In this document: positions 1 to 64,000 of the stretch, piece after piece
Numbering within the stretch: the stretch's first letter is position 1
Layout: the number at the start of each line of letters is the position of its first letter
Assembly (NCBI GenBank): GCA_963798845.1
Contig: CAWCUS010000004.1
Coordinates: 96,001-160,000 of the forward strand
Source: an uncultured Gemmatimonadales bacterium
GTDB lineage: Bacteria > Gemmatimonadota > Gemmatimonadetes > Longimicrobiales > RSA9
Length of the DNA: 64,000 nt
Direction: 5' to 3'
The notes under the pieces: model-generated
Database searches by the model: none
The model's input: the letters and a program-made list of their open reading frames with translations, nothing else
Told to the model about the DNA's origin: nothing
Position numbers and translations under genes: made by a program

Positions 1-136
1 CGGACTCGTGGGCCTCCTCCAGGAGGTACGGGATGAGTGAGCGGGGGGTCTGCGCGGCATCCCACGGGCAGTGGGCCCGGAGGAACCGGACCAGGTCCGT
101 GACGCGTTCGAGCGCGTCCGATTGCTTGGGTTTCAC
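1..136 (-). CDS. mazG: Nucleoside triphosphate pyrophosphohydrolase MazG, N-terminal part (runs off window edge)
   Basis: Not in the ORF track. Manual translation from GTG 136 gives VKPKQSDALERVTDLVRFLRAHCPWDAAQTPRSLIPYLLEEAHES, matching the MazG CPWDxxQTxxSLxPYLLEE motif. Confidence 0.9.
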   Translation of the reverse strand, partial: MKPKQSDALERVTDLVRFLRAHCPWDAAQTPRSLIPYLLEEAHES

Positions 137-150
137 GGCGCGCCTATACT
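122..150 (+). promoter_or_regulatory. sigma70-type promoter for alr operon
   Basis: TTGCTT (122-127), 17 bp spacer, TATACT (145-150). Confidence 0.6.
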
Positions 151-168
151 ATTCGTTCTTTGCGTATT

Positions 169-1323
169 ATGGCAATCGGTGATGCGCGCGCATGGATCGA
201 GGTGGATCTCGACGCCGTGCGCGCGAACTACGATACGATCCGGCGGTCGGTGGGGTACGGCACGGCCGTGATCCCGATGGTGAAGGCGGACGCGTACGGG
301 CTCGGCGCGAAGGCGGTGGTGCGGACGCTGGAGCCGCGTGACCCGTGGGGGTTCGGCGTGGCCACCGCGGCGGAAGGCGAGGCGCTGCGATCCTACGGCG
401 TCAGGCGCCCGATCCTGGTGGTGGGGCCGCTGCCGCCGAAGGCGGCGGACACCGCCGCCGCCGGCCGGCTGACGGCGTCCATCTCGTCGCTGGACGGGCT
501 GGAAGCCTGGGCCGCCGCGGCGGAGCGGGCGGGGGGCGAGGCGCTGGACTTCCACGTCGAGGTGGACACGGGGATGGGCCGGAGCGGGTTCGACTGGCGC
601 CGGGTCGGGGAGTGGGCGCCTGCTGTGGCCGCACGGTCGGGGCGCGCGCTCAGGTGGACGGGGTGCTTCACCCATTTCCACAGTGCGGACGCGCCGAACC
701 CGCGTCCCACTGCCGTTCAGTGGGAACGTTTTCGTGGGGCGCTCGTAGAACTCCCGATCCCCGCGTCGGAGCTTCTGGTGCACGCGGCGAACAGCGCGGC
801 GGCGCTGCGCTGGTCGGAATACGCAGCGGATGCCGTGCGGCCGGGGATCTTCCTGTACGGAGGGCATCCGGCGCCGCGGGTGGCCGAGGTGCCCGCGCCG
901 CAACCGGTGGCGGCGGTTCGCGCCCGGCTGACGCTGGTGCGCGATGTGCCGCCGGGGAGCACGGTGGGGTACAGGGCGACGCACACGGCCAGGACCCCGG
1001 AGCGCTGGGGCACGCTGGGGATCGGCTATGGGGACGGTCTGCCCCGGTCACTGGGGAACCGGGGGACCGCGCTGATACGCGGCTGTCCGGTGCCGGTGAT
1101 CGGACGGGTGAGCATGGATCTCACCACCGTGCGGCTCGACGCAGTGCCGGAGGCGGTGGTGGGGGACGTGGCCACGCTGATCGGGCAGGACGGCGGTGCG
1201 AGGATCACCGTGGATGAGGTGGCGGTGCTGGCGGGCACGATCGGGTACGAGGTCCTGACGGGACTGGGAACACGGTTGCCGCGGGTCGAACGCAGTCATG
1301 AGACGGAGCTCGAGAGAGGATAG
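169..1323 (+). CDS. alr: Alanine racemase
   Basis: VKADAYG PLP-lysine motif, DTGMGR, RPGIFLYG, IGYGDG, GRVSMD. ATG 169 preferred over TTG 160. Confidence 0.96.
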   Translation: MAIGDARAWIEVDLDAVRANYDTIRRSVGYGTAVIPMVKADAYGLGAKAVVRTLEPRDPWGFGVATAAEGEALRSYGVRRPILVVGPLPPKAADTAAAGRLTASISSLDGLEAWAAAAERAGGEALDFHVEVDTGMGRSGFDWRRVGEWAPAVAARSGRALRWTGCFTHFHSADAPNPRPTAVQWERFRGALVELPIPASELLVHAANSAAALRWSEYAADAVRPGIFLYGGHPAPRVAEVPAPQPVAAVRARLTLVRDVPPGSTVGYRATHTARTPERWGTLGIGYGDGLPRSLGNRGTALIRGCPVPVIGRVSMDLTTVRLDAVPEAVVGDVATLIGQDGGARITVDEVAVLAGTIGYEVLTGLGTRLPRVERSHETELERG

Positions 1324-2613
1324 ATGCGGCGGATAGCCATTATGGCGCTGGGCGTCGCTGCGGTCGTGACCGCGGCGAGCTGTGCCGACGAGGACCCGAC
1401 CACGGTAGGGGGCGGGCTGGTCGGCAATCACGCGCAGACGTTCGATCTGGTGCTGGATCCGGCGGAGTTTCTGGTCTCGGACACCACGTACGACAGCCTG
1501 GGGTCGCTCAACGAGGCGAGCTTTCGTATGGCGGCCCACGAGTTCGCGGGGTCTCTGGAAGCGCACACGCTCTTCCTTGTGCGTCGGCCGCGGTCGATCA
1601 GCTACACCGACGCCTCGAACGTCACGCACACGGACACGCTGCCGGCTCTGGGAGGCGCCAAGCTCACGGTCGTCATGGACACGATCGCCTCCACGGCAGG
1701 GCCGGTGGACCTCCAGGTCGTGCAGCTGACGGAATCGTGGGACCCGAGCTCGGTGTCGTGGGGCCTCCGCTACGACACGGCATCCGTGTCGCAGCCGTGG
1801 GCGACCCCGGGCGGAACGACGGGCGACGTGCTGGCCGACACCACCTGGGAGTCCGGGGACACGCTCGTCATCCAGCTCGACTCGGCGGCCGCCCAGGCGT
1901 GGTCCGACACGACGGCGGATGGCCTGGGCGGGATGCTCCGCTCGACGACGCCGGGCGCGCGCGTCTTCATCCGCTCCATGACACTGACCTTCGACGTCCT
2001 GCCGACTCAGGGCGACACCGTGCTCAGTGGCGGCAACATCGCCGGGCAGGCCTTGGTCGCCGCGCCGGACGCGCCGCCGCCCGGGCCCGGCGAGCTGCGT
2101 CTGGGCGGCCTGCCCACGTGGCGCTCCCTTCTCCGCTTCCTCCCGATCGCCGACCTGCCCGTGCCGTGCTCGATCACGAGCACGACGTGCACGGTCCCGC
2201 TCTCGGAGGTGAAGATCAACGCCGCCGTGCTGCAGCTGCAGCCGATTCCCGTGGGTGCGCGGCTCCTGGAGCGGCCGATCCTGGCGCAGGGGAGCGCGGT
2301 GCTCGGGGCGCCCGGGGTGCCGATCACGCGGTCTCCGCTGAGCGGCGCTCTGGGCATCACCCGCGACAGCCTGCGTGCCGATCTATTCGATGGCTCCTCT
2401 GCGTCGCCGCCGCGGGTGACGGTGCCCGTGACCACGTTCGTCCAGAACCTGGCGAACGCGACCTCCGACAGCACCGCGGTTCCGTGGCTCGCGCTCACGC
2501 AGTTCGGCGAGGGCTCGAGTTTCGGATACGCGGCGTTCGCAGCCATCGCGAGCGGGAACGGGCCCCGACTCCGGCTGATCGTGACCGTGCCCGAGTCGAA
2601 GGTGGCGCCATGA
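1324..2613 (+). CDS. Hypothetical lipoprotein
   Basis: Signal peptide with lipobox AASC. The segment LTESWDPSSVSW...PWATPGG resembles DNRLRE/CBM96-like domains. Confidence 0.7.
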   Translation: MRRIAIMALGVAAVVTAASCADEDPTTVGGGLVGNHAQTFDLVLDPAEFLVSDTTYDSLGSLNEASFRMAAHEFAGSLEAHTLFLVRRPRSISYTDASNVTHTDTLPALGGAKLTVVMDTIASTAGPVDLQVVQLTESWDPSSVSWGLRYDTASVSQPWATPGGTTGDVLADTTWESGDTLVIQLDSAAAQAWSDTTADGLGGMLRSTTPGARVFIRSMTLTFDVLPTQGDTVLSGGNIAGQALVAAPDAPPPGPGELRLGGLPTWRSLLRFLPIADLPVPCSITSTTCTVPLSEVKINAAVLQLQPIPVGARLLERPILAQGSAVLGAPGVPITRSPLSGALGITRDSLRADLFDGSSASPPRVTVPVTTFVQNLANATSDSTAVPWLALTQFGEGSSFGYAAFAAIASGNGPRLRLIVTVPESKVAP

Positions 2614-3818
2614 GGGTCGCACGCTGGACCACCGCCGCTGCGGCGGTGATCGTGTCGCTGAACCAGGCCGTCCCGGCGTCCGCGCAGTCGCTGACTTCCA
2701 TTCGCGGTCTGGGATACCCCCTGGTCCCGGCGGACGCTCGGGCGGAGATCCTGGGAGGTCTGGGGATCGGGCTTCAGGGCTTTGCCGCCAGCATGGTGGA
2801 CCCGGCGGCCGCTGCGGGCGTCGGCCGCAAGGGCGGCGTCGTCATGTTCGACGTGACTCAACGAAGGGTGAGCACGGGCAATGCGGGGGAAACCGTCGGT
2901 GCCACGCGTTTCCCGCTGCTTCGCCTGGTCTACCCCGCGGGCGGGATGGTCTTCACCGCCGGCTACGGCGGGTACCTGGACCAGAGCTGGGGCGTGGTCT
3001 CGGAAGGGAGCGCGACGCTCGGCAGCGAGACGGCGACCTACCGTGACAGGCTGGTGTCGCAGGGCGGCGTGAGCACGCTCCAGGTCGGTGCCGCGGTGCC
3101 CATCGGGCCGCGCTTCGCCGTAGGCGCCGCGCTGGGTGTCCACACGGGCAACCAGAGCGTGGACTACCGCCGACTTTTCGACACCACGTCCGTCGCGACC
3201 CTGCAGCCGTACCTGGAGAATTCGAGCTGGCGGTTCCGCGGCACCACGGCGCAGCTCGGCATCCGGTGGGATCCCATGAGCGTGCTCCGCGTCGCGGCCA
3301 GCGTGACGTGGTCCGGCCCTCTCTCGGCGGACTCCCTGAGCGGCCCGGTGGCCAGCCGGGAGGTAGACCTCCCTCTCCAGGTGGCCATGGGCGCCAGCGG
3401 CTACCTGGCTCCAGGCGTCCTCGCGGCCGTATCCGGGCGCTGGAGCGGGTGGAGCAGCGCCGGTACCACCATCTATGCGCCGGCGGGTGGCCCCGAGCTG
3501 GGAGCGCGCGACACCTGGGAGCTGGGTGGCGGGCTGGAATGGGCCAGGCCCGATCCCCGGGCGACGCGCACCTTCCCGCTCCGCCTCGGCTTCAGCTATC
3601 GTCAGCTGCCGTTCACGTTCGTCAGCGATGCGCCGAGCGAGTGGTTCGTTGGCGGCGGACTCGGGATGCGTGTTGGCCCGGACCCGACGAACCCCGTCGC
3701 GTCGCTCGACTTCACCGTGGAGCGAGGCTCGCGAAGCGCTGCGGGAGACGCCACGGTGGGTGCCCTGTCGGAGAAGATGTGGCGCGTGGGCGTCTCGATC
3801 GCACTCTTCGGAACCTGA
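2610..3818 (+). CDS. Outer-membrane beta-barrel protein (FadL/OmpP1-like)
   Basis: ATG 2610 overlaps the upstream stop (ATGA). Signal peptide ends ASA. It has GLG..., a DPAA motif, amphipathic beta-strands and a near-terminal F. Confidence 0.7.
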   Translation: MRVARWTTAAAAVIVSLNQAVPASAQSLTSIRGLGYPLVPADARAEILGGLGIGLQGFAASMVDPAAAAGVGRKGGVVMFDVTQRRVSTGNAGETVGATRFPLLRLVYPAGGMVFTAGYGGYLDQSWGVVSEGSATLGSETATYRDRLVSQGGVSTLQVGAAVPIGPRFAVGAALGVHTGNQSVDYRRLFDTTSVATLQPYLENSSWRFRGTTAQLGIRWDPMSVLRVAASVTWSGPLSADSLSGPVASREVDLPLQVAMGASGYLAPGVLAAVSGRWSGWSSAGTTIYAPAGGPELGARDTWELGGGLEWARPDPRATRTFPLRLGFSYRQLPFTFVSDAPSEWFVGGGLGMRVGPDPTNPVASLDFTVERGSRSAAGDATVGALSEKMWRVGVSIALFGT

Positions 3819-3829
3819 CGCAATCCGCC

Positions 3830-5284
3830 ATGGCATTGCCCCACCCCCGGCCGCACCGTTCCCGCAAGGCGTACGTGGAGACCTACGGCTGCCAGATGAA
3901 CATCAGCGATGGCGAGCTGATGGAGGGCATTCTGGCGTCGAACGGTTTCGAGGTGGCCGCCCGGCCGGAGGACGCGGACGTCATCCTGGTCAATACGTGC
4001 GCGATTCGAGAGCACGCCGAGCAGCGCGTGCTGGGGCGAGTGGGGGAGCTGAAAAGGCTGAAGCTGGCCAATCCGGACGTCATCATCGGGGTGACCGGCT
4101 GCATGGCCCAGCGGCTGGGCGAGCGGCTCCTGGAGCAGGCTCCGTACGTGGACCTGGTCATGGGACCGGACGGGTACCGGAGCCTCCCCGACGCGCTCGC
4201 CCGGGTCCGGCCCCAGCTCGCCGAGGGACCGGTGGAACCCGCGCCCGGCGCCGCCCGTGGCCGCCGCGAGCTCCCGGTCCTGTCCACCGCAGCCGGTGCA
4301 TCGGGAGCACCGGACCGGCGGCTGGCATTGCTCGATTTCGCGGCGCACGAGAATTACGAGGGCCTCGAAGTCCGGCGCCGGGGGGGCGTCAGCGCGTGGG
4401 TGCCCGTCCAGCGCGGCTGCAACTACCGCTGTACGTACTGCATCGTGCCATACGTGCGGGGCGGGGAAAAGAACCGCGACCCGGAGCTCGTGCTGGACGA
4501 GGTGCGGGCGATCGCGGAACAGGGAGTCGCCGAAGTCACGCTTCTCGGACAGACGGTGAACTCCTACGTCCACGGCGATTGGGACTTCGCTCGCCTCGTC
4601 CAGGCCGTAGCACGGGTCGATGGCATTCGGCGGGTGCGCTTCACTTCGCCGCACCCGAACGACGTCACCCCCGCGCTCATCAGCGCCATGGCCGACGAGC
4701 CGGCTGTTTGCCGTCAGCTGCACCTTCCCGTGCAGTCGGGGAGCGACCGGATCCTGAAGCGGATGGTGCGGCGCTACACGGTGGAGCGGTACCTGGAGAT
4801 CGTGGCCTCGCTGCGTGAGACGATCCCGGACATCGCGCTGTCCACCGACGTGATCGTGGCCTTCCCCGGCGAGACGGAGCCGGAGTACGAGGCCACGCTG
4901 GACCTGATGCGGACCGTTCGCTTCGATGACGCGTTCCTCTACCGGTATTCCCCACGCGAGGGGACGCCCGCCACGCGGCTGCCAGCGGAGGACTTCCTCC
5001 CGGACGCCGTCGGGCAGGCGCGGCTCGAGCACCTCATCCAGGTGCAGCGTGAGATCCAGGCGGAGATCAACCGCTCCGAGGTGGGGCGGGTGGAAGAGGT
5101 GCTCGTCGAGCGCGCTGCCCGGAGCCAGGGCGACGTGCTCGGGCGCACGGAGCGCAACAAGGTGGTGGCCTTCCCCGGCCCCACCGACCTCGTCGGCCGC
5201 TTCGTGCGCGTGCGGCTGGACGACACCACCGGCGCCACGTTCATGGGCACCCGCATACCCGAGGACGCAGCGCGCGTGGCCTGA
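3830..5284 (+). CDS. miaB: tRNA-2-methylthio-N6-dimethylallyladenosine synthase
   Basis: TYGCQMN, NTCAIRE, CNYRCTYC radical-SAM motif, RFTSPHP, HLPVQSG, C-terminal TRAM domain. Confidence 0.96.
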   Translation: MALPHPRPHRSRKAYVETYGCQMNISDGELMEGILASNGFEVAARPEDADVILVNTCAIREHAEQRVLGRVGELKRLKLANPDVIIGVTGCMAQRLGERLLEQAPYVDLVMGPDGYRSLPDALARVRPQLAEGPVEPAPGAARGRRELPVLSTAAGASGAPDRRLALLDFAAHENYEGLEVRRRGGVSAWVPVQRGCNYRCTYCIVPYVRGGEKNRDPELVLDEVRAIAEQGVAEVTLLGQTVNSYVHGDWDFARLVQAVARVDGIRRVRFTSPHPNDVTPALISAMADEPAVCRQLHLPVQSGSDRILKRMVRRYTVERYLEIVASLRETIPDIALSTDVIVAFPGETEPEYEATLDLMRTVRFDDAFLYRYSPREGTPATRLPAEDFLPDAVGQARLEHLIQVQREIQAEINRSEVGRVEEVLVERAARSQGDVLGRTERNKVVAFPGPTDLVGRFVRVRLDDTTGATFMGTRIPEDAARVA

Positions 5285-5321
5285 CCTCCGACGCGGCCAG
5301 CCGCGATGGGAGGGGGACTGA

Positions 5322-7679
5322 GTGCCCCGGGCCCCGCTGGTTCCCGGAACCCTCCTCTTCGGCGCCGGCGTCGCGCTTTCCCTGATCCGGCCCGCGCCCG
5401 CCTGGGTCGGGCCGCTCCTCTTTCCCCTCCTGCTCGCGGCAGTGGTCGGCTCCGCCCTCGCCACTTCGGGAAGGCTGCGCCTCCGTCCTTCGCTCCTTCT
5501 CGGTCTTCTTCTCCTTGCCGGTGCGACGACGGGGACCGCCACGCTCACCCGTGCGCGCCGCTCGTGCGCCACCGACCTGCCGACGGACGTGCGGCTCCTC
5601 GTCCACGGGACCGTGATGCAGGGGGGCGCCGAGCCCCGTGTCCGGATCGGTCGGGTGGAAGCGCCGGCGGGGCCGAGGCGGTGCGACATGGAAGCGGGGA
5701 CGCGCTGGAGGGAGGCGCGCGGCGGCTCGCCAATGACCACCGGCTCGGGGTTCGGCGCCGTCGTCCACATCTGGCGCGCTCCGGGGGCGGGGGTGATTCC
5801 GCGTCCCCCGCTCCTCCTCGTGGACAGCGCGTGGTCCGAGGCCGCGGCCGGGGAGCCGGGCTGGTGGATCCTGGCCGCGGGCCGCGCCAGGGAACGCGCG
5901 AGGCAACGCGTCGATGCGCTCTATCCGAAGCGCGGCGGTCTCGTCGCTTCTCTCCTCCTCGCCCAGCGAGACGGCGTGGAAGCGGAGGTCCGGGAGCGTT
6001 ACGCCCGCGCCGGCCTCAGCCACCTGCTCGCCATCTCGGGGCTGCATGTCGGCCTGGTCTCGGGCGTGCTCCTGCTCCTGGCCGGGGTCGCGCGGATGCC
6101 GCGCCGGAGCGCCGCTGTGGCCGCAGCCGTGGGGACGGTGGGATACGTGGCGTTCCTCGGCGCGCCGCACGCCGCCACGCGCGCCGCGGTTCAGATCGTC
6201 CTCCTGCTGGCCGGGCGGGCGCTCCAGCGCCCGGCACAGGCCGCGTCGCTCATGGCGGCGGCCGCACTCGTCATCCTGGCGTGCGATCCCGCCGCGGTGA
6301 TCTCTCCGGGGTTCCAGCTCTCTTTCGCCGGGGTGGCCGGGATCCTCGCCCTGCGACGCCCGCTGCTCCGTCACCTCCGCTCCGCCATCTCCCGGGCGAG
6401 CGGGCGAGCGGCCGGGGGCGGGAGCAGAGCGTCCACGGCCGTGCGGTGGATCACGGACGGCGTGGCCACCAGCCTGGCCGCCACACTCGCCACCGCGCCG
6501 ATCGCTGCGTGGCACTTCGGGCGTGTGGCCCCCGTCGGCGTGTTCGCGAACCTGGCCGCGATCCCGCTCATGGGCGCCATCATCCCGGCGCTCGCCCTCT
6601 CACTCCTGCTCTCGCTGGTTTCTCAGCCCGCGGGCGCGTTCGTGGCCGGCGCCGGGAACGCTCTACTGTGGGCGCTGGATCGTATCGCCGGCGCCGCCGC
6701 CGGCGTCCCGTGGGGCGCGTTCGCCGTGAGCGGGCCCGCCGTTCTGGTACTGGCCCTGGCACTGCTCGCCGGCTTCGCCGTAGCGCGGAGGCTCGGACGG
6801 CTGCGGCCGAGCGTGCGCGGTACTTCCTGGGTGGCCGTCAGCGCCGCAGTCGTGCTGCTCGCCCCCGTCCGCCCTGGCAGTGGGCGGCTGGAGCTGCACA
6901 TGATCGACGTGGGGCAGGGCGACGCCCTCGCGCTGCGCACGCCCGCGGGCCAATGGCTCCTCGTCGACGCAGGTCCGTCTTCCGCCCGCTACGACGCCGG
7001 CGAGCGCGTGGTCGTGCCCTACCTCCGCCGCCATGGCGCCCGCCGCCTCGAAGCGCTGGTGCTCACTCACCCCGACGCCGACCACACCGGCGGGTCGGCC
7101 GCCGTGGTGCGCGCGCTGCACCCTCGCTGGGTGGGAGACCCGGGAGTGCCGGCGGGGAAGGGGCTGTACCTGGACGTTCTCAGGGCCACCGCCCGTACCG
7201 GCGTGCCCTGGATCGGGCTGTCCCGCGGCGCGGTGATCGATGTGGACGGCGTCCACATCGACGTGGTCCACCCCGTCCGCGCGGGCCTGCCCGTGGAGGA
7301 CGCCAACGAGGCGAGCGTCGTCATTCGCGTCTCGTACGGCGCGTTTTCCGCCCTCCTCACAGGGGACGCCCCCACGGATGTGGAGGACGAGATCGTCGAG
7401 CATTACGGCAGCGGGCTCCGCTCCACGGTGCTCAAGGTCGGCCACCACGGCAGCGCCACTGCGACCGGCGACGGAATCCTCGCCGCCACCCGTCCACGAC
7501 TCGCCCTCCTTTCCGTCGGCCGACACAACCACTTCGGGCATCCCGCCCCTTCCGTGGTCCGTTCACTCCAGCAGCACGGTATTCGCATCCTGAGATCCGA
7601 TGACGACGGGTCCGTGGTGGTGTCCGTCGATCGGAACGACCAACTCGAGGTGCGCCGCGAACGAGGGACGGCACCGTGA
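5322..7679 (+). CDS. comEC: DNA internalization competence protein ComEC/Rec2
   Basis: GLSHLLAISGLHVG, GFQLSF, DVGQGD, THPDADH (MBL fold), KVGHHGS. Confidence 0.93.
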   Translation: MPRAPLVPGTLLFGAGVALSLIRPAPAWVGPLLFPLLLAAVVGSALATSGRLRLRPSLLLGLLLLAGATTGTATLTRARRSCATDLPTDVRLLVHGTVMQGGAEPRVRIGRVEAPAGPRRCDMEAGTRWREARGGSPMTTGSGFGAVVHIWRAPGAGVIPRPPLLLVDSAWSEAAAGEPGWWILAAGRARERARQRVDALYPKRGGLVASLLLAQRDGVEAEVRERYARAGLSHLLAISGLHVGLVSGVLLLLAGVARMPRRSAAVAAAVGTVGYVAFLGAPHAATRAAVQIVLLLAGRALQRPAQAASLMAAAALVILACDPAAVISPGFQLSFAGVAGILALRRPLLRHLRSAISRASGRAAGGGSRASTAVRWITDGVATSLAATLATAPIAAWHFGRVAPVGVFANLAAIPLMGAIIPALALSLLLSLVSQPAGAFVAGAGNALLWALDRIAGAAAGVPWGAFAVSGPAVLVLALALLAGFAVARRLGRLRPSVRGTSWVAVSAAVVLLAPVRPGSGRLELHMIDVGQGDALALRTPAGQWLLVDAGPSSARYDAGERVVVPYLRRHGARRLEALVLTHPDADHTGGSAAVVRALHPRWVGDPGVPAGKGLYLDVLRATARTGVPWIGLSRGAVIDVDGVHIDVVHPVRAGLPVEDANEASVVIRVSYGAFSALLTGDAPTDVEDEIVEHYGSGLRSTVLKVGHHGSATATGDGILAATRPRLALLSVGRHNHFGHPAPSVVRSLQQHGIRILRSDDDGSVVVSVDRNDQLEVRRERGTAP

Positions 7680-8050
7680 TCAGCATCCTGGACGCCCTGG
7701 CGCGGCTGATGGCCCCCGAAGCCGTGACCGTGGACATGACCCTCCCGGCAGGCGCTTCCGTCCGACGGTCTCGAGCGCTTCCCACCCTGGGGGGTCGCCT
7801 CGCCGGGATGAGCGGCCCGGCTTCCGCCGTGACGCTCGGCCGGACCATCGTCCTGCATCCCGGCGTCGCGCCGACGCCACAGCTGTTGCGGCACGAGCTC
7901 GTCCACGTGGCCCAGTGGATGCGGGAACCGATGGTCTTTCCATTCCGTTACATCAACGCCCATATTCGTCACGGATACCACGCCAATCCCTTCGAGCTCG
8001 AGGCCCGGGCTGCGGAGAACGGGTCCGGCACAACCGGAGAGACCGCATGA
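7676..8050 (+). CDS. DUF4157 (eCIS-core-like) putative metallopeptidase domain protein
   Basis: AVTLGRTIV, LLRHELVHVAQW (HExxH), NPFELEAR. Overlaps the comEC stop and the fbp start. Confidence 0.75.
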   Translation: MISILDALARLMAPEAVTVDMTLPAGASVRRSRALPTLGGRLAGMSGPASAVTLGRTIVLHPGVAPTPQLLRHELVHVAQWMREPMVFPFRYINAHIRHGYHANPFELEARAAENGSGTTGETA

Positions 8051-9072
8051 CGTCCCGATCGGTGGTCACCATCGAGCGCCACATCATCGACCAGGAACGA
8101 CGTCACCCGCAGGCGACGGGTGCCCTGAGCGACCTGCTGTACAACATCGCGCTGGCCGCGAAGATCATCGCGCGCGAAGTGAGTCAGGCCGGTCTGGTGG
8201 ACATCCTGGGTGCCACCAAGCAGACCAACGTCCACGGCGAGACGGTCCGGAAGCTGGACGAGTTCGCCGACGATGTCATCTTCAATGCGTTCGACCACAC
8301 CGGCCTTCTCTGCTGCATGGCGTCCGAGGAGCACGAGGAGATCCTGGAGGTCCCGGACCGTTTCCCCACGGGGAAGTACACGCTGCTCTACGACCCGCTG
8401 GACGGGTCGTCGAACATCGACGCCAACGTGTCGATCGGGACCATCTTCTCGGTGCACCGGAAGATTTCGGAGGACCCGCGCGGTTGCGAGGAAGACTGCC
8501 TGCAGCGCGGCCGGGACCAGATCGCCTCGGGCTACATCGTATACGGCTCCTCGACGATGCTGGTATACACCACCGGGGCCGGCGTCCACGGGTTCACTCT
8601 TGACCCTTCAATCGGCGAGTTCCTGCTGAGCCACCCGGACATCCAGATCCCGCGGCCCCCGCAGCGCATCTACAGCATCAATGAGGCGTACTACGGCCGC
8701 TGGTCCGAGCCGCAGCGGCGGCTGATCGATCACCTGAAGGGGCTGGACGGCGACAACGCGAAGCGGTGGTCGTCGCGCTATATCGGATCCATGGTGGCGG
8801 ACCTGCACCGCACCCTCCTGTACGGCGGCCTGTTCATGTACCCGGCCGACACGCGGCACACGAACGGCAAGCTTCGGCTCCTCTACGAGGCCTCGCCACT
8901 GGCGTGGATCTTCGAGCAGGCGGGCGGCCGCGCCACGGACGGGAACCGCTCGCTGCTCGACATCATGCCGACCAGCCTGCACCAGCGGACGCCGGTGTTC
9001 ATGGGCTCCGCGGAGCACGTGGACATGGCGCACGAGTTCCTGGGCGAGGACGCGCTGGCCACGAGCATCTGA
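8047..9072 (+). CDS. fbp: Class 1 fructose-1,6-bisphosphatase
   Basis: SEE, DPLDGSSNID, SIGTIFS, RYIGSMVAD, GKLRLLYE. Confidence 0.96.
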   Translation: MTSRSVVTIERHIIDQERRHPQATGALSDLLYNIALAAKIIAREVSQAGLVDILGATKQTNVHGETVRKLDEFADDVIFNAFDHTGLLCCMASEEHEEILEVPDRFPTGKYTLLYDPLDGSSNIDANVSIGTIFSVHRKISEDPRGCEEDCLQRGRDQIASGYIVYGSSTMLVYTTGAGVHGFTLDPSIGEFLLSHPDIQIPRPPQRIYSINEAYYGRWSEPQRRLIDHLKGLDGDNAKRWSSRYIGSMVADLHRTLLYGGLFMYPADTRHTNGKLRLLYEASPLAWIFEQAGGRATDGNRSLLDIMPTSLHQRTPVFMGSAEHVDMAHEFLGEDALATSI

Positions 9073-9117
9073 CGGGTCTCGCGGCCTCGCGGCCGGGAGT
9101 CGCGATCCGCCCGACTG

Positions 9118-9156
9118 GAAGAAGGCCCCGCCGGCAGCGCCGGCGGGGCCTTCTTC
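9118..9156. terminator. Bidirectional hairpin between convergent fbp and TBDR
   Basis: Perfect 18-bp inverted repeat GAAGAAGGCCCCGCCGGC-agc-GCCGGCGGGGCCTTCTTC. Confidence 0.8.
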
Positions 9157-9177
9157 ACTGCGGTTCCCGGGATGGGA

Positions 9178-12100
9178 TCAGAAGGTGAGCCGGATCCCGG
9201 TCTGAATGCTCCAGCGGCTGTCGTAGAACGTGGTGTACGGCTTCACCGCGTTCTGGACGCCGTTGTCGTCCGTGACGGTCGGACCGTAGTAGTCGAACTG
9301 CATCGCACCCGTGGCGTTGTCACGCCCGCGCAGCTGCAGCAGGTTGATGTCCGAGTAGATCGGGCCCTGATCGAGGCCCCACTCGTGGTTGAGCAGGTTC
9401 AGCACGTTGAAGACATCCAGCGTCAGCGCGATCTTGCCGCGCTGCGTGGGCAGGGGGATGCCCTGCTGGAGCTTGACGTTCAGCTGATTGGTCCAGGGCG
9501 CCTGGCAGGCGAACGCCTCGAGGATGCTGCCCTTTGCGTCGCTCAGGCACGGCTCGAGATCGACCAGCTCGTTGAAGAGGCGCTGGTCCTCGGCCCCCGG
9601 CCGACCCGTCGGGCTCCAGGTGATCTCGCTGGCGTTGTTGGGAATGTAGACGATGTCGTTGTTGCGGTTGTTCACCACACCAAACGTCTCGTACCCGTCG
9701 CCGTTGACGTCCCCGTCGTAGATGTAGTAGTAGCGCTTCCCGGACCGGCCGATGTAGAACAGCGACAGCGTGGTCCCGCCGAACTTCTCGAAGAACGTCC
9801 CCGATGCGCTCACCAGGATCTTGTGCGGCCGATCGAAGCTGGACGGGGCCACCGGCGGGTCGTTCGGGTCCCCGCTGATCCCGTTGTACCCGTAATTCGA
9901 CGTGGCAATGCTGGACGTGAGGTCCTGCGTGGAGAACGCGCGGGAGTACGTGTAGGCGGCCCGCACGTCGACGTTGTCGAAGAAACTCCGCTGCAGCTCG
10001 AAGTTGAACAGGTACGCGTAGTTCTTGCTGTCGTTGGTGAGCTCGATCACCGGACCGAACGCACTGTTCTTCCGGTTCGGCGCCATCGCGTCGTAGGAGT
10101 TGTCGACCGGGTAGCCGTACACCGGGCGGCTGCCGATGGCGTCCGCCGGGTTCGACTGGCCGACGTACTCGAAGTTGAGGTCCTTCATCGCGATCTGGTT
10201 GATGGACTTCGTGTACAGCCCTTCCACCGTCGCCTGGAGGTCCCACGGCAGCTGGCGGTCAAAGGCCAGCGAGACCTTCAGCTCCTGCGGGAACTTGAAG
10301 TCCTGGTCGAACACGTTGACGACCATGACGCCGCTCGCCGTGGCCGGCGTGCCGTCTGCGCAGGTCGTTGGCACCGCGCTGCCCGTGAAGGTCGGCGTGT
10401 TCGCGCCCGAGCAGTTCAGCGCCACCAGCTCGTGACCGGTGTTGCCGTACTGGTTCGACAGCCATACGAACGGCGGGCGACCGGTGAAGAGCCCCGCACC
10501 ACCGCGCACCTGCGTCATCATGTCGCCCGGGATCTGCCAGTTGAAGCCGAGGCGGGGCGAGATGGAGAAGTTCCCCGACGGCACGACGGCCGTGGACAGA
10601 CCGAAGGCCTGCTGGAAGTCCCCGTTGTTGCGCGGCTTGTCCGGCATGATCGGGACATCGAAGCGGAGCCCGCCGCTCAGGGTGAGCTGCGGGTTGACCG
10701 TCCACTCGTCCTGGACATAGGCGCTCAGGTTGTAGACGCCGAACTTCGCGGCCAGGTCGCCGACGGTCAGGTCCCCGTACGGGACGTTGACGAAGTAGCT
10801 GCTCGCGTTCCCGGCGGCGAAGTCGGCGAGGTTGTCGAACCCCCACTGACCCATGGTGCCGGGGGCGAACAGGTTGCGGAAATGATAGTACTCGAGCTGG
10901 CCACCGAGCGTCGTACGGTGGGCTCCGAACACCTTCGTGAAGTTATCGGTGATCTGGACAATGTCCTGGTCCAGCTCGTTGGCCTGCGAGTACAGCTCGG
11001 CGCCGGCCTGAAGCGTGCCGTTGACGGACCCGCTGCTCACGCTGCTGGTGTTGTCGACCTGGACGAGCGGGTAACGGCCCACGGGGTTCCGACGGTCGCG
11101 GACGCGCTCGTAGTTGACCAGCAGCTCGTTGAACAGGTCCTGCGCGAAGGTCGAGTGGACCTGCAGCACCGCCGAGTTTGTGTTGCTCTCGAAGTTGTAG
11201 GTGCCCGATGAAAGCGTGAAGTACGACCCGCGTGAAGGCGAGCTCTGGTCGGATGCGTGCACGAAGTTGTCGCGGAACGTGATCCGGTGCTTCTCGCTCG
11301 GCGACCAGTCCAGGCGCGCGAAGACGTTGCTGTTCGGGTTCTCCTCGGCGTAGGCCGACGGGTCACCCGCGGAGAACCCGTACTGGTTCTCCAGGATGTT
11401 GATGAAGCGCCGGATCGAGTCCGGACTCTCCTTGATGATGGCAGGATCCGAGTCGATCCCGTACTGCAGCGGGTACTTCCGCTGCTGGAACTCGCCCGCG
11501 GCATAGAGGTGCAGCCTGTCCTTGACGATCGGGCCGCCCAGCGAGAAACCCAGCGTCTGGTCCAGGAAGTCGGCCGTCGTGAGCGTTTGCTCGACCGAGC
11601 CGCCGCCCGCCACCGGGAGCTTGTATGCCAGGCTGTCGTTCAGGAAGTTCTCGTCCCGGTAGTATCCGTACAGGGAGCCCTTCCACTCGTTCGTCCCGCT
11701 CTTCGTCACGGCGTTGATCAGGCCGCCGCTGAAGCCGGCCTGGCGCACGTCGAAGGGGGCCACCAGCACTTCGAACTGCGCGATGGCGTCGATCGGGATC
11801 GGCTTGGCGTTCGCCTGACCGCCCGGTACGCCGCTCGCCGCCAGACCGAACACGTCGTTGTTCACGGCGCCGTCGATCTGAATGTTGTTCATCCGGTTGT
11901 TCTGCCCGCCCACGGACGGAGCATCGCCGGTGACCGAGACGTACGGCGACATCGCAGCCAGGTCGTTGATGTGCCGATCAATGCTCGGCACGTCCGCGAT
12001 CGACGCCTCGTCTACGGTCGTCTGCGCGCCCATGTGCGTCGGGCTGAACACGTCGCTGCGGGCCGTGGTCACGCGGATCTCACCCGCGCTCACCGCCTCC

Positions 12101-12447
12101 GGCCGGAGCGTGAAGTTCAGCTCGTACACGTCGCCGAGCGTGAGCCGAACGTCCTCCTGCCGCTCCGTGGCGTAGCCCAGAGCGGAGACCTCCACCACGT
12201 AGCCGGCGCCGGGCTTGAGGTAGGGGATGAAGTAGCGGCCGTTCTGCCCGGAGATCGCCCGGTTGGTCACGCCCGTCTGGGCATTGCGCACGACCACCTC
12301 GGCAGCGGGAACCGTCGTGCCATCGGCGGCCCGAATCGTTCCGGCAAGGCCGGCCGTCGTCGTGCTCTGGGCGCTCAGTCCGCCAGCTCCACCGACGAGC
12401 AGGGCGAAGCCCAGGAGCGACGACCACTTACGAAACAAGTTCGTCAT
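9178..12447 (-). CDS. TonB-dependent receptor, Oar-like, with carboxypeptidase-regulatory-like N-domain
   Basis: Signal peptide after MTNLFRKW, plug motif GFSGGLINAVTKSGTN, YVQDEW, SPRLGF, C-terminal F. Confidence 0.9.
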   Translation of the reverse strand: MTNLFRKWSSLLGFALLVGGAGGLSAQSTTTAGLAGTIRAADGTTVPAAEVVVRNAQTGVTNRAISGQNGRYFIPYLKPGAGYVVEVSALGYATERQEDVRLTLGDVYELNFTLRPEAVSAGEIRVTTARSDVFSPTHMGAQTTVDEASIADVPSIDRHINDLAAMSPYVSVTGDAPSVGGQNNRMNNIQIDGAVNNDVFGLAASGVPGGQANAKPIPIDAIAQFEVLVAPFDVRQAGFSGGLINAVTKSGTNEWKGSLYGYYRDENFLNDSLAYKLPVAGGGSVEQTLTTADFLDQTLGFSLGGPIVKDRLHLYAAGEFQQRKYPLQYGIDSDPAIIKESPDSIRRFINILENQYGFSAGDPSAYAEENPNSNVFARLDWSPSEKHRITFRDNFVHASDQSSPSRGSYFTLSSGTYNFESNTNSAVLQVHSTFAQDLFNELLVNYERVRDRRNPVGRYPLVQVDNTSSVSSGSVNGTLQAGAELYSQANELDQDIVQITDNFTKVFGAHRTTLGGQLEYYHFRNLFAPGTMGQWGFDNLADFAAGNASSYFVNVPYGDLTVGDLAAKFGVYNLSAYVQDEWTVNPQLTLSGGLRFDVPIMPDKPRNNGDFQQAFGLSTAVVPSGNFSISPRLGFNWQIPGDMMTQVRGGAGLFTGRPPFVWLSNQYGNTGHELVALNCSGANTPTFTGSAVPTTCADGTPATASGVMVVNVFDQDFKFPQELKVSLAFDRQLPWDLQATVEGLYTKSINQIAMKDLNFEYVGQSNPADAIGSRPVYGYPVDNSYDAMAPNRKNSAFGPVIELTNDSKNYAYLFNFELQRSFFDNVDVRAAYTYSRAFSTQDLTSSIATSNYGYNGISGDPNDPPVAPSSFDRPHKILVSASGTFFEKFGGTTLSLFYIGRSGKRYYYIYDGDVNGDGYETFGVVNNRNNDIVYIPNNASEITWSPTGRPGAEDQRLFNELVDLEPCLSDAKGSILEAFACQAPWTNQLNVKLQQGIPLPTQRGKIALTLDVFNVLNLLNHEWGLDQGPIYSDINLLQLRGRDNATGAMQFDYYGPTVTDDNGVQNAVKPYTTFYDSRWSIQTGIRLTF

Positions 12448-12619
12448 CGTCTGTCCATGTTGGGGGTACTCGGGAGTCGTCCGGACTCTGGATGGGCCCG
12501 GCGAGAACGACCGGATACGACGCAATGGCCGTCCCGCATCTGGAACGGCTCCGAAAAGGGGCTGCTGCCGGCGTCGGTCATCACTACAGCGGTCGTGGGT
12601 GACTGGGAAAGTCCGGGCA

Positions 12620-12648
12620 ATGATAGGGGGGCGCGGTCACAGAATCAA
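12620..12648 (-). promoter_or_regulatory. sigma70-type promoter for TBDR
   Basis: Minus strand TTGATT, 17 bp spacer, TATCAT. Implies a ~165-nt 5' UTR. Confidence 0.6.
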
Positions 12649-12746
12649 CCCTGCCGCTGACTTCTCCGCGGAACTGTTGCCGTACCGTGACCGTTCGCCG
12701 CCGGAGCGTGTTCAGGATCGCCGGCGGTGGGCCTTCCGAGGTCTGT

Positions 12747-13808
12747 TCAGCCGGCTGCGCTGGCCCGGCGCGGGGCGTCGTCAAGGGCGGCGATGGCCTC
12801 GCTGATCCGGGCGACCAGGGCCTGCTTCTCCTGGTAGGGGAGGAACGCGCTCTCGAAGCCGTTGAGGGCGATCCGGGTCAGCTCGTCCCAGGTGAAGTCC
12901 AGGTACGTGTGGGCCCGCCAGTACTCGTCGGTGACGGTGGTCGCGCTCATGAGACGGTTGTCCGTGTTGAGCGTCACCACCAGCCCCTGGTCGAAGTAGA
13001 GGCGGAGCGGGTGGTCCTGAAAGCGCTCCACGGCGTGTGTCTGGACGTTGGACGTGAGGCAGATCTCGATGGGGACCCGGAAGTCGTTGATGTACTGCAT
13101 GAGGTCCGGGTCCTCGTAGAGGCGGGTGCCGTGGCCGATCCGGTTGGCGTTGCAGTAGTGCAGCGCCTGGTGGATCGACTCGGGGCCGTACGCTTCCCCG
13201 GCGTGGATGGTGGCCGCCACGTTCGCGTTGCCCACGCGGTAGAAGGCTTCCCGGTGCATCTTCGCCGGGTTGTTGTACTCGGCCCCGGCCAGGTCGAAGG
13301 CCACGACGCCACGGTTCTTGAAAGTGACCGTGAGGTCGGCCAGGTCCATGGAGGTGTGCGGGCTCATGTTGCGGATCCCGCAGATGATGATGCCCGTGCG
13401 GATGTCGTACTGTTCCTCGGCGCGACGAAGCCCGCGAAGCGGGGCTTCCACCGCCTCCTCCAGGGTCAGCCCGTCCTGGATGTTGAGGACGGGGGAGAAG
13501 CGTACCTCCATGTAGCGGACGTTCTCGAGGGCCGCGTCCTCGGCGAGCTCGAAGGCGATGCGCTCGAGTGCGGCGGCGTCCTGCATGACGGAGAGGGTGA
13601 CATCGAAGCGCGACAGGTAGTCCACCAGGTCGCGCGCATCCTGGACATGCATGTACCTGGCGAGCTCCTCCGGCTCGTGTGCCGGGAGCTTCACGCCGCG
13701 CTCGTCCGCCAGCTCGATCAGGGTGGAGGGCCGGAGCGACCCGTCCAGGTGCACGTGCAGATCCGTCTTGGGCAGGCGACGCAGCGCCTCCTCGGTCACT
13801 CGGGCCAT
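12747..13808 (-). CDS. add: Adenosine deaminase
   Basis: LPKTDLHVHLDGS, HAGE, RIGHG, EICLTSN, NTDN. Confidence 0.93.
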   Translation of the reverse strand: MARVTEEALRRLPKTDLHVHLDGSLRPSTLIELADERGVKLPAHEPEELARYMHVQDARDLVDYLSRFDVTLSVMQDAAALERIAFELAEDAALENVRYMEVRFSPVLNIQDGLTLEEAVEAPLRGLRRAEEQYDIRTGIIICGIRNMSPHTSMDLADLTVTFKNRGVVAFDLAGAEYNNPAKMHREAFYRVGNANVAATIHAGEAYGPESIHQALHYCNANRIGHGTRLYEDPDLMQYINDFRVPIEICLTSNVQTHAVERFQDHPLRLYFDQGLVVTLNTDNRLMSATTVTDEYWRAHTYLDFTWDELTRIALNGFESAFLPYQEKQALVARISEAIAALDDAPRRASAAG

Positions 13809-13824
13809 GCTCCTCCCCCGTTGG

Positions 13825-16494
<2,670 letters not shown>

Positions 16495-16551
16495 TTTCGA
16501 TTTCCGGATTCCGTGGAGCGCGGTACGCGCGAAATGGTCGAGCAATGTACG

Positions 16552-16581
16552 AGTGTACGTGGCGGCGACCGGTCCGAACAA
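16552..16581 (-). promoter_or_regulatory. Possible ppdK promoter
   Basis: Minus strand TTGTTC, 18 bp spacer, TACACT. Confidence 0.45.
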
Positions 16582-16595
16582 GGCCGGGACGGCGG

Positions 16596-16744
16596 GCTCG
16601 GCCTTCCGGCCTCGCAGAGGGGCTCGGCCTGCGGCCTCGCAGAGGGGCTCGGCCATTCGGCCTCGCAGAGGGGCTCGGCCTGCGGCCTCGCAGAGGGGCT
16701 CGGCCTTGCGGCCTCGCAGAGGGGCTCGGCCCTTCGGGCCTCGC
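16596..16744 (-). repeat. Tandem array of 6 mini-hairpins (GCGA-GGCC-loop-GGCC-GAGC with CCCTCT linker)
   Basis: Plus-strand unit CGGCCTCGCAGAGGGGCTCGGCC with period ~25-26 bp. Variation is confined to the hairpin loops. Confidence 0.95.
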
Positions 16745-16873
16745 AGGCGGTGGGGTAAAGGCGGCCGCATCCCGTCGTGAGCTGGCTGCTTCCGGCCGTC
16801 GTGGCAAGGCAGGCCCATCGCGGGGAGCGCTGGGACGCGGATCGGCCGGGCGACGGAGCCGGACGGGGATCCT

Positions 16874-17133
16874 GCGAACGAAGTGAGCCCCTCTGCGAGG
16901 CCGCAACGCGGCCGAGCCCCTCTGCGAACGAAGTGAGCCCCTCTGCGAGGCCGCAACGCGGCCGAGCCCCTCTGCGAACGAAGTGAGCCCCTCTGCGAGG
17001 CCGCGACGCGGCCGAGCCCCTCTGCGAACGAAGTGAGCCCCTCTGCGAGGCCGCAAGCGGCCGAGCCCCTGCAACGAGTGAGCCCCTCTGCGAACGAAGT
17101 GAGCCCCTCTGCGAGGCCGCAACGCGGCCGAGC
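16874..17133 (+). repeat. Tandem array of 50-bp units with alternating hairpins GCGAACGAAGTGAGC and GCGAGGCCGCAACGCGGCCGAGC
   Basis: About 5 units, 11 hairpins (one degenerate), CCCTCT linkers. Inverted relative to the 16596-16744 array. Confidence 0.95.
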
Positions 17134-17140
17134 CCTGCCT

Positions 17141-18523
17141 TCAGCAGGTGGAGGCGATCGGGAATCCGCGCTCGAGGTCCACGAGCGGCGAGGTGTACTG
17201 GCCGGAGAAGCAGGCGTGGCAGAAGGGGCCGACTGCGGCGACGGCGTCGGTCATGCCCTCGAGCGAGAGATAACCGAGGGAATCCACGTCGAGGTGCTGG
17301 CGGATCTCTTCGACGGTCTTGCGGGAGCCGATGAGCTCCTCACGCGTGGGCATGTCGATGCCGTAGAAGCACGGGTAGCGCACGGGCGGGCTGGAGATCC
17401 GGAAATGGACTTCTTTGGCGCCGGCTTCCCGGAGGAGTCGGACGAGGCCCATGCTTGTGGTGCCGCGCACGAGGGAGTCGTCGACCACCACCACGCGCTG
17501 CCCCTCGAGGACCTCGCGCACGGGGTTGTACTTGATTCGGACGCGGAAGTCGCGTCCGGCCTGCGTGGGGTGTATGAAGGTGCGGCCCACGTAGTGGTTT
17601 CGGATGAGCCCGAGCTCGTACGGGATGCCGCTCTCTTCGGAGAAGCCGAGGGCGGCGGAGTTGGAGGAATCGGGGACGCTGATGACGACGTCGGCGTCGG
17701 CGGGGTGTTCGCGCGCGAGACGTCGTCCGAAGGCGCGTCGGGCGCGGTCCACGCTCTGGCCCCAGATCCGGGAGTCGGGGCGCGCGAAGTAGACGAGCTC
17801 GAAGATGCAGGGGGCGATGGGGTGCTCCCCGCCCACTTCCCGGAGCGACGTGAGCTCGTGGCCCCTGATCCGGACCATCTCGCCCGCCTCGATGTCGCGG
17901 ACGTACTCTGCGCCCACCAGGTCGAGGGCGCAGCTCTCACTGGCGACGATCCAGCCATCGTCGGGGAAGCGGCCGAGGACGAGGGGCCGGAAGCCGTAGG
18001 GGTCGCGGGCCGCGTAGAGGGTTTCGCCGACGGTGATGATGACGCTGACCGCGCCGGTGAGGCGGGAGAGGGCCTCGGAGATCTGCTCGTCGGGCGTGGG
18101 GCAGCGGGAGCGGGAGATCAGGTGGACGATGACCTCGCTGTCGATCGTCCCCTGGAAGAGCGCGCCTTCCTCGACGAGCTCCTCGCGCAGCACGTGGGCG
18201 TTGGTGATGTTCCCGTTGTGGACCAGTCCGAGGTCACCCTCCCGGTAGTTCACGACAATGGGCTGGGCGTTGACCAGCCCCGGACCGCCGGCTGTGGAGT
18301 ATCGAGTGTGCCCGAGTGCCACGTGGCCCGGCAGCGCGGCCAGGTCCGCGTCGTTGAACCCTTCGACGACGAGCCCCTCCCGCTTCATGAGGCGCGCCTT
18401 CCCGTTCTCGGCCACGGCGGCGATCCCCGTCGATTCCTGGCCCCGGTGCTGCAGCGCGTACAGCCCCAGGAAGACCAGCTTGGCCGCTTCCCGCGCGCCG
18501 GTGACGCCTACGATACCGCACAT
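17141..18523 (-). CDS. purF: Amidophosphoribosyltransferase
   Basis: MCGIVG Ntn-Cys, LQHRGQE, GHTRYST, VVVDDSLVRGTT, CHACFSG. Confidence 0.97.
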   Translation of the reverse strand: MCGIVGVTGAREAAKLVFLGLYALQHRGQESTGIAAVAENGKARLMKREGLVVEGFNDADLAALPGHVALGHTRYSTAGGPGLVNAQPIVVNYREGDLGLVHNGNITNAHVLREELVEEGALFQGTIDSEVIVHLISRSRCPTPDEQISEALSRLTGAVSVIITVGETLYAARDPYGFRPLVLGRFPDDGWIVASESCALDLVGAEYVRDIEAGEMVRIRGHELTSLREVGGEHPIAPCIFELVYFARPDSRIWGQSVDRARRAFGRRLAREHPADADVVISVPDSSNSAALGFSEESGIPYELGLIRNHYVGRTFIHPTQAGRDFRVRIKYNPVREVLEGQRVVVVDDSLVRGTTSMGLVRLLREAGAKEVHFRISSPPVRYPCFYGIDMPTREELIGSRKTVEEIRQHLDVDSLGYLSLEGMTDAVAAVGPFCHACFSGQYTSPLVDLERGFPIASTC

Positions 18524-18581
18524 GCCGCCCCGCCCCCTGTGCTACGGTGCATCGCCTGGACCCGAACTCCCGCCGGGCCGT

Positions 18582-20888
18582 CTAATCCGCTCCGGCCGCA
18601 GCCGGCGCCTCCATTACCCCCGGGATCGCCGAGTGATACGCCCGGGCGAGCTCCGTCGTGTCGATCCGGAGGCTCCGGCCGGCCACGGAGAGCCGGAACA
18701 CGGCGCCCGCGTCGCGCTCGTTCACGGTCCCGATCCGGCGGCCGGGAACCTCGCGCGCGCGGGCGGCGGCGAGCACCCGCTCGACGTTCCCCTGCTCGCA
18801 GGAGACCACCACGCGCCCCTGGGCCTCCCCGAACAGCAGCGCGGGAACCGGAACGTCATCGGCGAGCGTGACGTCGAAGCCGACCCGCGATTCGGGGGCG
18901 CCCACCGCGCACTCGGCGATGCAGACGGCGAGGCCGCCCTCTGCGCAGTCGTGGGCGCTCTTCAGCAGGCGGCCCGCGGTCATCTCGAGGATCGCATCCA
19001 CCAGCCGCCGCTCGCCCTCCAGGTCGACGTTGGGGACGGGCCCGGCGGTGCGGCCGTGGATCGTCTTCAGGTACTCCGACGCTCCGATCTCGGCAGTGTT
19101 GGCGCCGAGCAGGATGATGGCGTCGCCGGGATCGCGGAACCAGGCGCCGATGGCGGTGTCCACGTCCTCGAGCACGCCCACCATGCCGATCACCGGGGTG
19201 GGGAAAATGGCGCCACGCGGATTCTCGTTGTACAGCGACACGTTGCCGCCCGTGACCGGGGTCTCCAGCACCCGGCACGCCTCGCCCATGCCCGCCGTGG
19301 CCTCCCTCAGCTGGAAGTAGACTTCCGGCTTGAGCGGGTTGCCGAAGTTCAGGTTGTCCGTGACCGCCCGCGGCCGGGCACCCACGCACGCCAGGTTGCG
19401 CGCGGCCTCCGCCACGGCAATGGCGCCGCCTTTCCGCGGGTCGAGGTAGGCGAAGCGAGGATTGCAGTCGGTCGTGGCGGCGATGCCGCGGCGGGTGCCT
19501 CGCACGCGGAGCACACCGGCGTCGCCGCCGGGAGGCTGCACGGTGTTGGTGCGGACTGTGGAGTCGTACTGGTCGTGGACCCACGACTTGGACGCGATGT
19601 TGGGGGCGCCCATCAGCGTGACCAGGTCCCGCGCCGGGTCGCGGGCGGCCATGGCCGTGGCGAGCTCACCGGGGTCCCACTCCCGCAGCCGCCGGACCTC
19701 GTCCGACTCGCGCCCCTCGCGTATGTACGTCGGGCACTCCACCAGCGCGGTGCCCGGGATCTCGGCGACGACGTGGCCGCGCTCTCGCACCCGGTAGAAC
19801 CCGTCGTCGGTGACCTGCCCGATGACGGCGGCCTCGAGCTCCCATTTCTCCAGGATCCGGACCACGTCATCCTCGTGACCGGCGCGCGCCACCACGACCA
19901 TCCGCTCCTGGCTCTCGCTGAGGAGGATCTCGTATGGCGTCATGTCCGTTTCCCGGAGCGGCACTTTCGCCACGTCGATGTCCACGCCGGTTCCCGCGCG
20001 GGCGGCCATCTCGCTGGAGGCGGAGGCGAGGCCCGCGGCGCCCATGTCCTGGATGCCGACAATGTGGCCGCTCCTGATCAGCTCGAGCGACGCCTCGAGG
20101 AGGAGCTTCTCGGTGAACGGGTCGCCGACCTGGACCTGAGGCCGGCTCGACTCCGTCTCCTCGCTCAGCTCCTCGCTGGCGAACGTGGCGCCGTGGATCC
20201 CGTCGCGCCCGGTGCGCGCCCCGACTGCCAGGATCGGGTTGCCCGGGCCGGACGCGTTGGCGCGGATCAGGTCGTCCTTCTTCATGAGCCCGATGGCCAG
20301 CGCGTTGATGATCGGGTTCCCTTCGTATGCCTCGTCGAACCAGGTCTCGCCGCCAATGTTCGGGATGCCGACGCAGTTGCCGTAGTCGCCGATCCCTTTC
20401 ACGACGCCGTCGAACAGATAACGGACACGGGGGCTGGTCAGGTCGCCGAAATGAAGGGAATCGAGGACGGCCACCGGCCGGGCGCCCATGGTGAAGACGT
20501 CGCGCAGGATCCCGCCCACGCCCGTGGCCGCGCCCTGGTACGGCTCCACGGCGGATGGGTGGTTGTGGCTCTCGATCTTGAACGCGACCGCGTAGCCGTC
20601 GCCAATGTCGATGACACCCGCGTTCTCGCCCGGACCCTGGAGCACCCAGGGAGCCTCGGTGGGCAGCTGTCGGAGCAGCGGCTTGGAGTTCTTGTAGCCG
20701 CAGTGCTCGCTCCAAAGCGCGCTGAACAGGCCCAGCTCGGTGTACGTGGCGTCCCGGCCGAGGATCTCCCGGATCCGGGCGTACTCCTCTTCCGTGAGGC
20801 CGTGTTCCGCCACCAGCTCGGGGGTGACCGCGGGGTCCCCCGGGCGGGGTTCCGCGCTGCCGCCGGTTGCGCTCCGCGTCGCGCTCAT
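18582..20888 (-). CDS. purL: Phosphoribosylformylglycinamidine synthase subunit PurL
   Basis: [46 protein letters not shown]. Confidence 0.97.
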
Positions 20889-21610
20889 GGCGCCACCGAT
20901 TCCCTGACGGCGCCAGCGTGCGTGCCCGTCTCTTCGCGCAGCGCACGGAACAGCGGGAGCCCGTCCGTGCCGCCGAGCAGCGCCTCCACCATTCGCTCAG
21001 GATGTGGCATGAGCCCAAGCACGTTGCCCTGCTCGTTGATGATCCCCGCGATATTGTGGGCGGAGCCGTTCGGGTTCGCCGTGTCGGTCGCCTCGCCCGC
21101 GGCGTCGACGTAGCGGAAGACCACTCGGCGCTCCTCCTCGAGGCGGGCGAGCGTGTCCTCGTCCGCCAGGTAGTTCCCTTCGCCGTGGGCGAGCGGAAGG
21201 CGCAGCACCTGCCCGTGCCGGTACTGGCGAGTGAACGGTGTGTCCGTGCGGTCCACGCGAACGCGCACTTCCTTGCCCAGGAACTTGAGGCCCCGGTTGC
21301 GGACCAGGGCGCCCGGGAGGACGCCGGCCTCGCACAGGATCTGGAAGCCGTTGCAGATCCCGAGGACCAGCCCGCCGTCGCGGGCGAAGCGGATGACGTC
21401 GTCCATGACCGGCGAGAAGCGGGCGATGGCGCCGGCGCGGAGATAGTCGCCGTAGGAGAAGCCGCCGGGCAGGATGACGAGGTCGGGGTCGCCCAGGTCG
21501 GTCTCCCGGTGCCAGACGAACCACGCTTCCTCCCCGAGCACGTCGGTGACGGCCTTGTAGCAGTCGTAGTCGCAGTTCGAGCCCGGGAATGTGACTACGG
21601 CCGCCCGCAT
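20885..21610 (-). CDS. purQ: FGAM synthase subunit PurQ
   Basis: [31 protein letters not shown]. Confidence 0.97.
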
Positions 21611-21867
21611 CACGACGCCTCCGCGAGGGAGATGGCGTAGTCCTCGGTGACCGGGTTCGCGAGGAGCTTGCGGCACATCTCCTCGGCGCGGGTGCGCGCT
21701 TCCTCCTCGCTGCCGGCGCGCAGCTCCATGCGGATCAAACGCCCGATCCTGACCCCGCCGGCACCGGCGAATCCGAGGGACTGCAGCGCGTGCTCCACCG
21801 CCTTCCCCTCCGGGTCCAGCAGCCCGGCGCGAGGGGTCACCCTGACTTCCACGCTGTACTCGGCCAC
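21610..21867 (-). CDS. purS: FGAM synthase subunit PurS
   Basis: LDPEGKAV...[13 protein letters not shown] start with GGGAG RBS. Confidence 0.93.
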
Positions 21868-21904
21868 GGCTCTCCCGTTCGCTTTCAGTTCGACGTTCTC
21901 GCCT

Positions 21905-22789
21905 CTACACGTCCTGCTCCGCCTCGTCCTCGCCCCGTGCCTCCCGCCGGCGCGGCCACCAGAGCCGGTGCGGGGGAGCGAGCTCATTGTAGTCGATCTG
22001 CCGGATCTCGGCATCCGCTTCGTCCTCCTCTTCCGTGTCCAGAAGGAGGTCGCGGTCCGGCAGTCGTTCGAAGAACCCGAGCACCATCGCTTTCAGCACC
22101 CCGTACGCCATGTAGGCCACGAAGAAGGGGAAGAAGAAGATGGAGGGGATGGTGAAGGCTGCCGTGAGGACCACGAGCAGGAAGAGGAGCGCGAGCACCC
22201 CCTTCAGCGTGCGGAAGCCGAACTTGGGCACCACCGGGTAGAGGATGTGGCTCATCATGAGCATGGCCAGCCCGAGCATCATCGCGATCATGATGTTGGG
22301 CCAGGGGAGCGTCGCGAGATGCTGCTGAAAGAAGGCCGTCTGGCTGAACGGATAGAAGGTGGCCAGCGTCATCCCGGAAGCGGGGGAGGGTAGGCCATGG
22401 AAGGCCACCTTCGCGTGCCCCGCCTGCTCGACGTTGAAGCGGGCCAGGCGGATCACCGCGCCGGTGATGTAGGCGAACGACGCGATCCACCCCCAGCTTC
22501 CGTCGGCCAGGAAGAGGAAATAGATGATGAGGGCGGGCGCGACGCCGAAGCTGATGGCGTCGACCAGCGAATCGAGCTCGGCGCCGAACCGACTACCCGT
22601 CTGCGTGACCCTGGCGACGCGGCCGTCGAGCGTGTCCGCCACGCCCGCCAGGACCACGAGCCACGCGGCGGTGGCGAACGCGCCGCGGGACGCCGCTACC
22701 ACGGCCCAGACGCCAAAGAAGAGGTTCCCGAGCGTGAGGGCGCTCGGGATGATGATCACGCCTCCTTGCAGCCGTCGCGCGCGGTTCAC
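21905..22789 (-). CDS. pssA: CDP-diacylglycerol--serine O-phosphatidyltransferase
   Basis: PSALTLGN, DTLDGRVAR, GAELDSLVDAISFGVAP, RLARFN, FHGLPSP. Confidence 0.92.
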   Translation of the reverse strand: MNRARRLQGGVIIIPSALTLGNLFFGVWAVVAASRGAFATAAWLVVLAGVADTLDGRVARVTQTGSRFGAELDSLVDAISFGVAPALIIYFLFLADGSWGWIASFAYITGAVIRLARFNVEQAGHAKVAFHGLPSPASGMTLATFYPFSQTAFFQQHLATLPWPNIMIAMMLGLAMLMMSHILYPVVPKFGFRTLKGVLALLFLLVVLTAAFTIPSIFFFPFFVAYMAYGVLKAMVLGFFERLPDRDLLLDTEEEDEADAEIRQIDYNELAPPHRLWWPRRREARGEDEAEQDV

Positions 22790-22959
22790 CCGCCCTCCCG
22801 GAAGAAGAAGGTCACGGCGAGCGCGGCGAGCATGAGCCCGTACCCGAAGACCCAGAGCGGCCACCGACCGACGCGGATGGCCACCAGGGTGATCACCACG
22901 GACGCCGCGGCGAGGGCGAGGAAGAGGATTCGCCCGGTGGCGTCGAGCGCCGCGCTCAC
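22786..22959 (-). CDS. 57-aa two-TM protein resembling the N-terminal anchor of phosphatidylserine decarboxylase (truncated psd?)
   Basis: Translationally coupled to purC and pssA (GTGA overlaps at both ends). Ends WPLW...FFFREGG, similar to Psd FFRDP. Confidence 0.6.
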   Translation of the reverse strand: MSAALDATGRILFLALAAASVVITLVAIRVGRWPLWVFGYGLMLAALAVTFFFREGG

Positions 22960-23873
22960 CACTCTGGCAGCTCCTTCCCCGTGAGGCGCCGGTGGACTTC
23001 CAGGTAGCGCTGCGTGGTCGCCGCGACCACGTCCTGCGGCAGCTGCGGGGGCGGGGGCGCCTTGTTCCATCGGCCATCGCTGGCAAGCGCATCGAGGTAG
23101 TCGCGCACCGGCTGCTTGTCGAGCGATGGCTGCGACCGCCCGGGCTGATAGCGCTCCTCCGGCCAGAACCGAGAGGAGTCGGGGGTCATCACCTCGTCGA
23201 TGAGGAGCAGCCGATCCCCGGCCAGGCCGAACTCGAGCTTGGTGTCGGCCAGGATGATGCCGCGCTCGGCCGCGAGCTTCCGGCCGCGCAGGTAGACGCC
23301 GACGCTCACCTCGCGCAGGCGCCCGGCCATGTCATCGCCGACGCGCTCCGCCATCGCCGCGAACGTGATGTTCTCGTCGTGCCCGCTCGTGGCCTTGGTC
23401 GCCGGTGAGAAGACGGGGGGATCCAGCCGGTCCGACTGGCGCAGCCCGGGCGGGAGCGGCTCGCCGGCCAGCGTGCCGCGCTCGCGGTACTCCGCCCAGG
23501 CGGAGCCGGCAATGTAGCCGCGCACCACGCACTCCACCGGGACGGGCGACGAGCGGCGCACCAGCAGCGCGCGCCCCGCCCACTCCGATCGCGTCGCCTC
23601 CAGCGCCGGGACCGCCGCGACGATATCCGCAGGCTCGGCGGCAACGAGGTGGTTCTCCACCAGGTCGCCGAGCTGGCGGAGCCACCACACGGTCACGGCG
23701 GTGAGCACTTCCCCCTTGCGGGGGATCGGCTGCGACATCACCACGTCGAACGCGCTCAACCGGTCCGACGCCACCATGAGCAGCCGGTCGTCGCCGACGT
23801 CGTACATCTCGCGCACCTTGCCGCGGGCGACGAGCGGGAAGGGAAGCTCGGAACGAACCAGGGGCGGCCTCAC
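22956..23873 (-). CDS. purC: SAICAR synthase
   Basis: GKVREMY, SDRLSAFD, ECVVRGY, ADTKLEFG, DEVMTPDSSRFW, DKQPVR. Confidence 0.97.
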   Translation of the reverse strand: MRPPLVRSELPFPLVARGKVREMYDVGDDRLLMVASDRLSAFDVVMSQPIPRKGEVLTAVTVWWLRQLGDLVENHLVAAEPADIVAAVPALEATRSEWAGRALLVRRSSPVPVECVVRGYIAGSAWAEYRERGTLAGEPLPPGLRQSDRLDPPVFSPATKATSGHDENITFAAMAERVGDDMAGRLREVSVGVYLRGRKLAAERGIILADTKLEFGLAGDRLLLIDEVMTPDSSRFWPEERYQPGRSQPSLDKQPVRDYLDALASDGRWNKAPPPPQLPQDVVAATTQRYLEVHRRLTGKELPEW

Positions 23874-25363
23874 GCGCGCAGCTCCGGCGCGTCTTCGGAA
23901 ACCCGGCCCGCCTCCTCGAGGACGGCGCCGATCTCGGCCAGGAACGCGTCCACCTGCTCGGCCGCGAGGCCGACGTGGCGCTCCGGGTCCAGGATGTCGC
24001 GTACTTCCGCTTCGGTCATGCCGAACTCCGGGTCCCCGGCGATCCGCCCCGGCAGGTCGTTGTCGCCGCCCGTGTCCTTCAGCCGGTCGGCCGCGGCCAC
24101 CGAGTGCTGCCGGATGTGCTCGTGCAGGTCCTGGCGGTCGCCTCCGCGCTTGACCGCGTGCATGAGTATGGCCTCCGTGGCGAGGAAGGGGAGCTCCTGC
24201 TCGAGGCGACGTCGGATGACGTTGGGCCGTACGACCAGACCGGCGGCGACGTTGTGCACCAGCAGCAGCACCGCGTCCGCCGTGAGGTACGCCTCCGCCA
24301 CGGCGATCCGGCGGTTGGCCGAATCGTCCAGCGTGCGCTCGAACCACTGGGTGGCGGCGGTGAAGCCGGCGTCGATGGAGAGCGTGATCAGGTGCCGGGC
24401 GAGGCCGGTGATCCGCTCGCTGCGCATCGGGTTCCGCTTGTACGGCATGGCAGAGGAGCCGATCTGCGACGCTTCGAACGGCTCCTCAACCTCGCGCAGG
24501 TGCGCCAGCAGCCGGATGTCGTGGGCGAACTTGGACGTGGACGTGCCGATCCCGGCCAGCGTGGAGAGCGTGGCGTAGTCCACCTTGCGCGGGTAGGTCT
24601 GCCCCGTGACCCAGTAGGCGCGATCGAATCCGAATCGGTCGGACACCATGCGCTGGAGCGCCTCCACTTTCTCCCGGTCGCCGTCGAACAGCTCGAGGAA
24701 GGAAGCCTGCGTCCCGGTGGCCCCGCGAACGCCACGGGCCCGGAGCGTGCCCAGCCTGTGGTCCACCTCCTCCAGGTCCAGGACCAAATCCTGTAGCCAG
24801 AGCGCCGCTCGCTTGCCCACCGTGGTGGGCTGCGCCGGCTGGAAGTGGGTGAAGCCGAGCGTCGGAAGCGCCCGGTGCTCGCGGGCGAAGCCGGCCAGTG
24901 CGGAGATACAGGCCAGGAGGCGCCGTCGCAGGAGGCGGAGCGCTTCGCGCTGCTGGATCAGCTCGGTGTTGTCGGTGACGAACGCGCTGGTCGCGCCGAG
25001 GTGGATGAACGGTCGGGCGGCCGGCGCCACGTCGCCGAAGTGGTGGACGTGGGCCATGACGTCGTGCTTGAGTCTGCGCTCGTGCACGGCCGCCGCGTCC
25101 AGGTCGATGTCGTCCAGGTGCTCGCGCATCTGGGCGACGGCGCGGTCGGGGATCCCGAGCCCCAGCGCCTTTTCGGACTCCGCCAGCGCCAGCCAGAGCC
25201 GCCGCCACGCCCCGAACTTGAACGCGGGTGAGAAGATGCGGCTCATCTCCCGCGACGCGTACCGCTCGATCAGCGGGTTCCGGTATTCGGCCTCGCGTCC
25301 GGCTCCCGCCGATGCCAGCCGCTCCAGGAGCTCACGTGTGTCGTCCACCCGCGCCTCCGTCAC
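23870..25363 (-). CDS. purB: Adenylosuccinate lyase
   Basis: GSSAMPYKRNP fumarate-lyase signature, HDVMAH, THFQPAQ. Confidence 0.96.
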   Translation of the reverse strand: MTEARVDDTRELLERLASAGAGREAEYRNPLIERYASREMSRIFSPAFKFGAWRRLWLALAESEKALGLGIPDRAVAQMREHLDDIDLDAAAVHERRLKHDVMAHVHHFGDVAPAARPFIHLGATSAFVTDNTELIQQREALRLLRRRLLACISALAGFAREHRALPTLGFTHFQPAQPTTVGKRAALWLQDLVLDLEEVDHRLGTLRARGVRGATGTQASFLELFDGDREKVEALQRMVSDRFGFDRAYWVTGQTYPRKVDYATLSTLAGIGTSTSKFAHDIRLLAHLREVEEPFEASQIGSSAMPYKRNPMRSERITGLARHLITLSIDAGFTAATQWFERTLDDSANRRIAVAEAYLTADAVLLLVHNVAAGLVVRPNVIRRRLEQELPFLATEAILMHAVKRGGDRQDLHEHIRQHSVAAADRLKDTGGDNDLPGRIAGDPEFGMTEAEVRDILDPERHVGLAAEQVDAFLAEIGAVLEEAGRVSEDAPELRA

Positions 25364-26814
25364 AGCGAGAACTGCGTGTAGAACTCCCGCCCGCCGCGTT
25401 CCACCAGCATGCGAACCGCCACGCGCCCGGGCACGTCCTGAAGCCGGCGCAGCAGGTCTGCCGCCTCGTCCGCCGAGCTCACGCCATAGCGGTTGATGGC
25501 CAGGATCAGGTCCCCGTCGCGCAGCCCCAGCGTGCGCCGGACATTGTCGCTCACGTCGACGATCAGTGCGCCATGGTCGTTGCTCAGGCCGCGCTCGCTC
25601 CGGATCGCCGGAGTGAGCGTGACGAGCTCGAACTCCTGGAGCGCGTTGACTCGCTCCGCGGAGATGGAGGGGAGGTCTGTGGGGATCACCGTGACCTCCC
25701 GCCGGCCCTGCTCCCCCACGGCCACGCGCAGCGTGTCACCCACGCCCACCTCCAGCATCGCGGCCTCCCAATCGAGCGGGGTGCGCAGCGCCTCGCCGTC
25801 GACGCTCCGCACCACCTCGCCCGCCTCTAGTCCCGCCTCATCGGCGGGAGATCCGGGCGCGACGCGCGCCACTTTCACCTCGCGGCTGCGGCCGAACTGG
25901 TTCGGGTTGGCCGGCTCCAGCTCGAGCCCGGTCCACGGGCGCCGCACCTCGCCGTGGCTCACCAGCTCCATCACCACGCGCCGGGCGCGGTCTATGGGGA
26001 TCGCGAAGCCGAGCCCCTCGCTCCCGCCGCTGCGGGAAAAGATCGACGAGTTCACGCCGATCACCTCGCCTTTCGCGTTCACCAGCGGCCCCCCGGAGTT
26101 GCCCGGATTGATGGACGCGTCCGTCTGGATCATGCCCAGGTAATAGCCGGAGTTGTCGTCATCCTGGCTGGGAATGATGTTGCGGCGGACGCCGCTCACC
26201 ACGCCGGCCGTGACCGTGGGCTCGGTGTTCGAGAGGAGGTAGCCGAACGGGTTCCCGATGGCGACCACCCACTCGCCGATGAGGAGGTCGTCAGAGCGGC
26301 CGAGCGGCGCCACCGGCAGCTTCTCGCCGTGCGTCTTCAGGCGGACCAGCGCGAGGTCGTTGACCTCGTCGGTGCCCACCACGTCGGCGCTGTAGTCCGT
26401 CCCGTCGGGGAGCGTGACCACGATCTCACTGGCACCGTGCACCACGTGGTCATTGGTCAGCACCAGGCCATCGGGGTGGATGATGAACCCCGAGCCCAGC
26501 CCCTGGACCCGTCGCTCCGTGCCCGGCGGGAGGAACAGTTGCTCGTACAGCGAGCGCGGCTGCACTCGCTCCCGCCGGATGATGTTGACGCTCACCACCG
26601 CCGGCGCCACCCGCTCGGCGGCCTGCACGATGGCCGTTCGGCGCGACGCGTCGATGTTCTCCTGGCGCTCCGCCAGCGTCGGCCCGGGCTGCCTCGCCCC
26701 CTGCTGCTCCTGGTCGAGGAAGGCGGTGGGCGCCGCTTCCGCCGACCGCGTCTCCTTGCACCCGGCTACGGCGAGCAGCGCGCCGGTCAGCAGGAGGGCG
26801 GCGAGTGTGCGCAT
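25360..26814 (-). CDS. HtrA/DegP-family serine protease with PDZ domains, lipoprotein
   Basis: Lipobox VAGC, GSGFII, TNDHVV, QTDASINPGNSGGPL, two PDZ-like regions. Confidence 0.93.
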   Translation of the reverse strand: MRTLAALLLTGALLAVAGCKETRSAEAAPTAFLDQEQQGARQPGPTLAERQENIDASRRTAIVQAAERVAPAVVSVNIIRRERVQPRSLYEQLFLPPGTERRVQGLGSGFIIHPDGLVLTNDHVVHGASEIVVTLPDGTDYSADVVGTDEVNDLALVRLKTHGEKLPVAPLGRSDDLLIGEWVVAIGNPFGYLLSNTEPTVTAGVVSGVRRNIIPSQDDDNSGYYLGMIQTDASINPGNSGGPLVNAKGEVIGVNSSIFSRSGGSEGLGFAIPIDRARRVVMELVSHGEVRRPWTGLELEPANPNQFGRSREVKVARVAPGSPADEAGLEAGEVVRSVDGEALRTPLDWEAAMLEVGVGDTLRVAVGEQGRREVTVIPTDLPSISAERVNALQEFELVTLTPAIRSERGLSNDHGALIVDVSDNVRRTLGLRDGDLILAINRYGVSSADEAADLLRRLQDVPGRVAVRMLVERGGREFYTQFSL

Positions 26815-26830
26815 GCGAGGGTCCCTTCGC

Positions 26831-27499
26831 TCAGATGACGCGTCGGTCTTCCGGCAGCCGGTCCCAGTCGGCGAGGAACCCGGCGAGGCCCTTGTCGGTC
26901 AGCGGGTGCTGCAGCAGCTGCCAGAGCACGCTGGGCGGCATGGTCCCGACGTCCGCGCCCATGAGGGCGGACTCGACCACGTGCTGCGGGTGCCGGATCG
27001 ACGCGGCCAGGATCTCCGTGTCGAAGCCATAGTTGTCGTAGATCAGGCGGATCTGCCGGATCAGCTCCATCCCGTCGTTCGAGATATCATCGAGCCGGCC
27101 CACGAACGGCGAGATGTACGTTGCGTCTGCCTTCGCGGCGAGCAGCGCCTGGGTGGGCGAGAAGCAGAGCGTCACGTTCACCGCAATGCCCTCGGAACGC
27201 AGCCGCCGGCACGCCACCAGACCGGCCTCGGTCAGAGGCACCTTCACCACGATGTTGTCTGCGATCGCCGCGAGCTTCTTCCCCTCGCGCAGCATGGTGT
27301 CGGCGTCCGTGGCCACGACCTCGGCGCTGATCGGACCGGACACTGTCCGGCAGATCTCCTCCAGGATCTCGCGCGGGTGGCCCTCGTCGCCCGCCGCCTT
27401 CGAGAGCAGGGAAGGATTGGTGGTGATGCCATCGATCAGGCCGGCATCCGTGGCCCGCCGGATCTCCGACAGGTCGGCCGTATCAAGGAAGATCTTCAT
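26831..27499 (-). CDS. Transaldolase / fructose-6-phosphate aldolase (small type)
   Basis: [38 protein letters not shown]. Confidence 0.93.
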
Positions 27500-28304
27500 T
27501 CGTCCACGCCTCGTTGCTCAGTTCACGCTCACTGTAGTAGACGCGCGCCAGGAACAGCCCCTGCGGCGGCGCCGGCGGGCTCGTCTCCAGCCCGTTCGGA
27601 TTCGACTCCGTCACCAGCTTCCCTCCGTCCAGCAGCCCGGCCACGTCCGCCAGCGGTCGGCGGCCCCGGGCCACGTCCACCATCGTGCCCACCAGGTAGC
27701 GCACCATGTGGTGCAGGAACCGGTTGGCGACAACCCGGAACTCGACGCCGCCCCGCCAGTCCGCCCACCCGGCGTGCAGCACCGTACACCCGTAGCCCCG
27801 TTCGGGTTGTCCCGACTTGGCATACCCGCGGAACGAGTGGCTCCCCACGATCGCGGCCGCGCCCGCCTCCAGCGCCCCGCGCTCCAGCGGCTCCGCCAGC
27901 GCCCAGCACCACGGCGCCCGGAACGGTGAGCGGGATGCCTTGGCGGTGCCGACCCGGTATACATACCCGCGCGCGCTGGCACTATAGCGCGCGTGAAAAG
28001 CGGGCGACACCGGGGCGGCTTCCGCCACCCAGATGTCGCCCGGGAGAATCGCGTTCAGCGCCCGCTGCAGCGTGGGCGGGGACCAGGACGGTGGCATGGA
28101 CGCGTGCACCACCTGCGCGAGCGCGTGCACGCCCGTGTCCGTGCGGCCCGCCGCCACCGAGGTGACCGGCCGGTCCGCCAGGCGCGACAACGCCGCGTCC
28201 AGCTCGCCCTGCACCGTGCGCTGGTCCGGCTGGAGCTGCCAGCCGTGGAAGCCGGTGCCGTCGTAGTGCAGCGTCAGGCGGACGCGAGAGGGTTCCGTGG
28301 GCAC
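27483..28304 (-). CDS. truA: tRNA pseudouridine(38-40) synthase
   Basis: [34 protein letters not shown]. Confidence 0.96.
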
Positions 28305-28359
28305 GGGCGGAAGCTATTGCCCCCGCTGGCCGTGAGCCACCCCCTGCGAGCCGTTCGTA

Positions 28360-28384
28360 GATCCGCCGCCTGGCGCGGCGGATC
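28360..28384. terminator. Hairpin downstream of the Rho-N domain gene
   Basis: GATCCGCCGC-ctggc-GCGGCGGATC, 10-bp perfect stem, no clear U-tract. Confidence 0.5.
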
Positions 28385-28401
28385 AGCCTCCTCCGCGCCT
28401 C

Positions 28402-28701
28402 CTACTCCTTGCGTCGGATCGCCTTCACCAGCTCGTCCTTGCTCATCTTGCTGCGCCCGTCGATATCCAGCTCCTTCGCCCGGTTGTACAGCTCGTCCCT
28501 GGTCCGGTCGTCCAGCGAGTGCGTCGGGTTCCCCGTGCCCTGGGTTGTCTTGTTGGGCGTCCGACCCTCTTCACGACGGTTCTTGTTCACCGTGCGAGCC
28601 GCGATCTCCTTCGCGCGGCTCTTCGACTTCCCGGACTCGCGCTCGCTCTCCTTCACGTGCTCGTACATGCGCTCGTCCTTGTTCGACCATGACTCCGGCA
28701 T
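28402..28701 (-). CDS. Small basic protein with C-terminal Rho-termination-factor N-terminal-like domain
   Basis: YEHVKES...AKEIAARTVNK...TRDELYNRAKELDIDGRSKMSKDELVKAI. GGAGG RBS. Confidence 0.85.
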   Translation of the reverse strand: MPESWSNKDERMYEHVKESERESGKSKSRAKEIAARTVNKNRREEGRTPNKTTQGTGNPTHSLDDRTRDELYNRAKELDIDGRSKMSKDELVKAIRRKE

Positions 28702-28874
28702 CCCGGCCTCCTTCCGTGGCAGTGACACTCCCCTGTCGACCATCATCCGGTGCAAGATGGACACCGCCCCGTCGCGGCGAGACGGAGGGCGGGGACGGTC
28801 CCGGGCTCCCTGGCCGCGGCGCGGCCACGCACCTTGACGGCGGCGGCGATCCCGGGGAGTTTGCAACCCCTGCC

Positions 28875-29954
28875 ATGAGCACAGAAACGAAGCAGCCGGA
28901 TCCGGAGACGGGGCCGTCCCTGAAGGAGCTGATCGCGCGCGTGGCGCTGCGCGACCGGCTGACGGCGGACGACGCGTTCGCTGCCTTCAACGAGGTCATG
29001 GGAGGCCGCGCTTCGCAGATCCAGGTCGCGGCGCTCCTGATGGGGCTCCGCACCCGCGGCGAGACGGCCGAGGAGGTGGCCGGCGGGGTGCGTGCGCTGC
29101 GCGCGGCCATGGTCGCAGTCGAAGCCGATGATCCCGATGCGCTCGTGGACACGTGCGGAACGGGCGGCGGCGGGCTGACGACGTTCAACATCTCCACCGC
29201 GGCAGCCATTCTGGCCGCCGGCGCGGGCGTCCGCATCGCCAAGCATGGCAACCGCTCGTTCACGTCCAGATGTGGAAGCGCGGACGTGCTGGAGGCGCTC
29301 GGAGTCTCGATCGAGCTGAAGCCCGAGGCCATGGCCGAAGTCCTCGACGAGGCCGGCATCGTCTTCATGTTCGCGCCGCGCCTGCACCCGGCCATGCGGC
29401 ACGTGGCCTCGATCCGGCGCGAGTTCGGGATGCCGACCATCATGAACCTGCTCGGACCCCTGACGAACCCGGCGGGAGCGCGACGCCAGGTGGTGGGCGT
29501 CACCGATCCCGCGCTGATCGACCTCGTGGCCGGAGCCCTGAAGGAGCTGGGTCACCACCACGCCCTGGTGGTCCACGGCGCCCCCGGCATGGACGAGATC
29601 AGCCCCCTCGGCCCCACGCAGGTGGCCGAGCTGGCCCACGGGGAGATCCGCCGCTACGTGCTCGAGCCAGAAACGTTCGGGTGGGAGCCCGGAGATCCTG
29701 GCGAGCTCGCGGGGGGCGACCCCGAGCACAACGCCCGTGTCATCCTCGAGGTGTGCCGCGGGGAGCGCACCGGAGCCGCGCGCGCGGCGGTCCTCCTGAA
29801 CGCGGGCGCGGCGATCCTGGTGGCGGGGAAGGCCGAGTCCCTGTCGGGCGGGATCGATGCGGCGAGAGACGCCCTCGATGCGGGTGCGGCGCTGGAAGCG
29901 CTCGACCGCCTGCGGACCGCCACCGGGCGCCATCCACCGCCCGGTCAGGTCTGA
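28875..29954 (+). CDS. trpD: Anthranilate phosphoribosyltransferase
   Basis: DTCGTGG, FNISTA, KHGNRS, GSADVLEALG, NLLGPLTNP. Confidence 0.96.
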   Translation: MSTETKQPDPETGPSLKELIARVALRDRLTADDAFAAFNEVMGGRASQIQVAALLMGLRTRGETAEEVAGGVRALRAAMVAVEADDPDALVDTCGTGGGGLTTFNISTAAAILAAGAGVRIAKHGNRSFTSRCGSADVLEALGVSIELKPEAMAEVLDEAGIVFMFAPRLHPAMRHVASIRREFGMPTIMNLLGPLTNPAGARRQVVGVTDPALIDLVAGALKELGHHHALVVHGAPGMDEISPLGPTQVAELAHGEIRRYVLEPETFGWEPGDPGELAGGDPEHNARVILEVCRGERTGAARAAVLLNAGAAILVAGKAESLSGGIDAARDALDAGAALEALDRLRTATGRHPPPGQV

Positions 29955-30103
29955 GGATGCTCCCGCAGGCTACCGGGCCGGGGTGACCACCGCTTGGACC
30001 GTCCAGGGGCCGGGAATCACGGGACGCGGCGCGTTCGGGAGGAGGACCACCATGGTCCACTTGCGGGTCCGGCGGCCCACCACGAACGGACGCTCTCCAC
30101 GCT

Positions 30104-30727
30104 TCATGCAAACCTCCGCATCACGCCCATGACAACGCCCTGCACCTGCACTCGGTCGGCGCCGTAGAACATGGGCTGCATGGCCTGGTTGGCAGGCTGG
30201 AGCCGGATGCGACCGTCCTTCTCACGGTAGAACCGCTTCACCGTGGCCGCCTCCCGGTCCACCAGCGCGATCACGACCTCGCCGTTCTCCGCCGTCTCCC
30301 GATGCCGGACCACGAGGTAGTCCCCGTCCCGGATCTGCTCGTCGATCATCGAGTCACCCTCGACGCGGAGGACGTAGTGCTCGCCCCGCCCCAGCATCTC
30401 GTCCGGAACCGCAACGGTCTCCTGCTGGTCCACCGCTTCGATCGGAAGGCCGGCGGCAACCTTCCCCACCAGGGGCAGCGCCACCGCTTCCAGCCGGATC
30501 TCCTCCGGCACGACCTGGATGGAGCGGCTCTCGTTGTAGCCCTTTCGGATGTACCCCTTCACCCGCAGATTTTCGAGATGCTCGTGCACCGTGGCGAGCG
30601 AGGTGTACCCGAAGCGGCCCGCGATCTCCTCGAAGCTGGGGGCGTAGCCGTGGGTGTCGGCGAATTCCTCGACGAAATCGAGGATCTCCTTCTGCCTCTT
30701 GGTCAACGGCTTCTTCTGTTGTAGCAT
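30104..30727 (-). CDS. lexA: SOS repressor LexA
   Basis: LTKRQKEILDF wHTH, VAAG cleavage site, GDSM Ser, TVKR Lys, LQPAN. Confidence 0.96.
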   Translation of the reverse strand: MLQQKKPLTKRQKEILDFVEEFADTHGYAPSFEEIAGRFGYTSLATVHEHLENLRVKGYIRKGYNESRSIQVVPEEIRLEAVALPLVGKVAAGLPIEAVDQQETVAVPDEMLGRGEHYVLRVEGDSMIDEQIRDGDYLVVRHRETAENGEVVIALVDREAATVKRFYREKDGRIRLQPANQAMQPMFYGADRVQVQGVVMGVMRRFA

Positions 30728-30739
30728 CGGGGCCCGCCT

Positions 30740-30787
30740 CCGAAGAAAGTCCGAAACCAGTCTATACCGAACACGACCCGAAAGCAA
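30740..30787 (-). promoter_or_regulatory. lexA promoter with two candidate direct-repeat LexA operators
   Basis: Minus strand TTGCTT-17-TAGACT. CCGAA occurs at 30740, 30751, 30767 and 30778, forming two pairs with 11-bp period. Confidence 0.7.
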
Positions 30788-30792
30788 GGGGC

Positions 30793-31662
30793 ATGTCCAT
30801 TCTGGAGCGGATCGTTCGCGAGAAGCGCTCGGAAGTAGCGCGTCTCGCCCCCTGGACGGCGGCGCTCCGGCGTCAGGCCGAGGACGCGGCGCGGGCATCG
30901 CCTGTTCGGGATTTCGCGAGCGCGCTCCGGGGTGGTGAAGGGGTGGCGGTGATCGCGGAAGTGAAGCGGCGCTCGCCGTCCGCGGGCTGGATCCGGCGCG
31001 AGCTGAACGCGGCGGGGCTGGCCTCGGTGTACGAGCATGGCGGAGCGTCGGCCGTGAGCGTGCTGACGGACGCGGCGGAGTTCGGCGGGTCGCGGGAGGA
31101 CCTCGAAGCGGTGCGTGCGGCGGTGGCCCTGCCGGTGCTGCGAAAGGAATTCATCGTGGATCCGGTGCAGGTGTACGAGTCGAGGGCCATGGGGGCGGAC
31201 GCGCTGCTGCTGATCGTGCGGGTCCTGGACGGCGGGGCGCTCGCGGAGCTGCTGTCGCTGAGCATCGATCTGGGGATGTCGGCGCTCGTGGAAGCCCACG
31301 ACGCTGCGGAGCTGGAGCGGGCGCTGTCGGCGGGGGCACGGGTGGTCGGCATCAACAACCGTGACCTGTCCAGGTTCGAGACGGACCTTTCGGTGAGCGA
31401 AGCGCTGGCCCCGTCGGTGCCGGCGGACGTGGTCGTGGTGGCGGAGAGCGGGATCCGCGACGCGGAGGACGTGGTCCGGCTCGGCGAGGCCGGAGTGGAC
31501 GCGGTGCTGGTCGGGGAGACGCTGGTGCGCGCCGCCGACGCCATGGAAGCGGTCGGCCGGCTGGTGGGGCATTCCCGTCGCGGGAGTGCGCGCCGGGCTG
31601 GCGGGGCGGACGGTGGTGGCACGGAGGCGGCCCACCCGCTCCGGGCCGAGGGACCGGCATGA
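30793..31662 (+). CDS. trpC: Indole-3-glycerol phosphate synthase
   Basis: IAEVKRRSPS, SVLTD, PVLRKEF, GINNRDL, AESGI. Confidence 0.95.
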   Translation: MSILERIVREKRSEVARLAPWTAALRRQAEDAARASPVRDFASALRGGEGVAVIAEVKRRSPSAGWIRRELNAAGLASVYEHGGASAVSVLTDAAEFGGSREDLEAVRAAVALPVLRKEFIVDPVQVYESRAMGADALLLIVRVLDGGALAELLSLSIDLGMSALVEAHDAAELERALSAGARVVGINNRDLSRFETDLSVSEALAPSVPADVVVVAESGIRDAEDVVRLGEAGVDAVLVGETLVRAADAMEAVGRLVGHSRRGSARRAGGADGGGTEAAHPLRAEGPA

Positions 31663-32315
31663 AGGCTCCGGTGTGGCCGGATGTGAAGATCTGCGGGGTC
31701 TGCGACCCCACGGACGCGGCAAGGGCTGTGGACGCGGGCGCCACGCACGTGGGCGTGATCCGGGTCCCCGGGACGCTCCGGGAGCGGACGCCGGACCTGG
31801 TGGAGCGGATCTGCGGCGCAGTCCGCGGCGCGAAGCGGGTGGGCGTGTACGCGGACGCGGCGACGCACACCATCATCGCCGAAAGGGAGCGCTTCGGTCT
31901 GGACGTGGTTCAGCTCCACGGTCGCGAGCCGCCAGAGCAGGTGGAGGCGCTCATGGCCCGGGGTCTGGAAGTCTGGAAGGTGGTGAAACCGCGCTCGGCG
32001 GAGGAGCTCCTGAGCGGGGCCCGCCGGTACGGGGAGGCGCACCTGCTGCTGGTGGAGGGGTGGAGCGAGCGCGGCCGCGGCGGCGTCGGCGCCCGCTTCA
32101 ACTGGGCGGAAGTGGCAGCCGGTATGGCCGGCCTTCCGTCGCACGTCCGGGTCGGCGTGGCCGGCGGTCTGGATGCCGGCAACGTGGCGGCGGCGGTGAG
32201 GCGATTCCGGCCCGCGCTGGTGGACGTGAGCTCGGGGGTGGAGTCGCTGGTGGGGCGAAAGGATGCAGCGCTCGTTCGGGCGTTCGTGGCGGCGGCCCGC
32301 GGGGCGGTGGCGTAG
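31659..32315 (+). CDS. trpF: Phosphoribosylanthranilate isomerase
   Basis: VKICG, VQLHG, AGGL, DVSSGVE. Confidence 0.93.
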
Positions 32316-32343
32316 CTCGGAAAGCAACGGAGGCGGGAGCGGA

Positions 32344-33552
32344 ATGGCGGAGCGGGCGGAGTCGGGACCGGTGGATGTGGCGGAGCGGGGGCGGTTCGGG
32401 CAATACGGCGGACGCTATGTCCCCGAGACGCTGATCGCGGCGCTGGACGAGCTGACCGAGGCGTACGCCGCCGCGCGGGCGGACGCGTCCTTCCGGACGG
32501 TTCTGGACGGGCTGCTCCGCGACTACGTGGGGCGGCCATCGCCGCTTTACCGGGCCGAGCGACTGGGGCAGGCGGCAGGGTGCGAGCTGTGGTTGAAGCG
32601 AGAGGACCTGAACCACACGGGCGCGCACAAGATCAACAACACGCTCGGCCAGGTCCTGCTGGCCCGACGGATGGGGAAGGGCCGCATCATCGCGGAGACC
32701 GGGGCGGGGCAGCACGGCGTTGCGGCGGCGACGGTTTGTGCCCTTTTCGGCCTCGAGTGCGTCGTGTACATGGGCGAGGAGGACATGCGCCGGCAGGCGC
32801 TGAACGTGGTGCGCATGGAGCTGCTGGGTGCGGAAGTCCGGCCGGTAGGCTCGGGTACCCGCACGCTCAAGGACGCCACGAACGAGGCCATCCGCGACTG
32901 GGTGACGAACGTTGGTGACACACATTACATTATCGGATCGGTGGTCGGGCCGGACCCCTACCCGCGCATGGTGCGCGACTTCCAGGCCGTGATCGGTCGG
33001 GAGACGCGGGAGCAGGTGGTGGAGCGCACGGGGCGGCTCCCCGCGGCCGTGGTGGCCTGCGTGGGCGGCGGCTCGAACGCAATGGGCATCTTCCACGCTT
33101 TCGTTCCGGACGATGCCGTGGAGCTGGTGGGTGTCGAGGCGGCCGGCGAAGGGCTGGACTCGGGGCGGCACGCCGCTTCCCTGGCCGCGGGCTCGCCCGG
33201 CGTGCTCCACGGTTCGCTGAGCTATCTCTTGCAGGATGATGCGGGCCAGGTGGCCCCGGCCCACTCCGTTTCGGCGGGGCTGGACTACCCGGGCGTGGGC
33301 CCGGAGCACGCCCACCTCCGGGAGACCGGGCGCGCCCGCTACGTGGCGGTGGACGATGCCGAGGCGCTGGACGCGTTCCACCGGGTGACTCGCCTGGAGG
33401 GGATCATCCCGGCGCTGGAGAGCGCGCACGCGGTGGCGTTCCTGCTGAGGGAAGGCCGGGGCTGGGAGGGGGCGGGGCCGGTGGTCGTCTGCATGAGCGG
33501 GCGCGGTGACAAGGACGTGGCCCAGGTCATGGAGGCCAGGGCGGTCGAATAG
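32344..33552 (+). CDS. trpB: Tryptophan synthase beta chain
   Basis: [47 protein letters not shown]. Confidence 0.97.
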
Positions 33553-33580
33553 GAAGACCCGCGGGAGAGGCGAGCGGAAG

Positions 33581-35320
33581 GTGAAGAACGCGCCCCAGCT
33601 CGATTCGACGGAAACCAGAGCTCCGGCGGTGCCCGCGCAGGAGGTCGAGGCACTGCTCTCGAACATGGCCAAGGCGCAGCGGGCCTTCAACATGTACCGG
33701 GACAACAACCCGGTCTTCCAGCGTTTCCGCCACCTCCTCCACGACTCCTTCCGCCGGCTCTGGGAACAGACCGATGCGCTCGACCTGGGCGTGGCCGAGG
33801 AAGGCTTCCGGTACGCGGGTGAGCTCTTCCGCGTGGGCAAGGGCCGCGACTCCCTCGCGTTCATCCTCTACAAGGACGGCGTCCGCAGCCTCCGCTTCCT
33901 TCCCGGCTTCGAGGAGGAGGTGGGTGCGTTCCTGGACGCGCTCAACCGTGCGGTCCGCCGTGACGCGGAAGAGGACGACATCATCACCGTGCTCTGGGAA
34001 GCGGAGTTCGGGTGCCTGCAGTACGGCTACGTGGACCTGCTGGTGGAAGGGCTGGACGTGCCCGACCGGGGTCTCACCGCCGAGCCGCCGCCCGTGGATC
34101 GCTCCGCGCTGTCGCTGGACCTCAAGCTGGACCTGGACCAGGCGGCGCCCGCGAACCTCGCGGCCGGCGACGGCGCCCCATCGCCGGCCGCCCTCCCGGG
34201 GCTCACGCGGGAGGATTTCGACGAGACGGTCTACTTCCTGAGCGCGGCGGAGATGGCGGCGCTGCAGGCGGAGCTGGAGTCGGAGGGCACGCGCAACCTC
34301 CGGGTGGACGTGCTGAACGCCCTTTTCGACCGCATGGAGGAGCGCGAGTGGCCGGACCGGCAGGCGGAGATCCTCGACATCCTCGACCAGCTCCTGCCGC
34401 TCTTCCTGAGCCGCGGCCACCTGCGTGAGGCCACCCTGGTGCTCCAGGAGCTGGACCGGCTGAGCGCTGCGGATGGGCCGTTCGGCGCCGACCTGGCGAG
34501 CCGGGTGGAGCTTCTCTTCGATCGCCTCAGCGATCCCCGCGTTCTCGAGCAGTTCGTGCAGGCGCTGGAAGACGGGGCAGTATCGCCGGAGTCGGAAGAC
34601 GTCGGCCTCTTCTTCAGCCGCCTCCAGGCCTCCGCGATGCCCGTGCTCATCCGCTTCGCCGAGCTGACGGAGAACGGCGCAGTGCAGCAGCGGCTGGCCT
34701 CGGCCATCGACGGCGTCGCGGCGCGCTACCCCGACGAGGTGAACAGGCTCCTGGCGAGCGAGGAGACCGACATGGTGGCCGGCGCAGCGCGCGCGGCCGG
34801 GCGCGTCCGTCTGGCGCCGGCGGTGCCCGGGCTCTCGCGGGCCCTCGATCACGCCGACCGCGAAGTGCGGCTCGCGGTCGTGAGCGCACTCGCGGACATG
34901 CGGCTCACGCCTGCCCTGCACGCCCTGGTGGCCGCCCTCGAGGATGAGGACAGGGAAGTCCGGATCGCGGCCGCCACGGCCCTTCGAGAAGTCCGTTTCG
35001 CGTCCGGCCGCGACGCGCTCGCCGCAGCCATCGACGGACGTCGCCTCCGGGAGTCGGACCTGACGGAGAAAATGGCGTTCTTCCAGGCGTACGGCGCGGT
35101 GGGCGGGAGCGCGGCCGTGCAGCGGCTGGCGGGAATCCTGAACGACCGTGGCTTCCTGGGCAGGCGGAGCCCGACGGACTATCGGGCGTGCGCGGCGCTG
35201 GCGCTGGGAGAGGCGGGGTCGGGCGCGGCGACGGAGGCGCTGGAGCGGGCGAGGCACGACGACGACCCGGTGGTCAGGAACGCGGTAGTCAGGGTCCTGC
35301 GGCAGGGAGAGTCGGCCTGA
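33581..35320 (+). CDS. HEAT-repeat domain protein
   Basis: C-terminal repeats HADREVRLAVVSAL, DEDREVRIAAATAL, DDDPVVRNAV. Start codon uncertain. Confidence 0.85.
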   Translation: MKNAPQLDSTETRAPAVPAQEVEALLSNMAKAQRAFNMYRDNNPVFQRFRHLLHDSFRRLWEQTDALDLGVAEEGFRYAGELFRVGKGRDSLAFILYKDGVRSLRFLPGFEEEVGAFLDALNRAVRRDAEEDDIITVLWEAEFGCLQYGYVDLLVEGLDVPDRGLTAEPPPVDRSALSLDLKLDLDQAAPANLAAGDGAPSPAALPGLTREDFDETVYFLSAAEMAALQAELESEGTRNLRVDVLNALFDRMEEREWPDRQAEILDILDQLLPLFLSRGHLREATLVLQELDRLSAADGPFGADLASRVELLFDRLSDPRVLEQFVQALEDGAVSPESEDVGLFFSRLQASAMPVLIRFAELTENGAVQQRLASAIDGVAARYPDEVNRLLASEETDMVAGAARAAGRVRLAPAVPGLSRALDHADREVRLAVVSALADMRLTPALHALVAALEDEDREVRIAAATALREVRFASGRDALAAAIDGRRLRESDLTEKMAFFQAYGAVGGSAAVQRLAGILNDRGFLGRRSPTDYRACAALALGEAGSGAATEALERARHDDDPVVRNAVVRVLRQGESA

Positions 35321-36765
35321 TGAGCCCGCACAGCCACACCATCGACGGCACGGCGTCGTTCCAGAAGACGGGGCGGACCCTCCTCGGGACGTTCTACGCC
35401 GCCCTGCAGGCGCTGAAGCTGTTCCCCCTGGAGAACCAGACGGTTCAGAAGGCGCTGGACGACCTCCACACCGCAACGACGCGGCTGCAGGCCAGGGAGG
35501 AGCTGGTGGACATCGGGCTGGTGGGCGACTTCATCTTCATCAACGACGTCCGCATCCGCCTCGACCTCTCCACCTACGCCGCATTCTCCCTCCTCTCGAA
35601 CGCGCTGAACCGGCACCGGGTCGGCTCGGTCCAGGTGCATCCCGGTGTGGAGCGGTCCGAGTGGCCGCCGTTCCTTTCGCTTCTGCTGGAGAAGCCTCAG
35701 TCGGAGGAGAGCGCGTACGACGACTTCGTCCATCGCTTCCGCGCTACGCCCGTTCGCCACATCGAGGTGGGTCCCGAGCGGGAACGGGCGGCGAGGGACG
35801 ACACCGATGCGCAGAGCAAGGAAGCGGCGAAGAGGGCGTACTTCCAGACCGTCGAGGTGATGAAGACGGTGCTGGCGGACACGCGGCTGGGGAAGAGCGT
35901 GAATGCGCGCCGGGTGAAGCGGGCGGTGCAAGCCATTGTGGACCAGGTGCTGAACAACGAGACGTCCATGATGGGGATGACGGCGCTGCGGGAGTATGAC
36001 GATTACACGTACACGCACTGCGTGAACGTGTGCATCTTCAGCGTGGTGCTGGGCCAGAAGCTGGGGCTGGACAAGCGGCAGCTGTACGAGCTGGGGCTGG
36101 GCGCGCTCTTCCACGACATAGGGAAGATGCGGGTGGACCGGGACATCACCAACAAGAGCGAGGACCTCACGGCCGACGAGTTGCGCCAGATGCAGCAGCA
36201 CCCGACCGAGGGTCTGCTGGCGCTCTTCAACATGCACGGCTTCGGGGAAGTGCCGTTCCGGGCCATGCTCATGGCCTACGAGCACCACATGAAGCGCGAC
36301 CTCTCCGGCTACCCCGGGAACCGTCGGCCACGCAGCCCGACGCTCTTCAGCCGTATCGTGGCGGTGGCCGACGGGTTCGATGCGGCCACCACCCATCGGG
36401 TGTACATGGCCGGCGCGTGGCGGCCGGAGGACGCGCTGCTCGAGATGCGCGACAACCCGAAGCGCGGCTACGATCCGCTGCTGGTGAAGGCGCTGATCAA
36501 CGTCACGGGGATCTTCCCGGTCGGCACGCTCGTGATCCTGGACACCTACGAGATGGCCGTGGTGACCAGCGCCAACCCGGACCCCGCCAAGATCCACCAG
36601 CCGATCATCAGGGTGATCTACGACGCTCAGGGGATGCCGCTGACGGAGCCCATAACGGTGAACCTGGGCGCGGAGCACCCCGATAGCGGGCAGCCGCCAC
36701 GTCAGATCATCAAGACCACGGACCCCGCCCGATACGGAATCGACATTGGCGCCTACTTCATCTGA
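35320..36765 (+). CDS. HD-GYP domain protein (putative cyclic-dinucleotide phosphodiesterase)
   Basis: YTYTHCVNV, HDIGK, EHH...SGYP, RIVAVADGFDA. Start overlaps the HEAT gene stop (TGATG). Confidence 0.9.
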   Translation: MSPHSHTIDGTASFQKTGRTLLGTFYAALQALKLFPLENQTVQKALDDLHTATTRLQAREELVDIGLVGDFIFINDVRIRLDLSTYAAFSLLSNALNRHRVGSVQVHPGVERSEWPPFLSLLLEKPQSEESAYDDFVHRFRATPVRHIEVGPERERAARDDTDAQSKEAAKRAYFQTVEVMKTVLADTRLGKSVNARRVKRAVQAIVDQVLNNETSMMGMTALREYDDYTYTHCVNVCIFSVVLGQKLGLDKRQLYELGLGALFHDIGKMRVDRDITNKSEDLTADELRQMQQHPTEGLLALFNMHGFGEVPFRAMLMAYEHHMKRDLSGYPGNRRPRSPTLFSRIVAVADGFDAATTHRVYMAGAWRPEDALLEMRDNPKRGYDPLLVKALINVTGIFPVGTLVILDTYEMAVVTSANPDPAKIHQPIIRVIYDAQGMPLTEPITVNLGAEHPDSGQPPRQIIKTTDPARYGIDIGAYFI

Positions 36766-37567
36766 CACCCGCCTGAGCGACCGGCTCGCGAGCCGCGTCC
36801 ACGACAGGCGGCCACTCCTCGTCCCGTACATCACCGCCGGTTTTCCTTCTCCGGCCGCCACGCCGGGCCTGATGGCCGCTGTGGCGGAGGCCGGGGCGGA
36901 CGTCCTGGAGCTCGGTGTCCCGTTCAGCGATCCACTCGCCGACGGTCCGACGATCCAGGCCAGCTCCCAGGCGGCGCTCCGAGCGGGCGGCTCCCTGCCC
37001 GCCACGCTGGCAGCGCTCGCCGCGTTCCGCGCCAGTGATGCGGCCACGCCGGTGATCCTGTTCACGTACCTGAACCCTATCTTCCGCTATGGCGTCGAAC
37101 GGTTCCTGGACGGCGCCGCGCGGGCGGGCGCGGACGGCGTGCTCGTCACCGATCTCCCGCTGGGCGAGGACCCGGAGCTCGAGGAGCGCTTCGAGAGCTC
37201 GCCGCTCGCGCTCGTGCGACTCATCGCCCCGACCACGCCACGCGCCCGCGCGCTCCGGATCGCCGAGCGCGCGCAGGGCTTCCTCTACTACATCTCGCGC
37301 ACGGGCGTGACGGGCGGGGGGACGGAGCTGAGGCGAGAGCTCGCCGCCGAGCTTGCGCCGATCCGTGCCGCAGCCCCGGTGCCGGTGGTGGTGGGCTTCG
37401 GGATCGCCACGCCCGGGCAGGCGGCTTCCGTGGCCGGGATGGCCGACGGGGTCGTCGTCGGGAGCGCGCTCATCGAAGTGATCCGTGAGCGCGGGGTGGA
37501 CGGGGCGAGGGAGTTCGTGGCGTCGCTGCGTGCGGCGCTGCCGCCTGGCCCCGCCGCGGCTTCGTGA
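36746..37567 (+). CDS. trpA: Tryptophan synthase alpha chain
   Basis: ELGVPFSDPLADGPTIQ, YLNPI, SRTGVTG, VGFGI. TTG start is uncertain. Confidence 0.95.
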   Translation: MAPTSSDTRLSDRLASRVHDRRPLLVPYITAGFPSPAATPGLMAAVAEAGADVLELGVPFSDPLADGPTIQASSQAALRAGGSLPATLAALAAFRASDAATPVILFTYLNPIFRYGVERFLDGAARAGADGVLVTDLPLGEDPELEERFESSPLALVRLIAPTTPRARALRIAERAQGFLYYISRTGVTGGGTELRRELAAELAPIRAAAPVPVVVGFGIATPGQAASVAGMADGVVVGSALIEVIRERGVDGAREFVASLRAALPPGPAAAS

Positions 37568-37718
37568 GTCCCGCCGGGCGGGGAAGACGCACCGCGGGCC
37601 TCGCGCCCGCCCTCCGGCGTTCGCGCCCCGCGCACCGCCCTCGAGCCCGGCCCACCACCGTCACGCGGCCCGCCACCTCGGGCCCGGGCGAGATTCGCGG
37701 CTCTCGGCCGCGAGCCGC

Positions 37719-39498
37719 CTAACCCGACCCCCGCCCCAACCGCTTCGGCAGCCCGGGGTCCGGGCGCACGAAGACGGTGGAAACGCGCTCCGGCACGACT
37801 GCGCCGGGGCGCGCCTTGCGGGGCTTCCGCACGTATCTCCGCCGCGTCCAGTCCACGGGGACGGTGGCGGAGCCGCGGGCGCGGCTGTTGAGCGCTGCGA
37901 GCACTGCCGCTTCCACCAGGTCGCGCTTGGGCGGGTTCTGGTCGCGTTCGGTCCAGCGGAGGATGACGTGGGCGCCGGCGCTGTCGCGGGCGTGGAGCCG
38001 AGATGTCGTCGGGGGACGAGTGGTGGAAGGTCAGCTCGTCGTTGGCGCCGCCGCTCCGCCCCACGCGGATCTCCAGTCCACCGGAGCTGGTGAAGCGGAG
38101 GTACGGGAGCGCCCGACGCTCCTCGCCGCCCGTGCCGCCCTCCTCGGCCAGGAGCTCCGCCGCCCAGCCCGCGACTTCCGCCGGGTCCGCCGCTCCCCGG
38201 TCGAGCGACTCCAGCAGCGACTGGAGCCGGTTCTGCTCCGCCAGCGCCTCCCGCACCCGCACCGGCAGCTGCGCCGCCGCCCGCTCCCGCCGGCGGGCCC
38301 GGTCGTACATGATCTCGGCGTTCTCCGCCGCCGAGCGCGCGGGATCCAGCGGCACGGTCACGGTGCCGCCCTCGAAGTCGTCCAGCTCGACCGAGGCGTC
38401 GCTGCGCCGGACCCGGTGCAGCTGGGCCATGAGCAGGTCGGCTTGCCCGCGCAGGCGGGCAGCGTCGGCCGGTGCCGCCTCCGCGTCGGCGCGCAGACGC
38501 AGCGCCCGCTGCTCCACTTTCTCCAGCCGGGCGACGAGCGCCGCCAGCACTTCGGGCGCCACCCACGCCGCCGCATCCGTGGAGGCGGCGGCCGCGAGAG
38601 CCGCAAGGAGGGTCGGCTTCGGCGCCGACCGCGTACCGGGGAGCGGGACGGGGTAGGGGGCGGGGTAGGGGGCGGGGCCGTCCACGTCGAGCAGCTGCGG
38701 GCTCGGCTCCGGCCGGCTCGCCACAGCGGCGTACCGGTGCCATGCCGCGCCGAGCAGCGCCGGGTCGGGATCCTCGGCGGCCGGTCCGAGCAGCGCCGCC
38801 GCGTTGAGCGGGCTGGTCCAGGCGACGCCTCGCACCAGCGCGCTCGCCCGCCCGGCCGGCGTCACGTCCTCCAGCAGCCGCCGGAGCTCGCCTTCCGTCA
38901 GCGGAGACTCCTCGCCCGCACGCGGGCGACGTGCCGGCGGAGAGTACACCGCGCCGGCCCGCAGCCGCCGCTCCCCCGCGTCCCGCGGCCACAGCGCGGC
39001 CACAATGGTGGCGTCGGGCGCCAGCGCCAGCACGTTCCACTGGTTCGTCATCAGCTCGACCACGAAGCGCGACGCCCGCCCGGCGCCGCCCGCGTCGATG
39101 GCGATGGTGAGGACCCGTTCGTCCCGCGGTGCGCTCACCTCGCGGACGCGCGGCTTCCGCTGCGTCGGGATCTTCCGGCCGCCCCAGGCCGGGTCCGCGG
39201 GTGCCGTCTGGCTGCCGCCGCCGGTCGCGCCGCCGCCGGTCGCGCCACCGCCGACCTCGTCGCCCGGATCGTCGCCCGGACCGCCGCCCGGACCCGCGGC
39301 GGCGGCCGCGAGCTCGCGGATCCAGCCGCGCCCGGGGTGCAGCTCCCAGACGAGGGCGAACGAGTCCAGGTCGAGCACGAGACGCCTAGCCGCCGGGTCC
39401 ATCCACACACCCTTGAGCCGGCGCGCGCGGAGGCGGTCGTCGAGCTCGCGGGCGAGGTAGTGGACGAGGAGCGAGTCGTAACGGATCGGGTTTGACAC
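37719..39498 (-). CDS. rqcH: NFACT/RqcH (FbpA) family protein, frameshifted near 38000
   Basis: VELMTNQWN, PLDPARSAAENA, VGRSGGANDELT. Removing the extra base at 38000 restores DIWLHARDSAGAHVILR...VDWTRRRYVRKP. Confidence 0.85.
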
Positions 39499-39520
39499 GT
39501 CCGGAAACTGGATCTAGCTT
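39492..39520 (+). promoter_or_regulatory. sigma70 promoter for panBCD
   Basis: TTGACA (39492-39497), 17 bp spacer, TAGCTT (39515-39520). Confidence 0.7.
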
Positions 39521-39562
39521 CGAGCGCAGTCAAACCCCTGCAACCACGCGGTTTTCCGGCCA

Positions 39563-40381
39563 ATGAGCACGGGATCGGCACGCAAGCGCACCACGGTGCG
39601 TCGCCTGCTGGAGATGAAGGAGCGCGGCGAGAAGATCGTCGCGCTCACTGCTTACGACTACCTGTTCGCGAAGCTGGTGGACGAGGCGGGCGTCGACATC
39701 GTCCTGGTGGGCGACTCCCTCGGCCAGGTCGTGCTCGGCCACGACTCCACGGTCCCCGTCACCCTCGAGGACATGATCCACCACGGCGCCGCCGTGCGGC
39801 GGGGCGTCGAGGACGCGCTGCTGGTGGTGGACATGCCGTTCCTCACGTTCCAGGTCTCGCCCGAGGACACGGTCCGCAACTGCGGCCGTGTGCTCAAGGA
39901 GACGGGGGCGGAGGCCGTGAAGATGGAGGGCGGGAGCGAGCGGGCGTGCGAGCACGTCGCCAGGCTGGTGGACGCCGGGATCGCGGTCATGGGGCACGTG
40001 GGGCTCACCCCCCAGTCGGTGCACGCCCTCGGCGGCTACCGCGTCCAGGGGCGCGACGACGTCACCGCCGACCGGCTCCGCCGCGAAGTGGCGGCGCTGG
40101 CCGAGGCCGGGGCGTTCGCCGTCGTGCTGGAGCTGCTGCCGGCCGCGCTGGCGAAGGAGCTGACGGCGGCCTCACCGGTCCCCACCATCGGAATCGGCGC
40201 CGGCCCCTACTGCGACGGCCAGGTCCTGGTCCTTCCGGACATGCTGGGCCTGAACGACGCGTTCAAGCCCAAGTTCCTCCGCCGCTTCGCCGAGCTGGCG
40301 AAGGAGACCCGCCGGGCCGTGGGCGAGTACGTCGAGGCGGTGCGCGGCGGCGAGTATCCGGACGCCGGGCACTCTCACTGA
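39563..40381 (+). CDS. panB: 3-methyl-2-oxobutanoate hydroxymethyltransferase
   Basis: LTAYD, LVGDSL, VKMEGG, GHVGLTPQ, IGIGAG, DGQVLV. Confidence 0.97.
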   Translation: MSTGSARKRTTVRRLLEMKERGEKIVALTAYDYLFAKLVDEAGVDIVLVGDSLGQVVLGHDSTVPVTLEDMIHHGAAVRRGVEDALLVVDMPFLTFQVSPEDTVRNCGRVLKETGAEAVKMEGGSERACEHVARLVDAGIAVMGHVGLTPQSVHALGGYRVQGRDDVTADRLRREVAALAEAGAFAVVLELLPAALAKELTAASPVPTIGIGAGPYCDGQVLVLPDMLGLNDAFKPKFLRRFAELAKETRRAVGEYVEAVRGGEYPDAGHSH

Positions 40382-40397
40382 TCTGCTGGGAAGCGCG

Positions 40398-41279
40398 ATG
40401 AAGCACATCTCGACTGTCGCCGAGCTGCGGCGGGCGGTGGCGGAGGCCCGCCGCTCCGTCGGCGCCACCGGGCCGGGCGCCGGAGAGGAGCGGGTCTCGC
40501 TGGTGCCGACCATGGGCGCGCTGCACTCAGGGCACCTCTCGCTGGTGGGGCGGGCGAAGCAGCGGGCGCCGTTCGTCGTCATGTCCATCTTCGTGAACCC
40601 CACGCAGTTCGGGCCGGGCGAGGACTTCGACGCCTATCCGCGGACGCCGGCGGAGGACGCGGCGGCGGCGGAGGCAGCGGGCGTGGACGTGCTGTTCGCG
40701 CCGTCGCCCGGCGAGGTCTTTCCCGACGGCGACACGGTGGTGAAGGTGATCCCGGGGAAGCTGGCGGAGCGGCTGTGCGGGCTGAGCCGCCCGGGCCACT
40801 TCCAGGGCGTGCTCACGGTGGTGGCCAAGCTCTTCGGCATGGTCCAGCCGGACGTGGCGGTGTTTGGCCAGAAGGACTTCCAGCAGTCGGTGCTGATCCG
40901 CCGCATGGTGAAGGACCTGGACATCGCGGTGGCCATCGACGTGGCGCCCATCGTCCGGGAATCCGACGGTCTGGCACTGTCCTCGCGCAACGTGTACCTG
41001 ACGGAGCGCCAGCGGGAGCGCGCCAGGAGCCTGTCCGAGGGGCTCCTCGCTGCCCGCGCCGCGTTCCGCGACGAGGGGGTCACGGACCCGGATCGGCTGA
41101 AAGCAAGGGTGCGGGGTACCATGCGGGACGCCGACGTGGAGCCCGAGTACATCGAGCTCGTGGACCCTGACACGCTCGACGAGGTAGACGAGGCGTCGGC
41201 GGCTTCGGTGCTGGCCGTGGCCGCGCGCGTGGGGGACACGCGCCTGATCGACAACGTGATCCTGGGACACGAGGAGTAG
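40398..41279 (+). CDS. panC: Pantoate--beta-alanine ligase
   Basis: [42 protein letters not shown]. Confidence 0.97.
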
Positions 41280-41289
41280 GGGGAACGGC

Positions 41290-41688
41290 ATGCGTCGCAG
41301 CATGTGCAAGTCGAAGATCCACCGGGCGACGGTGACGGACGCGAACCTCGCCTACGAGGGCTCCATCACGCTCGACCCGGTTCTCATGACCGCCGCGGAC
41401 GTCCTGGAGTACGAGAAGGTGCACGTGGTGGACATCGACAACGGCGCGCGCTTCGAGACGTACGTGATCCGCGGCGACGAGGGCTCGGGCGACGTGGTGC
41501 TGAACGGCGCCGCCGCGCGCCTGGTTCAGCCCGGCGACAAGGTCATCATCATGTCCTACGCCGACTACGACGAGGCCGAGCTGGAGGACTTCCGACCCCG
41601 CATCGTCTTCGTGGACGGAGCGAACCGGATCCGGGAGACGGACGACGGCGAGCGCGCCGGCACCCGGCTCCGCATCGAGCCCGCGTAG
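41290..41688 (+). CDS. panD: Aspartate 1-decarboxylase
   Basis: [16 protein letters not shown] cleavage site, [14 protein letters not shown]. Confidence 0.97.
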
Positions 41689-41694
41689 GCGCAG

Positions 41695-42273
41695 GTGCTC
41701 CACCCCGTCGTGGCACGCGCGGCCAGGGGCGAGCTCCCGGAGTGGGCCGTGGCGCGGGAGAAGCGCCGGGCCCACATCGGCCGCGTGGCGGACCTCCTGG
41801 AGCGCTGGGCCACGGCCCTGGAGCTCGGCCCGGACGACGTGGCCCGCTGGCGCGCCGCCGGCTTCCTCCACGACTCCCTCCACGACGCCGACCCTGAGCA
41901 GATCCGCCCCCTCGTCCCCCTCGAGTTCAAGGACGCGCCGGGGAAGCTGCTGCACGGCCCCGCCGCCGCCGAGCGCCTGCGGCGCGACGGCGTGGAGGAC
42001 GAGGAGCTGCTCCTGGCGCTGACGTGGCACACCCTCGGCCACGAGCGCTTCGGCCCGCTCGGCAAGGCGCTGTACCTGGCCGACTACACGGAGCCCGGGC
42101 GCGAGTACGACTCGGACCAGCTCGCCGGGTGGCGGGAGCGCGCGCCGGCCGAGATGGACGCGGTGCTCCGCGACGTTGCAGCCCATCGCATCGGGCGCTC
42201 TCTGGGCAAGGGGAGGCCGCTCATGCCGCAGACCGTGGCCTTCTGGAACGGTATGCTGAATGGCCGGCCGTAG
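41695..42273 (+). CDS. HD-domain protein, YqeK-like (Ap4A hydrolase family)
   Basis: LHD, LLHGPAAA, WHTLG, LYLADYTEPGR. Confidence 0.85.
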   Translation: MLHPVVARAARGELPEWAVAREKRRAHIGRVADLLERWATALELGPDDVARWRAAGFLHDSLHDADPEQIRPLVPLEFKDAPGKLLHGPAAAERLRRDGVEDEELLLALTWHTLGHERFGPLGKALYLADYTEPGREYDSDQLAGWRERAPAEMDAVLRDVAAHRIGRSLGKGRPLMPQTVAFWNGMLNGRP

Positions 42274-42787
42274 GGCTTCGCGCGGCATCACGGCCGCGCT
42301 CGGCATAGTGGCCGCGCTCGTGCTGGCCTTCATCGTCTCCGCCATCGCCGGCATCGGCGGCGACGACGACGCGGCCACGCCCGCCCCCGGCACCGCTCCC
42401 GCCGCCGACGCCCCGCCGCCGCTCCCCCCCGTGCAGCCGATGGATACGGCTCTCGGCCACGTGCGCGTCGAGGTCCTGAACGGCTCGGGGCGAGGCGGGC
42501 TGGCGCTGGAGGCCACGCGCCTGCTTCGCGCCGACGGCTTCGACGTGGTCTTCTTCGGCAACGCCAGCCGTTTCGACACCCCGGCCAGCGTTGTCCTGGA
42601 CCGTTCCGGCGACCGCATCCGCGCCCTCGCCGTGGCGGCCGCGCTCGGCATCGACTCCGTGGCGGCGGCCCTCGACACCACGCTCGTCCTGGACGTGTCC
42701 GTCGTGCTGGGCGACGACTGGCCGCCGGCGCAGCCCGCGCCCAGGCCGTCGCTGTGGCAGCGGCTCAGAGGGCGGGTCGGGCAGTAG
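42260..42787 (+). CDS. LytR C-terminal domain membrane protein
   Basis: N-terminal TM segment, VEVLNGSGRGGLA, GNA, DVSVVLGDD. Confidence 0.85.
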   Translation: MAGRRASRGITAALGIVAALVLAFIVSAIAGIGGDDDAATPAPGTAPAADAPPPLPPVQPMDTALGHVRVEVLNGSGRGGLALEATRLLRADGFDVVFFGNASRFDTPASVVLDRSGDRIRALAVAAALGIDSVAAALDTTLVLDVSVVLGDDWPPAQPAPRPSLWQRLRGRVGQ

Positions 42788-42849
42788 CACTCGCCCCCGG
42801 ACAGGGCCCGGAGGTTGCCCGCGTCGCGTGCCCGTGGCATCCATCCCGC

Positions 42850-43397
42850 ATGTTCTCCGAATCCGCCGAGCTGTACGACCTGATCTACAGGGAGTTCAAG
42901 GACTACCGGAGCGAGGGCGCCGGGATCGCCGCCCTCGTCCGCCGCTTCCATCCGCACGCGCGCACCGTCCTGGACGTGGCGTGCGGCACGGGTGAGCACG
43001 CCCGCGTCCTCGCCGCCGACCACGGCTACCGGGTGGACGCGCGCTGGAGCGCTTCCGCGCCCACCTCGCCCCCGGCGGCGTCGCCATCGTCGAGGCCTGG
43101 CTCCGGCCCGACCAGTGGCGTCCCGGGTCTGTGTACATGCACACCGCCGAGACCGACGCCGCGAAGGTCTGCCGCATCAGCCACGCTTCGACCCGCGACG
43201 GCCTCTCCGTGCTCGAGTTCCACTACCTCATCGGCAGCCCGGACGGGATCGAGCACAAGCGCGAGGTCCACGAGCTGGGACTGTTCACCCATCAGCAGAT
43301 GCGCGCCGCCTTCGCCGATGCAGGCCTCGAGGTGCTCGACTACGACGAACAGGGGCTCTCGGGACGCGGGCTGTACGTGGGCCGGCAGGCCGGCTGA
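42850..43397 (+). pseudogene. Class I SAM methyltransferase (TylM1/DesVI-like) with internal deletion and frameshift
   Basis: MFSESAELYDLIY...VLDVACGTG...GYRVD, then a frame change at ~43040 to [20 protein letters not shown]...GRGLYVG. The central motifs are missing. Confidence 0.8.
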
Positions 43398-43558
43398 TCG
43401 CGTCGGCCCGCGCAACGCAGGGAATGGACTGGCCAGCGGTGCGAAGACTCGTGACCCTCGTGATCCTGACGACACCCGGACCGACGGATTGGTGGGTGGC
43501 GATTTAGCGAGTCCGGCAGCAGAAGTGGCGAACCCCTGAGGCCACGCGGAGGCAGTGG

Positions 43559-43749
43559 ATGAAGCGCACGTGGACGATCATCGGTGTGGACGACGTGGTT
43601 GGCAGCTTCAAATGGTACCAGGCCCTGTTCGGCCAGACGGCTACGCTTCCTGCGCATGCCGATTTCGGGCAGATCGTCGATTCAGGGAGTTCTCACTCCG
43701 AGATCCAGACGGGTACTTCGTCACGATCAGCGCGCTCAGTCCGGCATAG
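43559..43749 (+). pseudogene. VOC/glyoxalase family gene with internal deletion
   Basis: MKRTWTIIGVDDVVGSFKWYQALFG...GQIVD is joined out of frame at ~43683 to the C-terminal REFSLRDPDGYFVTISAL. Confidence 0.75.
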
Positions 43750-43803
43750 GGAGAAAGCACGGAGGGGCGCAGTGCCGTCAGGAAGCAGGAAAGGAGACTG
43801 GGA

Positions 43804-44415
43804 ATGGGACGGATCGTCGTGATGAACCACCTGACCCTCGATGGTGTGATGCAGGGGCCGGGTCGGGTTGACGAAGACACCCGAGGCGGATTTGCACACG
43901 GTGGGTGGGGCAGCCGCTCCGCGTCACCGGATGACTCTGCGGCCAAGGCAATGGGTGAGCGGATGGCCGCAGGCGGCGGCCTGAGGGGATGGCTGTTCGG
44001 GCGGCGGACGTACGAGGACCTGCTGGCGACTTGGAACGCCAGGGGAGGCCCGTTCAAGGACGGGCTCAACAACACACCCAAGTATGTCGCTTCGACCACG
44101 CTGAGCGAACCCCTCCCCTGGCCCAGTTCGACGCTCCTGGGCGGGGACGTAGCCGAGGCCGTCGCCGCCCTCAAAGGTCAGGTCGACGGCGTATTGGCGA
44201 TCATGGGCAGCGGTGAGCTGATTGGCTCCCTGATGGCTACTGACCTGATCGACGAGTACCTGCTGTTCATCCACCCCCTCATCTTGGGCGCCGGGCGGCG
44301 TTTGTTCGCGGATGGCACGCCCCCACGCCCGCTTCGGCTCGTCGGCGCGACGACAGGGGCGACTGGCCTCATCGTCGCCACGTACGAGCCGGCGCCGACG
44401 GGACAAGGAACCTGA
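43804..44415 (+). CDS. Dihydrofolate reductase family (RibD C-terminal domain) protein
   Basis: TLDGVMQGPG, LFGRRTYE, KYVASTTL, GSGELI, DEYLLFIHPLILGAGRRLF. Confidence 0.9.
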   Translation: MGRIVVMNHLTLDGVMQGPGRVDEDTRGGFAHGGWGSRSASPDDSAAKAMGERMAAGGGLRGWLFGRRTYEDLLATWNARGGPFKDGLNNTPKYVASTTLSEPLPWPSSTLLGGDVAEAVAALKGQVDGVLAIMGSGELIGSLMATDLIDEYLLFIHPLILGAGRRLFADGTPPRPLRLVGATTGATGLIVATYEPAPTGQGT

Positions 44416-44416
44416 C

Positions 44417-44641
44417 ATGAGCAGCACCCGCTCGGAACCGGTGTTCGGCCCTCCGCCGTCCCGCGGCGTCCCCTGGCCTGAACTGGAAGGGAAGCCCGAG
44501 CAGTGTGAGCCTGGGCCGGGTTCCTTCTGGTGGTCGATCCTCGGAATGGCCCCGAAGCGAGAAAGGGGACATCGCCCGCTGGAGTACTCCGTCCTGGTCG
44601 TGTTCGTGGTCTACACCGTCCTCCTCTTCTTCGACCTCTGA
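44417..44641 (+). CDS. Small hypothetical membrane protein
   Basis: ATG 1 nt after the upstream stop, AAGGA RBS, C-terminal hydrophobic helix. Confidence 0.5.
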   Translation: MSSTRSEPVFGPPPSRGVPWPELEGKPEQCEPGPGSFWWSILGMAPKRERGHRPLEYSVLVVFVVYTVLLFFDL

Positions 44642-44856
44642 GGGGAAGGCGTGTTCGGGCGCGGGTCAGCGGACCCGACTCGGCTTGATGCCTCGCGGTC
44701 CCGGATCGGCGACGTGGCGTGGCATTCGAGCTTGTGTCCGGAGGCCGGCGGCCATCAGCTCAACGACGACCTGGCGGAGGTCGCGGCGGCGATCAGGTCG
44801 ATCGCCGCGCCGCGAGAGCCCGCCCGCGGACGGCCGCCACGGAGGCAACGCCCGGG

Positions 44857-45354
44857 ATGATCGATCCGGCCCTGCTGGAACCCGGGGCGCGCCGCTTCGC
44901 GGAGCTGCTTTTCGCCGCCTTCCCCTCGTGGGCGGACCTGGCGTCCGCGGCGAAGACGTTCGAGCCGGGCAGCCACGCCGTGGGCCTAAGCGTGCAGGTG
45001 CCTTCACCGGTGGCGGCGGCCGGGCGCGATCTCCGCATCTGGGCGTGCGGGGACACGGTCAGCGTCTTCTGGTGCGGGGTCGACCACGACCTGATCTGGA
45101 GCGGCCTGGGCGAGGAGGACGAGCTGTTCCGCCACGCCATCGACTTCGTGCGGCGCGTCCTCGAGGAGGAGGAGGTGGTGGCCTTCACGCGCCGGCGGTT
45201 CCTCTGGAAGAGCGGGTCCCTGGGCGCCTTCGTGAGCCGCGCGGAGCTGGACGGCCGACGCGGGCGGCGCGCCGTCGCCGTCCGCTCCTGGCGCGGGACC
45301 TTCGATCGTGGTGCAGCGGAGGCACGTCGAGGACGAAGAGACGATCATCCGTGA
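44857..45354 (+). CDS. Hypothetical protein
   Basis: GGAGG RBS, GC3-rich codons, globular composition. Confidence 0.6.
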   Translation: MIDPALLEPGARRFAELLFAAFPSWADLASAAKTFEPGSHAVGLSVQVPSPVAAAGRDLRIWACGDTVSVFWCGVDHDLIWSGLGEEDELFRHAIDFVRRVLEEEEVVAFTRRRFLWKSGSLGAFVSRAELDGRRGRRAVAVRSWRGTFDRGAAEARRGRRDDHP

Positions 45355-45405
45355 TGCCCCCTTTCCCGCCCGCCGGCGCCCTCGCCCTGGGCTGGCGCCG
45401 CCGTA

Positions 45406-45486
45406 GTGCCTGCCAAGGTCGCCGAGTTCTACGGTGTCGCGATCCACATCTACAGTCGGGGACATCCTCGCACCCTTTTCCATGCG
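45406..45486 (+). pseudogene. DUF4160-like N-terminal remnant
   Basis: VPAKVAEFYGVAIHIYSRGHPRTLFHA resembles the DUF4160 N-terminus MPxISxFYGIxIxMYxxDHxPPHFHA. Similarity ends here. Confidence 0.55.
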
Positions 45487-45504
45487 CTGCGCAGGCCAGC
45501 CGGC

Positions 45505-47073
45505 TCACCTGAGCATTTCCGCGATCTCCGGGCGCGCCGCCTGGATCCGGTCGTAGTCCAGCTCCAGGCCGTACGGCGTCAGGACCGTCGCGAGGAAGTC
45601 GTAGGTGGGGCGCAGGGCCTCGAATGGGAGGGTGACCACGTCCAGCGGCGTCGCCCCCTGGTCGTTGCGGAGGCTCCGGTCGGCGCCGGCGTCCAGGAGC
45701 GCCCGGACGATGGCGGGGTGGGCGAAGAACGCGGCCGCCATGAGCGGCGTGGAGCCGTCGTCGCCGGCGGCGTTGACGTCGGCGCCGGCGTCGATGAGCG
45801 CCCGGGCGACATCGGCGTGGCCGAACGTGGCGGCGGTGATCAGCGGTGTGGAGCCGCCCATGGGGTCGCGGGCGTCCAGGTCTGCGCCGGCGTCGATGTG
45901 GCGGCGGATGGCAGCCAGGTCGTCCCGGAGCGCGGCTTCGTGGATCCCCGGCCCCCGCGCGGCGGCGGGCGCCCCGGCGCGGCCGGCGGCGTCCGCGGCT
46001 GCTGCTGCGTGGTTGGCGGCTGCGTCGGCGTGGTCGCCAGCGGCGGTCGGGGCGGGGAGCCGGGCCAGGGCGTCGTCGAGCATGGCGACGAGCTGGTCGC
46101 GGGTGAAGGCGAAGGGCTGGTCGTGGTTGAGCTCCGCCATCTCCTGGAGCGCGCCCCGGATCGTCACTTCCGCCTCGCCCGCGTTGGGCACCACCATGTA
46201 GCGGTGCTTCGGGGCGTCGGAGGTGAAGAAGTCGAGTGCGGCCATGGCGACGTCGTCCGGCTCCGGGTAGCGGGACCTGTCTTCCTGTCCGGCGATCATG
46301 TCCAGCATGGAGCCGTAGCGCGACCCCTCGCCCGTGTACCCGCGCTCACGCATGCGGCGCACCATCGAGGCGACGATCCGCGACCTGTAGTTCCCGGGCT
46401 CCACGGCGGCCACCGCCACGCCGAAGCGCGCCAGCTCCGCCGCCAGACCGTCGGTGTACGCCTCCAGGCCGTGCTTGCTCATGCTGTAGGCCCCGCTCAG
46501 CGGCCCCGTGACGATCCCGGCGATGGAGCTGGTGTTCAGGATCCGCCCCCGGCTCTCGATGAGCAGGTCCGCGAACGCTTTCGTCACCCGGTACGGCCCC
46601 ATGAGGTTCACGTCGAGCTGCTGGTCCATGACGGGCTCCGGCATCTCGATCAGCGGCTCCATGGTCGCGATCCCGGCGTTGTTGGCGAGGCCGTACAGCC
46701 CGCGGCCCTGGTCGTCGACGAACGCCACCGCCGCGTCGATGTCGCGCTGGACTGTCACGTCCAGCCGCACGGCCGTCACGTTCGGCATGGCGTTCAGCCG
46801 CTCCATGTCTTCCGGCTTCCGTGCGCCCGCGTAGACGTGAAACCCGTTGCGCGACAGCACTTCCGTCATCTTGAGCCCGATGCCGGACGTGGCGCCGGTG
46901 ACGAGGATGGCGCGGGCGGGCTGCGTGGCCTGGGCCGCGGCCCGGGTCGGGGCGGCCGCGAAGGCGAGGGCGACGGCGAGGGTCGCGGCGAGGAGGGTGG
47001 CGAGGGTCGGGGCGAAAGCGGGGCGGGAAGGGGACGCGGCAGCGGACGGGGCTGCTCGGCTCGGGCTGGACAC
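45505..47073 (-). CDS. Exported short-chain dehydrogenase fused to C-terminal ankyrin repeats
   Basis: Signal peptide, TGATSGIG, NNAG, YSMSK, then ankyrin GSTPLITAA and GSTPLMAAA. AGGAGA RBS. Confidence 0.85.
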   Translation of the reverse strand: MSSPSRAAPSAAASPSRPAFAPTLATLLAATLAVALAFAAAPTRAAAQATQPARAILVTGATSGIGLKMTEVLSRNGFHVYAGARKPEDMERLNAMPNVTAVRLDVTVQRDIDAAVAFVDDQGRGLYGLANNAGIATMEPLIEMPEPVMDQQLDVNLMGPYRVTKAFADLLIESRGRILNTSSIAGIVTGPLSGAYSMSKHGLEAYTDGLAAELARFGVAVAAVEPGNYRSRIVASMVRRMRERGYTGEGSRYGSMLDMIAGQEDRSRYPEPDDVAMAALDFFTSDAPKHRYMVVPNAGEAEVTIRGALQEMAELNHDQPFAFTRDQLVAMLDDALARLPAPTAAGDHADAAANHAAAAADAAGRAGAPAAARGPGIHEAALRDDLAAIRRHIDAGADLDARDPMGGSTPLITAATFGHADVARALIDAGADVNAAGDDGSTPLMAAAFFAHPAIVRALLDAGADRSLRNDQGATPLDVVTLPFEALRPTYDFLATVLTPYGLELDYDRIQAARPEIAEMLR

Positions 47074-47198
47074 GATGCGTTCTCCTGTTCAGTGGGGGCG
47101 GCGGTCAGCGGCGCCACCGTTACGGGAGTCGGGAGCTCGACCTTCTACGCAGGCCGTCGGACGTCGGGATGCCAGCGGGGATCGGTGTCGCGGGCGGC

Positions 47199-47561
47199 TT
47201 ACCTCTTCTCCGCCGGCCGGTAGAGGATGACGTGGGCCCGCTCGAGCGTGACCAGGCCGCCGCCGATCATGCGCGCCAGCTCGGGCCGCACCTCCTCGAT
47301 CTTGTCCTCTGTGTCCACCACCTCCACCACGATGGGCAGGTCCATGGACAGGCGCAGGATGCGGTCGGTGTGGACCTTGGCGCTGGCGCCGAAGCCGGCG
47401 ATGCCGCGCAGCACCGTGCACCCGGCGAAGCCGCGCTCACGGAACATGGACACCAGCGCCTCGTAAAGCGGCCGCCCCTTGTGCGGACCCTCGGCGCAGC
47501 GGTCGCTCTCGCCGATGAAGATGCGCATGAGGGTGCGCTCGCCCTCGAATCGCTCGGTCAT
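47199..47561 (-). CDS. DUF190 (PII-like) protein
   Basis: MRIFIGESD, PLYEALV, GCTVLRGIAGFG, LSMDLPIVVEVVD. Typical neighbour of crcB. Confidence 0.92.
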   Translation of the reverse strand: MTERFEGERTLMRIFIGESDRCAEGPHKGRPLYEALVSMFRERGFAGCTVLRGIAGFGASAKVHTDRILRLSMDLPIVVEVVDTEDKIEEVRPELARMIGGGLVTLERAHVILYRPAEKR

Positions 47562-47563
47562 GG

Positions 47564-47947
47564 TCAACCCCTCGCCTGGAGGACGTACGCGGAGAGGAAC
47601 ACGCCCGCGTAGACCGAGGCCAGACCCAGGACCACGCTGCCCGCCGCGTACCCCGCCGCGCGCGGCCACGCGCCGTCCTCCAGCAGTGCCACGGTCTCGT
47701 AGCTGAACGTGCTGAACGTGGTGAACGCGCCCAGCATCCCCACGGTTACGAGCGCCCGCACCTCCGGCGCAAGGCGCACGGCTTCCAGGTAGCGCATGGC
47801 GAAGCCGATGAGCAGGCAGCCGAGCACGTTCACGACCATGGTGCCCGCGGGGAAGCCGAAGCCGGCCCGGTCCTGGACCCAGCCCGACACGCCATATCGT
47901 GCCAGCGCTCCGGCCGCACCGCCGAGCGCGATGAAGAGCAGCGTCAT
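47564..47947 (-). CDS. crcB: Fluoride efflux channel CrcB/Fluc
   Basis: GGAAGALARY, GTMVVNVLG, GAFTTFSTF. Confidence 0.96.
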   Translation of the reverse strand: MTLLFIALGGAAGALARYGVSGWVQDRAGFGFPAGTMVVNVLGCLLIGFAMRYLEAVRLAPEVRALVTVGMLGAFTTFSTFSYETVALLEDGAWPRAAGYAAGSVVLGLASVYAGVFLSAYVLQARG

Positions 47948-47956
47948 CCGACCTCC

Positions 47957-47995
47957 AAAAAAAGCCTCCCGTCCGGCGACCGTGCCGGTGGGAGG
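47957..47995 (-). terminator. Riboswitch-controlled intrinsic terminator
   Basis: CCTCCCACCGGC-acggtc-GCCGGACGGGAGG followed by C and T7. The 5' arm overlaps the aptamer 3' end. Confidence 0.85.
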
Positions 47996-48040
47996 AGTCA
48001 TCAGCGGCGCATGGCCGCGTTCCGGGCGAACTCCTTCGCC
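47990..48040 (-). ncRNA. Fluoride riboswitch (crcB motif) aptamer
   Basis: GGCGAAGGAGTTCGCC...GCTGATGACTCCT with P1 GGCGA/TCGCC and pseudoknot GGAGT/ACTCC, directly upstream of crcB. Confidence 0.9.
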
Positions 48041-48227
48041 TCGCTCTGTGCCCGGAGGATGGCCAGGCGACCGTACGCTGGCAAGGGGCCGCGGCCCGGC
48101 CCGGGGGGCGCAGCCCCGGGCGGATGGTCGGCGCGGTTCTGGCCCTTCAGGCCGGGGACGGGGCATCTTCCGCCGAGGGGCGTTGCCCCGCCTCCGTCCA
48201 CAAACTGCTGGAAGCCGCGAGGGAGCC

Positions 48228-48923
48228 ATGCGGATCGGGAGTGTGCTGTTGCTGTCCTTGTTGGCTGCGGGTTGCGACGCGCCACGCCCCGCTGCCAGGC
48301 AGGCACCGGGCGAAATGGTGCGCCCGGCCACTCGCGATTCCGGCGTCTGGCCCGACACCGCCCGCGCGGCGCTGGTCCGGATGGGCGCGGAAGATCAGGC
48401 GGCGAGGGAGCGGCTGGTGGCGCTCATTCAGGAAGGCGCGTCGGTGGACAGCGCGGCGGCCCGGCGGGCGGTCGCCGCGCAGGATTCCGTGGATCACGGC
48501 AATACAGAGCGGTTGAAGGAGCTGGTCGCCTCGTTCGGTTGGCCGGGGAAGCCTGCCGCGGGCGACAGCGCGGCCGGGGCTGCGTTCCTCATCGTCCAGC
48601 ACGCCACGCACGACCCCGCCTTCCAGAAGCGCTATTTGTCGTGGCTGACCGGTGAGCACGCCGCCGGCCGCGCCTCCGGCGAGTCGGTCGCGCTGCTGAC
48701 CGACCGCACGCGCCAGGCGGATGGCGAGCTCCAGCTGTACGGTACCCAGCTCCGCCTGGAGGACGGTCGGCTCGTCCTGGATCCGATCGAGGACGCCGAC
48801 CACGTGGACGAGCGCCGCGCCGCCCTCGGCCTGCCGCCTCTGGCCGACTACGTCCGGATGGTCCGGGAGATGTACGGCGTGCCCTACGGCGCCGACGCCG
48901 ACAGCGCAGGAGGTGCACCGTGA
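48228..48923 (+). CDS. DUF6624-like lipoprotein
   Basis: Lipobox AAGC, DQAAR, FGWPG, FLIVQHA, LTDR, QLYGTQ, VDERRAALGLPPL. Confidence 0.8.
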   Translation: MRIGSVLLLSLLAAGCDAPRPAARQAPGEMVRPATRDSGVWPDTARAALVRMGAEDQAARERLVALIQEGASVDSAAARRAVAAQDSVDHGNTERLKELVASFGWPGKPAAGDSAAGAAFLIVQHATHDPAFQKRYLSWLTGEHAAGRASGESVALLTDRTRQADGELQLYGTQLRLEDGRLVLDPIEDADHVDERRAALGLPPLADYVRMVREMYGVPYGADADSAGGAP

Positions 48924-49246
48924 CCGGCGAGCTCCGCTACCACCACATCGGCATCCCGACCCCCGAGCGTCGCCCGGGCGAACGCGAGGTGCCCGGCCTC
49001 GACATCCACGTCTCCGGCTACGAGACCAGCGCGTTCGGCGTCGAGTGGATGCGGTTCGGTCCCGGATGCACGCTCCCGGAGCTCGTGCGGACCGTGCCGC
49101 ACGTCGCCTTCCAGGTGGACGACCTGGACGCGGCGCTCGAGGGGAAGGAAGTGATCATCCAGCCGAATTCGCCCTCGCCCGGCATCCGCGTCGCCTTCGT
49201 CGTCGAGAACGGCGCGCCTGTGGAGCTGCTCCAGATCGACGGGTGA
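48920..49246 (+). CDS. VOC-like small protein
   Basis: YHHIGIPT, PHVAFQVDDLDAAL, GAPVELLQ. Confidence 0.8.
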   Translation: MTGELRYHHIGIPTPERRPGEREVPGLDIHVSGYETSAFGVEWMRFGPGCTLPELVRTVPHVAFQVDDLDAALEGKEVIIQPNSPSPGIRVAFVVENGAPVELLQIDG

Positions 49247-49424
49247 GGAGTGACCCCCCGGGACGGGCGGATTCTTCCGCCCGGGGGACAATCGAGGCGA
49301 TGGCGGTGTACAACAGCCGGAGCGTGCCGCCGCGGTTCCGCCGACCGGTGGCGCTCCGGTGCGGAGCGCTGGTGACCTGGACACGCGTGCCCCGCTGATC
49401 CCGGAAGAACGGAGGACCTCCATC

Positions 49425-49886
49425 ATGCGCGCATTCCAAACGCTTCCCGCCGTCGCCCTGGCCGTGCTCCTGACCGCCTGCTCCGATCCCGTGGCCCCGG
49501 ACACCGCGAAGTGGGTGTTCGGGAGCTGGCTCTGGGTCGAGTCCACCGGCGGGATCGCCGGCATCACCATCACGCCCGACACCGTGGGGTACGGGCAGCA
49601 GCTCGTCCTGACCTCGGACGGAGAGCTGTCCCTCTACCGGACGGGCCTGCCGGGGGGGCGCGCGCTCGTCAAGCGCACGGGATTCCACGTCACCCACGAG
49701 GAGAACGGCGACGTCCTGCACACGGACGAGCCCGTCTTCGCGGTTCGCGACCTGAAGCTGCTCGAGCCGTTCTACAGCGCCAACATCACCACCCGCCCGA
49801 GCAACGACCTCCTGGCGCTGGGCGAGGACTGCGCGGACTGTTTCGTGCACACGTTCACGCGCGACTACTCGTCGCTGCCGGACTGA
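49425..49886 (+). CDS. Hypothetical lipoprotein
   Basis: GGAGG RBS, lipobox LTAC, GSWLWVESTGGIAG, CADC. Confidence 0.75.
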   Translation: MRAFQTLPAVALAVLLTACSDPVAPDTAKWVFGSWLWVESTGGIAGITITPDTVGYGQQLVLTSDGELSLYRTGLPGGRALVKRTGFHVTHEENGDVLHTDEPVFAVRDLKLLEPFYSANITTRPSNDLLALGEDCADCFVHTFTRDYSSLPD

Positions 49887-49915
49887 CTGGCGAGCCCTCC
49901 GGGAGCCGAGGCCAC

Positions 49916-50290
49916 GTGGCGGAAGGCTGGCGCGCGTACCCCGCGGGCGACGCCGGGGAGTTCGAGATCCTGGTCGGGAAGGCCGCCCGGGACAACGACC
50001 GCCTCACGCTGCGCGAGGGGCGACCCACGGACCTGTGGCTCCACGCCGGCGGCCATGCCGGCAGCCACGTCCTGGTCCGTGCCGTGGAAGGGAAGACCGG
50101 CGACGTGCCGAAGGAGGTGGTCGAGCGCGCGGCCGCCCTGGCCGCCTGGCACTCCAAGGCGAGGAACGCCCGCGGCAAGGTCTCCGTCCACGTCTGCCGC
50201 GTGGCGGACGTGAGCAAGCGCCGCGGCGCGCCCCCGGGCGAGGTGGTGCTGCGGCGCTTCGACACGGTGAAAGCGTACCCCGCGGAGTGA
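49916..50290 (+). CDS. Stand-alone NFACT RNA-binding (DUF814) domain protein
   Basis: ILVGKAARDNDRLT, DLWLHAGGHAGSHV, AAALAAWHSK. Confidence 0.88.
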   Translation: MAEGWRAYPAGDAGEFEILVGKAARDNDRLTLREGRPTDLWLHAGGHAGSHVLVRAVEGKTGDVPKEVVERAAALAAWHSKARNARGKVSVHVCRVADVSKRRGAPPGEVVLRRFDTVKAYPAE

Positions 50291-50327
50291 CGTGGCCCCG
50301 TCTCTCCGCCCGCGCTACCTTCGCGCC

Positions 50328-50633
50328 ATGAGCCAAGCGAGCGAATCACCGGGCTACGTCCTGGTGGATATCAATGTGAAGGACGCCGAGAGCTACGAGC
50401 GCTACAAGGCCATGGCGCAGGCGTCGGTGGAAGCGTTCGGCGGACGCTACATCGTGCGCGGCGGGAGCGCGGAGGCCCTGGAAGGGGAGTGGCCCACGCA
50501 CCGGTTCGTGGTCCTGGAGTTCCCGAGCGTCGCGCGGGCCAGGGAATGGTGGGGGTCGGATACCTACGCCCCGGCCAGGGCGCTGAGGCAGGCCAGCGCG
50601 GACAGCCGCATGCTGCTGGTGGAGGGCGTTTGA
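50328..50633 (+). CDS. DUF1330 domain protein
   Basis: FGGRYIVRGG, LEGEW, VVLEFPS, WWGSDTY. Confidence 0.9.
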   Translation: MSQASESPGYVLVDINVKDAESYERYKAMAQASVEAFGGRYIVRGGSAEALEGEWPTHRFVVLEFPSVARAREWWGSDTYAPARALRQASADSRMLLVEGV

Positions 50634-50832
50634 CGACGTGAGCGACCCGGCCTTCGCCGTGCTCCGGCTGGAGCGAGAGGGTGGGGACACCATGGGCTAC
50701 GCCTAGCTGGACGACCTCGAGCGGGATGAGCGCTGGCTCCTCACACTGCGCCGCATCCGCAGCTGACGCCCGCGCTCCGGCCCTGAGTCCGCGGCTCCCG
50801 CTGAAGATGCGGCTCGGCCCCGGCCCGCGCGC

Positions 50833-51927
50833 TCAGCCGGACGTGAGCGCCACGAACGGCTTCGGCGCCGTGAGCCCGTGCTCGGCCGCGAGCTGACCGC
50901 ACGCCGCCGCGATGTCCTGACCGCGCGAAGCCCGGATCGTGGCGTTGACCCCGCGGGTCTCGAGCCGGTCGGCGAACGCGCGCAGCCGCTGCGCCGGCGA
51001 CGCGCTCCACCCGGTGCCCGGGACCGGGTTGAACGGGATCAGGTTGACGTGGGCGTGGAACTCCCGGGCGATGGACGCCAGCGGGTCGGCGAGCTCCGGG
51101 TCGTCGTTGACGCCGTCGATCATGACGTACTCGAACGTGATCCGGCGGCCACCCGCGCTCTCGAAGCGGCGCAGCGCCTCCAGCAGCTCGGGGATCGGGT
51201 ACTTCTTCTCCACCGGCACGAGCTTCTGCCGCAGCTCGTGGGTGGGGGCGTGCAGGCTCACGGCCAGCTTGAACTGCTCCGGCCTCGCCGCCAGCGCATC
51301 GATCCCCGGCACGATCCCCACTGTGGAAACCGTGATCCGCCGCGCGCCCACGTCGTACGCCTCGTTCAGGAGCGTCAGGGCGTCGAGCACGGCGCTCGTG
51401 TTCATGAGCGGCTCGCCCATGCCCATGAACACGATGTTCGTGATCGCGCCCCGGCCGTTGTCCGCCGCCCACCGCCTCGCGCCGCGGTACTGTGCGACGA
51501 TCTCGCCCGTGGTCATGTTGCGCCGATAGCCGGACCACCCGGTCGCGCAGAAGGTGCACGCCATGGCACACCCCGCCTGGCTGGAAAGGCACAGGGTGAG
51601 GCGATCGGGCGCCGGGATCAGGACGCTCTCCACGAGCTCCCCATCGTCGAGCCGCCAGAGGTGCTTCGTGGTGCCGTCACGCGCGACCCGGGTGCGGACG
51701 AGAGCGGGGGCGGAAAGCGCGAACGCCTCCGCGAGCGCGGCCCGTTCCTCGGTGGTCAGCTCGGTCATCTCGTCGAACGAGAGCGCCACCTTGTCATAGA
51801 GCCAGGAGACCGCCTGCCGTGCGCGGTAGGGGCGAACTCCCCGGCGCTCGAAGTGGGCCTGGAGGGCGGCGAGGGCATGGTCGGGGACCAGGCCGATGAG
51901 GTCGGGACGTTCGGTTGTCGCAGTCAT
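50833..51927 (-). CDS. rlmN: 23S rRNA (A2503) C2-methyltransferase RlmN
   Basis: CAMACTFC, FMGMGEP, SLHAP, FEYV, NLIPFN, DIAAACGQL. Confidence 0.96.
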   Translation of the reverse strand: MTATTERPDLIGLVPDHALAALQAHFERRGVRPYRARQAVSWLYDKVALSFDEMTELTTEERAALAEAFALSAPALVRTRVARDGTTKHLWRLDDGELVESVLIPAPDRLTLCLSSQAGCAMACTFCATGWSGYRRNMTTGEIVAQYRGARRWAADNGRGAITNIVFMGMGEPLMNTSAVLDALTLLNEAYDVGARRITVSTVGIVPGIDALAARPEQFKLAVSLHAPTHELRQKLVPVEKKYPIPELLEALRRFESAGGRRITFEYVMIDGVNDDPELADPLASIAREFHAHVNLIPFNPVPGTGWSASPAQRLRAFADRLETRGVNATIRASRGQDIAAACGQLAAEHGLTAPKPFVALTSG

Positions 51928-51974
51928 GGGGCCCGGTTAACTTAGGCGGATTCATTGGTCCGTTGTAGCCCCAG

Positions 51975-52445
51975 GTGCAAACGGTGGTCCGTCTAACCGA
52001 CCTGCTGACGTCCGCACGTGTGAAAGTGCCGCTCGAGGCCAAGACGAAGGACGCGCTCCTCGCCGAGCTCGTGGACGTGCTGGTCCAGGACCAGTGCGTC
52101 GGCGATGGAGGCGAGGTGCTGCGCGTCGTGCGCGAACGGGAAGCGGTGCTGTCGACCGGGATCGGCAACGGGATCGCGATCCCGCACGGCCGCTCGGGCG
52201 CGTGCCACAGCCTGTCCCTGGCCGCCGGCGTGACGCGGGACCCGGTGGCATACGATGCGCTCGACGGGGCGCCGGTGCGGCTGGTGTTCCTGCTCGTGGG
52301 TCCGGAGGACGAGGCGGGACCGCACATCAAGGCGCTGAGCCGCATCTCCCGGCTGGTTCGCCAGCCGCAGCTGCGCGCGAGCCTGGTCGCGGCGACCAAC
52401 GAGCAGCAGTTCCTCCAGGCGCTGAGGGAGGCCGAGGCCGCGTGA
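51975..52445 (+). CDS. PTS IIA (Fru/Ntr-type) domain protein
   Basis: REAVLSTGIGNGIAIPH, DALDGAPV, HIKALSRI. Confidence 0.9.
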   Translation: MQTVVRLTDLLTSARVKVPLEAKTKDALLAELVDVLVQDQCVGDGGEVLRVVREREAVLSTGIGNGIAIPHGRSGACHSLSLAAGVTRDPVAYDALDGAPVRLVFLLVGPEDEAGPHIKALSRISRLVRQPQLRASLVAATNEQQFLQALREAEAA

Positions 52446-52798
52446 CGCGGACCGTCGCGGCCTTCCTGCCGCTGGCCCTCTGGGCCGCGGCGGTGCTCTT
52501 CATAGGCGGGCTGGAGATCCATACGGCGTCGCTTCCGTCCGGCTCGGACAAGGCGGCGCATTTTCTCATGTACGGCGTCGGCGGGGCGCTCGCCGCGTGG
52601 GCGGCGCGAGGGCGGGGGCGCGGCGTGGCCGCGGCCTGCTTCCTGGCGGTGGTGCTCACGGGAGCGCTGGACGAGCTGCACCAGCGCGCGGTCCCGTTTC
52701 GCCAATCCGACGTACGGGACTGGGCGGCCGACGTGGCGGGGGCGGGGGTGTTCCTGCTGGCCACCGCGAGGCTGCTGGGAAGGGGACGAAGGGGATGA
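52442..52798 (+). CDS. VanZ family membrane protein
   Basis: DKAAHFLMY, DELHQRAVPFR, DWAAD. Confidence 0.88.
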   Translation: MTRTVAAFLPLALWAAAVLFIGGLEIHTASLPSGSDKAAHFLMYGVGGALAAWAARGRGRGVAAACFLAVVLTGALDELHQRAVPFRQSDVRDWAADVAGAGVFLLATARLLGRGRRG

Positions 52799-54696
52799 GC
52801 CAGGAACTGCCGACCGCTTTCCGCACCACCACCGCGGGCTCGCTGCGCGCAGACGACGCCGGGGAGCGCGTCCGCCTCGCGGGCTGGGTCCACCGGCGGC
52901 GCGACCTCGGCGGCGTCTTCTTCATGGACCTGCGTGACCGCACGGGGCTGGTGCAGCTTTCGCTCGGCCCCGACTGGACGGATCCGACGTCGCTGGAGGG
53001 GGCCCCCGCCATCGGCGCGGAGAGCGTGGTTGCGGTCGAGGGGGAGGTGGTCCGGCGGCCCGAGGGGCAGGCCAACGAGGACCTGGCCACGGGCGAGGTC
53101 GAGATCCACGTGGAGCGGCTCCGCGTCCTGGCCGCCGCCGACACGCCGCCCATCCCCGTCTACCAGGTTCCGGGCGAGGAGCCGCCCGCCGAGGACCTGC
53201 GGCTCCGCTACCGTTATCTGGACCTGCGACGCGGGGCGCTCCAGCGTGCGTTCGCGATCCGGCACCAGGCGCTCCAGGCCGTTCGCCGCCACCTCACGGC
53301 GGAGGGGTTCTGGGAGGTCGACACGCCAATGCTGACGCGTCGGACGCCCGAGGGCGCCCGGGACTACCTGGTCCCGAGTCGTTTGCACGCGGGGGAGTTC
53401 TACGCGCTGCCGCAGAGCCCGCAGATCTACAAGCAGCTGCTCATGGTGAGCGGCTTCGATCGATATTTCCAGATCGCCAAGTGCCTGCGCGACGAGGACC
53501 TCCGTGCGGACCGGCAGCCCGAATTCACGCAGATCGACGCCGAGATGTCGTTCGTGGACGAGGAGGACGTGTTCGCCGCCGCCGAGCGCATGCTGGCGGG
53601 GCTCTGGCGCGACGTGCTGGGCGTCGAGCTCGAGATGCCGTTCCCGCGGCTGCCGTACACCGACGCGATGGAGCGCTACGGCACGGACAAGCCGGACCTG
53701 CGCTTCGGCATGGAGTTCGTCGACGTCACCGAGATCCTCCGCCGGACGGAGTTCCGCCTGTTCGCCGGCACGAAAGAGAGCGGGGACCGGATCAAGGGCG
53801 TGGTGGCGAAGGGGGCGGCGGACGCCCTCAGTCGCAAGGACCTGGACTCGCTCAATCCGGTGGCCCAGGCCGCCGGCGCGCCCGGCTGTCTCTGGGTCAA
53901 GCGGGGCGCCGACGGGTGGTCGGGCCAGTTCGCCAGGTTCCTCGACGAGGACGTCGGGGCGGCGCTGGAAGTGGCCGCGGGGATCGAGCCCGGGGACGTG
54001 TTCGTCGCCATGATCGGCAAGTTCTGGGCACGGCCGCGGGTGGCCGGGAGCCACGGCGGCGCGTCGCAGGAAACGGTGGTGCGCGGGGCGGAAGCCGCCC
54101 TCGACGCCCTGCGTCGCCACCTGGCGGACGTGCTCGGGCTGCGGGCTCCCGGAGCGCACGCATGGGCGTGGGTAACCGAGTTCCCCATGTTCGAGTGGGA
54201 CGTCGAGGCCGATCGCCTGGTGGCGGCGCACCATCCGTTCACCATGCCTCACCCGGACGATGTCCGGGCGCTCCAAGATGCCACCGCCGACGGCCCCGTC
54301 GACGCGGAACGCGGTCGCAAACTGTTCGACGCCGGCCTGCGCTCGAGGGCGTACGATGCGGTGTACAACGGGAGCGAGCTGGCCAGCGGGAGCATCCGGA
54401 TCCACGACGCCGACCTGCAGACTGCGGTCTTCCGGGCGCTGGGCATGGACCAGGAGGAGGCGGACGCCAAGTTCGGCTTCCTGCTGGAAGCGTTCCGTTA
54501 CGGCGTGCCGCCGCACGGCGGCTTCGCGTTCGGATTCGACCGGCTGGTCATGCTGATGGCCGGGCTGCCGAGCCTGCGCGACGTCATCGCCTTCCCGAAG
54601 ACGACCACGGCGCGGGCGCTGTTCGAGGGCGCGCCGGCCCCCGTGGCGGAGCCGGAGCTGCGCGAGCTGCACATCCAGGTGGCGCGCGAGCGGTGA
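52795..54696 (+). CDS. aspS: Aspartate--tRNA ligase
   Basis: [55 protein letters not shown]. Confidence 0.97.
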
Positions 54697-54769
54697 GGAG
54701 GGCGGCTGCGACCGTCCCTTTCCCTCGCGGCCCGGAGTCCCGACCTTTCGAGGCATGAACGGGAGCGGA

Positions 54770-55861
54770 ATGACGGACGAACCGACTGTGATCCAGCACA
54801 GGCTGCCTTCCGAAGGCGCTGACTACCTCCTCCTGGCCGGCGTCAACGACGCGCACCTCCAGGAGCTGGCCCGGCTCACCGGCTGCCGCGTGATCCTGCG
54901 CGGGGACTACCTCATCCTCTCGGGAGAGCTGGACGACGTCGAGCGTGCCATTCCCGTGGCCCAGCAGCTCATCGACCTCGCCAAGCTCCAGACCCCGTTC
55001 AACGTGGACGACGTTCGTCGGCTCGTGGAGAACGCCTACGCCCGCGCAGGGGAGGGTGTGGAAGGTGACACGGTCGCGAAGGGGCCACCGGCCCCGGGTT
55101 CCGAGTCGGATCTCGCGGTGACCCCGAACGGCGCGCCGCGCCGCGAGGATCTCCGCATCCTCCTGCCCGGCCTCCGGAAAGTGATCCAGCCGCGCAGCGA
55201 GGGGCAGACCGGGTACCTGGAGGCCATCGCGAAGAACGACATCGTGATCGCCATCGGCCCTGCGGGCACGGGCAAGACCTACCTGGCCGTAGCGATGGCG
55301 GTGGACGCGCTCCTGAAGAACCGGGTGAAGCGGATCATTCTGGCCCGGCCCGCCGTGGAGGCGGGAGAGAGCCTCGGCTTCCTCCCGGGCGACCTGCAGG
55401 AGAAGGTGGATCCGTTCCTCCGGCCGCTCTACGACGCGCTGGAGGACATGCTCCCGCACGACCGGGTCCGGCGCTACCTCGAGATGCGCACGATCGAGAT
55501 CGCACCGCTCGCGTATATGCGGGGCCGAACGCTGGCGGACGCATTCGTGATCCTGGACGAGGCGCAGAACGCCACCACGGCGCAGATGAAGATGTTCCTC
55601 ACTCGCCTCGGCCTGAACAGCCACACGGTGATCACGGGCGACAAGACGCAGATCGATCTCGTGCGCCGGAGCGACTCCGGGCTGCTCGAGGTGGAGGCGA
55701 TCCTGAAGGGCATCGAGGGTATCAGCTTCGTATACCTCAATGCGGCCGACGTGGTGCGTCACCGGCTGGTGAAGGACATCATCGAGGCCTACGCGGCCGC
55801 GGGCGGCGAGCACGGTGGTGGGGTGGACGGCGGGGCCGACGACCGCGCGAAGGAACGCTGA
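54770..55861 (+). CDS. phoH: PhoH family ATPase
   Basis: [37 protein letters not shown]. Alternative start at 54755. Confidence 0.93.
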
Positions 55862-55886
55862 GGCACTCTTCCCGGAGGCGAAGCTG

Positions 55887-58430
55887 ATGACCTGGCGCGA
55901 GTTCATCCGGGTGTTGAACCGGCCCCCGGAGCGTGCGTGGCCGGAGGGCGTGCTCCACCACGGAGCGCGCGCTCTCCTCCTGGTCATCCTGGCCGTGGGG
56001 ACCGTGTTCCTGTTCCCGATCGCGCCTCTCCCCGATTTCCCGGTGGTGGAGAAGGGGATGGTGCCCGATCAGGACGTCGTCGCCGAGATCCCCTTCCCGG
56101 TCTATCGCAGCGAGCAGGAGCTGGAGCGGGCCCGGCAGGACGCGGCGGCGAGCATCAATCCGATCTTCGTTTTCGACTCCACGGCCGTGGATTCGATGCT
56201 GAGCGGCGTGAACCGGTTCTTCGCCCGTGTCGACAGCGTGGCTTCTTCCGATCAGGCGACCGCCACGAAGCGCCGCAGGATGCGGGATCTGCTCGCGGCC
56301 TACGCGCTCCAGCCGCTCTCGGAAGGGTCGAACGGGGACGTGGATCTCCTGATGGACCCGACGGAGCGGCGGCTGCTCCAGCGCACCGTCCGCACCGCGA
56401 TCCTGGACGAGCTCCCCCGCGGAATCGCGACCGCGGCGGAGCTGGAGGAGGCGCAGTCTGACCAGATCCGGCTGATGGGCCATGGCCGCGATCGCGTCGT
56501 GCCGCGGGACTCCATTCGCACGAGCCGCGATTTCTACGACCGCTCCCTCTTCTACGTCCCCACGACGTCGCCGACCGGGTACGAACAGCTGCAGCGGCTG
56601 CTCCTGGTGCGCTTCCTCGTCCCGAGCATCCAACCGGACTGGGAGGCCACCCAGGCGGCGCGGGCGCGCAACCGCGCGGCCGTTCCACTCATCAAGACGG
56701 AAGTGCTGCAGGGGGAGCGGGTCGTGGCGGCGAGGGAGCGCGTCACCGACGAGCAGGTCGAGAAGCTGAAGGCCTACAAGGCCGAGCTGGAGCGGCGCGG
56801 TGAGCTGGGGGAGGACCAGCGCGTGCGCTTCGCGCGCACCACCGGCGTCCTCCTCTTCAGCCTCATCACCATCTCCCTGTTCGGCGCGCTGCTCATCTAC
56901 TACCGGCAGCGGGTGTACGCGAGCATGCGGCAGGTCTCGCTGCTCGCTTTCCTGATGGCCGCGGTCGTGGCCATCGCCGCCGTGCTCGCGTTTCAGGAAT
57001 GGCCGGTCACGCTCATCCCCATCGCGTTCCCGGCGCTGGTGGTGGCCACGCTCTGGGATGGGCGCCTCGCGCTCAACCTCTCGCTCATCACGGCCGTGCT
57101 GCTGAGCGGGCAGACGCCCTTCCTCGGCATCGTCCCGCTCTTCACCCTGGTCGCGGCCGGGGCCGTGGCGTCGCTCGCGGTGCGCGTCGTACGGCGGCGC
57201 TCCCAGACATGGGTCTTCATCGCCCTCATCGCCATCACCTACGCGCTGGTCGGAATCGTCCTCGGCCTGCTGCGCACCTGGTCGCTCGACGAATTCGGCC
57301 GCTTCGTCGGCTGGGGACTGGTGAACGCCATTGCCAGCGCGTTCGCCGCTCTCGGGTTCCTCCCGCTGTTCGAGAGCTTCACCGGGATCACGACCGACCA
57401 GACGCTCCTGGAGCTCGCCGACGCCAACCGGCCGCTCCTGCGACGCCTCTCCATGGAAGCCCCCGGGACCTACGCCCACTCCATCGCCGTGGCCAACCTC
57501 GCGGAAGCCGGCGCCGACGCCATCGACGCCCATGCGCTTCTGGTTCGGGTCGGCGTCTACTATCACGACGTGGGCAAGATCGCGCGGCCGCAGTTCTTCA
57601 TCGAGAACCAGCCGAGCGGGCGCAACCCGCACGACCGCCTTAAGCCGGCCCTTTCGGCTCAGGTGATTCGCAACCACGTCGTCGAGGGCGTCCGCCTCGC
57701 CGAGGATGAAGGGCTGCCGGCGTGCGTGAAGGCGTTCATCACCGAGCACCACGGGACGCAGAACATCAGCTTCTTCCTCGACCAGGCCCGGGAGGCGGAG
57801 CCCGACGCCGAGCTCGACCCGCGCGACTTCGCGTATCCGGGGCCCCGCCCGCAATCCCGCGAGACGGCCGTGGCCATGCTCGCCGACTCCGTCGAGTCCG
57901 CCGCCCGCGTTCTCCCCGACCCCACACCGGACAGCATCCGAAAGCTCGTGGAGCGGATCGTTCAGGCCAAGATCGATGCCGGCCAGCTCGATGAGACTCC
58001 GATCACCATTGCCGAGCTCAAGACCGTGAAGGAGCAGTTCGTCACAGTCCTCACGGGCATGTACCATCAGCGCATCGACTACCCGCCCCGTGGCCAGGGA
58101 CCCCAGAACGGGGAGAGCGGCGCCGGCAGCAAGGCGCCAGCGTCCCTGGCTCCCGGCGACCCGGCTCCAGGGAGCCAGGCTCCGCCCGCCCCGGCTCCGG
58201 ACGGCCAGCCTTCGGGGGAGCCGGCTCCAGCCGACTCCGGTCCGGACGGGCGCGCTCCTGACGGCCGCGCTCCGGACGGCCGCGCTCCGGACGGCCGCGC
58301 TCCGGACGGCCGCGCTCCGGACGGCGTGGCCCCGCACGATGCGGTCGCGGACGAGCGGGGCCCGGCCGGGGCGGCCCGAGCCGGGACGTCGGAGGACGGG
58401 GCCCCCGCGCCGGGGGCGCCGGCGCGCTGA
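55887..58430 (+). CDS. 7TM-HD phosphohydrolase (PgpH/YqfF-like)
   Basis: Extracellular domain, multiple TM segments, EAPGTYAHS, YHDVGK, FFIENQ, EHHGT, ADSVESAAR. Confidence 0.92.
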   Translation: MTWREFIRVLNRPPERAWPEGVLHHGARALLLVILAVGTVFLFPIAPLPDFPVVEKGMVPDQDVVAEIPFPVYRSEQELERARQDAAASINPIFVFDSTAVDSMLSGVNRFFARVDSVASSDQATATKRRRMRDLLAAYALQPLSEGSNGDVDLLMDPTERRLLQRTVRTAILDELPRGIATAAELEEAQSDQIRLMGHGRDRVVPRDSIRTSRDFYDRSLFYVPTTSPTGYEQLQRLLLVRFLVPSIQPDWEATQAARARNRAAVPLIKTEVLQGERVVAARERVTDEQVEKLKAYKAELERRGELGEDQRVRFARTTGVLLFSLITISLFGALLIYYRQRVYASMRQVSLLAFLMAAVVAIAAVLAFQEWPVTLIPIAFPALVVATLWDGRLALNLSLITAVLLSGQTPFLGIVPLFTLVAAGAVASLAVRVVRRRSQTWVFIALIAITYALVGIVLGLLRTWSLDEFGRFVGWGLVNAIASAFAALGFLPLFESFTGITTDQTLLELADANRPLLRRLSMEAPGTYAHSIAVANLAEAGADAIDAHALLVRVGVYYHDVGKIARPQFFIENQPSGRNPHDRLKPALSAQVIRNHVVEGVRLAEDEGLPACVKAFITEHHGTQNISFFLDQAREAEPDAELDPRDFAYPGPRPQSRETAVAMLADSVESAARVLPDPTPDSIRKLVERIVQAKIDAGQLDETPITIAELKTVKEQFVTVLTGMYHQRIDYPPRGQGPQNGESGAGSKAPASLAPGDPAPGSQAPPAPAPDGQPSGEPAPADSGPDGRAPDGRAPDGRAPDGRAPDGRAPDGVAPHDAVADERGPAGAARAGTSEDGAPAPGAPAR
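58241..58325 (+). repeat. 15-bp coding tandem repeat (PDGRA) x ~5.7
   Basis: TCCGGACGGCCGCGC units in the C-terminal tail of the HD protein. Confidence 0.95.
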
Positions 58431-58871
58431 TGCCGCCCACGGTGCTGGTGAACGCGGAAGCGCCGGCGCCGCCCGGAGGCGAGGCAGCCATCGGGCTGGT
58501 GGAGCGCGCGGTGCTCGCCACCCTTGCCGACGGGGGCGCGAACGAGGCGGAGATCTCGGTCACGCTCCTCGATGATGCGGGCGATGGCGGCGCTCAACCG
58601 GGAGTGGAAGGGGCGCGATGCTCCGACGGACGTCCTGGCGTTCGCGCTGCACGAGGACGGGGAGCCGCCGCTGGGCGACGTCTACGTGGGCGCGGAGCGT
58701 GCGGTGGCGCAGGCAGCCGATCTGGGCGACTCTGCCACGCGCGAGCTTGCGCGCCTGGCCATCCACGGCACCCTTCACGTACTGGGCTGGGATCACCCCG
58801 AGGACGATCGGGAAGCGAGCGAGATGTGGGAGCACCAGGAAGCGATCCTGGACGCGCTGGGAGTGGAATGA
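58430..58871 (+). CDS. ybeY: rRNA maturation RNase YbeY, frameshifted at ~58580
   Basis: ISVTLLDDA, an extra G in a GGG run, then AMAALNREWKGRDAPTDVLAF...LGDV...HGTLHVLGWDH. Confidence 0.88.
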
Positions 58872-59581
58872 GCGGAGTGGGGCGGCTGTTCCGGCGTCGC
58901 CTCATCGCGGGGCTCATCGTGCTCGCGCCGCTGGCGGTCACGGTCTACGTGCTGTGGTGGCTCTTCAATGCCGTCGATGGGATCCTCGGCAGCTCGCTCT
59001 ACGCGCTCATCGGCATCCGCATCCCGGGCCTCGGCCTCGTGCTGCTTCTCGCCCTCCTCATCGTCGTGGGGTGGCTCGCGGAACGGATGGTGGGGACGCA
59101 GGTCGTCCAGTGGTGGCACGCGACGCTCGATCGGATCCCCGTCGTCAGCCGCGTGTACGGCGCGACGCGCCGGATCGTGGGGAGCGTGTTCGGCGGTGAG
59201 GAGCGCCGCTTCTTCCGCGAGGTCGTGCTCTTCGAGTACCCGTCGCCCGGGCAATGGACGCTCGGCTTCATCACGGGTGCGGCGCCATCGGCGCTGGACG
59301 GTCGCCTGGAGAACGGCGTCACCGTGTTCCTGCCGACCGCCCCGAATCCGGTCACGGGCTTCCTCATCATCGTCCCTGAAGCCAGGATCGTGCGCCTGCC
59401 GGTGACCATCGAAGAGGGCTTCACCTACATCCTCTCCGCGGGCGCCGTCCCGCCCGGCAGCGCCGGCCCGGGCGCGGGCGCTTCACCCCGCCAGGCCCGG
59501 GCGGCAGTCGCCGCCGCGGAGGCCGCCGCCACGAGGCTCGAGGCGGCCTCCGGTGCGCCGGACCATCGGGAGGACGCGTGA
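58868..59581 (+). CDS. DUF502 membrane protein
   Basis: IAGLIVLAPLAVT, RIPVVSRVY, FEYPSPG, VFLPTAPNPVTGF. Confidence 0.9.
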   Translation: MSGVGRLFRRRLIAGLIVLAPLAVTVYVLWWLFNAVDGILGSSLYALIGIRIPGLGLVLLLALLIVVGWLAERMVGTQVVQWWHATLDRIPVVSRVYGATRRIVGSVFGGEERRFFREVVLFEYPSPGQWTLGFITGAAPSALDGRLENGVTVFLPTAPNPVTGFLIIVPEARIVRLPVTIEEGFTYILSAGAVPPGSAGPGAGASPRQARAAVAAAEAAATRLEAASGAPDHREDA

Positions 59582-60984
59582 GCTCGCCCGAGATGCAGCA
59601 GGTCGATGAGTTCCAGGAGCGCCTGACGCGGCTGGAAGCGCTCCTTGCCGGCGGCGATCCGGCCGCGCTGCAGGCGTTCCTCTCCGAGCTGCACCCCAGC
59701 GACATCGCGGACCTGGTCGAGTACTTCGACGAGGAGGAGGACCGGGTCCGGATCCTGGACACGCTCTCCGCCGAGCTGGCGTCCGAGACGCTCTCCGAGA
59801 TGGAGGCGCACCAGCACCCGGAGGAGATCCTCGCCGCTCTGGAGCCGGAGCGGATCGGGGAGCTGCTCGGCGAGCTGAGCGCGGATGACGCCGCGGACCT
59901 GGTCGGCGAGCTCCCGCCGAAGGAGCAGGCAAGGGTCCTGGCCACGCTGACGCCGGTGGACGCCGGCGAGCTGCGGGAGCTGCTGGCGTATCCGGAGGAT
60001 TCCGCCGGCGGCATCATGACCACGGAGCTGGTGGCCATCTCCGTGCACCTGACGGTGGGCGAGGCGATCGGCGAGGTGCGACGACAGGCGAGGGAGCTGG
60101 GCGGGGATTTCTACAGCATCTTCGTGGTCGACCTCCTCCGGCGGCTGCAGGGGCAGGTGAGCCTCCAGGACCTGATCGTGTCGGACCCGGACACGCGCAT
60201 CGGTGACCTGGTCGAGCCGCCCGTGGTCACCGTTCCGGCCGACCTGGACCAGGAGGAGGTTGGCCGGCTGATCGCGCGCTACAACGTCCCGTCCATCCCC
60301 GTGGTCGGCCCTGGAGACGTCCTGCTCGGCCGGATCACGTGGGACGACGTCATGGACGTGATCGAGGCGGAGCAGACGGAGGACATCCTTCGCCTGGCCG
60401 GGATCGGCTCGGAGGAGGAGGTCCAGGGCACCTGGTACGAGGCGGTGCGCAGCCGGCTCCCCTGGCTGGCGCTCAACGTGATCACCGCTTCCATCGGCGC
60501 AACGGTCGTGCTCACGTTCGACAGCACGATCCGGGCGATGGCGTTCCTGGCGGCGATCATGCCGGTGGTGGCGGGGCTGGGCGGGAACGCGGGCAGCCAG
60601 GCGCTGGCCGTCACGGTGCGGCGGCTGGCGCTGACGCGCGAGAGCGCGGTCCGGCGCTGGCGGGTGGCGGCGAAAGAGGCGCTCGTCGGCCTCACGAACG
60701 GCGCTGCACTGGGGCTGATCGTGGGCATGCTCGCGTACGTCCTCTTCCACGTGGTGGGGATCGGGCCGACCAACCCGCCGCCCAGCGCGGTGCTCGGACT
60801 CGTCGTCATGCTGGCCATGTGGGGCAACGTCATCGTCGCCTCCGTCGCCGGCTCGTTCGTGCCCGTGCTCCTGGAGCGGATCGGCTTCGATCCCGCCGTC
60901 GCCTCGTCCGTCTTCGTCACCGCCACCACCGACATCACCGGCTTTTTCCTGCTCCTCGGACTGGCGACCCACTTCCTGTTATGA
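59578..60984 (+). CDS. mgtE: Magnesium transporter MgtE
   Basis: LHPSDIAD, YPEDSAGGIMT, CBS pair, RLPWL, GGNAGSQ, DPAVASSVFVTATTD. Confidence 0.95.
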   Translation: MSSPEMQQVDEFQERLTRLEALLAGGDPAALQAFLSELHPSDIADLVEYFDEEEDRVRILDTLSAELASETLSEMEAHQHPEEILAALEPERIGELLGELSADDAADLVGELPPKEQARVLATLTPVDAGELRELLAYPEDSAGGIMTTELVAISVHLTVGEAIGEVRRQARELGGDFYSIFVVDLLRRLQGQVSLQDLIVSDPDTRIGDLVEPPVVTVPADLDQEEVGRLIARYNVPSIPVVGPGDVLLGRITWDDVMDVIEAEQTEDILRLAGIGSEEEVQGTWYEAVRSRLPWLALNVITASIGATVVLTFDSTIRAMAFLAAIMPVVAGLGGNAGSQALAVTVRRLALTRESAVRRWRVAAKEALVGLTNGAALGLIVGMLAYVLFHVVGIGPTNPPPSAVLGLVVMLAMWGNVIVASVAGSFVPVLLERIGFDPAVASSVFVTATTDITGFFLLLGLATHFLL

Positions 60985-62645
60985 GACGCTGGCGCCGGGG
61001 TTTGACCATCGTGCTCCGGCTGCTCCCGTTCCTGGTCGCCTTCCTGCGCGACCGCCGACGCTGGATCCTCTTCGGACGACCCCGGCGGCTTCCGTACGAT
61101 GCGCACCAGAAGCGGGCGACGAGGCTCACCACGACGATCGCCCGCCTCGGGCCCACGTTCATCAAGCTCGCCCAGGTGTTCGGCGCCCGCGCCGACATCC
61201 TGCCCGAGCCGTACCTCTCCTCCATCGCCAGTCTCCAGGACCGCTGTCCGCCGGACCGGCCCGAGGACATTGAACAGGTGGTCGCGGCGGAGCTCGGCCG
61301 GCCGGTGGAGGAGGTGTTCGAGGCCTTCGACCGGGACCCGGTGGCGGCGGCCAGCCTGGGCCAGGTGCACCGCGCCACGCTCGCAGGCCGTCAGGTGGCG
61401 GTGAAGGTGCTGCGCCCCGGCGTCGAGGCCCTCGTCGCCGTGGACCTGGAGATCAGCTTCCGCATCCTCTTCCTCCTGAACATCCTGTTCCGGAACCACC
61501 ACGTGAAGGCGCTGACCAACGCCGTGCGGGAGTTCAGCGCGCGCGTCCGCGTGGAGATGGACTTCCGCGACGAGTCGCGCCACATGGCGCTGTTCCAGAC
61601 CCATTTCGGCGACGACCCGCGCGTGGTGGGGCCGGTGGCCGTGGAAGGGCTCGTGCGCCGGCGGGTCCTCGTCATGGAGTGGATCGAGGGGGATCGCGTC
61701 GACCTGCTGGCGTCGCGTTTCGCGTCCGGCGAGCTCGACTTCCGCGAGCTCATGGAAACGCTCACCGAAGTCTACCTCCGCATGCTCCTGGTGGAGGGGC
61801 TCATGCACGCCGACCCCCACCCGGGCAACATCCTGGTGGACCGGCAGGGGCGCATCGTCCTCCTCGACTGGGGAATGGTGGTCCAGCTCCGGCCCCCGAC
61901 GCGCGACCAGATCATCCGCGTCGCCATGGCGGCCGCCCGCGAGGACGTCGACGGCATCATCAACGGCATGTACGAGCTGGGGATGATCGACCCGGACATC
62001 TCGCGCGCCGAGATCCGGGACGCGGCCGTGGAGATCATGGGCACCCTCGACCGCATGCGAGAGATCGGGATCGAGCGCGTCCAGGATGCGATACGCGACA
62101 TCATGGACACGTTCTACACGTGGCCGCTCATGCTCCCCCGTGAGCTCGTCTACTTCTTCCGCGCCGCCGCCCTGCTGGAGGGCATCGGACTCCGCTACGA
62201 TCCGGCGTTCAACGGCATGGACGTGTCCCGCGTCGTGGTCGAGCGCATGCGCCCCGAGCTCGTACGCGTGGCCGCCCGCGAGCCCGTGGACGTGGCACGG
62301 TCACTGTTCGACGACGCCCGGGCGACGCTCACCGGCGTGCGCGATCTCATTCGCCGCGCCGACCGCGAGGAGATGCGCGTTCGCGTCCACCCGCGCGACA
62401 TGGTCCAGCTGGAACGGTTCCTTTCGCTCCAGATCCGCCGCATCCAGCTCTCTCTCTTCGCCGCGACCATGGCGCTCATCGCCGCCGTCGTCTTTCTCGC
62501 CTTCCCGCGCTGGTGGGTCCTTGCCGGCGGCTTCCTCGTCGCGCTCGTGCTCTTCATGATCGCCCTCGTCGTGCCGACGCACCTCCTGGAGAACCCGCTG
62601 CGCCACGCGCGCGGCGTGGGAGAGGCGCTGCGCCGCGAGCTGTAG
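60981..62645 (+). CDS. ABC1/UbiB (AarF) family atypical kinase
   Basis: LGPTFIKLAQ, AAASLGQVH, VAVKVLRP, HADPHPGN, LLDWG. Confidence 0.93.
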   Translation: MRRWRRGLTIVLRLLPFLVAFLRDRRRWILFGRPRRLPYDAHQKRATRLTTTIARLGPTFIKLAQVFGARADILPEPYLSSIASLQDRCPPDRPEDIEQVVAAELGRPVEEVFEAFDRDPVAAASLGQVHRATLAGRQVAVKVLRPGVEALVAVDLEISFRILFLLNILFRNHHVKALTNAVREFSARVRVEMDFRDESRHMALFQTHFGDDPRVVGPVAVEGLVRRRVLVMEWIEGDRVDLLASRFASGELDFRELMETLTEVYLRMLLVEGLMHADPHPGNILVDRQGRIVLLDWGMVVQLRPPTRDQIIRVAMAAAREDVDGIINGMYELGMIDPDISRAEIRDAAVEIMGTLDRMREIGIERVQDAIRDIMDTFYTWPLMLPRELVYFFRAAALLEGIGLRYDPAFNGMDVSRVVVERMRPELVRVAAREPVDVARSLFDDARATLTGVRDLIRRADREEMRVRVHPRDMVQLERFLSLQIRRIQLSLFAATMALIAAVVFLAFPRWWVLAGGFLVALVLFMIALVVPTHLLENPLRHARGVGEALRREL

Positions 62646-62922
62646 CGGGTCGGAAGCTGCGGCCCGCCAGGGAGCAGAGCGGCGCCGGGGGAGGAAGGCG
62701 GCGCCAGGTCCGGGCGCCCCCCCGGGAAACCCGACCGATCGGGACCGCTGGCGATGCCGATGGCCCCTTTCGGGCCTATGGCGCCGCATATCGACCCTCC
62801 GATCACGCGTCCGCTTCCCGAGTGGTCGCTCGCCGGTGATGGACACCCGAAATCGACCACCGGCGCTCGACGTGGCATCGCGTGGTCGCTCGACCGGCCG
62901 CCCGGGACCGCGCACCGCCCGC

Positions 62923-63172
62923 GCCCTCCCGCCCCCTCCCGCCCTCCCTCCCGCCCTCCCGCCCTCCCGCCCTCCCGCCCTCCCGCCCTCCCGCCCGCCC
63001 TCCCGCCCTCCCTCCCTCCCTCCCGCCCTCCCGCCACTCCCTCCCTCCCGCCCTCCCGCCATCCCGCCATCCCTCCCGCCATCCCGCCATCCCTCGCCAT
63101 CCCGCCATCCCTCCCTCCCTCCCGCCCTCCCGCCCTCCCGCCCTCCCTCCCTCCCGCGCTCCATCCCGCCCG
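62923..63172. repeat. C-rich microsatellite tract (CCCG/CCCT/CCAT units)
   Basis: About 250 bp of 4-nt-period CCCN, forming (CCCGCCCT)n and (CCCGCCAT)n blocks. Confidence 0.92.
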
Positions 63173-63173
63173 T

Positions 63174-63202
63174 TTGACGATACCCGCCCGTCTCACGACC
63201 TT
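63174..63202 (+). promoter_or_regulatory. Possible promoter for leaderless meaB
   Basis: TTGACG, 17 bp spacer, GACCTT, then 7 nt to ATG 63210. Confidence 0.5.
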
Positions 63203-63209
63203 GCACCCC

Positions 63210-64000
63210 ATGAACGCACCGGAGTCCGGGGCCGCCGGCGAGCCGATGAGCCCCGCGCAGGAAGACCTGCTCGACAGGTTCGGGGAGGGAAGGCGGGCCG
63301 CCCTGGCCCGCGTCATCTCCATCGTCGAGAATCAGGAGCCCGGCTTCCAGGCTGTCCTGGATGCGCTCCACACCCAGATCCGCGGGAGCCGCCGCATCGG
63401 GATCACCGGGCCGCCCGGGGCGGGGAAGTCGACGCTCACCGCCGAGCTGATCCGGCGCTTCCGGGCGAGGGACCAGACCGTGGGCGTGATCGCGGTGGAT
63501 CCGACCAGCCCGTACACCGGCGGAGCCCTGCTCGGCGACCGCATCCGCATGAACGAGGTCGCGCAGGGCGAGGGCGTGTTCGTCCGCTCCATGGCCACGC
63601 GCGGCGCCCTCGGTGGCCTCGCCGCCGCCACCCGAGAGGCCATGGACGTCCTCGCCGCCTTCGGCTTCGACGTCATCCTGGTGGAGACGGTCGGCGTGGG
63701 ACAGAGCGAGCTCGACATCGCCGCCGCCGCCGACACCACCGTAGTCGTCCTCGTCCCCGAGTCCGGCGACGCCATCCAGACCATGAAGGCCGGGCTCATG
63801 GAAGCGGCCGACCTGTTCGTGGTCAACAAGGCCGACCGCCCCGGCGCCCCCCGCCTGGCGAAGGAAGTGGAGATGATGCTCCACCTTCGCCTCGGCGACG
63901 CCATGAAGAACATGCCCGCGCACCACGGCGTGCAGCTGAACCGCGCTCGCACGGCGAAGGCGAAGATGGAGGCGAGGCAGGCAGAGGGCGGCCGCGCAGG
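63210..64000 (+). CDS. meaB: Methylmalonyl-CoA mutase-associated GTPase MeaB (partial, runs off window)
   Basis: Not in the ORF track. Manual translation gives ALARVISIVEN, GITGPPGAGKST, DPTSPYTGGALLGDRIRM, RSMATRG, ETVGVGQSE, VNKAD. Confidence 0.93.
   Translation, partial: MNAPESGAAGEPMSPAQEDLLDRFGEGRRAALARVISIVENQEPGFQAVLDALHTQIRGSRRIGITGPPGAGKSTLTAELIRRFRARDQTVGVIAVDPTSPYTGGALLGDRIRMNEVAQGEGVFVRSMATRGALGGLAAATREAMDVLAAFGFDVILVETVGVGQSELDIAAAADTTVVVLVPESGDAIQTMKAGLMEAADLFVVNKADRPGAPRLAKEVEMMLHLRLGDAMKNMPAHHGVQLNRARTAKAKMEARQAEGGRA

Follow-up and report, generated by a model that had tools for sequence, protein, structure and literature searches.

Tandem mini-hairpin arrays between ppdK and purF belong to a dispersed repeat family that also flanks a PF05635 gene

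RESULTS

Two divergent hairpin arrays in the ppdK-purF spacer

The window analyzed here, a 64,000-nt stretch of an uncultured Gemmatimonadales genome, carries ppdK and a purF-like gene on the minus strand with two arrays of short hairpin units between them (Table 1). Domain matches bore out both gene assignments made in the first-pass annotation, with the Pribosyltran match of the purF-like ORF (24.4 bits) lying under its 26.3-bit cut-off. The ppdK gene, whose start codon occupies 16492-16494, is downstream of both arrays on the minus strand, and 7 nt separate the purF-like stop codon from the last repeat unit. A local alignment of the ppdK upstream region with the sister species (hereafter G001) ends at the array boundary (score 116, ~110 nt), and conservation of this stretch would fit a ppdK promoter or leader. 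Consensus scans returned zero promoters and zero terminators, and no T-tract terminators were found.

Table 1. Coordinates of features at the ppdK-purF locus, numbered from the first nucleotide of the window
Feature	Position	Strand	Evidence or remarks
ppdK (pyruvate phosphate dikinase) ORF	13825..16494	-	PF02896 269 bits, PF01326 194 bits, PF00391 82 bits
ppdK upstream region	16495..16593	-	kept in sister species G001 as far as the first repeat unit
Left array, 6 units CCCTCT-GCGA-GGCC-loop-GGCC-GAGC	16594..16746	GA-form on -	period 26, 5.9 copies, 92% matches
Inter-array spacer, 125 bp	16747..16871		no ORF of note, no four-helix-bundle remnant
Right array, 11 units, one degenerate	16872..17133	+	TRF period 50, 4.5 copies, 96% matches
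purF-like amidophosphoribosyltransferase ORF	17141..18523	-	GATase_7 69.7 bits, GATase_6 64.5 bits

The two arrays had been described as six minus-strand units on the left and eleven plus-strand units on the right, and both the sequence and TRF agree with this. The six left units, at 16595-16744, read GCGA-GGCC(C)-loop-(G)GGCC-GAGC on the minus strand, with the previously listed loops GGAA, GCA, GAAT, GCA, GCAA and GAA in plus-strand order. In the right array, GCGA-AC-GAA-GT-GAGC alternates with GCGA-GGCCGC-AAC/GAC-GCGGCC-GAGC over 10 intact units, giving the 50-bp higher-order period noted before, with either AAC or GAC as the loop of the GGCCGC units. The degenerate unit lies at ~17068-17083 and the unit at 17045-17067 has a shortened loop, while the CCCTCT linker is constant across both arrays. 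Window-wide, the loose word GCGA-N5-17-GAGCC matches 48 times against 41.7 expected, which is the chance level, and thus the whole signal sits in the 16 intact units. Only two metagenome contig sets from the sequencing runs searched contain 0.10-0.11 of the words; contigs of 52-56 nt match the left array, identical ones of 151 nt match the flanks, and none of those compared with the locus spans an array. Because these runs may be the source sample, they give the array copy number no independent support.

The central core from which the arrays were said to point outward (16747-16871) is not conserved. It is not homologous to the corresponding G001 spacer (score 22 only), and the five inverted array pairs of this genome have unrelated cores of 0 to ~430 bp.

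A genome-wide family of units with covarying stems

We found that the 14-mer GAGCCCCTCTGCGA has 182 exact matches in this 4.26-Mb genome (G000; other G numbers denote relatives) against 0+1 for its reversed control, which is more than chance, and that these copies fall in 24 clusters, remaining identical while the stems differ. A genome search had been proposed at the outset, and it revealed a dispersed family rather than one local to ppdK-purF: 30 intergenic arrays with ~230 units, holding 244 of 271 seeds and forming ~25 array loci, including five pairs. Each array has 4-20 units arranged head to tail with a fixed 6-nt linker, and some show a higher-order period of 50, 54 or 84 bp. The unit comprises a 6-nt pyrimidine linker and a hairpin whose foot is G-C, C-G, then G/A opposite A/G; its constant part is 14 nt and its variable part is a 5-17-nt palindrome that is repeated many times. 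CRISPRs have 23-50-nt repeats, unique spacers of like length, and cas genes or a leader, and on the lengths and repetition of the constant and variable parts a CRISPR array was ruled out. A generic hairpin-cluster detector was too noisy to use in 70% G+C DNA.

The claim that stems vary while pairing is kept also holds genome-wide. Across the 230 units there are 11 different inner stems with complementarity maintained, 208 units form an uninterrupted helix, and 34 of 35 distinct type I units are fully complementary (shuffle mean 7.1, maximum 14). Thirty-four units fall outside the GCGA/GAGC type, mostly as GCGC...GCGC with G-C/C-G in place of the G/A-A/G foot, a replacement which shows that the foot positions face each other. 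Type I loops are G..A in 138 of 196 units and T..C in none, and G-T wobble is nearly absent (one position in 1 of 58 distinct units). Within an array the orientation of the units is uniform, the exceptions being a handful of type II units that are palindromic throughout and have TCC loops. The family had been suggested to be undescribed, and indeed an Rfam scan of 16000-17700 gave only noise (best E-value 0.26, inside purF) and no matching repeat family was found in the literature searched.

These features bear on whether the arrays act as host RNA elements, that is, as factor-independent terminators, 3'-end protectors, RNase III sites or anti-Shine-Dalgarno-like CCCUCU displays. Such a role would agree with the intergenic placement, often right behind stop codons (many arrays begin 0-30 nt past one according to a crude GC3 gene caller), with the long stem predicted between purF and ppdK, with the resemblance of the linker complement AGAGGG/AGGAGG to a Shine-Dalgarno sequence, and with the cutting by RNase III of 23S intervening sequence (IVS) elements of the gene family considered below (PMC4990558). 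However, arrays take either orientation with respect to the gene preceding them (~12 GA-form and 9 TC-form, from the same crude gene calls), wobble pairs are scarce, T-tract terminators were not found in the consensus scan, and the loops obey the rule of DNA mini-hairpins, whose RNA version melts far lower (PMC13037366). We consider a host-level RNA element very unlikely as the explanation of the arrays.

The loops raise a second possibility, that the units are single-stranded DNA devices: very stable mini-hairpins that exclude SSB and serve as a landing site for protein, in priming or in the handling of forks. One strand carries all of the C(GNA)G and C(GNNA)G loops and the Y-GA-R tandem G/A feet. 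Such hairpins are described as having a Tm of ~76 C, binding SSB poorly, resisting nucleases and serving at phage origins and N4 promoters (PMC13037366), and they are found in the telomere palindromes that Tap binds in Streptomyces (PMC4513846). Against this, leading/lagging bias of the arrays is not significant (14 versus 6 unpaired arrays), array sites are not kept in the sister species, and the folding models used show no strand difference. Specifically, nearest-neighbour folding with the Turner 2004 and Mathews 2004 models, which are without the special terms for such structures, gave equal energies for the GA and TC strands, so that the extra GA-strand stability claimed earlier rests on published DNA chemistry and not on computation here. 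Overall, a dedicated single-strand device appears highly improbable.

Inverted pairs have a fixed outward polarity

In G000, 10 of the 30 arrays make five inverted pairs of fixed polarity and 20 are solo, all with tandem units. An inverted partner lies 5' of a GA array in 8 of 30 arrays and 3' in 0 of 30. Among the rows listed for G000, G453, G468, G446 and G005 there are 21 (-,+) pairs and 0 (+,-) pairs, so the outward polarity first noted at ppdK-purF extends to every listed pair in five genomes. One doublet of single units was seen in G001. The ppdK-purF pair has mutually complementary inverted tandem-repeat arms, the 5' arm with purine/G-rich linkers and the 3' arm with C-rich ones, and folding predicts ~122 expected inter-array pairs versus 20-30 local pairs on both strands with RNA as well as DNA parameters. 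Among 29 related loci surveyed coarsely, the left arm was G-rich and the right C-rich in 13 and the opposite in 5, and at least 10 inverted 10-mers were common to both flanks in 14 of the 29.

Arrays of the family also enclose a PF05635 four-helix-bundle gene

One G000 pair (C1:733789/734440) brackets an ORF at C1:733965-734372 that matches PF05635 (39.9 bits, cut-off 33.8), the four-helix-bundle family of 23S-IVS/Avd-like proteins. Intervening sequences of rRNA contain PF05635 members, the Avd protein of diversity-generating retroelements belongs to the family too, and we know of no catalytic activity for the family. Among 72 other genomes of the same bacterial family, the best homologues are in G453, G446 and G468 (84.9, 79.2 and 76.2 bits), and the homologous genes in these three, G005 and G454 sit between TC-form and GA-form hairpin arrays, with only the TC-form arm visible in G454, whose contig stops within the gene. 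In G000, G453 and G468 the cassette arms have the linker that the genome in question also uses in its dispersed arrays. Another clamped-hairpin family, with the linker TTCGAATC, flanks a second four-helix-bundle gene of G000 (C6:1185657) on both sides, and orphan arrays of that family lie at 5 other G000 loci.

Only 1 of the ~25 G000 array loci holds the PF05635 gene. No gene remnants were detected by tblastn at the other G000 arrays or near the ppdK-purF locus (E<=1), no PF05635 ORF lies between the ppdK-purF arms, and their core is unrelated to the gene. This agrees with the initial suggestion of a non-autonomous element whose cognate gene is missing from the window. Across 73 genomes, repeat excess and best-homologue score are in loose agreement only: G455 has a clear repeat excess (179 versus 104) yet a homologue of just 35.5 bits, and G446 combines a 79-bit homologue with a modest excess. 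In a metagenome scan, relatives of the PF05635 gene appeared at only 4 loci, all with plain-repeat arms.

Gain and loss in relatives

In relatives of the same bacterial family, these clamped hairpins recur with different linkers. The 884 bp of cassette and arms in G000 correspond to ~125 bp in G001, and G000 has an empty site where five relatives carry the cassette. Comparison of the ppdK-purF spacers, as had been recommended, showed no repeat units at this site in G001; other G001 sites have 1-4 degenerate units. At three of the sites compared, unrelated sequence or nothing stands in G001 where G000 has its array, with no seed unit. Upstream of a dnaE-like gene G001 has one unit and G000 has ~11.

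The difference at the dnaE-like gene shows in-place expansion directly, and together with the higher-order periods and the many arrays starting close behind stop codons it would suit a purely local history, in which ancestral terminator-like hairpins were amplified by slippage and homogenised by gene conversion, with no trans factor and no mobility. However, such a history does not readily explain an identical 14-mer in 182 copies and 24 clusters whose stems differ, nor the seedless G001 sites, and the 21-to-0 polarity and recurrence around one gene family are unexpected under slippage alone. Local amplification as the whole explanation is thus unlikely.

Among 400 phylum genomes, the unit GCGAACGAAGTGAGCC occurs only in G000 (26), G005 (3) and G243 (1). 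With CT before GCGA, arrays were found in only 3 of 73 genomes, a patchy distribution that is partly an artefact because CT was fixed in the search, and with TT before GCGA an excess appeared in three more. The looser word YTGCGA-N5-17-GAGCC had too high a background, its reversed control not being a matched null. A contig scan with GAGCCNNNCTGCGA-N5-17-GAGCCNNNCTGCGA gave at least 87 matches; among the matches listed, most were coding or simple repeats and one Gemmatimonadetes MAG was informative. Searches specific to a linker miss arrays with other linkers. In G468 arrays lie at contig ends, and short-read assemblies are broken by arrays.

DISCUSSION

Comparison with known repeat systems

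REPs carry a conserved GTAG-type tetranucleotide at the 5' foot, and in the BIMEs of Escherichia coli they alternate in orientation with defined inter-REP motifs; mycobacterial MIRU-VNTRs have 40-100-bp non-palindromic units. The present family resembles BIMEs and MIRU-VNTRs in forming intergenic clusters of units whose copy number varies among relatives, but its units share one orientation per array, unlike those of BIMEs, and the linker-plus-clamped-hairpin unit is not known from either. The family also resembles the REP/REPIN-RAYT systems of Pseudomonas and Enterobacteria (PMC3337134, PMC3116915), which are short imperfect intergenic palindromes in tens to hundreds of copies, uniform per genome, lineage-specific, arranged as inverted doublets and regarded as non-autonomous. 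In contrast, the arrays described here are tandem with 4-20 units and a fixed 6-nt linker, the foot is GCGA...GAGC and not a GTAG head, and the gene flanked encodes a PF05635 four-helix-bundle protein and not a transposase, no RAYT being flanked.

In line with the earlier suggestion of a REP/BIME-like family, the repeats could be moved by a RAYT-like HUH (Y1) enzyme that reads the hairpin foot on single-stranded DNA. HUH and Y motifs are present in three Y1_Tnp-like proteins of ~300 aa encoded in the genome, which also has one fragment; the repeats are small palindromes scattered between genes and include inverted doublets, and the linker, uniform per genome and different among genomes, recalls REPIN-RAYT pairing (PMC3337134). 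However, none of the 4 HUH loci (PF01797-like) has units within 600 bp, two of them are on contig C5, which is without arrays, and presence of the enzymes in relatives does not track the arrays: no member of the HUH family was found in G468, which is rich in arrays and 98% complete, and the family is present in G001, which is nearly without units. Head-to-tail tandem units instead of single doublets, and a GCGA...GAGC or GCGC...GCGC foot with no GTAG-type head, also argue against it, making a RAYT origin clearly unlikely. What stands of the earlier interpretation is a structured, strand-asymmetric, dispersed and covarying family; the RAYT/HUH link and the conserved core do not.

The ORF-bearing IVS of Coxiella burnetii 23S rRNA, which encodes S23p (PMC4990558), offers another parallel: a gene of the same family lies between mutually complementary arms, gene and arms come and go together, and the arms at ppdK-purF are predicted to pair into a long stem. 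The ppdK-purF locus differs in being gene-less and between protein genes rather than in rRNA. The arms here also differ in being self-folding hairpin units multiplied to ~30 arrays, mostly solo. In structure, the C(GNA)G and C(GNNA)G loops, the side-by-side packing of several hairpins and the G/A oppositions in the stem recall the extraordinarily stable DNA mini-hairpins d(GCGNAGC) and d(GCGNNAGC) (PMC13037366) and the Streptomyces telomere palindromes, where GCA loops are closed by sheared G:A (PMC4513846). Those hairpins act as single strands at replicon ends or phage origins with known protein partners, whereas the present ones are chromosome-internal and lie in either orientation to replication.

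Origin of the arrays and outlook

The ppdK-purF arrays are one locus of a genome-wide tandem mini-hairpin population, and we consider it somewhat more probable than the contrary that they represent orphan arms of PF05635 cassettes expanded by slippage. Because architecture and polarity are shared with the PF05635 arms, we read the ppdK-purF pair as a gene-less copy, whether orphan, non-autonomous or a footprint; since no gene remnant was found, its descent from a cassette is deduced from repeat identity and architecture. Under this reading, arrays would grow in place through replication slippage or unequal exchange, new loci would arise from movement of arms with or without the gene, and linker and foot may be a binding target of the four-helix-bundle protein. 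When single-stranded, the pair is predicted to fold either as local mini-hairpins or as one ~150-bp stem with a 125-nt loop, and such a stem in a purF-ppdK read-through transcript would serve for termination or for processing of the RNase III type. Alternatively, the genome's dominant repeat could have overwritten the cassette arms by gene conversion, in which case the link is reversed.

Returning to the orphan-arm origin, a broader and rather doubtful extension is that 23S-IVS/Avd-family proteins recognise their own flanking linker and foot as transposase-free mobile cassettes, whose arms escaped in some Gemmatimonadota as self-propagating DNA mini-hairpins, REPIN-like with a non-HUH partner.

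Few non-coding features are as common in bacterial genomes as REP-like repeats; to our knowledge, the RAYT transposase is their sole established parent. In the present genome, a REP-like population has its sequence in common with the arms of a cassette for PF05635, a family of obscure function, which makes that cassette a possible new parent. The units also join two motifs of known chemistry, GNA mini-loops and tandem G/A oppositions, at a density for which we know of no chromosomal description, and they offer a natural setting for the study of non-B DNA in vivo. Should the link prove causal, PF05635 would gain a testable function, the binding of structured repeats, and REP-like repeats would gain a second origin.

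Hairpin arrays of the ppdK-purF spacer and their genomic distribution

The spacer between ppdK and the purF-like gene carries two tandem arrays of units, each made of a pyrimidine linker and a clamped mini-hairpin, and their sequence is as the first-pass annotation had described it (see table; GA-form is the strand reading GCGA...GAGC, TC-form its complement). In the right array GCGA-AC-GAA-GT-GAGC alternates with GCGA-GGCCGC-AAC-GCGGCC-GAGC at a period of 50 bp. Outside both arrays, GCGA-N5-17-GAGCC occurs at chance level (whole window: 48 matches against 41.7 expected). Two other repeats were seen in the window. The first, a 240-bp C-rich tandem array at 62922-63162 (about 30 copies of CGCCCTCC and variants) with no inverted partner inside 2 kb, lies immediately upstream of an ORF that we would guess, from its P-loop motif GPPGAGKST alone, to be MeaB/ArgK-like. 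The second, at 58148-58353, has a 15-nt period (TCCGGACGGCCGCGC) and by our reading is probably a low-complexity tail in the 3' part of a putative coding region.

Coordinates of the spacer features and of the HUH-type loci in the source genome
Feature	Position	Strand	Basis
ppdK	window 13825-16494	minus	Pfam
Left array, 6 units of CCCTCT-GCGA-GGCC-loop-GGCC-GAGC	window 16594-16746	GA-form on minus	
Right array, 10 intact units and 1 degenerate	window 16872-17133	plus	
purF-like gene	window 17141-18523	minus	Pfam
Three Y1_Tnp-like HUH proteins and one fragment	C1:549673-550716, C5:284171-285586, C5:398618-399658, C2:167331-167657		

The source genome (G000; 4.26 Mb, six contigs, 70.6% G+C, containing the window as C4:96001-160000) has 182 matches to the unit-joining 14-mer GAGCCCCTCTGCGA, 87 forward and 95 reverse, against 0 and 1 in the reversed control. 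When the seed also admitted a CCCCCT linker, 244 of 271 seeds fell in 30 same-strand arrays of 4-19 seeds each, and the reversed genome gave 70 seeds, scattered. The arrays thus belong to a dispersed repeat family and are not a local feature. With a crude GC3-based gene caller, every array is located between ORFs and many begin within 0-30 nt of a stop codon; contig C5 (403 kb) has no array of the family. About 700 bp ahead of the window start, a same-family array of 8-9 GGCCGC-GAA units (C4:95054-95317) is flanked by two convergent genes. Another, of about 11 AC-GAA-GT units (C1:837548-837783), ends 8 nt ahead of the GTG start of a DNA polymerase III alpha-like (dnaE-like) gene, so named from its N-terminal peptide.

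Unit structure and strand asymmetry

Among 230 units gathered between successive linkers in this genome (58 distinct sequences), 208 form an uninterrupted helix and 196 follow the type I plan, GC-GA-stem-loop-stem-GA-GC. Their inner stems are of 11 kinds, among them GGCC, GGGC/GCCC, AC/GT, GC, GAC/GTC, GACC/GGTC, GGCCGC and AGCCCC/GGGGCT. The arms are fully complementary in 34 of 35 distinct regular type I units, compared with a mean of 7.1 and a maximum of 14 in 2000 shuffles of the 3' arm. Most of the 34 units outside the GCGA/GAGC type are GCGC...GCGC, where the G/A and A/G positions are swapped to G-C and C-G; these units, the sole covariation bearing on the point, show that the otherwise invariant GA/AG positions face each other in the helix. 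Type I loops start with G and finish with A in 138 of 196 units (GAA, GCA, GTCA, GCCA and others) and are T..C in none; a G-T position was scored once, in one of the 58 distinct units. From these foot and loop counts, the purine features are always on the strand with the pyrimidine linker.

Unusual stability of the GA-strand hairpins had also been claimed. Published chemistry agrees: PMC13037366 and PMC3201870 report that d(GCGAAGC), which has a sheared G-A pair, melts at 76.5 C and its counterpart in RNA, r(GCGAAAGC), at 39 C, and that SSB binds hairpins of this kind poorly. Nearest-neighbour models give the GA and TC strands equal folding energy, so the asymmetry in stability is literature-based and not computed.

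Polarity and fold of the inverted pairs

Unpaired arrays in G000 show no significant preference for a replication strand (6 G-rich against 14 C-rich); with respect to the gene upstream, our own reading of crude gene calls gives about 12 in GA-form and 9 in TC-form, with no clear bias. Inverted partners lie within 250 nt on the 5' side of the GA-form array in 8 of 30 arrays and on the 3' side in none. Among the matches listed, minus-then-plus pairs within 600 nt number at least 5 in G000 and, in relatives of the same family, at least 3 in G453, 1 in G468, 5 in G446 and 7 in G005; no plus-then-minus pair is among them in these five genomes. The outward polarity noted in the spacer therefore extends to all listed pairs. 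The central core proposed with it does not: the cores of the five G000 pairs (0 to about 430 bp) are mutually unrelated and have no common element.

For a single strand of 16580-17145, the partition function puts the expected number of base pairs joining the arrays at about 122, against 20-30 in local hairpins, and this holds for either strand and for RNA or DNA parameters. The pair is predicted to fold into a stem of about 150 bp that closes a loop of 125 nt; for solo arrays, local hairpins are the only possible fold. The predicted topology of the pair is that of ORF-bearing 23S intervening sequences, which in Coxiella are excised by RNase III, according to PMC4990558.

Relatives and array growth

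Of 41 genomes, only G000 has exact matches to GAGCCCCTCTGCGA. With three linker positions free, the pattern is abundant only in G000 (195), G453 (113) and G468 (31) among 73 same-family genomes; linkers are genome-specific (CCCTCT in G000, CATACT/CACACT/CACCCT in G453, CCACCT/CCTCCT/CCCCCT in G468), and the three have hairpin units in common. A three-genome distribution proved too narrow: TT for CT ahead of GCGA is also in excess in G005 (101 against 20 in the control), G454 (82 against 30) and G446 (40 against 14). A still looser word has too high a background for ranking genomes. Some of the tallies in this analysis, the PF05635 homologue search included, take in unpublished genomes (G016, G017, G020, G026 and G458; one of the loci examined, L196, is from G020), on which no individual statement depends.

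Six sites were examined in the sister species, G001. Its ppdK-purF site has no units, the left flank being kept to the array edge and the remainder unrelated, and at C1:719902, where the G000 array begins directly at a stop codon, it has 75 bp of unrelated sequence. The pair that G000 has at C1:733789/734440 is missing from it. It carries a minus-then-plus doublet of single units at C1:426766, four degenerate units at C1:6415, and 1-2 units upstream of the dnaE-like gene against about 11 in G000. Arrays therefore grow in place and also appear at sites that lack one in the sister species. Higher-order periods (50 bp at ppdK-purF, 54 and 84 bp at C1:733.8k) are consistent with expansion in blocks of several units, by slippage or unequal exchange. 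Pure VNTR behaviour accounts for this growth only; it leaves unexplained why the junctions at 24 clusters are identical, why pair polarity is fixed and why the repeats recur around one gene family.

Association with PF05635 genes

That gene family is PF05635 ('23S rRNA intervening sequence protein', a four-helix bundle). The G000 pair at C1:733789(-)/734440(+) brackets a 136-codon ORF that scores 39.9 bits (cut-off 33.8), and about 125 bp replaces the 884-bp arm-gene-arm cassette in G001. The best non-self matches among 73 genomes are in G453 (47% identity, 84.9 bits), G446 (79.2 bits) and G468 (47%, 76.2 bits). In all three, and in G005, the gene has a TC-form array on one side and GA-form units on the other, with the genome's own linker in the arms in G453 and G468; in G454 the TC-form arm is seen and the contig ends within the gene. 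The five relatives' proteins are 32-49% identical to that of G000 and all pass the Pfam cut-off. The same ABC-transporter gene precedes the cassette in G453, G005, G454 and G446; a response-regulator gene comes next in G453, and by our reading a response-regulator-like gene lies on the other side in G468. Since these genes are about 110 bp apart in G000 with no units between, its cassette is at a different place from the relatives'; it has been relocated or newly gained, and is missing from G001.

A second G000 PF05635 gene (C6:1185657-1185971) is bracketed by another clamped mini-hairpin family (arms within C6:1185330-1186260; left loops TGC/TTC, right loops GCA/GAA/GTCA). Its unit of about 45 nt consists of the linker TTCGAATC, a CCCGC-GCA-GCGGG hairpin and a GCGA-GCCGC-GCAA-GCGGC-GAGC hairpin, and gene-less arrays of it occur at five other loci (C6:17.3k, 26.1k, 490.7k, 1072.7k and C1:831.1k). 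Inverted plain tandem repeats flank many of 24 further PF05635-like loci in other genomes. By coarse counts, 14 of 29 loci have at least 10 inverted 10-mers common to both flanks, and 13 have a G-rich left and a C-rich right flank, with 5 the opposite. In several genomes cassettes recur at one site (C6:1185657 and loci L181, L185, L194 and L201), between a gene ending ...HHPEAKYFSV and one starting ...RPHVFDGAMGT, which from these end peptides we read as probably metH-like; the site looks like an insertion hot spot.

Proposed origin of the ppdK-purF arrays

A link to a RAYT/HUH enzyme, when tested, is a weak alternative. The Y1_Tnp-like proteins in G000 (about 300 aa, with an apparent C-terminal helix-turn-helix by our own sequence reading) are encoded at four loci, one a fragment; no hairpin repeats adjoin any of the four, and the distribution of such genes does not track the arrays. 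The arrays are REP-like in behaviour, as far as the REPIN/RAYT literature accessible to us describes it, resemble 23S intervening-sequence cassettes in architecture and share the chemistry of DNA mini-hairpins. They fall outside the REP-RAYT family. In the literature searched we found no papers on palindromic intergenic repeats in Gemmatimonadetes/Gemmatimonadota and, for four-helix-bundle proteins in connection with rRNA intervening sequences, only unrelated work; by accession, PF05635 appeared only in DGR work, which equates it with Avd.

On balance we lean towards reading the ppdK-purF arrays as arms of the PF05635 cassette copied without their gene; the full copy of that cassette is on C1. 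What is seen is that repeats and architecture are shared; that the arrays derive from the cassette and are served by it is our inference, and alternatively the dominant repeat could have replaced the original sequence of the cassette arms. PF05635 proteins are not known to have catalytic activity, and tblastn found no PF05635 remnant at any array other than the C1 cassette. As a gene-less copy, the pair would be either a footprint after gene loss or a non-autonomous derivative, enlarged by slippage, and would belong to a REP-like population. Functions for the host at the RNA or ssDNA level are possible as side effects or co-options.
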